Shown here piece after piece: positions 1 through 54,540 of a stretch of DNA of 54,540 nucleotides. Position numbers and translations under genes: made by a program. Where the stretch lies: positions 1 through 54,540 of the forward strand of contig CAWDSQ010000019.1 in NCBI GenBank assembly GCA_963804955.1, in the 5' to 3' direction. Each line of letters begins with the position of its first letter. Position 1 is the stretch's first letter. Origin of the DNA: an uncultured delta proteobacterium. Its GTDB lineage: Bacteria > Desulfobacterota > WTBG01 > CAIYCZ01 > CAIRTM01. Below the pieces are notes generated by a model. The model was not told where the DNA came from and searched no databases. It saw nothing but the letters and a program-made list of their open reading frames with translations.

Positions 1-98
1 AAATACGCTCATAAAAACAGCAGGTCAGCAGGGCTCCCTGGAGATATGAGACGCAGCAGAATCGGGGGCGAACTACTTAAAATCGTAGAGGACTAAGC

Positions 99-1229
99 AT
101 GGATTACCTCCCTTTCAACAAGCCGTATATGACGGGCAAGGAGCTTTTTTACATTGCCGAGGCGCATTTCAATGGTCATCTTTCCGGGGATGGAAATTTT
201 ACCAGTAAATGCAGTGCGTGGCTGGAGGCGCGGACAGGCGCGAACAAGGCGCTGCTCACGCATTCCTGCACTGCAGCGCTGGAAATGACAGCCATTCTGG
301 CAGACATCAAAGCCGGAGATGAAGTCATCATGCCGTCGTATACCTTCGTTTCAACCGCCAACGCCTTTGTCGTGCGGGGTGGGCTCCCGGTTTTTGTAGA
401 CATTCGTCCCGATACGCTCAACATTGACGAGACTCTGATAGAGGCTGCCATCACGTCACGCACCAGGGCAATCGTTCCTGTTCATTATGCAGGGGTGGCT
501 TGCAAGATGGATGTCATCATGGACATCGCGCAGCGTCATAATCTTTTTGTCATTGAAGATGCCGCGCAGGGCATCATGTCTACCGACCACGGCAGGCCGC
601 TGGGCTCGATTGGCCATCTGGGCGCTTACTCGTTTCACGAGACCAAGAATATCATCGCCGGCGAGGGCGGCGCGCTGCTGATCAACGACAAATGCTTTGC
701 CGACCGCGCTGAAATAATCCGTGAAAAAGGCACCAACCGCAGCCAGTTTTTTCGCGGTCAGGTTGACAAGTACACCTGGGTCGATATCGGCTCCTCCTAC
801 CTGCCCGGTGAAGTTGTCGCGGCCTTCCTGTGGGCTCAGATGGAAGAAGCCGAGACCATCACGGAAAAGCGGCTGGCAATCTGGAACCTATATCATGAGG
901 CCCTGGCGCCATTGGAGGCCAGAGGTGTTCTGCGCCGGCCCGTCATCCCTGAAGGCTGCCGGCATAACGCCCATATGTATTACATTCTTCTGGAGAGCCT
1001 GGAGAAGCGCACCGCTTTGATTAACCGCCTGAAGGATCAGCGCGTGAATGCGGTATTTCACTATGTGCCGTTACACAGCTCCCCGGCCGGCAGAAAATAT
1101 GGGCGGGTTCACGGGAGAATGAATAATTCCGAATCGATATCAGATCGGTTGCTGCGGCTGCCGCTGTGGGTGGGGATGGACAATAAAATGGTAGAGCGCA
1201 TAGTTAAAATTATTGAGTGCAACAGATGA
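99..1229 (+). CDS. wecE: dTDP-4-amino-4,6-dideoxygalactose transaminase (DegT/DnrJ/EryC1/StrS family)
   Basis: Intact 376-aa ORF with SCTAALEM, VPVHYAG, EDAAQG, PLP-lysine motif SFHETKN and EKGTNRSQFFRGQVDKYTW, typical of RffA/WecE. Confidence 0.93.
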   Translation: MDYLPFNKPYMTGKELFYIAEAHFNGHLSGDGNFTSKCSAWLEARTGANKALLTHSCTAALEMTAILADIKAGDEVIMPSYTFVSTANAFVVRGGLPVFVDIRPDTLNIDETLIEAAITSRTRAIVPVHYAGVACKMDVIMDIAQRHNLFVIEDAAQGIMSTDHGRPLGSIGHLGAYSFHETKNIIAGEGGALLINDKCFADRAEIIREKGTNRSQFFRGQVDKYTWVDIGSSYLPGEVVAAFLWAQMEEAETITEKRLAIWNLYHEALAPLEARGVLRRPVIPEGCRHNAHMYYILLESLEKRTALINRLKDQRVNAVFHYVPLHSSPAGRKYGRVHGRMNNSESISDRLLRLPLWVGMDNKMVERIVKIIECNR

Positions 1230-1353
1230 AGTATCGGGAGTCTATCGGAGCAATTCACGGGTAGCAACGATATTTCCGCTCCGCTCAAAATAATCGACAA
1301 AGCACTATCGGCTGCTATCCTGCCGTTCTGTTATGAGAGCCTGACGATACAGG

Positions 1354-2961
1354 TCAGCGGGGGCTCCTGGCAGGGGCAGATTGTTTTTCAGCAAGCTTTA
1401 TAATCTCTCCGGACGCAATGGGCAGCAGCGCTTGGCCTGATAAATAAAAGGCATGCAGGCGTGCTGCATCAAGATTAATTCTTGGAATCATGTCAAACCT
1501 GGAAACATCGATTGACAAACCAATCTGGTTTTCTATGAAAAAGCCTTTATCGTCGAGACGAAGATCCTTCAGATCCGCGATTGTCAATGTAGTGTCCCGG
1601 TACCATACCTGAGGGCCGGCGTTCTTATCGAATGCTCCCAGATCCACCCCGCCCAGCAGAATAGCAGCGCCGTTTGCCGGCGTCGGCAGAAGCAGAAGCA
1701 GTTGTGATTTGACTATGTTTACATGAGCTGCCCGCCTGATTAAATGGTTAGTCCCGTCCGACAGTGTCCACGTCGAGTTGAGCCCTTCGGCGAAAATACG
1801 GTTGCTCTGGATAACCGACAGAAAAATGCACAGTGCGCCCGCACATGCTAAAACTGCATCCCTGTGCCGGCCAACCCCAAGGCACGAGAGGAGATTGCTG
1901 AAAAGAAGAAGCATCGCACAAATAAAGGCGGGCAATGCGTAGGTGGCGTAGTATCGGTAGCAATGATTCGGCATGAAGAGTACCACGAGCAGAGAAAGAA
2001 CTATCCAGAGTGCGAGCCCCCCGAGCAGTTTTGTCCACCGGAATTTCGAAAGGGCTGCAATAATGGCAATAGAAACTATCAGACTGGTAATGGGAAATCG
2101 GGAGAGGCCGCTTTGAACTTTTGCCGAGGGCAAAAAACTTTGCAGCATCCAGCAGGCATACCTGTATGCGTTTTCGAGAACATGCGATCCAAAGGGGACA
2201 AAGACATACGGATTGTCAGCCGGCAGCTTAAAGGGGGAAATGCCTGCTGCGATATTGACGCACAGAGCAAGAAGCAAAACGATACAATGTGGAAGGATCT
2301 GCCGGGCAAGAGACTGGATATTCTTCATCGACCACGTTTCAAGGCGGGTGAGTCCGATGGCTGCCAGGATGAGGGGGAGCAGAATTACGGACTCTTTAAA
2401 TAGAATGCCCGCAAAGAAAGAGAAACCTGATAGCACGGGCCGCCCGGAGAGGAACAGCGCGATAGATGTAAAGAAGAAAAACGCGCCGCCGAGATCGTAA
2501 ATGCCGACTGCCCAGCACAGCGGGTCCAGATGAACCGCTACTGCCGAGGCATAGATCAAACTGCAGAGCACAGCAATGGTGTGCTCCTTCGTCAGCAGTT
2601 TCATGATACGCAGAACCATGCACGCATTCAGCATGTGGATACAGAGAGCCAGAACATGGCACGGCCACGCAGTCTCGCCGAAAGCCTTAAACAGCAGCGC
2701 CAGATAGGTTCGGCCCGCAGGTCGATACGTCAATGCCTCTCTGAAATCGAAAAATTTTTCGATAAGGTGTGCAGTGTCGAACGCGAGACTCTGTCGGAGA
2801 AACACCCAGTCATCTTGAATGAACGGGAGGGTCAGGCATTGCCAGTACGTGGCCACGGTAATGACAAAGAGCAGCAGCGGGTAATGCCATCCAGTGGTTT
2901 GTATCCATGCGGCAGGCTTGTGGGCAGGAGCGCTATCTGTGATAGGATGTGCCGCTAACAT
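1354..2961 (-). CDS. Polytopic membrane protein, GT-C-fold glycosyltransferase-like
   Basis: About 11 hydrophobic segments; N-terminal loop FIQDDW and YRPAG, later KESVILLP and RYYATY, as in GT-C/ArnT/TMTC-like enzymes; ATG start chosen at 2961. Confidence 0.65.
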   Translation of the reverse strand: MLAAHPITDSAPAHKPAAWIQTTGWHYPLLLFVITVATYWQCLTLPFIQDDWVFLRQSLAFDTAHLIEKFFDFREALTYRPAGRTYLALLFKAFGETAWPCHVLALCIHMLNACMVLRIMKLLTKEHTIAVLCSLIYASAVAVHLDPLCWAVGIYDLGGAFFFFTSIALFLSGRPVLSGFSFFAGILFKESVILLPLILAAIGLTRLETWSMKNIQSLARQILPHCIVLLLALCVNIAAGISPFKLPADNPYVFVPFGSHVLENAYRYACWMLQSFLPSAKVQSGLSRFPITSLIVSIAIIAALSKFRWTKLLGGLALWIVLSLLVVLFMPNHCYRYYATYALPAFICAMLLLFSNLLSCLGVGRHRDAVLACAGALCIFLSVIQSNRIFAEGLNSTWTLSDGTNHLIRRAAHVNIVKSQLLLLLPTPANGAAILLGGVDLGAFDKNAGPQVWYRDTTLTIADLKDLRLDDKGFFIENQIGLSIDVSRFDMIPRINLDAARLHAFYLSGQALLPIASGEIIKLAEKQSAPARSPR

Positions 2962-3401
2962 AGTATAAGATCTAGCCAAAAAAAACAGCCACACTGCAGG
3001 GTTGCTTTCGGAAACATTTCAAAATGTCCGGGAGACACATAGTGCACAGCAGAATGCCTCCGCTCCCGGTTGTAAAACTGCAATGCATTTAAAAAATGCC
3101 CATCTGGCTTCAGCCCTCGTTAGGCGGCCACAAAAAGCAATTCGATAGCAGCTGTGTGGAAAATGCATTCAGCAACCCTACTATCATAGCAGTTGCCCTT
3201 GATATGCTCAATAAAAAAACAGACATGAAAACAGACGGAGTTTTTATATAAATTCACATTACCGTTATGATGAATGCGGGCAACTGCCGGAAGCACTCAA
3301 GCGCAAACACCACCTTGTCAGTCAGGAAGATGGGTATGGTGTGTCAAGGTGAATCCTGACGTAGTAGAGAAGGTGGCTTTTTCTGAAGCGGCTTCAAATA
3401 T

Positions 3402-3431
3402 TTGACATTCAACAATCCCCCATGCTATATA
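3402..3431 (+). promoter_or_regulatory. Probable sigma70 promoter of the methyltransferase/GT-C pair
   Basis: TTGACA (3402-3407), 18 nt, TATATA (3426-3431) with an extended TG. Confidence 0.45.
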
Positions 3432-3500
3432 CAAACATCAAACCATTCCAAAGCGATTTTTATCAGTTTATCAGACAAATCGACTCTAATAAAAAATTTC

Positions 3501-4172
3501 ATGTCTCACATACAAAATAATATAAAAAGAGCCCTGATAAAGGCCTATAGTGATCCGGTTGTAAGGATATACTGCACACTCCGCTTCCGAATTATGAATA
3601 CACGCATACTTGAAGAAATCGGGCAGTACCTCCCAAAATCCGGCAACATTATGGATATCGGTTGTGGTTTCGGACTCTTCTCCCATTATTATGCCTTACT
3701 GTATCCAGACTGCAGACTGACCTCACTAGATATTAGTAAAACACGAATACAAACAGCTCTTGAGGCAAGTAAAAAACTCAACATTTTAAATATCACCTTT
3801 TATGCTGCACCGGCAGAACAGCTGTCTGAAATATCAGGGACTTTTCAAGCAGCATATATGCTCGACATCGTACATCACCTTCGTAAAGACAGCTATAAGG
3901 CTTTGTTGCAAACTATTTATGATAAGCTTTCCCCGCAAGGCATACTGATCCTCAAGGATATCGCGACAAAGCCAAAATGGAAGGTATGGTTTACCTGGCT
4001 CTTGGATATGCTTATGAATCCAAAGTCCCCTCCTAATTACGTCAGTATTAGGACTTTACGGAATCAGCTGGAAAAAATCGGTTTCGACGTAAAAATCCAT
4101 GAATTGCGGGATATTCTCCCTTACCCTCATGTCCTCTATGTGTGCAGAAAAAATCTTGAGCGCCAAAATTAA
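3501..4172 (+). CDS. Class I SAM-dependent methyltransferase
   Basis: Motif I IMDIGCGFG, post-I SLDIS, DIVHHL, LSPQGILILKD; ATG at 3501. Confidence 0.85.
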   Translation: MSHIQNNIKRALIKAYSDPVVRIYCTLRFRIMNTRILEEIGQYLPKSGNIMDIGCGFGLFSHYYALLYPDCRLTSLDISKTRIQTALEASKKLNILNITFYAAPAEQLSEISGTFQAAYMLDIVHHLRKDSYKALLQTIYDKLSPQGILILKDIATKPKWKVWFTWLLDMLMNPKSPPNYVSIRTLRNQLEKIGFDVKIHELRDILPYPHVLYVCRKNLERQN

Positions 4173-5756
4173 TTTTTTTTGCTCCAGCCTGCTTACTGCA
4201 GCAGTAATGCTTCTTGTATTTGCTGCGCTTCGCTATGCATGGCAGAGTCTCTCTTGGCAGATGGCGTGAACGATCTGCCCGTCATGCTGTATGACGGTCT
4301 TCTCATAAACGATTTTGGCCGTGTGCCCTATCGTGATTTTTTCGAGACGAATCCTCCCTGCACGATGGTTCTCTATGCGGCAATGCAGCATATCATACAA
4401 GGAAATTTATTGTATGCGCGTATTCTGGATTTAGCAATACTGCTCTCCATATCCGGCTTAACCTGCCTGGCTTTGCGGGCACATGGGCTGCGCTCGGGAC
4501 TTTTGGCGAGCGCTTCTTTTGTGTTTGCGTATATGAATATCGGGCATTGAGCATTCGCTTCAAAGGGAATACCTCTGTATTGTGCCGCTTGCACTGTCAA
4601 TGGCCATTGCCTTCAATGCAACAACGCTACGCAAGCCCTCGTATGTCTATTTTGCACTACTTGGTGCTCTTGCCGGTTTGGTTTTCAGCATCAAACCGCC
4701 ACTGGTTCTCTGCTGGCTGCCGATTATAGCTTATTGTTGCTGTGCAGAAAATCACTGCGAGACAGAGCAACAAAAGCTTATGGGGAATAATCGGCCGCAT
4801 GATGCTCTGTACACTTGCAGGGGCATTGCTTGTTCCCATGGCCCTGCTTGTCTGGTTATATGAATCAGATGCTCTTGGTCCTTTTTGGCGTATGGCGGTC
4901 AATTATTGGCCCTTGTACACAAAGCTATCAGGTCAGGCCGGCATATTAGCGCAGAATCCGTTGGCCGTTTTAAATCGTTACTGGTTTCATACCGTTCTGT
5001 CTGCTGCTCCGTGGTGGAGTGCGATAAGAGCATTCAGCGATTTTGATAAACTTTCTTTTATGGGCTTTATTTCGGCAGCTGTTATTCTAAAAGATAGAAA
5101 TTTTTCTAAACAGATTATTGCTCTCTGGGGGGTTGTTTTTTTAGCGTACCTCTATATCCCTCTTTCAGGGAAGTTTTGGAAGTATCATTATATTCCGCTG
5201 TTTTATGCCTTATCCTTAAGTGCCGGCCTGCTGGTGAGCAAACAATTTCTTAAAAAAATCGATTTCTCACCTTATGCTTCTATAATTATTGCTATTGCGC
5301 TGCTGTGCTGTTTTCCTGCTCCGCGGCAACGATTGGAGCACCTGGAAATTTCCGGAGAGTGCGGGCTTAATAAAAATTGACGATATTGATTTTATCGAGA
5401 ACTATTTAAATAAACACGCTGCGCCCGATGATCTCATAATGCCGATGGAGACGGCTGACGGGGCAATTCATGCGCTCTATAGAATGCAACGGCCGTTAGC
5501 CGGAAAATTTATTTTTGACTTGCAATTTTATCATCATGCAGAGCATCCCTACATTCAGGAATTACGCGCGCAGATGATGACGGATTTAAAAAGACTAAAG
5601 CCGAAATTCATAGTGCGCTCTACCAAACCCTGGCGCACACCCGCGGTAAACCCCTCATGGAACTTTAGTGAGCTTGATTCATTTATCGGTGAAAATTATT
5701 CTCCAGCCACGGAAGGCTCCCGGAGTCTGCAAGTGCTCACTCTCAAACAGAAGTAA
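4156..5756 (+). CDS. GT-C-like membrane glycosyltransferase (several frameshifts, probably assembly indels)
   Basis: Consecutive ORF pieces join into one protein: NDLPVMLY..VPYRDFFETNPP, FSIKPPLVL, GKFWKYHYIP and a C-terminal soluble domain with LKPKFIV. Confidence 0.65.
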
Positions 5757-5806
5757 ACCGGCAATAGGCGTATCCCCCCTGTCCAACAGTGAGCAAATCG
5801 TTAAAG

Positions 5807-6026
5807 TATTTAAAAGCCTACGGCTCAATGGTGGAGGTAAAAAAAGGACTAACCGAATACTTTATGGTCTACAACCAGAAGCGGTGGCACCAAAGTCTTG
5901 ACAGGAAAACCCCGGCTATGGTCTCCTTCGGCACAAATCCGCAGAGACAGGTTGCGGCATGAACCCGGAGCAGTTTCCCATTTATAAATCCCTGTTTCCT
6001 GTCCTAAAAATCCCGGCCGCCGGTGC
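5807..6026 (+). mobile_element. IS3-family remnant: transposase OrfB C-terminus plus right end
   Basis: 5807-5962 translates YLKAYGSMVEVKKGLTEYFMVYNQKRWHQSLDRKTP..QVAA*, the YN..R.HQSL..TP tail of IS3 integrase-core transposases, followed by an IS3-like end sequence (CCATTTATAAAT..CTGTCC). Confidence 0.75.
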
Positions 6027-6132
6027 TGACTGACTGCTGCATAAAAAAACTTTTTCAGAGACGACTACTTTATATTCTGCCCATCCCAAAGCGATTTCTA
6101 TCAATTGCAGTGCAGGCAGTATCAAGACAGCA

Positions 6133-7641
6133 CTAAGATCTAAAAATATTTTTCATATAAAAAGCCAGCGTGTGTTTTCTGCGAAGTTTGGCCAGGTTGT
6201 CTTTTTTTAACAAGGGGATAAGCACCCCCTCACAGGGAATGATTAAAGCATAGGGAATATACAGAAACATTTTCAACAGTTGATGCTTAATGATAAAATC
6301 GACAACTCTTTCAGGGATCATGGGTAATAAGGTAAAAATATTTTTTTTCATTTGCAGTTGCTTTCTCTGTGCCGGGTCTTCAACGGACCCGTACCTGATG
6401 AAGGCTGACTGCTGTTCTCCGTTATTGATTCTCTTGAGATCGTCCCTGGAAAGGAGCCCCTGATCAAAGGCATACGTTGTTATTTGAGCACCGGGATAAT
6501 AGGCCAGGGCAAAAAAGTTTATTCTTTTTAAGTACTTATATTTTTTATAGCAATTAATAGCCACAATAAAATCTTCTTCTTTTTCGTGAGGTATGCCACA
6601 TATATGGTCAACATAGAAGGGGAATTTCATTTTCTCACAGATATCAAATGCTTTAATTAGATTCTCATTTTTTTCGTGCCTGTTTAATATTTCTTTTTTG
6701 ATTTCCTCATTAAAAGTCTGTACGCCGAATTTTATTCTCACACAGCCGCTTTCCTGCAACAGGCCGGCTATCTCTTCATCGAAAAAACTGCTATGTATCT
6801 CACACGTATAAGGAATAGCAATCCGCTGCTTGTATATTGAACAAAACTGTCTTAACCATGCACGGTCATGGGTAAAAACATTATCCAGAAAATAGATGAG
6901 TTGCGGTTGATATTTTGCTTTCACCATAACGAGCTCATTCATCACACTTTCCAGGCTTCTTCTTCGTAAAAAACTTTTATTTGGATATATTTTTTTATAA
7001 ACCGAGTTCGAACAATAGCTGCAGGCAAAAGGGCAGCCCCGGTCAGTCATGGTCAGATACATGTACCGGTATGAAATGTAGGATTCAAAAATTTCCTTGT
7101 CCTTCGGCTCTAATGAGTCAAGATCCTCGACCAGGGGAGACAAATCGTTCTTTATAATGCTTCCATTCTTCTTGAACCATATATTATTGATGCTGTAGGT
7201 TAGCTTGTTTTCAAATATCTGTTTTGCGAGCTCAAGGAACTGCTGTTCACACTCCCCCACTGCAACAGCATCAACAGCACAATCCGCCAATGTTCCTTCC
7301 GGATTACCCGTAGGATGGATACCGCCGAAGATAATGAATGTTTCCGGTAAAATTATTTTAATTTCGGCAGCGAGATATTTGCACCACTGATAAATGTCTG
7401 TGAAAACCGAGAAGGCGACAATTTTCGGCTTGAGTTGAGCGAGAGTTTTCAGTATTTTTTTTCTTTTATCAAAATACTTTGATACGCTCGGTATATTGAT
7501 AAACTCTCCTGAAAAAATACCGGGATCAAACAGCATGGCCGTCTCTATATTATGCCGTTTCAGGGTACCCGCAAGATATTCCAGCCCTAAATTTTCTTCC
7601 CCCTTGTAAACAAATGCAACTATGTTGTTCAACTCTGCCAT
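6133..7641 (-). CDS. B12-binding domain radical SAM protein
   Basis: N-terminal cobalamin-binding domain (LGLEYLAG, IFGGIHPT, GECE), RGCPFACSYC CxxxCxxC motif; AAGGAGG SD upstream; visibly AT-rich. Confidence 0.9.
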   Translation of the reverse strand: MAELNNIVAFVYKGEENLGLEYLAGTLKRHNIETAMLFDPGIFSGEFINIPSVSKYFDKRKKILKTLAQLKPKIVAFSVFTDIYQWCKYLAAEIKIILPETFIIFGGIHPTGNPEGTLADCAVDAVAVGECEQQFLELAKQIFENKLTYSINNIWFKKNGSIIKNDLSPLVEDLDSLEPKDKEIFESYISYRYMYLTMTDRGCPFACSYCSNSVYKKIYPNKSFLRRRSLESVMNELVMVKAKYQPQLIYFLDNVFTHDRAWLRQFCSIYKQRIAIPYTCEIHSSFFDEEIAGLLQESGCVRIKFGVQTFNEEIKKEILNRHEKNENLIKAFDICEKMKFPFYVDHICGIPHEKEEDFIVAINCYKKYKYLKRINFFALAYYPGAQITTYAFDQGLLSRDDLKRINNGEQQSAFIRYGSVEDPAQRKQLQMKKNIFTLLPMIPERVVDFIIKHQLLKMFLYIPYALIIPCEGVLIPLLKKDNLAKLRRKHTLAFYMKNIFRS

Positions 7642-7672
7642 TAGAATCCCTCCTTTTCAGCAGACACCCACA

Positions 7673-8099
7673 TTACCTGAAAAATTTGTGTAGTATGACG
7701 ACCCCTATGCCGCATCGCATATAAAATACCCTGTTGTATGCTATTGTGGCAGGGATTTCAGGCATTTTTTGTGTCGAAAATTTTGTATGTTCTAAAATGC
7801 TTTTTAAAAAAGCAAACCTGTTAATCAGTGCGGACTTGAAACCTGCCCGTTTCAAGTTATGATACATTCTTTTCGGTGACGATTAAAAGCCCAAAAAGCC
7901 TCTTTTCTGCAATCCAGTAAGATCGTCCCCGGAGAGGTTTTTAACGGTGATAACAGCGTTGCCGTATTTTCAATACTACGAATAATCTTCGGTAAGAAGC
8001 TCTATACTCTAAACTCTATTCTCCTTTCACCGCCATAGCATACAACTGTGTTCCCGGGAAAGGGGTAGTTCTGTTAATATAAATCCGGTCACAATTTTC
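7673..8099 (-). pseudogene. Decayed C-terminal fragment of a B12-radical SAM paralog of 9952-11403
   Basis: Translates ENCDRIYINRTTPFPGTQLYAMAVKGE*..IELLTEDYS*Y*KYGNAVITVKNLSGDDLTGLQKRGFLGF*SSPKRMYHNLKRAGFKSALINRFAFLKSILE, colinear with the C-terminus of 9952-11403; contains in-frame nonsense codons. Confidence 0.88.
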
Positions 8100-8195
8100 A
8101 ATGAACATGCGAATTTCCGGTTCTAGATATGGCGTAAGACTCACTTTGCGATGGGTAGAATATAAATTGAGGACGGTTGAGTGTCAATACAAAGT

Positions 8196-8263
8196 TCGCC
8201 GCAAGATATGAGCAGAGCGGTCAGAACCAAAAATAAGCGGCGTTATTAAACATCTTGCGGCGA
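8196..8263. repeat. 12-bp perfect inverted repeat with 44-bp spacer
   Basis: TCGCCGCAAGAT (8196-8207) / ATCTTGCGGCGA (8252-8263). Confidence 0.6.
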
Positions 8264-8337
8264 GGCGGGCGCTTCTGATGTGGTGTTATGTCAACCGGCA
8301 AGCCTGTTTTAATGCGCACCTTGACCTTTCCGATTCC

Positions 8338-8452
8338 GCAGGGGTTTAAAATTTTGAACCCCTACAATCAAATATAGGCTTCAAAGGGGTAATCGGAATC
8401 GGCATTATCATATATGGGGTTTGATTGTAAGGGCGTATAGCCATGCGCCCCT
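8338..8452. repeat. Two degenerate GTAG-type REP palindromes
   Basis: GCAGGGGTTTAAAATTTTGAACCCCTAC and GTAAGGGCGTATAGCCATGCGCCCCT, related to copies at 11927, 19967 and 37042. Confidence 0.7.
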
Positions 8453-8545
8453 TCATGCGGCGAGTTGATCTTTGGTTGCGGTCGTTTTTGCATCTGCCAC
8501 AGCCCCATATGCTGCAAGATATATTTTACTACCTCGGGCTGGTCT

Positions 8546-8752
8546 TCAGTTTTTTGGTCTGATCCGGCATTTTAAAAAAAGTTTGCCCAAAAAGCCAGAC
8601 ATGAAAAAGAACAACGCTATATGAAAATCAATGATAAATTCCAATTGGTAAAAGGCTTGAGAAATGCCTCGTGTGTAGATTTGTTCAAAAGATGCCCATA
8701 AAAAATAAGCTGTATTCCCTGCGCTTAACCGGAAAGCAGTGATCTCAAGCAT
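8546..8752 (-). pseudogene. Truncated acyltransferase-3 fragment
   Basis: 68 aa containing DFHIALFFFMSGFL (the FHMPLFFFISG motif of Acyl_transf_3) but lacking the rest; overlaps the stop of the intact upstream acyltransferase. Confidence 0.55.
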
Positions 8753-9839
8753 CTCCGTGATTTTCAGTCATGGATCGCAGTTTCTTTTTGAGCACGGCAA
8801 GTACCGTTTCAAGGCTGTTATGACAAAAGGCTAATGCCGCGCTTACAAAGATATTCCAACCCAGCGCAGCAAAGTAGATAGCAGGCACAGGCCAGCCGGC
8901 CTTCAGCAGTTTCGGGATAAATAAGTAGGGAATGGATGTAGCAAATCCCTGCCACAGGTAAATTCGATAGGTGTTTTTTCCGCACCACGAAACAAAAGCT
9001 AAGGGTCTGTGAGGAAACTGAGGAAGTTTGTTTTTGTCTTCAAGAACAATAAGCAAACATACTATCATCACCGAATGCATGGAAAAGAGAAGATGAAGCG
9101 CTGTGGGTGGAAACTTTATCTTCTGCAGGTCGGGGAAAGACTGGGGGGTTTGATAGCATGCCAGGAAGGTCAAAATGCCGAGGAGGAGCCATACCGAAAG
9201 TAAATTGCCTATTGAGATTCGTTCCTTCAGTATCTTGAAGGTTGCGCCAGCCAGAAATAGTGAAAGGTAACAGGTTACGGATCTCAAGTTGGAAAACAGA
9301 AACGATGGGGCTACGGGGTAATATCGCTCCATAACAATGAATATTGAAAATATTACAAATAGAGCAACTATGCACGTTTGTTTCTGAGGCATAGAGAGAA
9401 CCACTATTCCAAGCGGCAGAAGCGATAAATAAATTTGAATAAACCACATTGACGCTCCGAAGACAGGGAAATCCCGCCATAGAGGTTGAAGTTTGAGTGA
9501 TGAAACAGCTATCGAACGGAGGCCGGGGTCCGTTTGTATCCCGAACCAGGAGAATAAAGCAAAAGCAACAACCAGGGCCGATATAACTACGACCGCATAG
9601 TCTGTGATCAGACGCCCAAATTGCCTCGCCCCACGGCTCAGAACTTCTTTTGGCTTCATGCTCTGGAGCAAAAAGCCTGAAATGAAAAAAAATACGGGGA
9701 CTTCAAGCAGGAGTGAGGGGTTTCGAGTCCAGTCTGGTAAATAAAGGTATCCAGACCAGAAACAAGTATGCGCGTTTATCGCCAAAAGTATGGTGATGCC
9801 TTTCCAGAAATCAACTGATTTTAAATGCCTTTTACCCAT
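8745..9839 (-). CDS. Acyltransferase family 3 (OafA-like membrane O-acyltransferase)
   Basis: DFWKGITILLAINAH, VPVFFFISG, SMWFIQIY, GKNTYRIYLWQ motifs; about 10 TM segments. Confidence 0.88.
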   Translation of the reverse strand: MGKRHLKSVDFWKGITILLAINAHTCFWSGYLYLPDWTRNPSLLLEVPVFFFISGFLLQSMKPKEVLSRGARQFGRLITDYAVVVISALVVAFALFSWFGIQTDPGLRSIAVSSLKLQPLWRDFPVFGASMWFIQIYLSLLPLGIVVLSMPQKQTCIVALFVIFSIFIVMERYYPVAPSFLFSNLRSVTCYLSLFLAGATFKILKERISIGNLLSVWLLLGILTFLACYQTPQSFPDLQKIKFPPTALHLLFSMHSVMIVCLLIVLEDKNKLPQFPHRPLAFVSWCGKNTYRIYLWQGFATSIPYLFIPKLLKAGWPVPAIYFAALGWNIFVSAALAFCHNSLETVLAVLKKKLRSMTENHGDA

Positions 9840-9951
9840 TTTTGCGCCCAGAAATCATGAGGAACATTGCTGTAGAGTTGAGGTGTAATTTTACGCTACG
9901 AACAGTCCTTTGGGAAAATGGACAGAAGGCGGGGACACTGCGGCATGTGCG

Positions 9952-11403
9952 CTATAAGGGTCGCGCCGGGCGTTTAGACGACAAATGCCGGTCGCCTAAA
10001 ATGCTCTTCACAAAGGCCACTCCGCTGATGAATGCCGATTTGATGCCCGCGCGGCGTAAACGGTGGATGATGCGCCGGGGCGTCAGATAAAACATCAAAA
10101 ATGCCTTCTTTTGCAGCTTAATCAAATCTTCCCTGGTCAGATCATTGACCGTAATGACTGCATTGCCGTATTTGCGATATTGCGCGTAATCTTCGCTCAG
10201 CAACTTCAACCCGCCTTCGCCCTTGAGCGCCATGTCATACAGCCTTGTGCCTGGAAACGGGGTGGTAATGTTTACATACATTTCATCGCAATCGCGCAGC
10301 TGTTTGATGAACTGAAAGGTATTGTTGACGGTTTGCCGGGTTTCGTAGGGATGCCCGATCATGAAAAACCCCTTGGTTTCAAGCCCGGCTTTTTTGGCAA
10401 TGGCCAGCGCACTGAGAACATCCTCATTTTTGACATCGGGTCGGATAACCTTCAAAATCTCCGGATCGCCGCTTTCGATCCCAAAGGATAAGGTCGTAAA
10501 ACCTGCTTTTTGCATCAAGTCCGCGACTTCTTGATCGATTGCCTTCGGACGCGTCCACCCTTCCATGCTGAGTTGTAAGCCGCGATCCAGAATTCCCTGG
10601 CAGACAGCCATGAATCTTTTTTTATGCAGCGTGAGGGTTTCATCTACAAAAGCGAGATGGGTAATGTGCAGTGTATTGGCGATGTAGTCAAATTCCTGCA
10701 GCACATTCTCCACGGAGCGGTAGCGGACTTTTTTCCCGGACATGGCTTCCGCAGAGCAATACAAACAGCCATATGGACACCCCCGCCCGGTGGTTACTGG
10801 CAGAAAGGGAATCACGCCTTTCTGGGGAACATGCGTCATGTATTTTTCCAGCTTTAACGAGGCAAAATCAGGGAAGGGAATGGCATCGAGATCCTGGATG
10901 AACGGCCGTGGCGGATTCACCCTGATCTGCCCGTTCTTTCGATAGATCAAGCCCTGAATTGCCTCCACCTCTTGCTGCGACGCAAGAGCGGTCACCAGCT
11001 CTTTGAAGGTCTCTTCGCCTTCCCCGGAAACGCCATAATCAATCGCAGGAGTGCTTTGCATGGCATGTTCGGGCATTAAGGTAATATGCGGGCCGCCCAG
11101 CACGATGGGTATATTTTTGCTTTGTTTAATAGCCTGCGCGATCTTCTGCGCATTGTGGAACACGGTGGTAGCTGCGGTAATCCCGACTAGATCAGGGTGG
11201 CAGGACAAAATCAAATCGATGATTTGCTGATCGGGCAATTCCTCCACATCGCAATCGATAATCGTGGCTGAATGCCCGGCTTGTTTAATGGTGCTTGATA
11301 AATAACAAAGACCTAACGGCGGATAAAACACCGAGGTTTTCGCTGATTCCTTGAATTCCCCGTACGTCTCGATCCACGGTGGATTGACGAGCACAATATT
11401 CAT
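9952..11403 (-). CDS. B12-binding domain radical SAM protein
   Basis: MNIVLVNPP..PPLGLCYL, VLGGPHIT, GEGE, RGCPYGCLYC, FGIESG, TPFPGT; start reassigned to ATG 11403. Confidence 0.92.
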   Translation of the reverse strand: MNIVLVNPPWIETYGEFKESAKTSVFYPPLGLCYLSSTIKQAGHSATIIDCDVEELPDQQIIDLILSCHPDLVGITAATTVFHNAQKIAQAIKQSKNIPIVLGGPHITLMPEHAMQSTPAIDYGVSGEGEETFKELVTALASQQEVEAIQGLIYRKNGQIRVNPPRPFIQDLDAIPFPDFASLKLEKYMTHVPQKGVIPFLPVTTGRGCPYGCLYCSAEAMSGKKVRYRSVENVLQEFDYIANTLHITHLAFVDETLTLHKKRFMAVCQGILDRGLQLSMEGWTRPKAIDQEVADLMQKAGFTTLSFGIESGDPEILKVIRPDVKNEDVLSALAIAKKAGLETKGFFMIGHPYETRQTVNNTFQFIKQLRDCDEMYVNITTPFPGTRLYDMALKGEGGLKLLSEDYAQYRKYGNAVITVNDLTREDLIKLQKKAFLMFYLTPRRIIHRLRRAGIKSAFISGVAFVKSILGDRHLSSKRPARPL

Positions 11404-11428
11404 GGCAATTGCAGGGCTGTTCAGAGTT

Positions 11429-11656
11429 TTAGTACACAGGTAGCAACTGAGACCGACAGGTATTACAAAGCCTGCCAGCTGAATTTTCGGCATTATCAAC
11501 GCATACCTGAAAGCGCTGATACATTGGCTGCGGGTTCTTTCCCGAATCAGTTACAAGATACGTTTGACATACGTTGTGATTTACCCATACCAGTTCGCAC
11601 GCTGGATTACAAGATGTTTTTGACAAGCACCGGCGGCCGCAGCAGACACCCTTCAC
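11429..11656 (-). CDS. Small Cys-rich hypothetical protein (75 aa, 9 Cys)
   Basis: GTG start 10 nt after an AAGGAGG SD; CNPAC and CNTC motifs; ends 25 bp before the radical SAM start. Confidence 0.5.
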   Translation of the reverse strand: MKGVCCGRRCLSKTSCNPACELVWVNHNVCQTYLVTDSGKNPQPMYQRFQVCVDNAENSAGRLCNTCRSQLLPVY

Positions 11657-11769
11657 CGATAATTGGCCTCCTTTGCCTTGACATGCAATAAACCGGCATT
11701 CTATTTAACTGTACTGTGCAATTTCCCGAAAAAAGGCCTTATGACGGCATAAAGAATTAAAAACATTTA

Positions 11770-12049
11770 TCATTGCGAACTTAGTGAAACAATCCGGCTT
11801 AGTGAGATTGCCGCGGCCTGCGGCCTCGCAATGACATTTTGTTAGAGTATGCGCAATGGCATAAAACTCTATTATGAACCATGCACTGCCCATTGCGAAC
11901 GAAGTGAAGCAATCTTTGCCCTTGTAGTAGGGGCTCAAAATTTTGAGCCCCTACGAAAATCAAGATTGCCACGTCGCGGAGTTTATCCTGAGCTGTGCCG
12001 AAGGGCTTCTCGCAATGGCCCGTACCGGGACTTTTTACGAGGGCATTAA
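11770..12049. repeat. Composite nested REP/MITE-like cluster
   Basis: CATTGCGAAC..GTGAAGCAATC and AGATTGCC..CTCGCAATG pairs, a perfect 28-bp palindrome GTAGGGGCTCAAAATTTTGAGCCCCTAC (11927-11954), a nested ATCCTGAGC..CGAAGGG unit and a GACTTTTTACGAG end. Confidence 0.8.
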
Positions 12050-12100
12050 AATTATGTTGCACAGTACAGCTGCATGTTACACATATAATCCTCATTTGCC

Positions 12101-12130
12101 TTGACACATTACAACCTGTCATTCTATAGT
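12101..12130 (+). promoter_or_regulatory. Probable sigma70 promoter for the algI/algJ-like pair
   Basis: TTGACA (12101-12106), 18 nt, TATAGT (12125-12130). Confidence 0.5.
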
Positions 12131-12269
12131 TTGCGTGTTAAAAATCGATTTTTATCAGCCTGGATTGCCTGTATAATAATCAATTTTAAGCACCGGGATG
12201 CCCTGCCTTGTAGGCGGTGAGTATCACAAGGCCGTCAAATACAGCTTGCTAAAGTACTATATTAAGCCC

Positions 12270-13724
12270 ATGCTTTTCAGCTCACCCATATTTTTATACT
12301 TTTTTCTCCCGCTTACGCTGCTGTTTACGTATATCAGTCCGAAAAGTATTCGCAATTACATTCTCCTGCTGGCAAGTTTACTTTTTTACGCCTGGGGCGG
12401 TATTGGTTTTGTAGCGCTCTTGATTTTTTCCTTCACGATTACCTTCTTTTTCGGTTTGGCCATAAACGCAGCCCAAGCTGCATACCCACAAGACAGTCGC
12501 TCTCGCGATGGGTATCATATGCAACCTGGGGGTTCTGGTTTATTTTAAATATATGAACTTCTTTGTCTTCAATGTGAACAGCGTACCCTTTCAACAGGCG
12601 GATTTCCGTCAATTGAGTTCAGCAAAATAATTTTACCGATAGGTATCTCTTTTTTTACCTTTCAGGCCATTTCATATCTGGTTGATGTGTACAGAAACAA
12701 CGCGCCCGTGCAGAGAAATTTTGTCAAGCTCGCCCTGTATATTTCTTTTTTTCCGCAGCTACTGGCTGGTCCCATAGTGCGCTACAAAGACGTTGCGGAT
12801 CAAATTGAATCCCGCATAACCACCCTTGATTCATTTGCAAGCGGAATCAAAAGATTTGTTTTAGGCTTGGCTCGAAAAGCTCTTATTGCCGACCCCATGG
12901 CTTTGGTTGCCGACCAGGCTTTCAGCATCTCACCCGATCAGCTTACAACACCCATGGCATGGCTGGGAATAATAGCGTATACGCTGCAAATATACTTTGA
13001 CTTTGCAGGATATTCCGATATGGCCATCGGGCTTGCACGAATGTTTGGATTTGAATTTCGAGAAAATTTCAATTTCCCCTATATTTCTCGTTCCATCCAA
13101 GAATTCTGGCAGCGCTGGCATATTTCTCTTTCCACCTGGTTTCGCGATTATCTGTACATTCCTTTAGGCGGCAACAGATATTCGCCGGTGCGCACATATG
13201 TAAACTTATTACTCGTTTTCTTTGTTTGCGGTTTCTGGCATGGCGCTGCCTGGAACTTTTTAATCTGGGGCATGATTCACGGCTTCTTCATCATTATCGA
13301 ACGCCTCGGCTTCGAACATGTGTTAAACAAGCTTCCCCGGCCTCTCAGCCACGCATACGCGCTAGCCGTTGTAATGATTGCCTGGGTTTTTTTTCGCGCC
13401 GACGACTGGCCACACGCAGTAGCATACCTCAAGGCCATGTCCGGCCTTAATGCCAGCGACTTCCAGTTCTTTCAGGTTTTGGAATTTGTAGACGCTGAAT
13501 TTATCGCCATTGCCGTTATTGCACTTTTGGGGGCAACGCCCGTTTTCACTAAAGCACTTTCTCTGTGGCAGCTGCAAATTAAATCCACCTCCCGATTTGT
13601 CCGCGCATGGGCCGGCCATTCATATTACATTTCGTCATTTGTTTTCGTTGTTTTCTGTCTTTTATTCTCATCGATGTACCTCATTACAAACTCATATAAT
13701 CCATTTATTTACTTTAGATTTTAA
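12270..13724 (+). CDS. MBOAT O-acyltransferase, AlgI/DltB/PatA family (two frameshifts near 12480-12610)
   Basis: MLFSSPIFLYFFLP, ASLLFYAWG, LPIGISFFTFQAISY, FFPQLLAGPIVR, FWQRWHISLSTWFRDYLYIPLGG, catalytic FWHGA, C-terminal NPFIYFRF. Confidence 0.92.
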
Positions 13725-13727
13725 GCA

Positions 13728-14876
13728 ATGGAACAGAAGACAGCAAACATATACAGCTCTATCAGCACTGTTATTTTTCTTATCATACTCTGCCTGCCGC
13801 TCAGCAATCAGGTTATAGGATATTACAAACATAAAGATGGTGAAATAAGCAAACTGGAAAACCGTGTATTAGCAGCCAAACCGGCATTCAACCTGAAAAC
13901 AATAGATTCATATCCGGCCGCTTATGAAAAGTGGTACAATGACCATTTTCTGTGGCGCAGCAGTATTTTGCGCTGGCATCATTTGATGAGCTATTTCCTT
14001 TTCTCAAAATCGCCCATCCCTCAAAAAGTGGCCATAGGAAAAGATGGGTGGCTTTTTGAAACAGACAAGGAACGCGCCTTTTTCATTGGGGCATTTACAC
14101 GCAGCGATGAGGACATAAAAAAACTAATTGACGAACTGCACGATCGAACTGAAGCATACGCAAAAATGGGCATTAAATTCTACGTCCTTTTAGCGCCCAT
14201 GAAGCAGGAAATATATCCGGAAAAACTGCCGGTTTATTATCGCCGCAGCCCAAACGGAACACTGACTGATAAAATTATTGCGGCAATTAAAAAAGATCCT
14301 GCCATCAATTTTATTGATTGCAAAGCCGAGCTTCTTGAACAAAAAAAAACTCGGCACGTGTATTATAAAACTGACAATCACTGGAATGAACTCGGCGGGT
14401 ACTATGCATACAAAACAATTATAAATCGATTATCTCTTGACTTTCCAGCCCTTAAACCAATTCCCCTCACACACATACAATTTAAAAAAGAAATCCGTAC
14501 TGGCGGCAATTTAGCCACTATGATGGGCCTGGACTTTCATCTTTACGAAGAGCACTTCAGCCCGAAAATTCTGCAGTCAAAAGCAACAGCCGCGGCCAAG
14601 CGCAATTACCCGGTCCCTCCCGGCTTTGTCAAAGTAGCGGAATATGAAATGGGATTTGAGCAGACCGACAAGGCACTTCCCAAAGCAGTTTTTATCCGGG
14701 ATTCTTACGGTGAGGATCTGATCCCGTATTTGAAAGAAAATTTCAGCCGCTCATTATTTATTTTTGATGCCTGGAAATATATGTTCAACAAAGAAATTAT
14801 TGAAGCCGAACAACCGGATATTGTTGTTTTGGAAATTTTTGAGCCGTATATTTTTAATATGCTAGAGCTGAACTGA
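13728..14876 (+). CDS. AlgJ/AlgX-like periplasmic O-acetyltransferase (DHHW-type)
   Basis: N-terminal anchor, ENRVLA, GKDGWLF, YYKTDNHWN, RDSYG; directly follows the MBOAT gene. Confidence 0.85.
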   Translation: MEQKTANIYSSISTVIFLIILCLPLSNQVIGYYKHKDGEISKLENRVLAAKPAFNLKTIDSYPAAYEKWYNDHFLWRSSILRWHHLMSYFLFSKSPIPQKVAIGKDGWLFETDKERAFFIGAFTRSDEDIKKLIDELHDRTEAYAKMGIKFYVLLAPMKQEIYPEKLPVYYRRSPNGTLTDKIIAAIKKDPAINFIDCKAELLEQKKTRHVYYKTDNHWNELGGYYAYKTIINRLSLDFPALKPIPLTHIQFKKEIRTGGNLATMMGLDFHLYEEHFSPKILQSKATAAAKRNYPVPPGFVKVAEYEMGFEQTDKALPKAVFIRDSYGEDLIPYLKENFSRSLFIFDAWKYMFNKEIIEAEQPDIVVLEIFEPYIFNMLELN

Positions 14877-14972
14877 TAAACCGGCAGATGAATACAGGCG
14901 GGAATAGGGCTTTGCTTTACAAAGCATGCTGGCAGAATCGATATATGAGCGGCTGCAGGCTCCCCAAACGCG

Positions 14973-16049
14973 CTATGGTTTCTTCGCAGGCAATAGGGGC
15001 GCGATAAACCGAACTATTTCTTGAGCGAAGGCTGCGTTTGCCTTGCCGCTGAAATGACCGTTTTCTTCCCAGTACATCCCCTTTAAATCGGGCATTGCTC
15101 TCATAAACGGCGTGAAATCATAATACGGGATCGCGTTGGCTTCGGCAAACCTGCGTTGATAGCTGTGAAATGCAGGCTCATAGATTTGATCTGCGGCGAG
15201 ATTGAACTGCTTGCGCCACTCAAGGCAATAGGAGCGGGTAACAGCCGGAGCATAGGGATAATTCAATATGGCTGTTTGCGATCCCTGCGAGCGGACATAG
15301 CGCTGGATTGCAAGCAAAAGCTCCTCGGTTTTTGAAAAGGCGTTTTTCCCATTTTGGCGCCTCCTCAGGCCTATAATGCGCATAGCGATTTTCAAAAGCC
15401 AGCAGCTGATCGCTCGTAACCTGCTCCGCTGATTTGAAATATTTTCCCAACCGCTGATACAGCACCGAACAGGTAATCCTGATGAGCTTAACGCGATATG
15501 CCAGGGGCAATAAAAATTCCGGGACTCCTTCCAGGTAGGGCCGAACGGCTACCGGAAGCCCTTGCGCATCCCTGATCATGGTTCGCGCATACAGCAGATC
15601 ATCCTGCGGGTCGCTGTCATCAACCGCAATTACGACTACATGAGGCCTGATCCGAGCAAAATATTCTTTTATCAGAATTCCGTAGATGCTGGGGCTGTAG
15701 GAAACGACACCTAAATTGAACACCTGGATATTCCGGGAGGCACCCCTGCAACTGTGCCGTCCCTGAAATAGGTCTGCACAAGATGCGGAAATGTATCTTG
15801 TATGTCATAGCATATACCCCAGGTAAAACTGTCCCCCAAAAAGACGATACGGAAAGCGGAAGGGTCTGGTTCAGCCAGTGGCTCTCTGAGAGACACCGGA
15901 TGATGATGTGTCTCTAAAACATTGGTGACCCGAATAACATGAGAATCATTAATTTCAGGAAGGTAGTGCCGGCAGCACCATTCAGCCACAGCCAGCGATG
16001 CGGCTGTGGAGAATAGTGTGATGAGCATCAACAGTACACGGTTGTTCAT
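14973..16049 (-). CDS. SGNH/GDSL hydrolase-family protein (two frameshifts)
   Basis: N-terminal TM; block I FLGDSFTWG, block II NLGVVSYSP and block V ENGHFS across three overlapping ORFs. Confidence 0.75.
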
Positions 16050-16339
16050 GCGAAAGCCCCGGTCATTTTGGTATACTCTGAAGCAGTCCGTATTGAATTC
16101 ATTATAGCAGTCAGGATGAAAAAACAACCATATCCTGCGTTATATTTCACCTGCATACTTTAATCTTGCCTGTATAGGAGTTCAGTGTATATCTTCACGT
16201 GATTTTCTCCGGCATGATGGCCAAGAGGGCTTGTACGCTGCCTTGCGGGTGAAGGTTATTCACAGACTTTCAGCTTGCATGAATCGGCAGTTAATTATAG
16301 GATCAGTGTGATTTTTCCGGTGGGTATGAGGGGATACTG

Positions 16340-18366
16340 ATGCCGGCCGGAAATCAATATGCACAAGAACAAACAAGATTTCCATTGGAGCACACCATGG
16401 ACAAGGCATATAAAGGGGGCAGCCTGAATGCTCTGTATATAACCCATGTCGGCGTGCTGCTGGCCGGACTGCTGGCCGGACTATTTGTTGCCTACCATGT
16501 CGTCAGCTCTTGATTTTGATTTCACTGCCGAATTGAGGCGGGCAAAAGAGCTGGGAATCGTCAGCTACACGGTTGTGAACAATTATGCCAAATCCAGGGA
16601 TATTCTGGCCTATATAGTTTTGCTGGTAGTGCCGGTCCTGTCGGCAACCGGCAGCCTGGCTCATCTGGGCACGCCGGGAACAAAGGGCCGGGCTCTCGCA
16701 GGCTTTTCTCTGCTGACAGGCAACAATCTGCCGGACAAGGGACATGACCTGGCTCCTGTGCCTGGCAGGTGTCATCGGCGTGTATCTGGTGTGTTCATGG
16801 AATATAAATTATTTTTACCGGCCAAACGGCTGGTGGGATTTGCTGGGCGAAGAAGGGGAAAATCTCGCCTGGGCTCATTCAGTGCTGACAGGCGGCGTGT
16901 ATGGCAAGGATTTTCACTGCCTCTACGGCCCCCTGCTGGTCTATCCGCTGGCATGGGCCATGGAGTTGTTCGGCGTCACCATTATCACCGAACGGGCCTA
17001 TACGCTTTTGTCTGAACCTGGCCGCCTACGGGATCATTATTTGTTTCCTTTATACGACCTGCCGCGGCAGGCTGACATTTATCATGGCCGCCTTTGTCTA
17101 TCTGCTGGCATTTTGCCCCCAGTATTTTTTGTCGCCCAACTGTTCATATCTGCGCGTGGCGCTGGGCGTGCTCCCGCTGCTTTGCGCGTATCTGTATCAG
17201 CAGAGCGGCAGAAAGGCGCTTCTGGTCGCAAGCGGCGGCGTCATTGGCCTGAGTCTGCTGTTCAGCCAGGAGGTCGGCCTCTGCTCGGCTGCCGCGGTTT
17301 TTTTCTGCATGATCCTGCATGCGGCTGCCGAGAAAGACGTATAAAAAATTGCCCGGCAGGATGCTGCTCATAGCAGCGGCGGCGCGGTAACGCTTGCGCC
17401 CATGATCGATTTATTTTTTTATTAAGGACGCGATGGGCCCTGTCTTTATACATGCTGTACGACGTATCCGAAGTGGGTGCCCTTGGCTCAGCCAACCTGC
17501 CGATACCATCCTTTGCCACCTTTCTTGCAGAACCACTGCGGGAAGAACCTCTTCTGTACTACGGCATAATCGGTGTGTATGTGTGTAGCGCGGTTTTTCT
17601 GATCCCCCTTCTGCTCATGGGGCGGCTCACTCGCGACAACATTCTAACCGCGAGCCTGATCGTTTTTGGCGCATTGCTGTTCCGTGCCGCCCTTGGGCGC
17701 AGCGATCAGTATCATGTGTATTATGCATCACAGCCCGCTTTTCTGCTGATGCTGCTCGCATTTGACCGGGCAGTTGCCGGCGTGCGGGGACGGCTTGCCG
17801 GTTTTTGTCAAGGCCGGCAATGTTCTGATAACGGCTGTGTCTGCTGATTTTCTTCTAGTCCTTTTGTTTAATCATTCACATAATTTGGGAAACAGTTTCC
17901 GGTCGGTTGGGCGTGATATCAAACACTTTTCCGAATAAATGGACGCGGGTCATGAATGGCGTCGAAGTCCGCGGCACTGGCCAGAGGCTCCTGTGCTTTT
18001 TGAGCCGGTCATGGCCGATACGTTTGACAAAATCAAAACCTTTCTTGATGCCCATACAGCGCCCGGCGATTATGTGTATTTTTTCCCCAATGAAGCCGCA
18101 TATTATTTCTTGTTTCAACAGGACCAATCCCACCCGTTATGCGTATGCCTGGTGGGCGATAACGACTGAACATCGACGGGAACTGGCTGCCGATCTGGAG
18201 AAAAACAAGCCCCGCTATATCATCTATTCCCTGAACACATGGCGTTATGACGGTATTGCCGAGGATCAACATGGTTCCCGAAGTTGTCAGTTATATGCGG
18301 CAAAGATACAAACAGATCCAGGATATGGGCTTGTTTCTGATTCTTGAGAGAAATAACGGGGGGTGA
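16340..18366 (+). CDS. Large polytopic membrane protein, GT-C-like (multiple frameshifts)
   Basis: Pieces include DLLGEEGENL..YGKDFHCLYGPL, FSQEVG, RAALGRSDQYHV and C-terminal YVYFFPNEAAYYFL/NPTRY/KPRYII; last frame stops at 18366. Confidence 0.6.
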
Positions 18367-18525
18367 GAGCGTGGACCATGACAAGGCCAACAAATTTAAG
18401 TCATGCAGCGCGGGAGCAAGCAATGCAGGCGTATGAGTGGGATGCTCGGGCTGCCTGGTGGGTACGGAGACGCAATCGTAACGATGCCATAGATTTTGGC
18501 AAGCTTGTATGTTAGAATCAAATAT

Positions 18526-18575
18526 CTTGACTCAAGCAGGGGGAAGCCCTGCCGGTCGAGGGTTTTTTGTTTTTG
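18526..18575 (+). terminator. Hairpin plus T-tract (terminator or attenuator)
   Basis: CTTGAC..GCAGGG-GGAAG-CCCTGC..GTCGAG followed by GGTTTTTTGTTTTT. Confidence 0.45.
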
Positions 18576-18624
18576 TCCGGAATCGAACCACGGGGTTTCT
18601 AAAAAATTTTTCAGGAGGACAGTT

Positions 18625-19927
18625 GTGAGAAAAATTTTTATGCTTCTAATGCTGGTAGTTGCTTTAAGCGGGTTGGCCGCGTGCAAAAAAAATCCGATTG
18701 CAATTTCCGACAATGACCTCAAAAAGTCGCTGCCCGATGTCGCCTACAATTCGGCAGACAATACCTTCTTCGTTTTCTGGGCTGCCGTGCCGGGCGAAGA
18801 AAGCCAAACAAACGATCGCTTTATTTACGGGCAGAAAATGTCAAGCTTTGGCAAGGCGCTGGGCGAACCTGTTGAGGTGTTGAAAACCTCGAACGTAGCC
18901 GCAATGCCCCGCGTGCTCTACAATCCGAACAAAAACCAGTACCTGGTCATCTATGGTGAAATGCAGAGCAACATGAACATTCGGGGTGTCATACTGGATA
19001 CCAACGGAACACAGGTAGCAGGGCCCTTTAATGTGACCGATGTGCCAGCAAACCAGTTTCACTATACCATGGCCTTCAACTCAACAAAAAATCAGTTTTT
19101 TATAACCTACAACGACAGCAGGAATGGAGCCGGCAATATTTTCGGGATTATCTTTGACGAGACGGGCGCGGTAGTAAAAAATGAATTTATCATTAGCAAT
19201 GCGGTAGGCCACCAGGTCAACCCGGTAGTCTGCTACAACCCGCAGGATGACACCTACCTTATCAACTGGGAGGATTTCAGGCAGCATGGCGACAATCTAA
19301 CGGCTTACGGAACTCTGGATGTGATGACCAATATTATGGGTGCTCTTCTGGATGGAGACGGCAATATTCTGGTAAATGATATTGCAATGTGCGTAGATGA
19401 CAACGGGACCGATGCCGATCAGCGCTTTAACGGCATAGCCTACAACTCGGATAAAAACGAGTTTCTGGTCACCTGGACCGATACTGACCGACAGCCTGCA
19501 GAATATCGGGATTACGGGCAGAATCGTAAAGGCCGACGGCTCAATGCCTGCGGAAAGTTTTACCGCGGTTGACGCTGCCGGCGCTCAAATGATAGGCCAT
19601 GCCCTGTATGTTCCTGAGCTGCAAAAATACTTTATAGCCTTTGAGCGTGACTTTAACGATGTGGATAATTTTTATTTTAAGGATATCAACGCGCATACGG
19701 ATATCGCGGCCATGTGGCTTGATGGCAATGGTCAGCCTGAGGGAGACATGCTCGATATTTTTACCGGTGACGGCAATCAGCGCTTTGTCCGCTTTGCCCA
19801 AAACACCAAAAACAACTCTTTTTTAATGGCCTGGCAGGATGATTTTCCGGGCGTATCCGATACGGTTGACGGCCATATCATGAGCGCCGGCGGCAATATC
19901 AGCGGCACACTATACCGGCCAAAGTGA
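18625..19927 (+). CDS. Lipoprotein with 7 repeats, probable beta-propeller (one frameshift near 19490)
   Basis: CAGGAGG SD, GTG start, lipobox LAAC, seven repeats of the P-x-V-A-Y-N-x4-Y/F-L-V-x-W type. Confidence 0.7.
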
Positions 19928-19966
19928 TCCTTGCCCGCAGTATAGGGCGGAGCATTAGTGCTTTCC

Positions 19967-19994
19967 GTAGGGGCTCAATATTTTGAGCCCCTAC
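19967..19994. repeat. GTAG-type REP palindrome
   Basis: GTAGGGGCTCAATATTTTGAGCCCCTAC, 1 mismatch to 11927-11954. Confidence 0.85.
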
Positions 19995-20074
19995 TGCTTT
20001 TATTAAACATGGAATGCGCTGACGGCAGAAACAGCTAAACTTTGTGGCCCCGGTTTGTCCGGGCCGGATAATCT

Positions 20075-21886
20075 ATGGCTTCCTCTTTTCTCCCGATTTC
20101 AAAAGATGATCTGCGCCGCCGCGGGCTGCGTGAGCTTGACGTGATCATCGTCACGGGCGACGCCTATGTCGATCACCCTGCCTATGGCGCAGCCGTTATC
20201 GGCAGGGTGCTGGAGGCCGAAGGCTTCACGGTCGGCATCATTGCCCAGCCCGACTGGCATGACACGAAAGATTTCATGCGCCTGGGCAGGCCGCGCCTCT
20301 TTTTCGGCATCACCTCGGGCAATGTCGATTCAATGGTTGCCAACTATACAGCCGCCAAACGGCGGCGCAAGCTGGATGACTACTCGCCGGGCGGCAAAGC
20401 CGGGCTGCGGCCCGACCGGGCCGTAACCGTTTATGCCAACCGGCTGCGCGAGGCATTCCCCGGCGTGCCCCTGGTTCTTGGCGGCATTGAGGCAAGCATG
20501 CGCCGCCTTGCCCATTATGATTACTGGGACAATAAGGTGCGGCGCTCGGTGCTGGTGGACAGCCGTGGCGATATTCTCGTCTACGGCATGGGCGAAACAC
20601 AGATGATTGAGATTGCCCGCAGGCTTGCCAAAGGTGAGCAGGCCGGCGATCTTGACACGATCCGCGGCACCGCCGTTATCCGCAGGGACACCGGCAAGCT
20701 GAAGAATCCGCTTTTGCTGCCGTCTTTTGAAGAGGCTGGCAGCCGATACCAAAAAATTCAACGAGGCATTCCGCCTTATCTATAATGAGCAGAACCCCCT
20801 TACCGCCCGGCCTCTTGTGCAAAAGCACGGCGACCGGTATGTTGTCTGCTTTCCGCCGCCGCTGCCGCTTGCCGCCGCAGAAGCTTGACCGGATGTATGA
20901 ACTTCCGTATCAGCGGCGCTGGCACCCGGCCTATGACCGCGAAAAAGTTCCGGGCCTTGAAACCGTTAGATTTTCTCTGACAACGCATCGGGGCTGCACG
21001 GGCCAGTGCAGCTTCTGCTCGCTGTACTTTCATCAGGGCCGCATGGTCCAGAGCAGGAGCCCGCAGTCAATCGTGCGCGAAGCCCGTCGCCTGACCCGCC
21101 TGCCCGAGTTTAAGGGCACCATCACCGATATGGGTGGCCCCACGGCTAATCTGTATGGCGCAGCCTGCAAAAAGTGGCCCGCAGAAGGCTACTGCGGCAA
21201 TCGAGGCTGCCTGTATCCCCGGCCTCTGCAAAAATCTGGAGCTTAACCTGGACAAAAGCCTGGCCCTGTACCGCGCGGTGCGCGAACTGCCGGGAGTCAA
21301 CCATGCCTTTATCGGCAGCGGCATCCGCTTTGATCTAGTGACGGGGCCTGCTGCCGGGCCCTGGCTTGAAGAGGTATGCCGTCATCATATCAGCGGGCGG
21401 ATGAAGGTCGCACCCGAGCACACGGTGGAGCATGTGCTGCAGCTTATGGGCAAACCGCCCGTGACTGTATATGAGGATTTCCTGAAGCAGTTTACACAAG
21501 CAAATAAAAAGCTGCCGCAGAAGTGCCATCTGGTCAATTATTTTATCTGCGGCCATCCCGGAACGACGCTGCGCGATGCTTTTGATTTTGCCCAGTACCT
21601 TATAAGCCGAGGCATGCAGCCCGAGCAGGTTCAGGACTTTACGCCGCTTCCGATGACCCTGTCGGGGTGCATGTATTATACGGGCAGTCACCCGATCACG
21701 GGCGAGCAGGTCTATGTGCCCCGCAGCGAGCGGGAACGCATGATGCAGCGGGCACTGGTGCAGTATCGTAACCCTGCCAACAGCGACCTCATTCGGGAAG
21801 CTCTCCGTGAACTGGGGACCGAGCACCTGGGGGCGAAGTTTTTCAGAAAGGGTATTTACGAAAAAACCAGCGGGGGCAGGCGGTGA
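20075..21886 (+). CDS. YgiQ-family radical SAM protein (UPF0313; several frameshifts)
   Basis: VTGDAYVDHP, GNVDSMVANYT, GGIEASMRRLAHYDYW, HRGCTGQCSFC, VAPEH, QVQDFTPLP. Confidence 0.9.
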
Positions 21887-23158
21887 TGTTCGACGTTGCC
21901 ATAATCGGGGCCGGCCCGGCAGGACTGCTGGCGGCAAAGACCGCTGCCCAGCGCGGGCTGAAAGTGGCGCTGGTTGAAAAGCGCCGTGATGTGTCCCGTA
22001 TTACGCGGGCCTGTTGTCAGCAGCTTGTCATGGACGCGGGCTATGCAGGCGATACGGTGTCAATGGAGGAGGGCGGCATATTTTTTCAGCGCGGGGGCTT
22101 TGGCGTTCCCTATGACGGGCCGACCTTCAATGTGGCGAAAAAATATTATATTTCCCCCGGCGGCCGGCGCATCTGCTTTGCCCACACCGACGGCAGGCCC
22201 CTTGCCGTGCAATTTGACAAGGGCAGGCTTTTGCAGGGCCTGTGGAACAGCTGCGCCAGAGCCGGCGTTGAGCTTATGCCCGGCGCCACGGCATGGAATG
22301 GCTCCGATGACGGCAAGAAGGTTACGGTGCAGCTTACGCGCCGGGGAATGCGATCAACCATAGAGGCAAAGAAGATACTTATCGCCGACGGCGTCAATTC
22401 GCGCATGGCCGAGGCACTGGGCATGAATCAGGGCCGCACGCATTTTGTGACCACCCAGTGCGTCATCTATCTGCTTGAGGGCGTTGAAGACCTTGAGCCG
22501 CGGGCCATGAAGAGCTTCATGGGCAATGTCTATCAGTCGCGCGCGCCGATCATCCTGTATCCTTATTTTAGTGATACGTCCAGGGCGCGCATGTGCATAG
22601 CGCGCAACAAAACCCAGCTCACCGGTGAGGTTTTTGCCTATGCCAGAGACAAGGCGGCCCTTGCCCCCTATCTGAAAAATGCCCGCATCGTCAAGACGAC
22701 TGGCTGCGGCCTGAAGGCCTGCTCCTCCATGATGCAGCCCTGGCGCGGCAATGCCCTTGCCATCGGCGATGCGGCGGCTTTTGTTGAGGTGGAGACGCAG
22801 GGCGCGCTCATGTGCGGCTTTTATGCTGCGTCCGCGGTGTTCACGGAGCTTGCCGGCCAGCCTGGTTTTGCCCAGTATACGCAGTGGTGGCAGCGGGCAT
22901 TTGAGTTCAACGGCCCCGACGCACTGCGCGTGGCGCAGGGCTATGCCCTGGTGCCGGCCTACAGCGATGATGAGCTTGATTATCTTTTCGGCCTTGTTGA
23001 GGGAGAGGCGCTGCCCGGCAGCTACAGCCAGTACCATACGCCAAAATACATGTGGGACGCCATCCTTGCCCACCGGGAGCAGATTTCACAGCGAACGGCC
23101 GGAGCTGTTGAAGAAGATCGAGTCGAGCATGCAGCGCACGCTCAATGACACGCTGTAG
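21883..23158 (+). CDS. FAD-dependent oxidoreductase, geranylgeranyl reductase/FixC-like (frameshift near C-terminus)
   Basis: DVAIIGAGPAG Rossmann motif, ADGVNS, IGDAA; overlaps the ygiQ stop. Confidence 0.8.
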
Positions 23159-23175
23159 AAAGAAAAGGATACCGC

Positions 23176-23352
23176 ATGGCCATTCATGTTAATACGGATC
23201 TCTGCATCGGCTGCGGCTGCTGCGGCGAGGTCTGCCCGCAGGGCGCGCTTGAACTTGAGGAGAAAGCCGTGTCGGTTGAAGAATTTTGCGTTTCCTGCGG
23301 CGCCTGTATCGAAATGTGTCCGGTCGGAGCACTATCGCTGCCGGAGCAATAA
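23176..23352 (+). CDS. 2x[4Fe-4S] ferredoxin (58 aa; missed by the ORF track)
   Basis: MAIHVNTDLCIGCGCCGEVCPQGAL..FCVSCGACIEMCPVGALSLPEQ: two CxxCxxCxxxCP motifs; AAGGA SD. Confidence 0.92.
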   Translation: MAIHVNTDLCIGCGCCGEVCPQGALELEEKAVSVEEFCVSCGACIEMCPVGALSLPEQ

Positions 23353-23413
23353 TTTTCAGCGCGCCGTTGTTGTCGCGCCTTTTCCGGCGTATATATAATA
23401 AGATAAACCCGGC

Positions 23414-24430
23414 ATGAAAGCCGATCCGGAAAGGTTTATAGTATGCCGACAGAACAGCAATCCTCACAGTACCGTACACAACCGATACACCTGCTCTGGC
23501 TTCGCCCTGATTTTAACACTTCTTACAAGCTGCAAACCCGCTACTCTTTCAGGGTTTCCGGATTTTATCACTAAAAACAAAGATTATTTTATAACCCGCA
23601 TCGATGCTGTCCCCTCAATCGACGCGGTTTCATACGGGCTAAAAGTAAGCGGGCTGGTGCATGCGCCCGGCACCTGGTCGATCCCCGAACTTCGGCTGCT
23701 CAAACAGGTGTCGCTGCCGGTAACCATTGAGTGCATCGGCAATCAGCCCGGCGGCCCTTTGATCGGCACCGCTGTTTGGAAGGGCTTTAAGGTCTATGAT
23801 TTTCTTGTAGCACTCGGGCTTGACCAACGCGCAACCGGGGTAAAATATACAGCCGCTGACGGCTACTTTGCCTCGCATACGCTCGATCAGCTGAAAAACG
23901 GCCCGGTGATCGGAGCTCTGTATATGAACGGCAGCCCACTGCCGCCGGAGCAGGGCTTTCCGCTCAGGATTATAAATCCGGGTTTTTACGGGGCAAAGCA
24001 GCCGGCCTGGGTGGTTGAAATTGAAGTGATTGACGGCCAGCCCGAGGATTTCTGGGATGACCGGGGGTGGGACACAAGTCCGGCCATGGCGGTTGATTCC
24101 ACCATATTTTTCCCTGAGAACAACAGCACCGTCCGGGCAGGCAGTCTTGTGCAGATTGGCGGTGCGGCATTCGGCGGTAAAAGAATCAAGCGCGTTGAAG
24201 TGTCCGCCGATGGCGGCGCGAGCTGGCAGGAGGCCGATATCATAAAAAGCATAAACGCCGATAATGTCTGGGTGTTTTGGAAAACGGAGGTGGTATATAC
24301 CGCTCCGGGAATCCACACCCTCAGGAGCCGCTCAACCGACTGCAGCGATATCGTGCAGCCCGAAGCCGATCCGGTTATTTTAGACGGCAGCAGCAGCCAG
24401 CCCGCTATCAGCCTGAATGTGGTTCAATAA
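23414..24430 (+). CDS. Molybdopterin-dependent oxidoreductase, sulfite oxidase family, with C-terminal Ig-like dimerisation domain
   Basis: TIECIGN (Mo-ligating Cys), IGTAVWKG, EQGFPLR, GFYGAKQPAW, RVEVSADGGASW. Confidence 0.85.
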   Translation: MKADPERFIVCRQNSNPHSTVHNRYTCSGFALILTLLTSCKPATLSGFPDFITKNKDYFITRIDAVPSIDAVSYGLKVSGLVHAPGTWSIPELRLLKQVSLPVTIECIGNQPGGPLIGTAVWKGFKVYDFLVALGLDQRATGVKYTAADGYFASHTLDQLKNGPVIGALYMNGSPLPPEQGFPLRIINPGFYGAKQPAWVVEIEVIDGQPEDFWDDRGWDTSPAMAVDSTIFFPENNSTVRAGSLVQIGGAAFGGKRIKRVEVSADGGASWQEADIIKSINADNVWVFWKTEVVYTAPGIHTLRSRSTDCSDIVQPEADPVILDGSSSQPAISLNVVQ

Positions 24431-24500
24431 GATGCAAGCGGCGCCCGGGCAGCAGGCGCTTTTCCCGCAATTATAATCCGGGCATGCCATCCACTTTTCA

Positions 24501-24950
24501 TTATATTTTCATCAAGCCCTGCATGAGTATCGCAACCACGAGCGACAAAATAGCATAAAACTCGGGGAAGGCCGCCAGCACCAGCGTCTGCCCGAACACA
24601 TTGTGGCCGCCGGCATAGGCCGCGATACCGCTGGCGCAGATTTTCCCCTGATAAATAGCAGAAATAAAGCAGGCTACTCCCATGGCAAGACCTGCTCCCA
24701 GCACCACGCCGCCCTGCCAGGTGGTGAGATTTGAATTGATTAAGCCGCTGTACATCACAAAGCCCACAAACCCGTACAGGCCCTGCGTTGCAGGAGCTGC
24801 GGCCATGGCAAGGCCGATGCCATAGGCCTCGGGCTTTTTCTTGATGAGCCCCATGACCGCCTGCCCGGCAATCACCAGGCCAACGGCTGAGCCTGCACCC
24901 GCACAACCAACCATCACTCCCAAACCGATCATTGCAAGCACGACACCCAT
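24501..24950 (-). CDS. ntpK: V/A-type ATPase subunit K (rotor proteolipid, 4 TM)
   Basis: PATQGLYG, SAIYQG and PEFYAIL motifs of a duplicated c subunit. Confidence 0.92.
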   Translation of the reverse strand: MGVVLAMIGLGVMVGCAGAGSAVGLVIAGQAVMGLIKKKPEAYGIGLAMAAAPATQGLYGFVGFVMYSGLINSNLTTWQGGVVLGAGLAMGVACFISAIYQGKICASGIAAYAGGHNVFGQTLVLAAFPEFYAILSLVVAILMQGLMKI

Positions 24951-24999
24951 ATGCCTATCCTCCTATCATGTTATGGGCGGGCGGCTGCGCCCGACCCTT

Positions 25000-26898
25000 T
25001 TATTTTACTTTTGAAAACGGATTATACGGCCTGCCGCCGCCTTTGAAATCAAGATTTTTATAAAACTCCACGAAGGTCAGGCGCAGCGGATGCACAAAGG
25101 CGCCGACGATTGAAAGAATCAGATTGAGCAGGTGCCCCACGATCAGCAGCAGGATCGTTCCGACGATCAGCGGCGAGCCATAGTGCACGACATCGTCGCG
25201 GGTTATGAGCATGAAGGCGATTTTGTTAAACGATGCCCCCAGCAGGCCGCCTGCAAGCCCCAGGGCAAAAAGGCGCAGATAGGAAAGAATGTCGCCGAGC
25301 GCGCCCGTGGCAAACCCGTACAGTTCCCAGATGCCCAAAGGCAGGCGAAGGCCGATTTTTTTATCCGGGTTGTTGAAGCAGAACAGCAGCGCAAGGCCGC
25401 CCCAGGTCAGCACCTGCCCGACTATCAGAGGAATTGCCATGATCAGCAGGCCGATTTTTGCCGAGCCAATTGAGAAGTCGGCAATGCCGAGCTTCAAAAA
25501 ATTGGTGTGGCCGGCCCAGACTATGCTGCCGCAGATGCACAGCATATAGGAAATGGGCTGCAGGCCGAAAATAAAACCCGAGTTTTTAATGCAGGTGATG
25601 CTGCGAAGGGTCAGCGCCAGCATTATTTGCAGAAACCCCAGCAGCAGGGCAAAGCTCATCATGGGGAATATGGCGCCCCGTGGTCCCGGCTGCGGGGTCA
25701 GGGGCGCGAAATAGGGTGCTCCCCAGGACAGCAGCGCGCCATCCGGCGGTATGCCGGGCCCGCCGAAAACCGTCATGCCGAAAAAGCTGTTGAGCAGCAT
25801 GCCGCCAAGCATGGTGGCGCCACCGAGCACCATGAGCAGTTTACAATAAGGCCGGTAGCCCGCTGCGCCGAATTTGAAGGCACAGGCAGCCGCACTCAGA
25901 ATGATAGCCCCGTAGCCCATGTCTGCCATGCACAGCCCCACATACAGGCTGAAAAAAGGGGCAAAAAAAGGCGTGGGGTCGACTTCGCCATACACGGGCA
26001 AAGAAAAAAGCCTGGTAATGGGCTCGAAGAGCCGGGTAAAAGCGTCATTTTTCAGCAGCACCGGCACATCGTCGTCAGGGGCCGGGTCGTAAAAACCGTA
26101 CCAGGCTGAAAAGCGATGAAGAAACAGGGCCAGGCTTTTTTCTTTGTCCGCGGGCAGCCAGCCCGTAAGGCTGATCAGAGAGCCGGCAGCCTGCTCCTGC
26201 AGGTCAAGGGCTGTGGACAGGCGGCGGTGGAGATCATGCTGCCGCCGGGAGTATTCCGCGAGGGTTTCCCTGTGGCAGGCAAGCTCGTCGATATCAGCCT
26301 GCACAGCTGCAATTTCTTTTTTCAGCGCTTCGCCGGCGTCACGGATCTCGCTTAATGAACGGTTGGGCGGGAACAGTTCCATGGCGTCAAGGGGTACCTG
26401 CTCGCCGCGGTCCGCCACGATGAAGTAGACCATATCGGGAAGGCTCAGCACCGGCTCGATGGCGCAGGCCTCGCGGTCAAGAGCAGCGAACTTGCGCGGC
26501 CCGGTTTTGAAAAATCGTATTTTTATGCCCCGGGAGGCAAGCTTTTCAATAATACCGGGATCAAACTCGCCCCAGGGCAGCAGGGCCGCCTCATCCTTTG
26601 CCGACTGCTGCAGGCTGTGGTGAAGCCCGTGAAATGCACCCTCAAGAGACTCAAACCGCTCCAGTACCGCGGCTCCATCAAGCCCTGCACCCTGCAGCGG
26701 CTGGTGGGCAATGCCGCCCAGCACCGCAAGCGCGTGCTCGCAGCGCTTCACCAGCTCCGCCGTCTTCTGCAGCGAAGCGGGGTTCTTGTCCGGATTTTCG
26801 ACAATATGCACTACGCCCATCTCCTGCAGCTCATGCAGAAAGGCCTCTTTCTCGCGGTGATACAGCAGCAGATCGAGCCTGCGCATGACGGTGATCAT
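25000..26898 (-). CDS. ntpI: V/A-type ATPase subunit I
   Basis: PVLLKN..FEPIT, EVDPTP, DILSYLRLFALGLAG (essential Arg), HPLRLTFVEF. Confidence 0.95.
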   Translation of the reverse strand: MITVMRRLDLLLYHREKEAFLHELQEMGVVHIVENPDKNPASLQKTAELVKRCEHALAVLGGIAHQPLQGAGLDGAAVLERFESLEGAFHGLHHSLQQSAKDEAALLPWGEFDPGIIEKLASRGIKIRFFKTGPRKFAALDREACAIEPVLSLPDMVYFIVADRGEQVPLDAMELFPPNRSLSEIRDAGEALKKEIAAVQADIDELACHRETLAEYSRRQHDLHRRLSTALDLQEQAAGSLISLTGWLPADKEKSLALFLHRFSAWYGFYDPAPDDDVPVLLKNDAFTRLFEPITRLFSLPVYGEVDPTPFFAPFFSLYVGLCMADMGYGAIILSAAACAFKFGAAGYRPYCKLLMVLGGATMLGGMLLNSFFGMTVFGGPGIPPDGALLSWGAPYFAPLTPQPGPRGAIFPMMSFALLLGFLQIMLALTLRSITCIKNSGFIFGLQPISYMLCICGSIVWAGHTNFLKLGIADFSIGSAKIGLLIMAIPLIVGQVLTWGGLALLFCFNNPDKKIGLRLPLGIWELYGFATGALGDILSYLRLFALGLAGGLLGASFNKIAFMLITRDDVVHYGSPLIVGTILLLIVGHLLNLILSIVGAFVHPLRLTFVEFYKNLDFKGGGRPYNPFSKVK

Positions 26899-27494
26899 GC
26901 GGCCTCCTCGCGTGCCAGCCGCGCCTTGAGTATTTTTTGTGCAGATTTTGCCAGACTTTCCTCGTCTTCGAGAAAGCGCTTGATCTTGACGATGGCCTCG
27001 CGATAGGCCGGTATCTGAACCTTTTCGTACAGATTAACCTTCTGCGTCGTTTTCTTGCGCGCATGCTCCAGCACGGCCATTTTTTTGCGCGCAAGATCGA
27101 TTCTGGCGGACAACTCGGCAAGCTCTCTCAGCCGCTCGATGCCCGCGGGCACCCATGAAGGCTGGCTGAAAAGGCTGTAGCGCTCAACTGCAAACACCAC
27201 GCGCTCAAGAAGGGGCACCTTCACCCCTGCTATTTTTTTATCGGCGATCAGCACCTGCTCAACTGTTATAATTTTCTCCGGCAACTCATGCCACAGGGGA
27301 TAGGTGTCTGCCAGCGCCTCCGTGCGGGAGGCCAGCTCCTGCTCGAGCCGCTGGACCTCAATCCTCGCCTTGTGCACCTCAAGGCGCAGGGCCGCCTCTT
27401 TGGCAGCGAGCGTGGGCAGGGCGTTTTCCCGTACCCGCAGCTCGCGGGTGAGCTGCTGCAAATAGGTTTTATTATATTGAAATTGTATGGCCAT
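26895..27494 (-). CDS. ntpD: V/A-type ATPase subunit D
   Basis: MAIQFQYNKT..LPTL..KE..LR, KKTTQKVNLYEKVQIP. Confidence 0.95.
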   Translation of the reverse strand: MAIQFQYNKTYLQQLTRELRVRENALPTLAAKEAALRLEVHKARIEVQRLEQELASRTEALADTYPLWHELPEKIITVEQVLIADKKIAGVKVPLLERVVFAVERYSLFSQPSWVPAGIERLRELAELSARIDLARKKMAVLEHARKKTTQKVNLYEKVQIPAYREAIVKIKRFLEDEESLAKSAQKILKARLAREEAA

Positions 27495-27570
27495 GGCTTA
27501 AAACAGATTATTTATTACCTATAAAAATCCGACAATATTGCTCGCGAAAAATATTCAGGGTTACTCTTCC

Positions 27571-27634
27571 GTAGGGTGCGCCTCGCGCACCAGTATACAG
27601 AACGCATAATAACGGTGCGCGAGGCGCACCCTAC
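27571..27634. repeat. Inverted REP doublet inside the V-ATPase operon
   Basis: GTAGGGTGCGCCTCGCGCACC (27571-27591) and its exact reverse complement (27614-27634); a GTTGAAAAA/TTTTTCAAC pair follows. Confidence 0.85.
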
Positions 27635-27685
27635 AAAATTTTGGACGGGCGTTGAAAAACGCAATGGGGATTTTTCAACAGCCTG

Positions 27686-29026
27686 TCAGCAGATATCCGC
27701 TGTCCAGTATTTATCCATAAGCTCCTGCTTGATGCCGACCTCGTCCTGCGTAAAATGCCCGCTGAAGAGCTGCCAGGCAGTCTTGAGCATACTGTCAATA
27801 TCTATGTTGATATCGATGGCCAGCAGCTCGCGGGAGTACTCCTTGGCAAAGCGCAGCGTCCGCTGGTCGTAGTCGGTCAGATCGAAACCGTTTTCAAGCT
27901 TGGTTTTGGCGCTCGCGGCATCGGCGTACAGACGCACGCCGGCATTCATCACCTGCGGATGGTCTTCCCGCGTCTTTTTGCCGATGACCAGCTGCTTCAA
28001 TCGCGACAGGCTGCGGAACGGGTCGACGATGACGCTGGCGATATCGGTATCGCGGCGCAGGTACAGCTGCCCTTCGGTGATATAGCCGGTATTGTCGGGT
28101 ATCGCGTGCGTGATATCGCCGCCGATGAGCGTGGTGACGGCAATAATGGTGATCGAGCCACCGTCGGGGAACTGAACGGACTTTTCGTAGATCTTGGCCA
28201 GATCGCTGTACAGCGACCCCGGCATGCTGTCTTTGGAGGGTATCTGATCCATGCGGTTGGAAACGATACTCAAGCGCGTCGCAATACAGCGTCATGTCGG
28301 TCAGAGAGCACCAGCACCTTCTCGTTCTGGTCCACGGCGAAATATTCTGCCGCGGCCACGCCATGTCCGGGCATCAGCAGACGCTCGACCGGGGGATCGT
28401 CCGTGGTGTTCATGAAACAGATGATGCGTTCAAGCGCGCCGGCATTTTCAAACACAGCGTGCGGTAGTACAGATAGTCGTCGTTGCACATGCCCATGCCG
28501 CCCAGGATGATGACGGTCGGCGTTGGCCCGCAGCGCCACATCTGCCATGACCTGATTGAACGGCTGGTCCGGGTCGGCAAAGAAGGGTATTTTCTGGCCC
28601 GTGACAACAGCGTGTTATTAAGGTCGATGCCCGCGATGCCCGTGGCGATGAGCTCCGACGGCTGATTGCGCCGCACGGGATTGACCGATGGGGCCGCCGA
28701 TTTCGCGCTTTCGTGCCTTCGACTTCGGGGCCGCCGTCGATACGGGCTTCCGTAGGCATTGAAAAAACGGCCCGAAAGCTCTCGGCCCGACGTTGAGGGT
28801 CGGCGGTTCTGCCGAGAAACACCACCTCCACGTCCGTGGCGATCCCCTGCGTGCCGCGGAAACACCTGCAGGGTGACCAGGTCGCCGATAATCTTCACGA
28901 CCTGCGCCGGCCGGCCGTCGACAAACGCCATTTCTTCATTGCTACGCCTTCGGCCCGCAGGCTGCAGGTGGCCTTGGTGATCTTCTCAATACGGGTATAC
29001 ATCTTTTGAAAAGCCTTTGCCTTCAT
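27686..29026 (-). CDS. ntpB: V/A-type ATPase subunit B (many frameshifts in the 5' half)
   Basis: MKAKAFQKMYTRIEKITKATC, ELIATGIAGIDLNNTL, QIPSKDSMPGSLYSDLA, PDNTGYITEGQ, DPFRSLSRLKQ. Confidence 0.9.
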
Positions 29027-30791
29027 GCCATCCCTCCTTTCGGCAAGCAGGGTATCAATTCAGCTTCAAGCTCCTTGAACCGGCGGGCTGTGAAATTCCT
29101 GATAGTTCATCTGCCGCAGCAGGTTGATCAATTTTTTGAAATAATCGGCTATCTCGTCGAAATCCGTCAAACATTAAATGCCGTGTCGCAGAATGGAGAG
29201 AACACGGTTGACCATATACTGCTGCCGCCGCAGGGGCGTTGAGGCATCGACCGCATCAAAGGCGTCCTGTTGCAGTATGGCGAAATCAATGACCTCGGCC
29301 TTGTTGCAGGCGATATGATAGTCAAGCGGCACGCTGTCGTCTCCGAGGATATTGTATCTGATCGCTGGCTTCCTTGCCCCGCAGCAGGATATTCTTGAGC
29401 TGACCGCACCTTTGCGACCCAGCCCGGCTCGATAGTTTCATCGAAGATAGCGGATGCACCTCGTCGTATTCAAGATACTTGGAATAGCTGTCGATCGGGT
29501 CGATGGCCGGATAGCGCTTGCTGTCGGAGCGGGCCTGTGACAAGCGCGTAAAAAGCGCGCGCCACCTTTTTGGTCGATTCGGTCACCGGCTCCTTGAGAT
29601 TACCGCCGGCCGGGCTCACGGTGCCGATAAACGTGATGGAGCCGGTTTTGCCGTTGTTCAGGTTCGACAAAGCCCGGCACGGGCATAGAAATTGGCGATG
29701 ATAGCCGGCATATCCATGGGGAAGGCGTCGGTGCCGGGCAGCTCCTCCATGCGGTTTGACATTTCCCGCAGGGCCTGCGCCCAGCGCGAGGTCGAGTCCG
29801 CCAGCAGCAGCACCTTCAGGCCCATCTGGCGGTAGTATTCGGCGATGGTCATGCCCGTATAGACCGATGCCTCGCGCGAGGCCACCGGCATATTGGAGGT
29901 ATTGCAGATGATGATGGTGCGCTCCATGAGCTTGCGGCCGGTGCGCGGATCGTCGAGCTCCGGGAATTCGGTGAATATCTCCACCACTTCGTTGGCGCGC
30001 TCGCCGCAGGCCACCAGCACGATCAGGTCCGCCTCGGCATATTTCGAAATGGCATGCTGCAGCACGGTCTTGCCGCAGCCGAACGGGCCGGGAATAAAGC
30101 CGGTGCCGCCTTCGGCCATGGGATTGAGCGTGTCGATGATGCGGACGCCGGTTTCCATGATTTTACAGGGCCGGGGCTTGTCGGCATAGGCCCTGACTTC
30201 GACCTTCACGGGCCAGCGCATGATCATGTTCAGGCTGCGCTCCTGCCCGTCGGCATCGCAGACGACGGCGATGGTGTCGCTTGCGCGGTACACTCCCGGG
30301 GGCACTACCGACCGTACGGTGCCGGTGCCGGTATAGTCAAAGGGCACCATGATTTTGTGATCGATCCAGGCTTCCGTGACGCTGCCGAGCCAGTCTGCGG
30401 CCCTGACCGTGTCGCCGGGCTTGACCAGCGGGGTAAAATGCCACTGGGCGTTTTCATCAAGGGCGGGCGTATAATCACCGCGGGTCAGGAAAACGCCGGT
30501 CATGGCGTCAAGGTCATTCTGCAGGCCGTCATATTTTTTGGACAGCATGCCCGGCCCCAGCGTCACTTCCAGCATGTGGCCGGTGAACTCAACCGGGCAT
30601 CCCACGCGGAGCCCGCGGGTGCTCTCGAAAACCTGCGCATAGGCTATGTTGCCGCTGATTCTGATGACTTCGGCCATGAGCTTCGTGCCGTCCAGATCGA
30701 TCATGCAGATTTCATTCTGCGATACGGGACCATCGATTTCGATATTCGTCAGATTGGCTACTATGCCGATAACCGTTCCTGTACTCCCCAT
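29023..30791 (-). CDS. ntpA: V/A-type ATPase subunit A (frameshifts in the 3' third)
   Basis: Walker A GPFGCGKT, ACGERANE, LLADSTSRWAQALRE, VSPAGGNLKEPVT, KRYPAIDPIDSYSKY. Confidence 0.93.
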
Positions 30792-30836
30792 GCATCCTCC
30801 GTAAGGATTAAGATTTGATGTAGAAAGGCCCGCGGC

Positions 30837-31683
30837 TCATGCGGCTGCCTGCGCCGCGGGCTTGAGGCCCAGCAAAAGCTGCTCAAGGCGCTTGCGGCCT
30901 GTCTGCGGATCAAGGCCCGTCCAGCGCTCCACGATCATAAGCCGCAGGCAGAAGGCCAGCAGCGTTTCTATCTGGAAATAGGTGAATGTCGTGAGCTCGT
31001 CGAGCATGTCCCAGCGCAGCTGATCAAGGAGCCGCTCCCGCTGGATGAAGTCGTCCGCGGGCAGCAGCAGCACCTGCTCGATCCAGGGCAGCTGTTCGGC
31101 AAGGCCGAAATCCGGGGCTGCGCTGGCAAGCAGGCGCTCCTCCACATCGGTGCGCAAGATCAGCACCGACTCGAGGCACTTGAGATATTCCGGCTCCCGC
31201 TGCTGCAGATGCGGCATGCCCCGCCTGATCGCAAGGGCTGCCAGAATGTTTCGCAGCTGCAGCTCGAAAGTGAACCATGACGAGATGAACTCATTTTTAT
31301 GATGTGTCATATCCTCTAAAAAAAGCCACGTCAGCCGGTCGTCGCTGTTCAGATCCGGCAGCAGGAGCTCATCCTCGCGATACGCAGCGATGAATGCGCA
31401 CATATAGTCGGGCAGGGTTTCGGGGTTTGCCAGCTCAGCGGCTAAGCGCCTCGCGGTCATACGCGCCGCCGGGTTCAAACGGCCGGTCCAGTCTTTCAAG
31501 CAGGGTGATGAGGTTGCGGTTGTCACGGGGCAGCTGCAGCAGGCGCAGCAGCACTGCGTCATCAGGATGCACGAGCCCGGCGGTCTGAGCGATGAACCCG
31601 GCGGCGGAGAGGGGCAGGCGCGCGGCATCCGGGCTGATGTCGGCAAGGCCGGCTACAAGATCATAATAGTTTCGTGCCCACAC
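30837..31683 (-). CDS. DUF2764-family protein (putative V-ATPase subunit C; frameshifted)
   Basis: N-terminal NYYDLVAGL, WFTFELQLRNILAA, C-terminal LDQLRW..F..E.LLAF.LRL.IVERW; lies between E and A. Confidence 0.8.
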
Positions 31684-31686
31684 AGC

Positions 31687-32301
31687 TTATTCTCCAAACA
31701 GAAATGCGCGCATCCTGGGCCGAAGATATTCCTTGAAATACTCCCTGAAATCCTCATCGGTAAGGCTGATTTTATACGTTGAGCCGCTCGGCTGCACCTG
31801 GAAGCCGGCCTTGATGTTTTTTGCAAATCGCAGCTTCAGCCCTGCGGCAAGCTCCCGGCTGAGGCCCGCTTCCAGCGCAGCACCAAGCCGCTCGCGCTGC
31901 GCCTCGGGCAGCAGCACTTCAATGCCCGATAATCCCCCGGTTGCGGGGTTCCAGTTCTGCAGGATTATTTTAAGAAATTCTGTGATGGTTGCGGTATCGG
32001 AAAGGGATGCCGTGAGCGGCTTTTCCACCACGGGGGCTGTGATTGCGTCAAGCATTTGCTGCTTGAGAGAGTTCATGGCCTGTGTTGCCGCCAGGCGCAT
32101 ATCGGACTCCATGTTCTGCTTCGTATCGGCTGCTTTTTTCTGCGCTTCGGCGACGATTTTTTCGGCCTCGCGGCGTGCGCCGTCGATGATTGCGGCGGAC
32201 TGCTTGTCGGCTGCGGTTATAATTTCACCGGCCTGCTGCTCGCCTTTTTCAACGCCTTCGCGGTAGATTTTTTCAGTGAGTTCCTGAAGCTTGCTGTCCA
32301 T
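31687..32301 (-). CDS. ntpE: V/A-type ATPase subunit E
   Basis: MDSKLQELTEKIYREGVEKG..YKISLTDEDFREYFKEYLRP; ATG start at 32301. Confidence 0.9.
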   Translation of the reverse strand: MDSKLQELTEKIYREGVEKGEQQAGEIITAADKQSAAIIDGARREAEKIVAEAQKKAADTKQNMESDMRLAATQAMNSLKQQMLDAITAPVVEKPLTASLSDTATITEFLKIILQNWNPATGGLSGIEVLLPEAQRERLGAALEAGLSRELAAGLKLRFAKNIKAGFQVQPSGSTYKISLTDEDFREYFKEYLRPRMRAFLFGE

Positions 32302-32606
32302 GCATGAACCTTCCTGTATTGATTTTGCTGCATTTCGTGATACAGCCATGCCCGCATCCCGCAGCCCTTCGAGCATTACGATTCCCGTCATGGCGGCCCG
32401 GAGCGGCAGCCGGCTGACTCCGCAGGAGCTGTTGCAGGGCTCTACTGATGCTTAATTTTTAAACATATAACAAATGCACGGGGTAAAAGCAAATTCTAAC
32501 AAATGCAGAGGAACGAGGAAGATAGGGAGCCCGGAAACAGGGATAAGGGTTTGGGGTTTAGTGAGCAGGGCGCATGACAGAAAAAATTATCCTGCCCGCA
32601 AACGCA

Positions 32607-32634
32607 GTAGGGGCTCCAAATTTCGAGCCATTGC
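32607..32634. repeat. Degenerate GTAG-type REP
   Basis: GTAGGGGCTCCAAATTTCGAGCCATTGC, related to 11927. Confidence 0.55.
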
Positions 32635-32711
32635 GGAAAACCCGGAGTGCCGTCCGGTGAGAATGCCTTCCCTCAAAGGGGACCGGGACTTTTTACTGGA
32701 GTATCAGACTC

Positions 32712-34149
32712 TCAAAAAGGAAATCTGTCGACTCTGAATGAATACGAATGCGTCACTTTTGTTGGCATTTTGAGGGCGTTTTCCCGGGATACAGTGTTTT
32801 GCATCTCTTTTTCCCGGACCTCTGCTGCTTGATCATCAGCGCTGCGTGCATGCGTTGGGTGAGGGTTCCAGCCGACAACAGCAATCATGATCTGGAAGGC
32901 TATGACATATGCCACCGTTACATGCCAGCCCTTGCCGATATAGGCCAGAGTGTTTTTAGTTTGCGGATACATGTTGGATAAAGCCACTCCCGCTGATGAA
33001 CCGAACCAGATCATGGAGCCGCCGAAGCCGACGCTAAAGGCCAATACTCCCCAGTCATAGCCACCCTGCTCAAGGCACAGTTTGGTCAGCGGTATATTGT
33101 CAAATACCGCGGAAACAAAACCCCAGGTAAATGCAGACCACATCGAGGCCGCAGGCAGTTCATGTACCGGCATTAAGGAAGCAATAGTTACCAGCGACAG
33201 GAGAAACACGGTGCCCTGCCAGGCATTTTTAATTTCCCGCCAGGGTGTGGTGCTGAACAGTGCGCCCAGAGCAATGGCAATCCATACGCCGAGAGCGGGG
33301 AAATCAAACAGCACATTGGCGGCTATGGCGCCCGCTAAAATCATGAGAACGACGAAGAGTTTATTCCATTTTATTGTAACGTTTTCGGGTGCGTCTTTGG
33401 TAATCGGGTTGAATCTATGCTGCTGCAGCGAGCCGACCACTCCGAAAATCGTGAAGGCGGCAATCGATGCGACAAAAGCATGGCTGACATCAAAGGGACT
33501 GACGCCATCAATCCACATAAGCGTCGTTGTGGTATCCCCGACTACGCTGCCTGCGCCGCCGGCATTGGAGGCCGCAACAATGGCAGCCAGATAGCCGAGA
33601 TGCACTTTTCCCTTGAAAACAACCAGGGCAATGGTGCCGCCGATCATGGCAGCGGCGATATTATCCAGGAATGAAGAAATCACCATGATAAACAGCAGCA
33701 GGAAAAGGCCGCCGGTCCAGTTGTCGGGTAAAATCTTCGGAAGAAAATCCGGTATGCCCGATTCTTCAAAATGCTTGGCTAAAATGGCAAAGCCGAACAG
33801 CAGACCCGCTAAATTGAGCAAAACAGGCCATTCGCCCTGGCGCAGTTCTTTATCAATAATCTGGGTGAAAAAATCCTGTGTGCCGAGAAAATGCTGCGGC
33901 AAAGTGTAAACCGGGGTCGAAAACAAGCTTAAAAAGAATTATGGCAGCAAGGCCTGCCAGGGCCACATGCATGGTTTTATCGTGCAGTAAAGCTACGCCA
34001 AGCAGGGTAAGCGCAAAAATGATAAACTCAAAACGAACCGGCCCTATGGCGGGCACAGCACCTGCATCAGCGGCAAAAGCAGTGAGCGGTAACAACAGCA
34101 GTGCGGAAAGAGCTATGAAAAATGCCGGCGTTTTTTTTGAAACCACCAT
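32712..34149 (-). CDS. NhaD/ArsB/CitM (ion-transporter superfamily) permease, probable cation/H+ antiporter (one frameshift near 33900)
   Basis: SSFLDNIAAA, ASNAGGAGSVVGDTTTT, SAVFDNIPL, GGSMIWFGSSAGV motifs. Confidence 0.78.
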
Positions 34150-34330
34150 AATATCCTCCCAAAATATTAGGTTTTCAAAAGTTCCATAAACTTAATTATC
34201 TATATATTTGTATATAAATTATTAGCTTACTAAATAATAGGCTCGTTGCATCTGAGTGTCAAGGTAATATTGGGAAATTTTTGGCTTGGTATCGGGGAGG
34301 CGGTAAGTGCGGCCTTGCAGCTATGCACAT

Positions 34331-34370
34331 AAAAACAGCCGGGATCCACAGGGGATCCCGGCTGTTTTAT
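34331..34370 (-). terminator. Rho-independent (bidirectional) terminator after map-def
   Basis: AAAACAGCCGGGATCC-loop-GGATCCCGGCTGTTTT perfect stem. Confidence 0.8.
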
Positions 34371-34446
34371 TCATTTATATTTTCAGGCTCCGAAGAAAGC
34401 CACCGGCCGGTGGCCCTGCTTTGGGAAGACGCCTTAGAAGCGGCGG

Positions 34447-34955
34447 TTACAGCTCTTCATCGGCCTGCTCTGCCGCCTGCAGCTTGCGGTATTTCCTGAT
34501 GGCCAGATCGCGCTTGAGGCGCGACAGGCGGTCGATGATGAGCAGGCCGTCGAGATGATCGATTTCGTGCTGAAACGCCCGGGCAAGCAGGTCTTCGGCA
34601 TCAAAGGTCAGCTCCTTGCCGTTGAGGTCATAGCCCTTGACCTGGACTTTGGCGTGGCGCTTGACGTCAACGGTCAGTTTCGGCAGGCAGAGGCAGCCCT
34701 CTTCGCTTTTTTCAGGCCTTCACACATGGTTATGCGCGGATTGATGAGCGTGATAAGGCCCTCGCCGATGTCCACGGCGATGATTTTTTTCAGTATTCCC
34801 ACCTGCGGAGCTGCAAGCCCCACGCCCTTTGCCCGGTACATGGCCTCTGCCATGGCGGCGCTGGTTTTTACGATGTCATCATCGATGTTTTCCACGTTGC
34901 CGCACTTTTTGCGGATCAGGGGATTGGGATAGGTGAGTATTTCAAGCTTTGCCAT
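34447..34955 (-). CDS. def: Peptide deformylase (one frameshift in an A-run near 34710)
   Basis: GVGLAAPQVG, EEGCLCLP, FQHEIDHLDG. Confidence 0.92.
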
Positions 34956-34958
34956 GTG

Positions 34959-35744
34959 CTATGTTCCTGCCGTAGCTGCCGCGCCCTGCGGCGCCTCAAG
35001 ACGGCTTAAAATAATAGGGCCATTACTGGTGATGGCGATGGTATGCTCGAAATGGGCAGACAGCTTTTCATCCCGCGTTACAGCGGTCCAGCCGTCCTGA
35101 AGAATTTTTACTTTGTAGGTGCCCTGATTGACCATGGGCTCAAGGGCAAACACCATGCCCTGCTTCAGGCGCGGATTGTAGGCCGCAGGCGTATAAAAAT
35201 TGGGAATTTGCGGATCCTCATGCAGGTTGCGGCCGATGCCGTGGCCGACAAAGTCGCGCACCACGCTGAAGCCCGCAGCCTCGACATGCGTCTGGACGGC
35301 GATTGAAATGTCTGACAGGCGGTTGCCCTCCCGCGCCTTTTCAATGCCGAGATACAGCGATTCTTCGGTTACGCGCATGAGACGCTCGGCCTCGGCGTTT
35401 ATGGCCCCGACACCCACGGTAATGGCCGCATCGCCATAGTAGCCGTCCAGCAGCACGCCGATATCAAGGCTGACGATATCCCCTTTTTTGAGCGCCCGCT
35501 TGCCCGGTATGCCGTGCACGACCTCTTCGTTTATGGAAATGCACAGCGTGGCCGGATAGCCCCGGTAGCCCTTGAAGGCCGGAATGCCTCTGTGCCTGCG
35601 GATATACTCTTCTGCAATGCGGTCAAGTTCAGCTGTGGTGATGCCGGGCTTGATATGGCTGCGGAGCTCTTCAAGGGTTTCGGCAACCATGATATTGGCC
35701 CGGTGCAGCAGGCGGATATCTTCTGTGTTTTTGAGCAGAATCAT
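34959..35744 (-). CDS. map: Type I methionine aminopeptidase
   Basis: CISINEEVVHGIP, GYYGDAA, GHGIG..HEDP, LEPM, SAHFEHT. Confidence 0.96.
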   Translation of the reverse strand: MILLKNTEDIRLLHRANIMVAETLEELRSHIKPGITTAELDRIAEEYIRRHRGIPAFKGYRGYPATLCISINEEVVHGIPGKRALKKGDIVSLDIGVLLDGYYGDAAITVGVGAINAEAERLMRVTEESLYLGIEKAREGNRLSDISIAVQTHVEAAGFSVVRDFVGHGIGRNLHEDPQIPNFYTPAAYNPRLKQGMVFALEPMVNQGTYKVKILQDGWTAVTRDEKLSAHFEHTIAITSNGPIILSRLEAPQGAAATAGT

Positions 35745-35908
35745 GAAATAAAAAAGTGCAAAAAGTATATTAGAAAACAATTAACATATAACAAATAACA
35801 TACTTAAAAGCAAACGCAAAGCCCCATATCCTGGTTGACAGGCCGGCGGTCTCGTACCATAAGCACGGGATACTATTTTGCAACCCGATCACAAAGGAGA
35901 GTCTGCTT

Positions 35909-36499
35909 ATGCGCAGGGCCGTATTTTTAGACCGCGATGGAACACTGAATGTGGAGAAAGGCTATATCAGCGATGTTGATGCTCATAGAGCTGTACCCGG
36001 GGGCTGCGCGAGCTGTGCGCCTGCTCAACGATGCGGGCATTCCGGCCATCCTTGTCACCAACCAGACGGGCGCTGCCCGGGGCTATTATACGATTGAGCA
36101 TGTGCATGCGCTTAACCGCCGGGTGGCTGAGCTGCTCATGCAGGAGGCAGGCGCGCGGCTCGACGCCGTGTACTTCTGCCCGCATTATAAGGACGGCATA
36201 GTCCCCGAGTTCACCAAAGACTGCGACTGCCGCAAGCCCGCGCCCGGCATGATCCTGCAGGCCGCGCAGGACTTCCCCGATATCGACCTGTGCGTCCTCG
36301 TTTGTGGTCGGCGACAAGGCAACCGATATCACGTTTGCCCGCAATGCCGGCTGCCGCGGGATACTTGTGCGCACAGGCTATGGCGAGCAGGTGCTTGCTG
36401 GAGAGTATCAGGAACTTAGAGGTGCAGCCTGAAAAGGTGTGCGCGGATATCACCGAGGCGGTTGCCTATATTTTGTCGCAGCCGCAATCCCGGGCCTGA
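35909..36499 (+). CDS. gmhB: D-glycero-D-manno-heptose-1,7-bisphosphate phosphatase (HAD IIIA; two frameshifts)
   Basis: AVFLDRDGTLN, VTNQTG, FCPH, CDCRKPAPGM, VGDK. Confidence 0.88.
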
Positions 36500-37017
36500 A
36501 GCAGTAGGGGCACGGCATGCCGATGTCCCTACTTCACCCTGCCAGTTTTTAATCATGGCAATGATGTTTGACGAGGCGTGGTCTTTGGGGTCGCCCACGA
36601 TGGCGATTTCGCCGCCATAGGAGAGCACGGTTGCGCGCTCGGGCACGGTTTCTTTTGTGTAGTCCGTGCCCTTGGCATGCACATGGGGTTTGAGCTTAAG
36701 AAGCAGGCTGTCAACGGTCGGGTCTGAGAATATGGTCAGAAGATCGACGCATTCAAGGGCCGCCATAAGCTCAAGGCGCTCGTCTTCGGGGATGAGGGGA
36801 TAGTCGGCCCCTTTATTTTTTTTGATCGAGCTGTCGCTGTTGAGCGCCACCACCAGCACATCGCCGCGGCTGCGGGCATCCACCAGGCTTCGCACATGCC
36901 CCACATGCAGCAGGTTGAATCCGCCATTGGTGAACACGATGCGCTTGCCCTGTTTTTTCAGGCGCCTCGACTGTTCCGCGCAAGCTCGTCATGGTCTTTG
37001 ATGATTTTATGGCTCAT
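36416..37017 (-). CDS. ADP-heptose synthase adenylyltransferase domain (RfaE domain II/HldC; frameshifted, 3' end uncertain)
   Basis: [38 protein letters not shown]. Confidence 0.85.
36504..36532. repeat. GTAG-type REP palindrome
   Basis: GTAGGGGCACGGCATGCCGATGTCCCTAC, between convergent gmhB and the hldC-like gene. Confidence 0.75.
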
Positions 37018-38060
37018 GGATTTCCTGTGGCATAAAATATTGTAGGGGCGTATGGCCATACGCCCTACATTCTTTCCGTATGCGGCAATGGCAGCCTTGA
37101 GTTCCTCTGCGGCAAGCGTTGCCGTGCCGGGCTTCATGACGACAACCGAGGCACCGTAGTTGGCAAGGCGCGCGGCCTGAGGGAAAGCGGCGCCGGCCAC
37201 CAGGGACAGAGTTACCAGCGATACCACGGTATCGCCTGCGCCCGTGACATCGGAAATCTTGTCGCTGCCCGACAACAGGAATGTGCAGGGGTGTTTTATC
37301 CGGCTCGAAAAGCGTCATGCCCTTGTTGCCCTGCGTGATAAGCGCCGCCCGGCATTTGATGAGCCGCAGCAGCTTCCGCCCGGCCCGGTGCAGGCTGGCC
37401 TCGTCCTGTATGGCGATGCCGGTGATCTGTTCTGCCTCGGACTGGTTGGGCGTGATGATGGTGGCGCCTTTGAAAGCGGCCATATGGTAGCGCGAATCAA
37501 CAGCCACGATTTTATCGCGGGCGCAGTGCCTGATAAAGGCGAGTATTTTTTTGGTGAAGATGCCGTAGCCGTAATCCGATACGATCAGCGCATCGATGTC
37601 GGGCAGAATGCGTTTTAAATATGCCAGCAGGCGCTGCTCTTTTTCTGCTGAAAGCTGTATTTCCCTATCGCGGTCGATGCGGATTATCTGCTGCTTGGTG
37701 GTGTTGTCGTCACCCGCCAGTATCCGGGTTTTCATAATGGTGCTGTATGACGGATCGAGCACCATGCCGTCCATGTTCGGGCATTTATCGGCAATAAGGG
37801 AAAAAAGACGTCTCGCCGAAATAGTCGCGCCCGAGCAGTCCCACAGGGTACACCTGAGCCCCGAGGTCCAGCAGGTTATTCACCGTATTGGCAGCCCCGC
37901 CCGGCACCAGTTCCTCGGAATCATAGCGCACCACGATGACCGGTGCCTCGCGGGAGAGGCGGTGGGGTTTGCCGTAGATGAACACATCGGCGGTCATATC
38001 GCCGATGACGCAGATGCGCGCTTTTGAGAACTGCCTGATTATGCTTGTGTAGGTTGCCAT
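37007..38060 (-). CDS. Heptose-7-phosphate kinase (RfaE domain I/HldA, PfkB family; frameshifted)
   Basis: [45 protein letters not shown]. Confidence 0.88.
37042..37068. repeat. GTAG-type REP palindrome at the hldA/hldC junction
   Basis: GTAGGGGCGTATGGCCATACGCCCTAC. Confidence 0.8.
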
Positions 38061-38091
38061 GGCTGTGCCGTATCCTGAATTTCCATGTAGG

Positions 38092-38255
38092 CAGTGACTG
38101 AACGAAAAGCCGTTTTTGTGTTGGGTTAAGCCCGAAAGAACCCGTTGGGTTTCGTGCCTCCACCCAACCTGCGCAAAAATAACTGCTCGCGAAAAAGCAC
38201 TGTCATAAGGGCGAACCCAACAAATGTAGGGTTCAAGGTTTTCGTTCAGACACTG
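38092..38255. mobile_element. 164-bp MITE-like element carrying a REP
   Basis: 17-bp terminal IR with 1 mismatch (CAGTGACTGAACGAAAA / TTTTCGTTCAGACACTG); internal GTTGGGTTTCGTGCCTCCACCCAACCTGC REP. Confidence 0.55.
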
Positions 38256-38414
38256 GGTGCTCTGCTGGCTCATAGGACTAAAACATCTCAGGAGTTTTCA
38301 CAAGGAAAAAATAGTGCGCCCTCCCCTGCTCCTGTCCGGGAGATGCAGCCAACCTGCGATTGACAAACCCTGAGGCCTGTGATAGCTCTACTGAGCATCT
38401 GTCGGGGGACAACC

Positions 38415-38988
38415 ATGGAATCCATAAGAACCTTCATTGCTCTTGAGCTGCCTGCCGAGCTCAAGGCGGGCCTCGCCCGCATGCAAAAGACCTTCATGCA
38501 GAGCACCGCGGGCGTAAAATGGGTTCGGCCCGAGTCTATTCACCTGACGCTGAAATTTTTAGGCGCCACAAGCATGGAGCACGTGGATACGGTCTGCGGG
38601 GTTCTTGATCACCTGACCCGGAATGCGGCGCCGTTTTCTTTTGACGTTACCGGCATGGGCGCTTTTCCCAACAGCCGCAATCCCAAGGTCATCTGGGCAG
38701 GCATGCAGGTTGAAGACCGCCTGAAAGCATTTCACGAGGAGCTTGAAACAGCCCTTGCCGCTATGGGGTTTGCACGCGGAAGACCGTCCTTTTGCCCCGC
38801 ACCTGACTCTGGGCAGGCTCAGAGACGGCCTTGCGCGCAAGGATATTGCAGGGCTCATTGAGCAGTTCAGCTCAGAGCGGTTCGGCCGTTTTGAGGCGGA
38901 CCACATCATTTTTTTCAAAAGCGAACTGAAGCCATCGGGGCCGGTCTATACGGCAATTAAAGATATCACGCTAATGAAAAACGCTTAA
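38415..38988 (+). CDS. thpR: RNA 2',3'-cyclic phosphodiesterase (2H family; one frameshift near 38775)
   Basis: IRTFIA, HLTLKFLG and FAPHLTLGR HxT motifs; upstream of recA. Confidence 0.88.
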
Positions 38989-39003
38989 AAGCGGAGGAAA
39001 CAG

Positions 39004-40065
39004 ATGAGCAAAGAAACAGCACGGGACAAAGACGCAGCACGGGACAAGGAAGCCAACAAGGAAAAGGCCATAGAAATGGCCGTGAGCCAGATTGAAAAAC
39101 AGTTCGGCAAGGGGGCTATCATGCGCCTCGGGGTTGAAGGAGCGCTGGTTCATGACATAGCGGTCATTCCCACCGGTTCGCTCAGCCTTGACATAGCCCT
39201 GGGCCTTGGCGGCATTCCGCGGGGCAGGGTAATTGAGATATTCGGGCCCGAATCTTCCGGCAAAACCACGCTGGCGCTGCAGATCATTGCCGAGGCCCAG
39301 AAAACGGGCGGCTCCGCAGGGTTTATCGATGCCGAGCATGCCCTGGATGTAACCTATGCCCGCAAGCTGGGCGTGAAGACCGACGAGCTGCTTATTTCCC
39401 AGCCCGACAGCGGCGAGCAGGCCCTTGAGATCTGCGAAGTGCTGGTGCGCAGCGGCGCTTTGGACGTGCTGGTTGTCGACTCGGTTGCAGCTCTTGTGCC
39501 CAAGGCGGAAATTGAAGGCGATATGGGCGATTCGCACATGGGCCTGCAGGCCCGCCTCATGTCGCAGGCACTGCGCAAGCTTACCTCAGCCATCAGCCGC
39601 TCCAAGACATCGGTCATTTTCATCAACCAGATTCGCATGAAAATCGGGGTCATGTTCGGCAATCCCGAGACCACCACCGGCGGCAATGCGCTGAAATTTT
39701 ACGCAAGCGTGCGCATGGACATACGCAAGATCGGCATGATCAAGGATGGCGAGAACGTGATCGGCAACCGCACCAGGGTGAAAATCGTGAAGAACAAGAT
39801 CGCCCCGCCGTTTCGGGAGGTTGAGTTCGACCTGATGTTCGGCGAGGGGATTTCCCGCGAAGGGGATATTCTTGATCTCGGCGCTGCCCAGAATATTATC
39901 GATAAAAGCGGCGCATGGTTTTCCTACAAAAGCGACCGCCTCGGCCAGGGCCGGGAGAATGTAAAAAACTATCTGAAAGAGCATCCGGAAATCATGGCGG
40001 AAATCGAGCTGGCTATTCTTGAGAAGGCGGGGCTGGCAAAGCCTGTCCTTGAGGCGGCAGATTGA
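39004..40065 (+). CDS. recA: Recombinase A
   Basis: [47 protein letters not shown]. Confidence 0.99.
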
Positions 40066-40152
40066 TGCAGTGCGCATACAGGCACACAAACTGTTTTTAG
40101 CTAAAAAACGGGCTCACAGGGGTGGGGGTACCCCTCATGCTACTGATTTGAG

Positions 40153-40315
40153 AACCCCTTCTCCCCTTGCGGCAGAAGGCCGGGATGAAGGTTCTATATA
40201 AAATGCCTCCTTACCTCAATCTTCTCCCCCTTGCGGGGGCGAGGAGGAAATATGCCGGCCTGGTTAATCCCCCTTTGCTAAAAGGGGGAATTTTCTCGCC
40301 CCCTTTTTTGTGGGG
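40153..40315. repeat. Cluster of degenerate intergenic palindromes between recA and recX
   Basis: CCCTTCTCCCCTTGCGGCAGAAGG, CTCCCCCTTGCGGGGGCGAG, TCCCCCTTTGCTAAAAGGGGGA, GCCCCC..GGGGC hairpins. Confidence 0.55.
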
Positions 40316-40350
40316 CTTTGAACTAACGTGCTTCACCTTCCCTGCAGCCA

Positions 40351-40827
40351 ATGGAAAATAATCTTACACTTCAAAAAGCTCTTGATACAGCCTACCGGCT
40401 TCTGGCAGGCCGTCCGCATACGCGGGCTGAAATCAAGCGCAAGCTTTCCCGCAAAGGCGCCGGCGCTGACATCATCGTTCAGGTGCTTGATGAGCTGGCG
40501 CGCAAGGGCTATATTGATGAAGACGACATGGCGCTGCGGTGGGCGCAGGCTCTGGTGCGCGACAGGTTATGGGGGCCCCTGAAAATTTCCGTCTATCTCA
40601 TGCAAAAAGGCCTCGGCCGCGATCTGATCGATCAGGTGCAGCGCCGGGTCTGGCAGGAATTTGACGAATCCGAGATTGCCGGACTTGCGCTGCACAAGCG
40701 TTTTGGCGGCACAAACGATGCGGCCCCTGCTGCCAAAAAGGCTGCATTTCTTCGCTCGCGGGGTTTTTCATCCGGGGTGATTTACAGCCTTGCAAAAGAG
40801 CCTGCCCGCGATGATTGTTATGATTGA
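40351..40827 (+). CDS. recX: Regulatory protein RecX
   Basis: AYRLLAGRPHTRAEIKRKL, GYIDE, WGPLKI, FLRSRGFS; downstream of recA. Confidence 0.9.
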   Translation: MENNLTLQKALDTAYRLLAGRPHTRAEIKRKLSRKGAGADIIVQVLDELARKGYIDEDDMALRWAQALVRDRLWGPLKISVYLMQKGLGRDLIDQVQRRVWQEFDESEIAGLALHKRFGGTNDAAPAAKKAAFLRSRGFSSGVIYSLAKEPARDDCYD

Positions 40828-41009
40828 GGCTGCATTGCAAGCAGGCCTGCATGTGTGCGCCGCAGGTTTTTTGCGGCGCCAAACGGCTGAAAGACAATGG
40901 CTTTAAAATATGAATTTTACCTCTTTTTAGAGCCCTGCCCTGCCGGGAAAAGCCGAAAATACTGCTGCCGGGGGTTGAAAAAAACACGCGCGCGGCCCTA
41001 AATATAAAA

Positions 41010-41038
41010 TTGACAATTATAGTACAATAAAATATATA
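41010..41038 (+). promoter_or_regulatory. sigma70 promoter of the RRM-rpsU operon
   Basis: TTGACA (41010-41015), 17 nt, TATATA (41033-41038) with an AT-rich UP-like region. Confidence 0.65.
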
Positions 41039-41043
41039 TATAA

Positions 41044-41346
41044 GTTGTGGGACGAAGTGTGCTCGACTTCACAAGATCGTTCGGTCTTGTAATGGCGAAA
41101 TCAGCAATCACTCCTCCGCCTGAACACGTGAGCATTTTTGCTTGTGGGTGACCGAAGATCGAATTGCTTTTGAACAGTATGTTGCCTGCGATATAATTTT
41201 TTTTTGACGTTGCTCCGCGACCCGCGGACTCCAGTCCAGTATATAGTTTGCAGCAATCGTCCCACGTGGGAACTTTCTTGAAAGTCGTGTGCAGGATATA
41301 ATACAGCCTTGCCGGTTTTGCTGACTGACGGAAATCCCCATACAAC
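41044..41346 (+). ncRNA. Candidate ~300-nt structured leader or cis-regulatory RNA
   Basis: Begins at the predicted TSS; ends pair (GTTGTGGGA / TCCCCATACAAC); multiple internal hairpins; no convincing ORF. Confidence 0.5.
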
Positions 41347-41378
41347 CAATACCTATTTCATTTAAAGGAGAGTAGAAG

Positions 41379-41744
41379 GTGGAGAAAAAACTTTACGCGG
41401 GCAATCTGTCGTATAACACAACAGAGGATGATCTCAGGCAGCTGTTTTCACAGTTTGGGGATGTTGAATCTGTTAAACTGATAACCGACAAGGAAACAGG
41501 ACGTCCGAAAGGATTCGGTTTTGTGGCCATGGGCTCTGAAGAAGCGGCTCAAAAGGCTGTGGCTGAACTCAATGGCACGTCATTCATGGAAAGAAATATA
41601 ACCGTTGCTGAAGCTCAGCCTGAAAAGCCCAGAGAAAATCGCGGGTTTGGCGGCAACCGGGGCGGCTTCGGTGGAGACCGGGGAGACCGGGGCGGTTTTG
41701 ATAGAGGCCGGGGAGGACGCGGGCCTGGGAGAGGGGGGAGATAA
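41379..41744 (+). CDS. RRM RNA-binding protein with RGG-rich tail
   Basis: RNP2 LYAGNL, RNP1 KGFGFV, C-terminal GGNRGGFGGDRGDRGG; AAGGAG SD. Confidence 0.93.
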   Translation: MEKKLYAGNLSYNTTEDDLRQLFSQFGDVESVKLITDKETGRPKGFGFVAMGSEEAAQKAVAELNGTSFMERNITVAEAQPEKPRENRGFGGNRGGFGGDRGDRGGFDRGRGGRGPGRGGR

Positions 41745-41748
41745 GTTA

Positions 41749-41928
41749 TTGAAAGTAGACGTCGTTGGGAATGATGTTGAGAAAGCTCTGAAAATCCTGA
41801 AACGAAATCTGAGCAGAGACGGTCTTTTTAGAGAAATGCGCAACAGAAAATTTTATGAGAAGCCGTCTGTGAAAAAGAAAAGGAAACAGGCTGCTGCACG
41901 CAAGAACAAAAGAAAAATGGGTTTCTAG
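41749..41928 (+). CDS. rpsU: 30S ribosomal protein bS21
   Basis: TTG start; KVDVVGNDVEKALKILKR..FYEKPSVKKKRK. Confidence 0.9.
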   Translation: MKVDVVGNDVEKALKILKRNLSRDGLFREMRNRKFYEKPSVKKKRKQAAARKNKRKMGF

Positions 41929-42005
41929 TAACGAACCCCATAGGTCTTACGAGAATGCGACAGCAGATAAGCTTTAAAACCAATTAGAGTTTTTTCGCAC
42001 TACAT

Positions 42006-42043
42006 AAAAAGGGCTAAAGAAGCAATTCTTTAGCCCTTTTTTT
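42006..42043 (+). terminator. Bidirectional intrinsic terminator
   Basis: AAAAAGGGCTAAAGAA-loop-TTCTTTAGCCCTTTTTTT. Confidence 0.85.
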
Positions 42044-42097
42044 CTTGGCCGTGCTTTTGGGAAGATGAGCTGTTTCATTGAAAGCCCGCCTATCCGC

Positions 42098-42149
42098 ACC
42101 CTGAAAATAAAATCGCCGGTAACTCGTTAGAATTACCGGCGATTCAAAA
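42098..42149 (-). repeat. Second copy of the tRNA-Leu terminator (direct repeat of 43046-43097)
   Basis: ACCCTGAAAATAAAATCGCCGGTAACTCGTTAGAATTACCGGCGATT. Confidence 0.85.
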
Positions 42150-42195
42150 CTAATGCACGGCAGAACGCAACCCATACACAAAATTTTTTGTAGCT

Positions 42196-42483
42196 TTATG
42201 CAAATTCAAGCCGCAACTTTTTCCCGAGAACGGATGCTGCCTTTTTCAAGGTAAAAAGCGTTACCGATTCATTCTCAGGATCAAGCAACCGATTCAATGC
42301 TGCCCGGCTCGTGTGCATCTTTGTTGCCATTTCAGACTTGGTTAAATGCTTTTGAAGCATCAAATCCTCAAGCTGCAGGGCAAGAACCCTTTTGATGGCA
42401 GCCTCGGTGCATTCCTCATACATACCCTCATCTTTTAGAAAATCATCAAAACGATCTCCTAAGTTTTTTTTGCTTATAGCCAT
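42196..42483 (-). CDS. XRE/HTH antitoxin (HigA-like)
   Basis: FDDFLKDEG..AIKRVLA, HTH TKSEMATKMHTSRAALNRLLDP, VTLFTL. Confidence 0.88.
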   Translation of the reverse strand: MAISKKNLGDRFDDFLKDEGMYEECTEAAIKRVLALQLEDLMLQKHLTKSEMATKMHTSRAALNRLLDPENESVTLFTLKKAASVLGKKLRLEFA

Positions 42484-42509
42484 TACCTGCCTTTGCCTCC
42501 TATCTGTTG

Positions 42510-42845
42510 CTACATGCGTTCCCGCGCAATATCAATATCTCGCTGCGGGGTTTTTTCCGTCTTCTTAATAAATCCGTGCAAAAGAACCATATACCCTTCA
42601 TGGATTGTGAAGAACACGCGGGCAATTCTTTTGTCTGGTAAATGTGATCTCACCTCATGCAGCCCCTTCCCCAGGGGCCTGACCGTAGGCATGCCAAGGG
42701 GCCAGCGGTATTGAACAGTTTTAATATCCTCACCGATTATTTTCCGTACGGCTTTAGGCAAAGCCTTGAGCCATTCCTTCACCGGCTGATTGCCCATGGT
42801 GTTTTTATAGAACACGACTTCAAAAATCGGTTTGTTGTCTGTCAT
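42510..42845 (-). CDS. RelE/ParE-superfamily toxin (HigB/Gp49-like)
   Basis: FY..GNQPVKEWL, WPLGMP, GLHEVR, VLLHGFIKKTEKTP; toxin-first order. Confidence 0.88.
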   Translation of the reverse strand: MTDNKPIFEVVFYKNTMGNQPVKEWLKALPKAVRKIIGEDIKTVQYRWPLGMPTVRPLGKGLHEVRSHLPDKRIARVFFTIHEGYMVLLHGFIKKTEKTPQRDIDIARERM

Positions 42846-43045
42846 AGTATATGTGTACCTATTTTGATACATGATGTCAAGCATTGAATCTACAGGGGAG
42901 CCCCTGGGGCCAGATGGGTGTCAGGCTAACTCAGATAATTCAAACTCTGCTGTAATAGAAGGGGCATATGGCAATATTCCCTTACAAAATACAAAACAAG
43001 CTTGGAAGGAAGGAGTTTAAAGAACACCCGGCGGGAACGCTGGGT

Positions 43046-43097
43046 ACCCTGAAAATAAAATCGCCTGCAACTCGTTAGAGTTACAGGCGATTGAAAA
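43046..43097 (-). terminator. Terminator hairpin immediately downstream of tRNA-Leu
   Basis: AATCGCCTGCAACTC-GTTA-GAGTTACAGGCGATT, followed by a T-tract on the minus strand. Confidence 0.75.
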
Positions 43098-43099
43098 AA

Positions 43100-43186
43100 T
43101 GGTGCCGAAGAAGGGACTCGAACCCCCACGGTGTTGCCACCACAAGGTCCTGAACCTTGCGTGTCTACCAATTCCACCACTTCGGC
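43100..43186 (-). tRNA. tRNA-Leu (CAG)
   Basis: GCCGAAGTGGTGGAATTGGTAGACACG-CAAGG-TTCAGGA-CCTTG, long variable arm, GGGGGTTCGAGTCCC, encoded CCA. Confidence 0.97.
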
Positions 43187-43278
43187 ACGCGATGTCCATA
43201 AGTGTTTGCATTTAAAACTCCTTTCATTTACAATAAATCTTTTTATTTGTCAATCACTTAAAAATGAAGGGTGGCTGA

Positions 43279-43674
43279 ATGCTGAGCTCTGACGGCCGCT
43301 GTTTTGTCTGCGGCAAGGAAAATGCCGGCGGACTGCAGCTTGATTTCAGCTTTACAGAAGACGGATTGAGCGCTGAGACCATTTTTTTGCCCGACGAAAA
43401 ATACCAGGGTTGGCCGGGCATTGTGCATGGCGGCATTATCATGACCGTGCTTGACGAGGTAATGGCCAAAGCCGCCGTACATAAAGGCTATACTGTGGTT
43501 ACCGGCGAGATGACGGTGAAACTTAAAAATCCGCCGAAAACCGGAGAGCCGCTGCGGTGCCGCGGCACCATAGAAAATGTAAAAAAAAAAATCCTCTATG
43601 CCGGCGCCAGCGCCGCCAGAGAGGACGGAACCGTGATTGCCGAAGCAACGGCAAAACTTGTCATCATTGCCTGA
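43279..43674 (+). CDS. PaaI-family hotdog thioesterase
   Basis: CFVCGKEN..GLQL, YQGWPGIVHGGII..LDEVM. Confidence 0.88.
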   Translation: MLSSDGRCFVCGKENAGGLQLDFSFTEDGLSAETIFLPDEKYQGWPGIVHGGIIMTVLDEVMAKAAVHKGYTVVTGEMTVKLKNPPKTGEPLRCRGTIENVKKKILYAGASAAREDGTVIAEATAKLVIIA

Positions 43675-43682
43675 GCACGACT

Positions 43683-44607
43683 ATGCAGATACTGAAAGGC
43701 AGCAGAGAGGCAAAGTCGCTGGGTTTGAAAAACCCGGTGATCACCATCGGCAACTTCGATGGCGTGCATCTTGGCCATCAAAAAATATTAAAAAAAACCA
43801 TTCAGCGGGCGCGCGCCCTGGACGGTGTGGCGGTCGTCTACACGTTTCATCCCCATCCGCTGAAAGTTGTCAGGCCCGAGGCCGAGCCCCAGAGCATAAC
43901 CACGTTTGAGGAAAAGGTCCGCTTGATAGACGGCCTGGGCATTGACGTCCTTGTCTGCGAAAACTTCACCCGGCAGTTTGCCGAACAGCCGCCGGAGGAG
44001 TTTATCAAAAACATTATTGTCGACCGCATTCATCCGCGGGAGATTGTTATCGGCCATGACTATGCCTTCGGCAAAAACCGCAAGGGGTCCATCGAGCTGC
44101 TGCAAAAGATGGGTGAAATATTTCACTTCAAGGTTCATGTCATCGACAATATCACCATCAAAAATATTCCCGTGCGCAGCACAACCGTCCGGCGCTTGAT
44201 AACGCTCGGCAAGGTTTCGCTTGCCGATAAGCTGCTTGGCAGGCCCTATAGCCTTTCCGGCAAAGTGGTGCATGGCAAGCAGCGGCGCATCGGCTTCCCC
44301 ACGGCAAATCTGAGCCCGGGAAAAAACCTTATACCGAAAAACGGTGTGTACGCAATCCGCACCCAAACGCCCTATGGCGTGTTTAATGGTATTGTGAACG
44401 TGGGCTACAATCCCACCTTCGACAATGACAGGCTCACGATAGAGGCGCATCTGTTTAATTTCAACGAAAATCTGTACGGCAGGGACATTATCGATTTATT
44501 TTATTAAGCGCGTGCGCGGCGAAAAAAAATTTGGCGACGTGCCTTCACTGGTAAAGCAGATTGAGCGCGATATTGCCCTTACAAAACGAATTTTGGAAAA
44601 ATATTGA
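43683..44607 (+). CDS. ribF: Bifunctional riboflavin kinase/FAD synthetase (frameshift near 44495)
   Basis: [42 protein letters not shown], then [14 protein letters not shown] in the shifted frame. Confidence 0.93.
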
Positions 44608-44621
44608 AAACAGGAGCAAGC

Positions 44622-45504
44622 ATGAACCATTTAGATCAGCTGGAGAGTTTGAGCGTTCACATACTGCGGGAGGCCTATGCAAGCTTCAAGAATCTGGGGA
44701 TGCTGTGGTCGATCGGCAAGGACAGCACGGTGCTGCTGTGGCTGGCGCGCAAGGCATTTTACGGCCATGTGCCGTTTCCGCTGGTGCATATCGATACGCA
44801 TTTCAAGATACCCGAGATGATACAGTACCGCGACCGGCTGGCCATGGAGTGGGGCCTTGAGATGGTCTACGGCATGAACGAAGAGGCCCTGCGGGACAAG
44901 CAGACCTTCCCGGACGGCACGATAGACCGGATCGCCTGCTGCAGGAATTTAAAGACCATAGCGCTGACCAATACGCTGAGCGGGCAAATGGCCCCGGTAT
45001 GTTTTAAACCATAAGACCGGCACCTACGAAGTGTACAAAAACACGGAGCCCTATACCGGGGTTATTGTCGGGGTGCGGGCCGATGAGGAGGGATCGCGGT
45101 CAAAGGAGCGGTATTTTTCTCCCCGGGACAGGGAAAATCTCTGGGACCTGGGAGACCAGCCGCCGGAGTTCTGGAACCAGTTCAAGACGGACTTTCCGCC
45201 GGGCACGCATTTGCGCATACATCCGCTGCTTGACTGGACAGAGCTCAATATCTGGGAATATATTGAGCGGGAAAACATCCCGACGGTTTCGCTGTACTAC
45301 AATCAGGGAGACGGGAAGCGGTACCGGTCGCTGGGGTGCTATCCGTGCACGACGCCCATAGAGTCTCAATCCCGCAATGTGCAGGAGATTATTCAGGAGC
45401 TGAAAAGCGGGGGCCTGAAGAACATCGCCGAGCGGTCTGGCCGGGCGCAGGACAAGGATGACGGCGGCGGGCTGGAGACACTGCGGCGCGACGGGTATAT
45501 GTAA
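44622..45504 (+). CDS. cysD: Sulfate adenylyltransferase subunit 2 (frameshift near 44990)
   Basis: [45 protein letters not shown]. Confidence 0.93.
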
Positions 45505-45509
45505 AAGAA

Positions 45510-45676
45510 AGAAGCCAGAATTCAGAAGCCAGTATTCAGTGCCCGCGCCAAGGGTCCAGGATTCGGTAGGGGCGTATGGCATGCCCTGTCGTTCGGAAAG
45601 AGATCAAGTTCAAAGCGCAGGGGCAGACCTGTGTGTCTGCCCTGTGTTCGCAGCATACAATACAGAGTACAGAAAA
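45510..45676. repeat. Intergenic repeat cluster between cysD and cysN
   Basis: AAGCCAG/AATTCAG heptamer runs, REP-like GTAGGGGCGTATGGCATGCCC and GCAGGGGCAGACCTGTGTGTCTGCCCTG. Confidence 0.6.
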
Positions 45677-45711
45677 CACGAAGAATGACCCTTCCCGGAA
45701 GAGGATACGAT

Positions 45712-47528
45712 ATGACAGAGCAGCTTGAAAAGCAGAAAATGAATATCGTGATAGCCGGGCATGTGGACCACGGCAAGAGCACGGTCATCGGGCGGCTTTT
45801 GGCCGATACCGGCTCTCTGCCCGAGGGCAAGCTTGCCCAGGTGCAGGAAAACTGCCGCCGCAACTCAAAGCCCTTCGAGTATGCTTTTCTCATAGACGCT
45901 TTGAAGGACGAGCAGTCCCAGGGCATCACGATCGATACGGCCCGCGTGTTTTTCAAAACAGCCAAGCGCAATTACATTATTCTTGATGCTCCCGGCCATA
46001 TCGAATTTTTGAAGAACATGGTAACGGGCGCCTCCCGGGCCGAGGCGGCCCTGCTGGTTATCGACGCGGAGGAAGGCGTGCGGGAGAATTCGCGGCGCCA
46101 CGGCTACATGATGTCCATGCTCGGGATCAAACAGATAGCGGTGCTGGTGAACAAGATGGATCTTATGGGCTACGGGCAGGCAACCTATGACGCCATCGTC
46201 TCGGAGTACACGGCATTTCTGCAGGAGATCAATATCACGCCGGCCTGCTTCATCCCGGTGAGCGCCATGCAGGGAGACAATATCGCGACACCCTGCGGCC
46301 AAGTCCATGCCGTGGTATACGGGCAAAAGCGTGCTTGAGATGCTGGACGCTTTTGAGAAAGAGCCGCTGCCCAGCGGACAAGCCGTTCCGCATGCCGGTG
46401 CAGGATGTGTATAAGTTCACCCGGTTCGGCGACAACCGCAGGATCATTGCCGGCACCATCGAGACCGGCTCGGTCAGGGTGGGCGATGAGGTGGTGTTTT
46501 ATCCCTCGGGCAAAAAAAGCAGGGTAAAGACCATCGAGTGGTTCAACTCCCCGCGAAAGAACAGAGGCAAGCTGCGGCTCTGCCACGGGTTTCACCCTTG
46601 AGGAGCAGCTCTATGTCACGCGGGGCGAGCTGGCGGTCAGAAGCACGGAGCAGAAGCCGCAGGTGTCATCCCGGCTGAGGGTCAACCTGTTCTGGCTGGG
46701 CCGTGAGCCCCTGGTGCAGAAAAAGGATTATATTTTCAAACTCGGGTCCACGCAGGGTTTCGGCGCGGCTTGAAGAGGTAACGCGGGTCATAGACGCCTC
46801 GGACCTGAATGCCGCAGTCGAGCAAGAACCAGATCGAGCGGCATGATGTTGCCGAATGCGTTCTCAAGCTGAACAAGGCCATAGCCTTCGACCCGACTTC
46901 AGATATTGCCGGTACGGGCAGGTTCGTGATCGTTGACAATTACGAAATTCGCGGCGGCGGCATTATCGCCGAAGCTCTGGAGGACAAGCAGAGCTGGCTG
47001 CGGAACACGGTGATGCTGCGAAACTACAAGTGGGAGAAAAGCATCATCGCCCCGGAAAAGCGGGCCGAAAAGTACAACCAGAAGTCAACGCTGCTGCTGC
47101 TGACCGGAGAAAAGCAGGCCGACCGCAAGGCCATTGCCAAGCAGCTTGAAGACAAGCTGTTTGAAGACGGCAAGATCGTGTATTTTCTGGGTATCGGCAG
47201 TGTGCTGTACGGCATCGACGCTGATATCAAGGGCCGCGAGGGCAGCCAGAGGCAGGAGCATATGCGCCGGCTTGCCGAGGTGGCAAATATTTTACTTGAT
47301 GCGGGCATTATTCTGCTGGTGACCGCTGCCGAGCTGACGCAGGATGATCTGGAGATCATGAAGACAACGGTCAGCCCGGACAAGATAGAAACGGTGTGGA
47401 TCGGTGAAAACGTCACCACCGATATTGCCTATGACCTGCGGCTGGCGCAGCATGAGACTGTTGCCGAATCGGTTGATATCCTCAAAGCGCATCTGCAGGA
47501 CAAGGGCATTATTTTCAGGCCGTGGTGA
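45712..47528 (+). CDS. cysN: Sulfate adenylyltransferase GTPase subunit with degenerate C-terminal APS-kinase-like domain (several frameshifts)
   Basis: [41 protein letters not shown]-domain [15 protein letters not shown] lacks the P-loop GxxGxGKS. Confidence 0.9.
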
Positions 47529-47667
47529 ATAAAGCCCATAAGCCTGCATGATGCACATTCCATGTATTCCCCGCTGCTGCCCGGCGGGGAATTTTGTTGA
47601 ATAAAAAAGGGAAACGGGTTAAACAATGTTTTCCCCTAAACACTAATTTCATGCCGTCAAACATTCT

Positions 47668-49056
47668 ATGGCAGACAAAAAAGTACTGATTATCGGCCTT
47701 GACTGCGCAACGCCGCAGTTTGTATTTGACAAGTGGGCAGACCAGCTTCCGACCATTGCATCGCTTATGAAACGGGGCTCCTATGGCCTGCTCCGAAGCT
47801 CTGTGCCGCCCATCACTGTTCCGGCATGGTCGTGCATGATGTCGGGGAAAAGCCCCGGCACGCTCGGCTGCTACGGTTTTCGCAATCGCTGCGACTATTC
47901 CTATGAAGGCATGTCCTTTGCCACCTCGCGGGCCATTAAGGAGGACCGGGTGTGGGATATCCTCTCGCGGGCAGGGAAAAAGGTTATCCTCGTGGGAGTG
48001 CCGCAGACCTATCCGCCCACGCCGGTCAACGGCCTCATGGTCACCTGCTTTCTGACGCCTGACACCTCCTGTCAGTACACGTATCCCCGGGAGCTTGCCT
48101 CCGAGATTAAAGCCTGTGTGGGCGACTACATGCTCGACGTTGACGACTTCCGCTCTGATAATAAAGAGCAGGTGCTTGAGCAGATTTATGAAATGACAGA
48201 AAAACGTTTCAACCTTTTCAAGCATTTTCTGCAGACAAAGCCATGGGACTTTGCCATGATGGTCGAAATGGGGATTGACCGCATGCATCACGGTTTCTGG
48301 AAATACATGGATCAGGAGCATCCCAAATATGAGCAGGATTCGAAATTCAAAGACGCCATTCTTGAGTATTATAAATATATCGACGGTAAAATAGCCGATC
48401 TGCTCACCGCTGTTGATGAGAGCACCGTCGTGTTCATCGTCTCGGATCACGGCGCACGCACTATGAAGGGCGGCTTCTGCATCAATGAATGGCTTATGCG
48501 CGAAGGCTACCTGACCCTCGCCGAAAAGCCGGAAAAGCCCGTGCCCATCGGCAGGGCCAAAATCGACTGGCAAAAAACCATGGCCTGGGGCGAAGGCGGC
48601 TACTATTCGCGCCTGTTTCTTAACGTGAAGGGCCGCGAGCCGCAGGGCTGCATTGAACCGGGTGATTACGAGCGCGTGCGCACGGAACTTATCAAAAAGC
48701 TTGAAGCCACACGCGATGAAAACGGCCGGCTCATCGGCACCAGAGTCTTCCGGCCGCAGGATATCTACTCCGAGATCAATGGCGTGCCGCCCGATATGAT
48801 CATCTACTTCGGTGATCTGGCGTGGCGTTCAATCGGCAGCATCGGGCTTGGCGTCATCCACACAGTTGAAAACGACATGGGGTCCGACGACGCCAATCAC
48901 GCGCAGGACGGCATCTTCATACTGTGCGATCCGCAGCAGCAGGCCTGCCCGGCTGTGAAGCGCGAGGGCCTGAATATTATTGACATTGCCCCCACGGTTC
49001 TGCATCTGTTCGGGCTGCCGGTTCCTGCTGATATGGAAGGAAAAGTAATTATATAA
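47668..49056 (+). CDS. Alkaline-phosphatase-superfamily protein (type I phosphodiesterase/NPP-like)
   Basis: IIGLDCA, PPITVPAW (Thr nucleophile position), DRMHHGFW, VSDHG, DDANH..DGIF, DIAPTVL; no signal peptide. Confidence 0.88.
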   Translation: MADKKVLIIGLDCATPQFVFDKWADQLPTIASLMKRGSYGLLRSSVPPITVPAWSCMMSGKSPGTLGCYGFRNRCDYSYEGMSFATSRAIKEDRVWDILSRAGKKVILVGVPQTYPPTPVNGLMVTCFLTPDTSCQYTYPRELASEIKACVGDYMLDVDDFRSDNKEQVLEQIYEMTEKRFNLFKHFLQTKPWDFAMMVEMGIDRMHHGFWKYMDQEHPKYEQDSKFKDAILEYYKYIDGKIADLLTAVDESTVVFIVSDHGARTMKGGFCINEWLMREGYLTLAEKPEKPVPIGRAKIDWQKTMAWGEGGYYSRLFLNVKGREPQGCIEPGDYERVRTELIKKLEATRDENGRLIGTRVFRPQDIYSEINGVPPDMIIYFGDLAWRSIGSIGLGVIHTVENDMGSDDANHAQDGIFILCDPQQQACPAVKREGLNIIDIAPTVLHLFGLPVPADMEGKVII

Positions 49057-49075
49057 TCAGACAGGTTGGAAGTTT

Positions 49076-49354
49076 ATGTGCACAAAAAATACCGGTATCG
49101 TCCTTGCGTACGTCACGCCGCAGCAGCAACGTGAAGTGGCGGAAGCGCTGACCGCCGAGCTGCAAAAAAGAGGGGCCGGTGCTGTCTGCGTCATAACCGG
49201 CATTGGCGCCGGGGCATCCGCGCAGGAAACCGCGCAGGCGATTATCCATTCGCTTGAAAAAAATGGCCTCATACCGTCGCCGGATGAACCGGTTTATTCA
49301 GAGGATGAAGAGGAAAAAATCCGCAAGCGGCTTGAAAATCTGGGCTATTTATAA
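49076..49354 (+). CDS. Small protein resembling a collapsed APS kinase, with a YSEDEEEKIRKRLENLGYL tail
   Basis: 92 aa; VAEALTAELQKRG and ETAQAIIHSLEKNGLI resemble the first and last helices of CysC; acidic LxxLGYL C-terminus. Confidence 0.65.
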   Translation: MCTKNTGIVLAYVTPQQQREVAEALTAELQKRGAGAVCVITGIGAGASAQETAQAIIHSLEKNGLIPSPDEPVYSEDEEEKIRKRLENLGYL

Positions 49355-49367
49355 GAAGCAATGTTTT

Positions 49368-49554
49368 ATTGATTCTATTGGTTTGATTGGTTTTGTTAGT
49401 TCTATTGGTTCTGTTTGTTTAATTGGTTTGATTAGTTCAAGGATCATACATTTTTTCAGACCAATGCAGTCAATTAACTGATTCAACTAATGTAACGAAT
49501 TGAACCAATGCAACTAATTCAACTAATTCAACTAATCTAACCAATTCAACCAAT
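49368..49554. repeat. Inverted pair of degenerate 9-mer tandem arrays
   Basis: 8 units of ATTGGTTYN-type, a short spacer, then about 11 units of NNAACYAAT-type (reverse complement). Confidence 0.85.
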
Positions 49555-49566
49555 GGAACTTTTTTT

Positions 49567-50422
49567 ATGATTGACCTTCACACACATTCTACGGCATCAG
49601 ACGGCACCCTGTCACCAACGGCTCTTGTGCGCTATGCAAAAGAGCGAAACCTTGAAGCCCTTGCGCTTACCGACCACGATACGGTTGAGGGGCTTGAAGA
49701 AGCTCTTGCTGCCGGCGAGCGTGAAGGCCTGGAGGTCGTACCGGGCATTGAGATCAGCGCAGAGTTCCCGGAAAGCACGCTGCACATTCTTGGCTATTAT
49801 GTTGACTGCACCTGCCCGGCATTTTTGGACAAAATCGCCATTCTTCAGAAAGCCCGAAATGAGCGCAATCCCACCATCATAAAAAAGCTCCAGGCACTGG
49901 GCCTTGATATTACGCTGGAGGAAGTGGCCGTGGAAGCAGAGACAGGCCAGGTGGGGAGGCCTCATTTTGCACAGGTGCTGATGAAAAAGGGCTATGTAAA
50001 AACGCCCCGTGAGGCCTTTGAAAAATACCTTGCCAAAGGCGCCCCGGCCTATACCGACAAGTTCCGTTTTGAACCTGTCGATGCCATAGCCTCTATCCGG
50101 AAGGCAGGCGGCATTCCCGTGCTCGGGCATCCCTTCACACTCAAATATAAAACCCCCGATGAGCTTGACGCTATCGTTGCCGACATGGCGGGCTGGGGAC
50201 TCATGGGCATTGAGGCCTACTATTCCGAACACTACAGAGACGCAGGTGCGTCTGTATAAGGACCTTGCCGAGAAGCATAATCTGCTCATTACCGGCGGCA
50301 GCGATTTTCACGGCCAGAGCATCAAAGGCATCTGCCTGGGAACGGGCAAAGGCAGCCTTAATGTGCCGTATAAGTGCCTTGAAAAGCTCAAGGCGCGCTT
50401 AAAAGACGCCCAAAAGAACTAA
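49567..50422 (+). CDS. PHP-domain phosphoesterase (TrpH/YciV-like; frameshift near 50235)
   Basis: DLHTHSTASDG, ALTDHD, GIEIS, HILGY, GRPH, LGHP, TGGSDFHG. Confidence 0.9.
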
Positions 50423-50428
50423 ATAGCC

Positions 50429-51220
50429 ATGCAGTCATTTTTTGTCAATCTGCCGCTTCGCTATATTGCCAAAGACAGCTGGTATATCGATCAGTTCATT
50501 GAGCGGGGGTTTGCTCCTGAGCTGGGCCTGGATACAATAATCATGTCAGGGGTTGATAGTGCCTGGCACCGCGGCATTGCCAGGCGGCTTACAACAGCAC
50601 ATCTTCCCTGCGCAGTACATCTCCCCTTTTTTGATCTTCAGCCCGGCAGCCTTGATGATTTCATTCTTGAGGCAACGCGCAGGCGCCTTGAGTCTGCGAA
50701 AATAATTTCAGAGATATACGGGCCGGTGCACCTTGTTGCCCATGCAGGATATACCGGGTTGTATGTGGAATTCTACGAGGAGTGGCTGAAACGCGCCCGT
50801 GAAACCTGGGCCCGTTTTATGGACAACTGGCCGGGGCACCCGCCGCTGTTCCTGGAAAATGTGTATGAGAAAAGCACGCAGCCGCTTGTTGATCTCTTTG
50901 CGGGACTCTCCGGCAGAAATACCGGCATGTGCTTTGATACGGGCCACTGGCACAGCTTTTCGGGCGGAAACAAGGCAGGCTCTGTCCGGGACTGGGTGGC
51001 GCAGCTTAAAGGCTTCATTCGCCACCTGCATGTGCATGACAATGACGGAAGCAGCGATCAGCACCTCGGGCTTGGGCAGGGAGCTTTCCCGTGGGAGGCT
51101 TTTTTTGGAGCGCTGTCTGAAAATGCCGTCCGCCATACCATCACCCTTGAGCCGCACTCGCCGCAGGATGTGGAGCACAGCCTGAAGTTTATGAAAAAGC
51201 ATCCCGAATGGTTTGCGTAA
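50429..51220 (+). CDS. Xylose-isomerase-like TIM barrel (sugar phosphate isomerase/epimerase, AP endonuclease 2 family)
   Basis: VHLPFFDL, LENVYE, CFDTGH, HLHVHDNDGSSDQHL, TLEPH. Confidence 0.85.
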   Translation: MQSFFVNLPLRYIAKDSWYIDQFIERGFAPELGLDTIIMSGVDSAWHRGIARRLTTAHLPCAVHLPFFDLQPGSLDDFILEATRRRLESAKIISEIYGPVHLVAHAGYTGLYVEFYEEWLKRARETWARFMDNWPGHPPLFLENVYEKSTQPLVDLFAGLSGRNTGMCFDTGHWHSFSGGNKAGSVRDWVAQLKGFIRHLHVHDNDGSSDQHLGLGQGAFPWEAFFGALSENAVRHTITLEPHSPQDVEHSLKFMKKHPEWFA

Positions 51221-51300
51221 AGCCGTTGCCTCCTGATTTCCTTTACAAACTTTTAGTCATAAGCACCGTGCTGCCCGTATCCTTGAGCCATGCATTTGCC

Positions 51301-51329
51301 TTGACACACAAGCCAGCCCATTTTATAAT
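51301..51329 (+). promoter_or_regulatory. Consensus sigma70 promoter of the diguanylate cyclase
   Basis: TTGACA-17 nt-TATAAT, exact consensus. Confidence 0.8.
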
Positions 51330-51397
51330 TATGCAATTAAATAATAATTTTTTTATTAATTTTAACATAAACCACAATTCCTTCTCAAGGATTGCGA

Positions 51398-52450
51398 ATG
51401 GTCAAAAAACCGACATATGATCAACTTGAAAGCCGCATCAAAGATCTTGAAGCTAAAGTGCGTGAAAGAAACAAGCATGGGAAAGAATTAAAGCTCTCTA
51501 ACGACGAACTGCTCGGCACAAATCAGCAACTGGAATCCGCCATTGAAAGAGCCAATAGAATGACTTTTGATGCCGAGATAACCTATATAGAGCTCAACCA
51601 TATATTCAACACAGCTGCTGATGGAATGTGTGTTATTGACAGGGAGTTTCATGTTCTCAAAATAAATGAAACATTTTCGAAACTCTTTGGCATTAAAAAA
51701 AAACAGGCGGAGAACAAAAAATGTTTTGCGCTGATTCCCGGTATTGAGTGCCATACCCCCAACTGTCCACTGACAAGAATTATCAACGGCGAGTCGAGCC
51801 TGGGCTATGATGTTGAAAAAAAGACAGCAGATGGCTCCGTCATTTCCTGCATCATGAGTGCAAGCGCTTTCCGTGATCCCGGCGGCGAGTTTTACGGGAT
51901 GGTGCTTAACTTTAAGGACATTACCTACAGAAAGCAGATAGAGGAAAAATTACGAGAGCTTGCTACCACGGACGGCCTGACCAAGATATATAATCGCAGA
52001 CACTTCCTCGAACTTTCAAATCAGGAATTTGAAAGGGTTAAACGTTATGGCGCCGCCCTTTCAATGCTGATGGTGGATGTTGATAACTTCAAATTGGTAA
52101 ATGATACCTATGGGCACGATATTGGGGATGAAGCGCTTATTGCACTTGCAGAAACCGGAAAGAACATTCTGAGAAAGGTGGATATTTTCGGCAGGATCGG
52201 CGGTGAGGAGTTTGCCGCACTTTTGCCTGATACAGACCTGAATGGCGCCGTCATTGTGGCGGAGAGACTGCGGCAGGCTATTGAAGAGTCCTGTCTTCAA
52301 ACAGACAAAGGTGCGGTTCACTTTTCAATAAGCGTCGGTGTTGCACAAGCTACTGAAAGCCTTAAAAATATCGGCGGTCTGTTAAAAGCAACAGATGGCG
52401 CCCTGTACAGGGCAAAGGAAAACGGCAGAAACCGGGTTGAAGTTTCATAA
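51398..52450 (+). CDS. Coiled-coil/PAS/GGDEF diguanylate cyclase
   Basis: PAS/PAC ending FKDIT, TDGLTKIYNRR, DVDNFKLVND.YGH..GD, I-site RKVD, GGEEF. Confidence 0.93.
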   Translation: MVKKPTYDQLESRIKDLEAKVRERNKHGKELKLSNDELLGTNQQLESAIERANRMTFDAEITYIELNHIFNTAADGMCVIDREFHVLKINETFSKLFGIKKKQAENKKCFALIPGIECHTPNCPLTRIINGESSLGYDVEKKTADGSVISCIMSASAFRDPGGEFYGMVLNFKDITYRKQIEEKLRELATTDGLTKIYNRRHFLELSNQEFERVKRYGAALSMLMVDVDNFKLVNDTYGHDIGDEALIALAETGKNILRKVDIFGRIGGEEFAALLPDTDLNGAVIVAERLRQAIEESCLQTDKGAVHFSISVGVAQATESLKNIGGLLKATDGALYRAKENGRNRVEVS

Positions 52451-52695
52451 AAGGGCCATAGCAACGGCTAACAGAACAAAACCATAGCACGAAGCGGGAA
52501 TACGATTGTGTTGCTTTCGCAGGCCGGATTTTGCGGAGCATACAATTTTTTCAACCGGTAAATCTTCTATTTCACAATTATATTCTTCCAGAATAACCTG
52601 CTTGCAGCTACGCACCATGCATCAAATCAGAGACCAGCGGCTAGAACATTTAACTAAATAATGTAGCCCGCATAATCATTTTAAACTTAACACTT

Positions 52696-52812
52696 TATCC
52701 GTTCGCCTGCATCCTGAGCATTCGAAGGTCGAAGGGTTGAACGGATACATGCCAACAATACAAGACGTTCATGGTTCGACCCTTCGTCAGGCTCAGGACT
52801 CACCTGAACGTC
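52696..52812. repeat. REP-like inverted repeat cluster (CCTGAGC..CGAAGGG family)
   Basis: TATCCGTTC..GAACGGATA and GACGTTCA..TGAACGTC hairpins, with CCCTTCGTCAGGCTCAGGA; same family nested near 11985. Confidence 0.65.
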
Positions 52813-52859
52813 TCTATTTCATGGCTGCAAAAAAATTTAACTGCTCTAATGGGAAAAGG

Positions 52860-54344
52860 TCAATGTGCAGCCCGTACATGAAACAGTTGGAGTGGCCCCA
52901 GCTGGTTGTGAAACTGCTTCACCGGCGGCCCTAATAATTGGCCTAATACCTGGCGATAGTTTTTAAAAAAATATTCATTATATGTTCCCCACATTAAAAA
53001 AGAGGGGGAAACAACCCAGCCGGAAAAACGTTTTTCCTTCATCGCAGTTACAATAGCATCGTCTATAACCCATATTTTCCATGACGGCTCGTTTTTGAAA
53101 GTAGTCCAGTCTTTTCTCATAACAGAATACTCCGCGTCAGGGTCTGCATAATAAGCTAAACACGCGCGATCTATCGGATCGGTTATGAAGATTTTTTCAT
53201 TGCCATCGGAGTGCTGCCGAATGTACTCGAATGCATTTTTCCATGGTTGCTTATGTCCCTTTGTGCCGGCACTATGGTAGAGAAGCGCCGGCCACAGGAC
53301 AAGAAGAATGCTTATGGCCATCGACCACTTCAAATCAATTTTCAAAAAATTAAACGCACTTGTCATTCCATAAGCGCAAACAAGGAGGAAAAAAGGTAAA
53401 AGGAAAATTGCATTTTGCGGTGTGACCATTTTTTTAAAAAAAGCCACGCCAAAGAGCGTTCCCATAATCACCAATACACCAAGTGCAACAAAAAGAATTT
53501 TCCCTGCCTTTTTGTACCAGGCTATAGCTATGCTGGTAAAAAAAACAACTGCATATGAATACGCCCAAACATCCGGATAGTTTTTATCTGTTGAGAAACG
53601 GGAAAGAATAGTTGTAAAAAAATCACTGTTTGCGCTGAGAGCGTACCCCGCTCCTGTTCCCCCATAGGTAGTCAGTTGCACCAGGAAAAAAGGAAGCCAC
53701 GGCAAGAAAAAGAAAAAAGGAATAATCAGGCTGACCGCCAACAGTTCGATGCGTCTTTTTTTCTCTACAGCGCACAGCGCAACTGACATTAGAAAAATCG
53801 TTTCATAAGCGATCACAAAGATCCCGAAATAGTGAATGAGAAAAAGGCATCCGTTTACAGCCCCCAATACAAGGCTATACGTAAAACTGTTTTTTTCGGC
53901 TAACCTTAAAGCTGCAATAAAGCTTATCAATGAGAGGAATAAAAAAAACGAGTACATTCGGGCTTCTTGCGAATAGTATAGTGCAATAGGTGAAAGCGCC
54001 AATAGGGCTGCTGCAACCAAGGCTGCTTTTTGCTCTACTAATGTTCGGGAAAAATAATAAAAAACCGGTATAGCGGCAACCCCAAACAAGAAAGCAGGCA
54101 TTCTGAGAATCCAGTCGCTATTGCCGAAAAAAAGAATAACAGTTTTCATTAGTGCATAGTCTAGCGGTGGCGAGCTATGATTTGCGACTAAATAAAATAG
54201 ATCTTTCCATTCTGCAGATGCAGCTGTTACCTGCATCATTTCATCGCACCACAAAGAAGCATTTATATGATATATACGGAAGGCAACTCCAATACAGCAG
54301 ACAATGGAAAGGGCAAAGAGATAACGATGGTTTTTTGAAAGCAT
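52860..54344 (-). CDS. GT-C glycosyltransferase (ArnT/PMT, GT39/GT83-like)
   Basis: SLWCDE, HSSPPLDY, LRMPAFLFG, YYSQEARMYS, HYFG; about 11 TM; AT-rich. Confidence 0.85.
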   Translation of the reverse strand: MLSKNHRYLFALSIVCCIGVAFRIYHINASLWCDEMMQVTAASAEWKDLFYLVANHSSPPLDYALMKTVILFFGNSDWILRMPAFLFGVAAIPVFYYFSRTLVEQKAALVAAALLALSPIALYYSQEARMYSFFLFLSLISFIAALRLAEKNSFTYSLVLGAVNGCLFLIHYFGIFVIAYETIFLMSVALCAVEKKRRIELLAVSLIIPFFFFLPWLPFFLVQLTTYGGTGAGYALSANSDFFTTILSRFSTDKNYPDVWAYSYAVVFFTSIAIAWYKKAGKILFVALGVLVIMGTLFGVAFFKKMVTPQNAIFLLPFFLLVCAYGMTSAFNFLKIDLKWSMAISILLVLWPALLYHSAGTKGHKQPWKNAFEYIRQHSDGNEKIFITDPIDRACLAYYADPDAEYSVMRKDWTTFKNEPSWKIWVIDDAIVTAMKEKRFSGWVVSPSFLMWGTYNEYFFKNYRQVLGQLLGPPVKQFHNQLGPLQLFHVRAAH

Positions 54345-54540
54345 AGGGTTTTGCAAGCTTGAAAAATCAGTAAAAATGATAGTTATTGTACATAGACGCC
54401 TATTGAAGTTATTTTACCTTTTCGACATCAATATTCATTTTCCATTATAAGAAACCCTTTAATTTCTTAACCCGGGTATAGCGAATTTTAAAACAGGCTT
54501 TCACAAATGCTTCAGTATCCTTTTAAGATGTTCTATGACC

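What the first reader, a model, noticed from the sequence alone, without database searches (positions are those of the whole stretch)
41044..41346. Candidate novel ~300-nt structured RNA leading an RRM-protein/bS21 operon
Seen: a consensus-like promoter puts the TSS near 41044, about 335 nt before the RRM start. The ends pair (GTTGTGGGA 41044 / TCCCCATACAAC 41335-41346), closing just before the SD. Inside: GAAGT/ACTTC (41054-70), ACAAGATC/GGTCTTGT (41071-90), CAC..GAGCA/TGCTTGTG (41125-46), TATGTTG/CGATATA followed by T9 (41178-41205, terminator-like), GACGTTGCT/AGCAATCGTC (41206-61) enclosing TCCGCG/CGCGGA, and ACTTTC/GAAAGT. TCAGCAA (41101) can pair with either ATTGCT (41163) or TTGCTGA (41318), i.e. 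alternative folds. It lacks tmRNA, RNase P and SRP signatures. Known: bacterial RRM proteins are often cold-induced through long 5' UTRs, and r-protein operons are autoregulated by leaders. Inference: an undescribed thermosensor, attenuator or autoregulatory RNA, or a standalone ncRNA bound by the RRM protein.
Basis: partly seen in the sequence, partly recalled or inferred. Interest (0 to 1): 0.7.

Follow-up and report, generated by a model that had tools for sequence, protein, structure and literature searches.

The report
Long leader before RRM–bS21 operon

Summary
The region is the 5' leader of an RRM-protein/rpsU (bS21) operon. A TTGACA-17-TATATA promoter (41010-41038) is nearly invariant in all 7 distinct homologous sequences. 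Metatranscriptome contigs join the leader to the RRM coding region (41061-41671), and contigs from two studies end at 41061/41062. So the TSS near 41044 is supported and the rival TSS near 41310 is not.

No Rfam family matches. The leader occurs only in one genus, once per genome, always as recX-leader-RRM-rpsU.

The claim of a ~300-nt structured RNA is not supported:
- The fold energy is ordinary (z -0.5).
- Overall conservation (74-76%) equals synonymous-site identity (0.70-0.76).
- Compensatory changes do not exceed controls.
- Several proposed helices, the terminator-like hairpin and both alternative pairings fail in relatives.

Constraint sits in the 3' third: a CCGCG hairpin with one GC/GU/AU covariation, an invariant palindromic block, an invariant block upstream of the SD, and a weak U-rich hairpin over the SD and start codon.

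Best reading: a lineage-specific cis-regulatory 5' UTR. It resembles in kind the leaders of cold-regulated rbp-rpsU and csp genes. Its mechanism is unproven. Interest is modest.

The parts
41010..41038 (+). Sigma-70-type promoter: TTGACA (41010-15), 17-nt spacer, TATATA (41033-38), inside an AT-rich block
   Evidence: Read directly from the sequence. 44 of 58 columns over 40986-41043 are invariant in 7 distinct sequences. Not listed by the scan, which demands T at -10 position 6.
41044..41378 (+). 5' untranslated leader of the RRM-rpsU mRNA (about 335 nt)
   Evidence: RNA contigs cover 41061-41671 (X1), 41062-41298 (X7, another study) and 41196-41670 (X4). Homologous only in genus g1.
41047..41053 (+). 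5' block GTGGGAC (TGGGAC invariant). Complementary to 41259-41265, or alternatively to 41335-41338.
   Evidence: Alignments. RNAalifold pairs it with 41258-41265. That pairing is in the MFE of 4 of 5 lineages folded.
41071..41090 (+). Hairpin ACAAGATC/GGTCTTGT. Three pairs change on both sides in 2 sequences; five of its eight pairs are broken in one to three of the clade-B sequences.
   Evidence: helix 4: 3 pairs with double change, 3 broken-only, 85.7% of cells paired.
41128..41145 (+). Hairpin with invariant core GAGCA/TGCTT and a variable loop
   Evidence: helix 5: 4 pairs never vary, 2 vary on one side, 2 broken-only.
41178..41205 (+). A U-rich tract is kept in all sequences; the hairpin is not.
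   Evidence: -3.3 kcal/mol in G000; a different fold in clade B. The X1 and X7 contigs bridge it.
41215..41227 (+). Hairpin CCGCG-ACC-CGCGG. Its loop-closing pair is G-C in 4 sequences, G-U in 1 and A-U in 2.
   Evidence: helix 8: 100% of cells paired, 1 pair with double change.
41258..41272 (+). Invariant block CGTCCCACGTGGGAA holding the perfect palindrome TCCCACGTGGGA
   Evidence: A 15-column invariant run. CCCACGTGGG occurs once in the 4.26-Mb assembly, against 2 for the control pattern.
41279..41286 (+). Invariant block TGAAAGTC
41291..41312 (+). Hairpin GCAGG/CTTGC. It keeps pairing through one-sided changes and is lengthened in clade B.
41335..41351 (+). Invariant block TCCCCATACAACCAATA, A/C-rich, upstream of the SD. 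CCCAT can pair with GTGGG at 41266-70.
   Evidence: A 17-column invariant run. RNAalifold pairs.
41353..41382 (+). Translation initiation region. CTATTTC (41353-59) is predicted to pair with GAGAGTAG (41368-75) across the SD AAGGAGAG (41365-72). CCA at 41346-48 is predicted to pair with TGG of the GTG start region.
   Evidence: -5.2 kcal/mol at 37 C and -11.9 at 10 C, with SD unpaired probabilities of about 0.2-0.4. 42 of 48 columns over 41331-41378 are invariant. Within this hairpin the variable sites are in the loop or change C-G to U-G, plus a 1-nt deletion in its U-run in G002; one further variable site (41352) lies just 5' of it.
41379..41744 (+). RRM-domain RNA-binding protein with a Gly/Arg-rich tail
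   Evidence: Pfam RRM_1, E 6.3e-26.
41749..41928 (+). rpsU (ribosomal protein bS21), TTG start 4 nt after the RRM stop. The only bS21 match in this assembly.
   Evidence: Pfam Ribosomal_S21, E 7.9e-19. One match in G000.
42004..42047 (+). Operon terminator hairpin with flanking A/T runs
   Evidence: Sequence. The stem is visible in the chance miRNA alignments.

Best explanation
The interval is the long 5' untranslated leader of a two-gene mRNA that encodes an RRM-type, glycine/arginine-rich RNA-binding protein and the cell's only detected bS21.

**Shown**
- It is transcribed from a conserved strong promoter and is contiguous with the coding region in environmental RNA.
- It is a single-copy, genus-restricted sequence.
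- Selection is uneven. The 5' half drifts at about the synonymous rate. The 5' GUGGGAC, a CCGCG hairpin, the block CGUCCCACGUGGGAA, UGAAAGUC, UCCCCAUACAACCAAUA and the ribosome-binding region are held fixed.

**Inferred**
- The fixed 3' third acts in cis after transcription to set translation and/or stability of the mRNA.
- The most likely arrangement has 5' GUGGGAC paired with GUCCCAC (41259-65) and GUGGG (41266-70) paired with CCCAU (41337-41). This closes two domains and places the A/C-rich tract and a weak, U-rich hairpin over the SD and GUG start.
- The input is most likely temperature and/or feedback by the RRM protein (or bS21), by analogy with cold-regulated rbp-rpsU and csp-rpsU operons.
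- It is a cis-regulatory leader, not a free-standing ncRNA.
For: **Transcription.** RNA contigs bridge the leader and the CDS (X1 41061-41671; X4 41196-41670). X1 and X7 bridge the T-run. Contigs of two studies end at 41061/41062 without loose ends, which is a weak hint of a nearby 5' end.

**Promoter conservation.** 44 of 58 columns are invariant, against 48 of 223 in the spacer.

**Uneven constraint.** Invariant columns are 86 of 179 (41044-41207), 57 of 83 (41208-41290) and 42 of 48 (41331-41378). Four-fold sites are invariant at 33 of 61 (RRM), 12 of 20 (rpsU) and 11 of 29 (recX). Invariant runs of 15, 17 and 20 columns occur.

**Structure hints.**
- The CCGCG hairpin shows GC/GU/AU covariation with no broken cell.
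- GUGGGAC/GUCCCAC plus GUGGG/CCCAU is the RNAalifold consensus and the MFE in 4 of 5 lineages.
- The SD hairpin is predicted in every lineage folded.

**Synteny.** recX-leader-RRM-rpsU is found in all 8 loci.

**Context.**
- In another genus the RRM-rpsU pair sits beside a gene whose product I read by eye as a cold-shock-type protein.
- Passages in PMC4424878 report that the Anabaena rbpA-rpsU operon is up-regulated at low temperature, and that rpsU sits in a cspA cold-shock operon in Sinorhizobium.
- Passages in PMC9333190 report conserved cold-response boxes in the 5' UTRs of cyanobacterial rbp genes.
Against: - No input signal or effect on expression was tested.
- All the long-range pairings lie in invariant columns, so covariation can neither support nor refute them.
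- An 8-bp perfect complement is expected about once by chance in 335 nt (my estimate: 335^2/2 x 4^-8, roughly 0.9).
- Overall compensatory change is not above controls: 32 of 500 shuffles reach the observed number of pairs, and 6.5% of column shuffles reach the observed count.
- Fold stability is ordinary, with z from -0.1 to -2.1.
- The sequences amount to only about four lineages of one genus, with synonymous identity 0.66-0.77. Part of the 'conservation' is therefore shallow divergence.
- A hairpin over the SD that strengthens in the cold would by itself lower translation in the cold. That runs opposite to a simple cold-induction model.
- Invariance of the ribosome-binding region may reflect only translation-initiation needs.
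Confidence: 0.5

Rival explanations
1. The leader is a long 5' UTR with little function of its own. It is a lineage-specific spacer between a strong promoter and the ribosome-binding site. The apparent conservation comes from the shallow divergence of the genus, plus ordinary constraints on the promoter, the first transcribed bases and the translation initiation region.
For: - Leader identity of 74-76% equals four-fold-site identity of 0.70-0.76.
- The 5' half has 0.48 invariant columns, against 0.51 pooled for four-fold sites (56 of 110).
- There are 5- and 8-nt indels.
- Fold energy is ordinary and there is no excess covariation.
- The RRM-rpsU operon of another genus has a short, unrelated leader.
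Against: - Invariant runs of 15 and 17 columns lie 100 and 30 nt upstream of the SD. At about 0.5 invariance per neutral site, a 15-17 column run has a chance of roughly 1e-5 per position (my arithmetic).
- The leader's 5' half is more conserved than the untranscribed spacer (86 of 179 against 48 of 223).
- The fixed blocks are mutually complementary.
Confidence: 0.3
2. The fixed blocks work at the DNA level. The perfect palindrome TCCCACGTGGGA (41260-71) would be an operator for a dimeric regulator, with a GTGGGA half-site at +3 to +9 of the transcript. Binding would give a roadblock or a looped repression complex on this one operon.
For: - A perfect 12-bp inverted repeat is invariant in 7 of 7 sequences.
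- The same hexamer sits right after the TSS.
- Covariation cannot separate the DNA reading from the RNA reading, because these columns never vary.
Against: - CCCACGTGGG occurs nowhere else in the 87%-complete genome, so there is no regulon.
- No regulator gene is linked. The nearby HTH gene belongs to a Gp49/HTH pair, and no homologue of either protein was found in the relatives' loci searched, which hold about 800-1100 nt downstream of rpsU.
- Complementarity extends beyond the hexamer (GUGGGACG/CGUCCCAC), which a half-site model does not require.
- An operator 215 nt inside a transcribed leader is unusual.
Confidence: 0.1
3. The 5' part (about 41044-41205) is an attenuator or a separate small RNA that ends at the hairpin plus T9. 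Read-through into the RRM gene would be the regulated step.
For: - A U-rich tract is kept at this place in all sequences.
- One RNA contig (X4) begins at 41196.
Against: - The hairpin is worth only -3.3 kcal/mol.
- In clade B the U-run is interrupted, is followed by an 8-nt insertion, and lies inside another predicted hairpin.
- Contigs of X1 and X7 bridge the site.
- The 5' part is the least conserved part of the leader.
- The terminator scan lists nothing here.
Confidence: 0.06
4. The leader encodes a conserved small peptide, either a leader peptide or a small protein on one of the two strands.
For: Short ORFs exist in G000, such as a 19-codon ATG ORF from 41092 (read) and three minus-strand ORFs of 77-115 aa.
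Against: - The ATG at 41092 is lost where clade B has a 5-nt insertion.
- Indels of 1, 5 and 8 nt break every long frame.
- I saw no three-base periodicity of substitutions, by eye only and not tested formally.
Confidence: 0.02

Closest known systems
Cold-regulated rbpA-rpsU operon of Anabaena variabilis, and the 5' UTR 'cold boxes' of cyanobacterial type-I rbp genes
   Same: - The same gene pair in the same order: a single-RRM, glycine-rich protein followed by bS21.
- A long leader with conserved sequence blocks.
- Sources: passages in PMC4424878 and PMC9333190. That the cyanobacterial 5' UTR itself mediates the cold response is my recollection of a Sato and Nakamura paper that I could not open.
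   Different: - A different phylum.
- No sequence relation could be tested, because the cyanobacterial boxes were not available to me.
- Cold induction here is untested.
- The leader is confined to one genus.
cspA mRNA 5' UTR of E. coli (cold-shock thermosensor; recalled knowledge) and the cspA-rpsU cold-shock operon of Sinorhizobium meliloti (passage in PMC4424878)
   Same: - A long leader on an mRNA for a small nucleic-acid-binding protein.
- rpsU linked to a cold-shock-type gene.
- Alternative long-range pairings are possible.
   Different: - No Rfam family, the cspA thermoregulator included, matches at E<=10.
- The protein is RRM-type, not a cold-shock domain.
- No evidence here of temperature-dependent folds.
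FourU/ROSE-type RNA thermometers
   Same: A weak hairpin made mostly of A-U and G-U pairs in which a U-run pairs with the SD.
   Different: - Those elements switch translation on with heat and sit on heat-shock or virulence genes.
- No Rfam match here.
- The hairpin is a prediction in invariant columns.
Autoregulatory leaders of ribosomal-protein operons, and bS21 autoregulation through an extended SD in Flavobacteriia (PMC9976891, abstract and passages)
   Same: A leader in front of an operon that contains a ribosomal protein. bS21 is a protein known to be feedback-controlled at translation.
   Different: - rpsU is the second gene here, with its own SD inside the RRM gene's end.
- The Flavobacterium mechanism depends on ASD occlusion specific to Bacteroidota.
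- No rRNA mimic was identified here.

Membership tests
Any described RNA family (Rfam 15, 4227 models, including cold-shock, thermometer and r-protein leader families) | A covariance-model match at or near the family's gathering score | tested here: not met
   At gathering scores the only hit in the window is a tRNA at 43103-43186. At E<=10 over 40700-42100, 15 weak matches were listed, and none overlaps 40700-41405.
Conserved structured RNA (generic standard) | Compensatory base-pair changes above phylogeny-aware or shuffled controls | tested here: inconclusive
   - 6 of 56 reader pairs show a double change, a number reached by 32 of 500 shuffles, and 14 pairs are broken-only.
- The RNAalifold covariation term is -1.7 of -54.2 kcal/mol.
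- 16 covarying pairs fall in compatible helices, against 9.1 +/- 3.8 in column shuffles; 6.5% of shuffles reach 16.
- Only about 4 lineages are available, so power is low.
Conserved structured RNA (generic standard) | A fold more stable than shuffled sequence | tested here: not met
   z is -0.50 for 41044-41346. For five lineages z is -0.12, -1.5, -1.82, -0.96 and -2.08.
Intrinsic terminator / transcription attenuator | A stable G+C-rich hairpin directly followed by a U-tract, conserved among relatives | tested here: not met
   The hairpin is worth -3.3 kcal/mol with one G-C pair, and clade B folds differently. It is not listed by the terminator scan. RNA contigs bridge it.
Sigma-70-type promoter | -35 and -10 hexamers at 16-18 nt spacing, conserved, with transcripts starting downstream | tested here: met
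   TTGACA/17/TATATA, with 44 of 58 columns invariant. RNA contigs lie from 41061 onward. The exact TSS is not mapped.
Cold-regulated rbp-rpsU operon (cyanobacterial type) | A single-RRM glycine-rich protein gene followed by rpsU in one transcription unit | tested here: met
   Pfam RRM_1 and Ribosomal_S21. There is a 4-nt gap between the genes and a single downstream terminator. One transcript across both genes is not shown: contigs break in the RGG-coding repeat.
Cold-regulated rbp-rpsU operon (cyanobacterial type) | Induction at low temperature through the 5' UTR | not testable with these tools
   The organism is uncultured and no temperature series of RNA data was available.
Cold-regulated rbp-rpsU operon (cyanobacterial type) | Presence of the conserved 5' UTR boxes of cyanobacterial rbp genes | not tested
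   The primary papers (Maruyama 1999; Sato 1997) are not held. I did not use recalled sequence.

The most novel reading that the evidence does not exclude
The leader is a new kind of four-block RNA switch. Two copies of GUGGGA (41047 and 41266) compete for two C-rich partners (GUCCCAC at 41259 and UCCCCAU at 41335). The mRNA would toggle between a two-domain form (1:2 plus 3:4) and an end-closed form (1:4) that frees the invariant palindrome, for protein binding or RNA dimerisation. The toggle would be driven by temperature or by the RRM protein or bS21, and would set the output of the cell's only bS21 gene, and with it ribosome composition.
Probability: 0.12. Interest if true: 0.6.

Novelty: new member of a known kind. 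Interest (0 to 1): 0.3.

Why it matters
If the fixed blocks do regulate, this would be a worked example outside cyanobacteria of how an RRM-type RNA-binding protein and bS21 are co-controlled through a leader. bS21 sits at the anti-Shine-Dalgarno site. That question links stress or cold acclimation to ribosome composition. As it stands, the finding is a sound annotation: promoter, 5' UTR and operon, in an uncultured Thermodesulfobacteriota genus. It is also a caution that at shallow divergence a long, 'conserved', helix-rich leader can look like a structured RNA without being shown to be one.

Tried and rejected
- **Rfam.** Searches at gathering and E-value thresholds found nothing in the leader.
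- **Copies outside the genus.** A DNA search of 61 relatives gave 5 hits. One of them (G007) is only a 36-nt look-alike promoter in front of an unrelated HTH gene. Covariance model R1 of 41208-41351, run over the 21 genomes of the order, found only the 4 known copies at E<=1e-33. All other hits had E>=0.085.
- **G003, same genus.** No leader, no recX match, and only a 37%-identical bS21 match were found, in a 79%-complete assembly. Absence is therefore not shown.
- **Second copies of the fixed blocks in G000.** The palindrome is unique. The one near-match to the A/C-rich block lies inside a coding region. A CCCCATACA match in L057 lies in an unrelated region downstream of a second RRM-rpsU copy.
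- **Protein-guided genome scan.** It returned only the same three relatives with the leader.
- **Alternative promoters.** TTGAAC/16/TATAAT (41170-97) and TATAAT at 41297 are not conserved in clade B.
- **Energies of the two alternative block pairings.** They differ by 0.6-7.2 kcal/mol, and the order does not change between 10 and 37 C. This gives no evidence for a switch.
- **Parts of the stretch without RNA cover.** In X1 and X7, nothing was laid upstream of 41061, over recX, or beyond 41952. I do not use this as evidence.
- **Small contigs of X4 and X11.** Those over recX and over 40900-40988 carry loose ends and come from relatives.
- **Papers not held.** Sato 1997, Maruyama 1999 and Sato & Nakamura 1998.
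- **Earlier findings of this scan.** None near this place.

Full report
**What is there**

The window carries these genes:
- recA (39004-40065) and recX (40351-40827).
- A 551-nt gap.
- A 121-aa protein with one RRM domain (Pfam RRM_1, E 6.3e-26) and an Arg/Gly-rich tail (41379-41744, GTG start).
- Four bases later, bS21 (41749-41928, TTG start; Ribosomal_S21, E 7.9e-19).
- A strong hairpin terminator near 42004-42047.

bS21 here is the only match to this protein in the 4.26-Mb, 87%-complete assembly.

Titles of related records call these organisms uncultured Deltaproteobacteria or Thermodesulfobacteriota.

**The promoter and the transcript**

TTGACA (41010-15), a 17-nt spacer and TATATA (41033-38) are in the sequence. 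The automatic scan missed them because it insists on T at the last -10 position.

Across 7 distinct homologous sequences, 44 of 58 columns of the promoter block are invariant. In the spacer between recX and the promoter, 48 of 223 are invariant.

I laid Logan contigs of four metatranscriptome runs from three studies on 40600-42150:
- In X1, a 610-nt contig lies on 41061-41671 with 8 differences and 1 gap.
- In X7, from another study, a 252-nt contig lies on 41062-41298 with 2 differences.
- In X4, a 474-nt contig lies on 41196-41670.

So RNA-library contigs join the leader to the RRM coding region, and two of them bridge the T9 run. Two contigs from two studies end within one base of each other (41061/41062) without loose ends. 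The tool itself rates this as a weak hint of a nearby end.

These are contigs, not reads. Strand, exact ends and level are not shown, and DNA carry-over in the libraries cannot be excluded.

Taken with the conserved promoter, a TSS near 41044 is the best reading. TATAAT at 41297 is also not conserved in the second clade.

**Distribution**

- A DNA search of 61 relatives found the leader in G000 and in 3 of the 4 other genomes of the same genus, at 98%, 76% and 75% identity. A fifth hit, in another genus, is only a 36-nt look-alike promoter in front of an unrelated gene.
- A metagenome scan with a pattern taken from the RRM coding sequence, and so unbiased with respect to the leader, gave 4 loci. 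All carry recX-leader-RRM-rpsU.
- One of those loci (L070) is identical to G004 in the leader. I dropped it, which leaves 7 distinct sequences in about four lineages.
- A covariance model of 41208-41351 found only the four known genomic copies among the 21 genomes of the order. They scored E<=1e-33; everything else scored E>=0.085.
- The fourth genus member (G003, 79% complete) also lacks a recX match and has only a 37%-identical bS21 match, so the region may simply be unassembled.

Other genera of the order also link RRM and rpsU. G013 has the order RRM-rpsU. Three others have rpsU-RRM.

The G013 operon has a short, unrelated, AT-rich upstream region. It lies back to back with a gene whose product I read by eye as a cold-shock-domain protein. 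I did not run that gene against Pfam.

**Is it more conserved than neutral?**

Only in parts.

| Measure | Value |
|---|---|
| Four-fold-site identity, G000 vs the second clade | 0.70-0.76 |
| Leader DNA identity, same comparisons | 74-76% |
| Four-fold sites invariant across all sequences: RRM | 33 of 61 |
| Four-fold sites invariant: rpsU | 12 of 20 |
| Four-fold sites invariant: recX | 11 of 29 |
| Leader columns invariant, 41044-41207 | 86 of 179 (0.48) |
| Leader columns invariant, 41208-41290 | 57 of 83 (0.69) |
| Leader columns invariant, 41291-41330 | 20 of 40 |
| Leader columns invariant, 41331-41378 | 42 of 48 (0.88) |

The 5' half also carries a 5-nt and an 8-nt indel.

The fixed runs are GCGGACT (41224-30), CGTCCCACGTGGGAA (41258-72), TGAAAGTC (41279-86), TCCCCATACAACCAATA (41335-51) and TTAAAGGAGAGTAGAAGGTG (41362-81). 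TGGGAC at 41048-53 is also fixed.

At about 0.5 invariance per neutral site, runs of 15-17 columns are far beyond chance. This is my arithmetic.

The 5' half is roughly at the synonymous rate, but it is more conserved than the untranscribed spacer.

**Is it a structured RNA?**

This is not shown.

- Five lineages give z of -0.12, -1.5, -1.82, -0.96 and -2.08.
- RNAalifold gives -54.2 kcal/mol, of which only -1.7 is covariation.
8 vary on one side only. 14 depart only by broken cells.
- A helix-finding test against 200 column shuffles gave 16 doubly changed pairs, against 9.1 +/- 3.8, and 6.5% of shuffles reached 16. The higher count of compatible helices (110 against 60 +/- 15) is what repeated GU-rich words would give.

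Helix by helix:
- GAAGT/ACTTC fails. Its G-C pair is U.C in 5 of 7 sequences.
- ACAAGATC/GGTCTTGT has three double changes in two sequences, but five of its eight pairs are broken in one to three of the clade-B sequences.
- GAGCA/TGCTT has an invariant core and a variable loop.
- The end stem GTTGT.../...ACAAC takes A.C mismatches at 41044 and 41047 with no compensation.
- GACGTTGCT/AGCAATCGTC has two double changes and two broken-only pairs.
- CCGCG/CGCGG is the only clean case: G-C in 4 sequences, G-U in 1, A-U in 2, and no broken cell.
- ACTTTC/GAAAGT has an A.A mismatch in two sequences, and position 41273 is C, U or G in different sources.

The alternative TCAGCAA pairings are not conserved on either side.

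The terminator-like hairpin is worth -3.3 kcal/mol. In the second clade the U-run sits inside another hairpin.

**What the fixed blocks suggest**

GUGGGACG (41047-54) is complementary to CGUCCCAC (41258-65). GUGGG (41266-70) is complementary to CCCAU (41337-41).

This two-domain arrangement is the RNAalifold consensus and the MFE in 4 of 5 lineages.

Because every one of these columns is invariant, neither arrangement can be tested by covariation. An 8-bp complement in 335 nt is expected about once by chance.

Next to the start, CUAUUUC (41353-59) is predicted to pair with GAGAGUAG (41368-75) across the SD. CCA (41346-48) is predicted to pair with the UGG of the start region. The energies are -5.2 kcal/mol at 37 C and -11.9 at 10 C. 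Within this hairpin the variable sites lie in the loop or turn C-G into U-G, and G002 has lost one base of its U-run; one more variable site (41352) lies just 5' of it.

The same blocks read as DNA give a perfect 12-bp palindrome, TCCCACGTGGGA, plus a half-site at +3. Two points count against an operator reading:
- The 10-bp core occurs only once in the genome.
- No regulator is linked. The nearby HTH gene belongs to a Gp49/HTH pair, and no homologue of either protein was found in the relatives' loci searched, which hold about 800-1100 nt downstream of rpsU.

**Comparison with what is known**

- Passages of PMC4424878 state that the Anabaena variabilis rbpA-rpsU operon is up-regulated at low temperature, with more S21 protein, and that rpsU sits in a cspA cold-shock operon in Sinorhizobium meliloti.
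- Passages of PMC6337551 repeat that rpsU is cold-induced.
- PMC9976891 (abstract and passages) shows translational autoregulation of bS21 in Flavobacterium.
- PMC13640635 (passages) notes that Rbp1-type RRM genes often precede another small ribosome-platform protein gene in cyanobacteria.

The primary Sato and Maruyama papers were not held, so I could not compare sequences.

The three full-text searches I ran listed 15, 5 and 12 papers. None of the listed titles or abstract openings describes a leader RNA for an RRM-rpsU operon outside cyanobacteria. These searches were not exhaustive.

**Verdict**

It is a real, expressed, lineage-specific 5' UTR with a strongly constrained 3' third. Most likely it is a cis-acting regulatory leader of a cold-shock-like RRM/bS21 operon (about 0.5). 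The main rival is a largely unconstrained long UTR (about 0.3).

It is a new, unrelated example of a known kind. It has not been demonstrated to be a novel structured RNA.

Noticed in passing
window 42196-42884 (- strand): A Gp49-like (DUF891) gene and an Xre-type HTH gene form a HigB/HigA-like toxin-antitoxin-style pair just downstream of the operon. No homologue was found in the roughly 800-1100 nt downstream of rpsU in the relatives' loci searched, so it looks like a strain-specific insertion.
   Followed up: partly
L046, L048, L052, L058 (genomes G019, G020, G016, G013): RRM-protein and rpsU genes are adjacent in several genera of the order, in either order. G013 has RRM-rpsU and three others have rpsU-RRM. 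The linkage recurs while the leaders are unrelated.
   Followed up: partly
L058:715-954 (- strand): In G013 the RRM-rpsU operon lies back to back with a small gene whose product reads like a cold-shock-domain protein. I judged this by eye and ran no Pfam search.
   Followed up: no
L057 / L040 (G004 contig C273): G004 holds a second RRM-rpsU copy. The RRM part is about 90% (tblastn) to 94% identical and bS21 95%. It is cut by the contig start, so no leader is visible, and it is followed by transposase-like sequence. It could be a strain variant or contamination; the genome is rated about 5% contaminated.
   Followed up: partly
L005:1490-1625 (G007): Another genus has a near-identical AT-rich TTGACA promoter and a similar AAGGAGAG ribosome-binding site in front of an unrelated HTH-like gene with a leader of only about 80 nt. 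The family seems to share a strong promoter and RBS consensus.
   Followed up: no
L068, spacer between recX and the promoter (alignment): A roughly 64-nt insertion specific to this metagenome sequence lies in the untranscribed spacer. The spacer is indel-rich compared with the leader.
   Followed up: no
window 40846-40879: A G+C-rich hairpin with a T6 run lies just after recX. It is probably the recA-recX terminator, which would make the RRM operon an independent transcription unit. The T-run is conserved. It is not listed by the scan.
   Followed up: no
window 41061-41062: RNA contigs of two studies end within one base of each other, 17 nt downstream of the predicted TSS. This could be an assembly edge effect or a processing site.
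   Followed up: no
G001 vs G000 (L002): The leader is 98% identical at the DNA level, and the RRM and bS21 proteins are 100% identical. The adjacent RecX protein is only 89% identical, with recX four-fold identity 0.79 against 0.92-1.00 in RRM and rpsU. This suggests recent recombination, or much stronger constraint on the operon than on its neighbour.
   Followed up: partly
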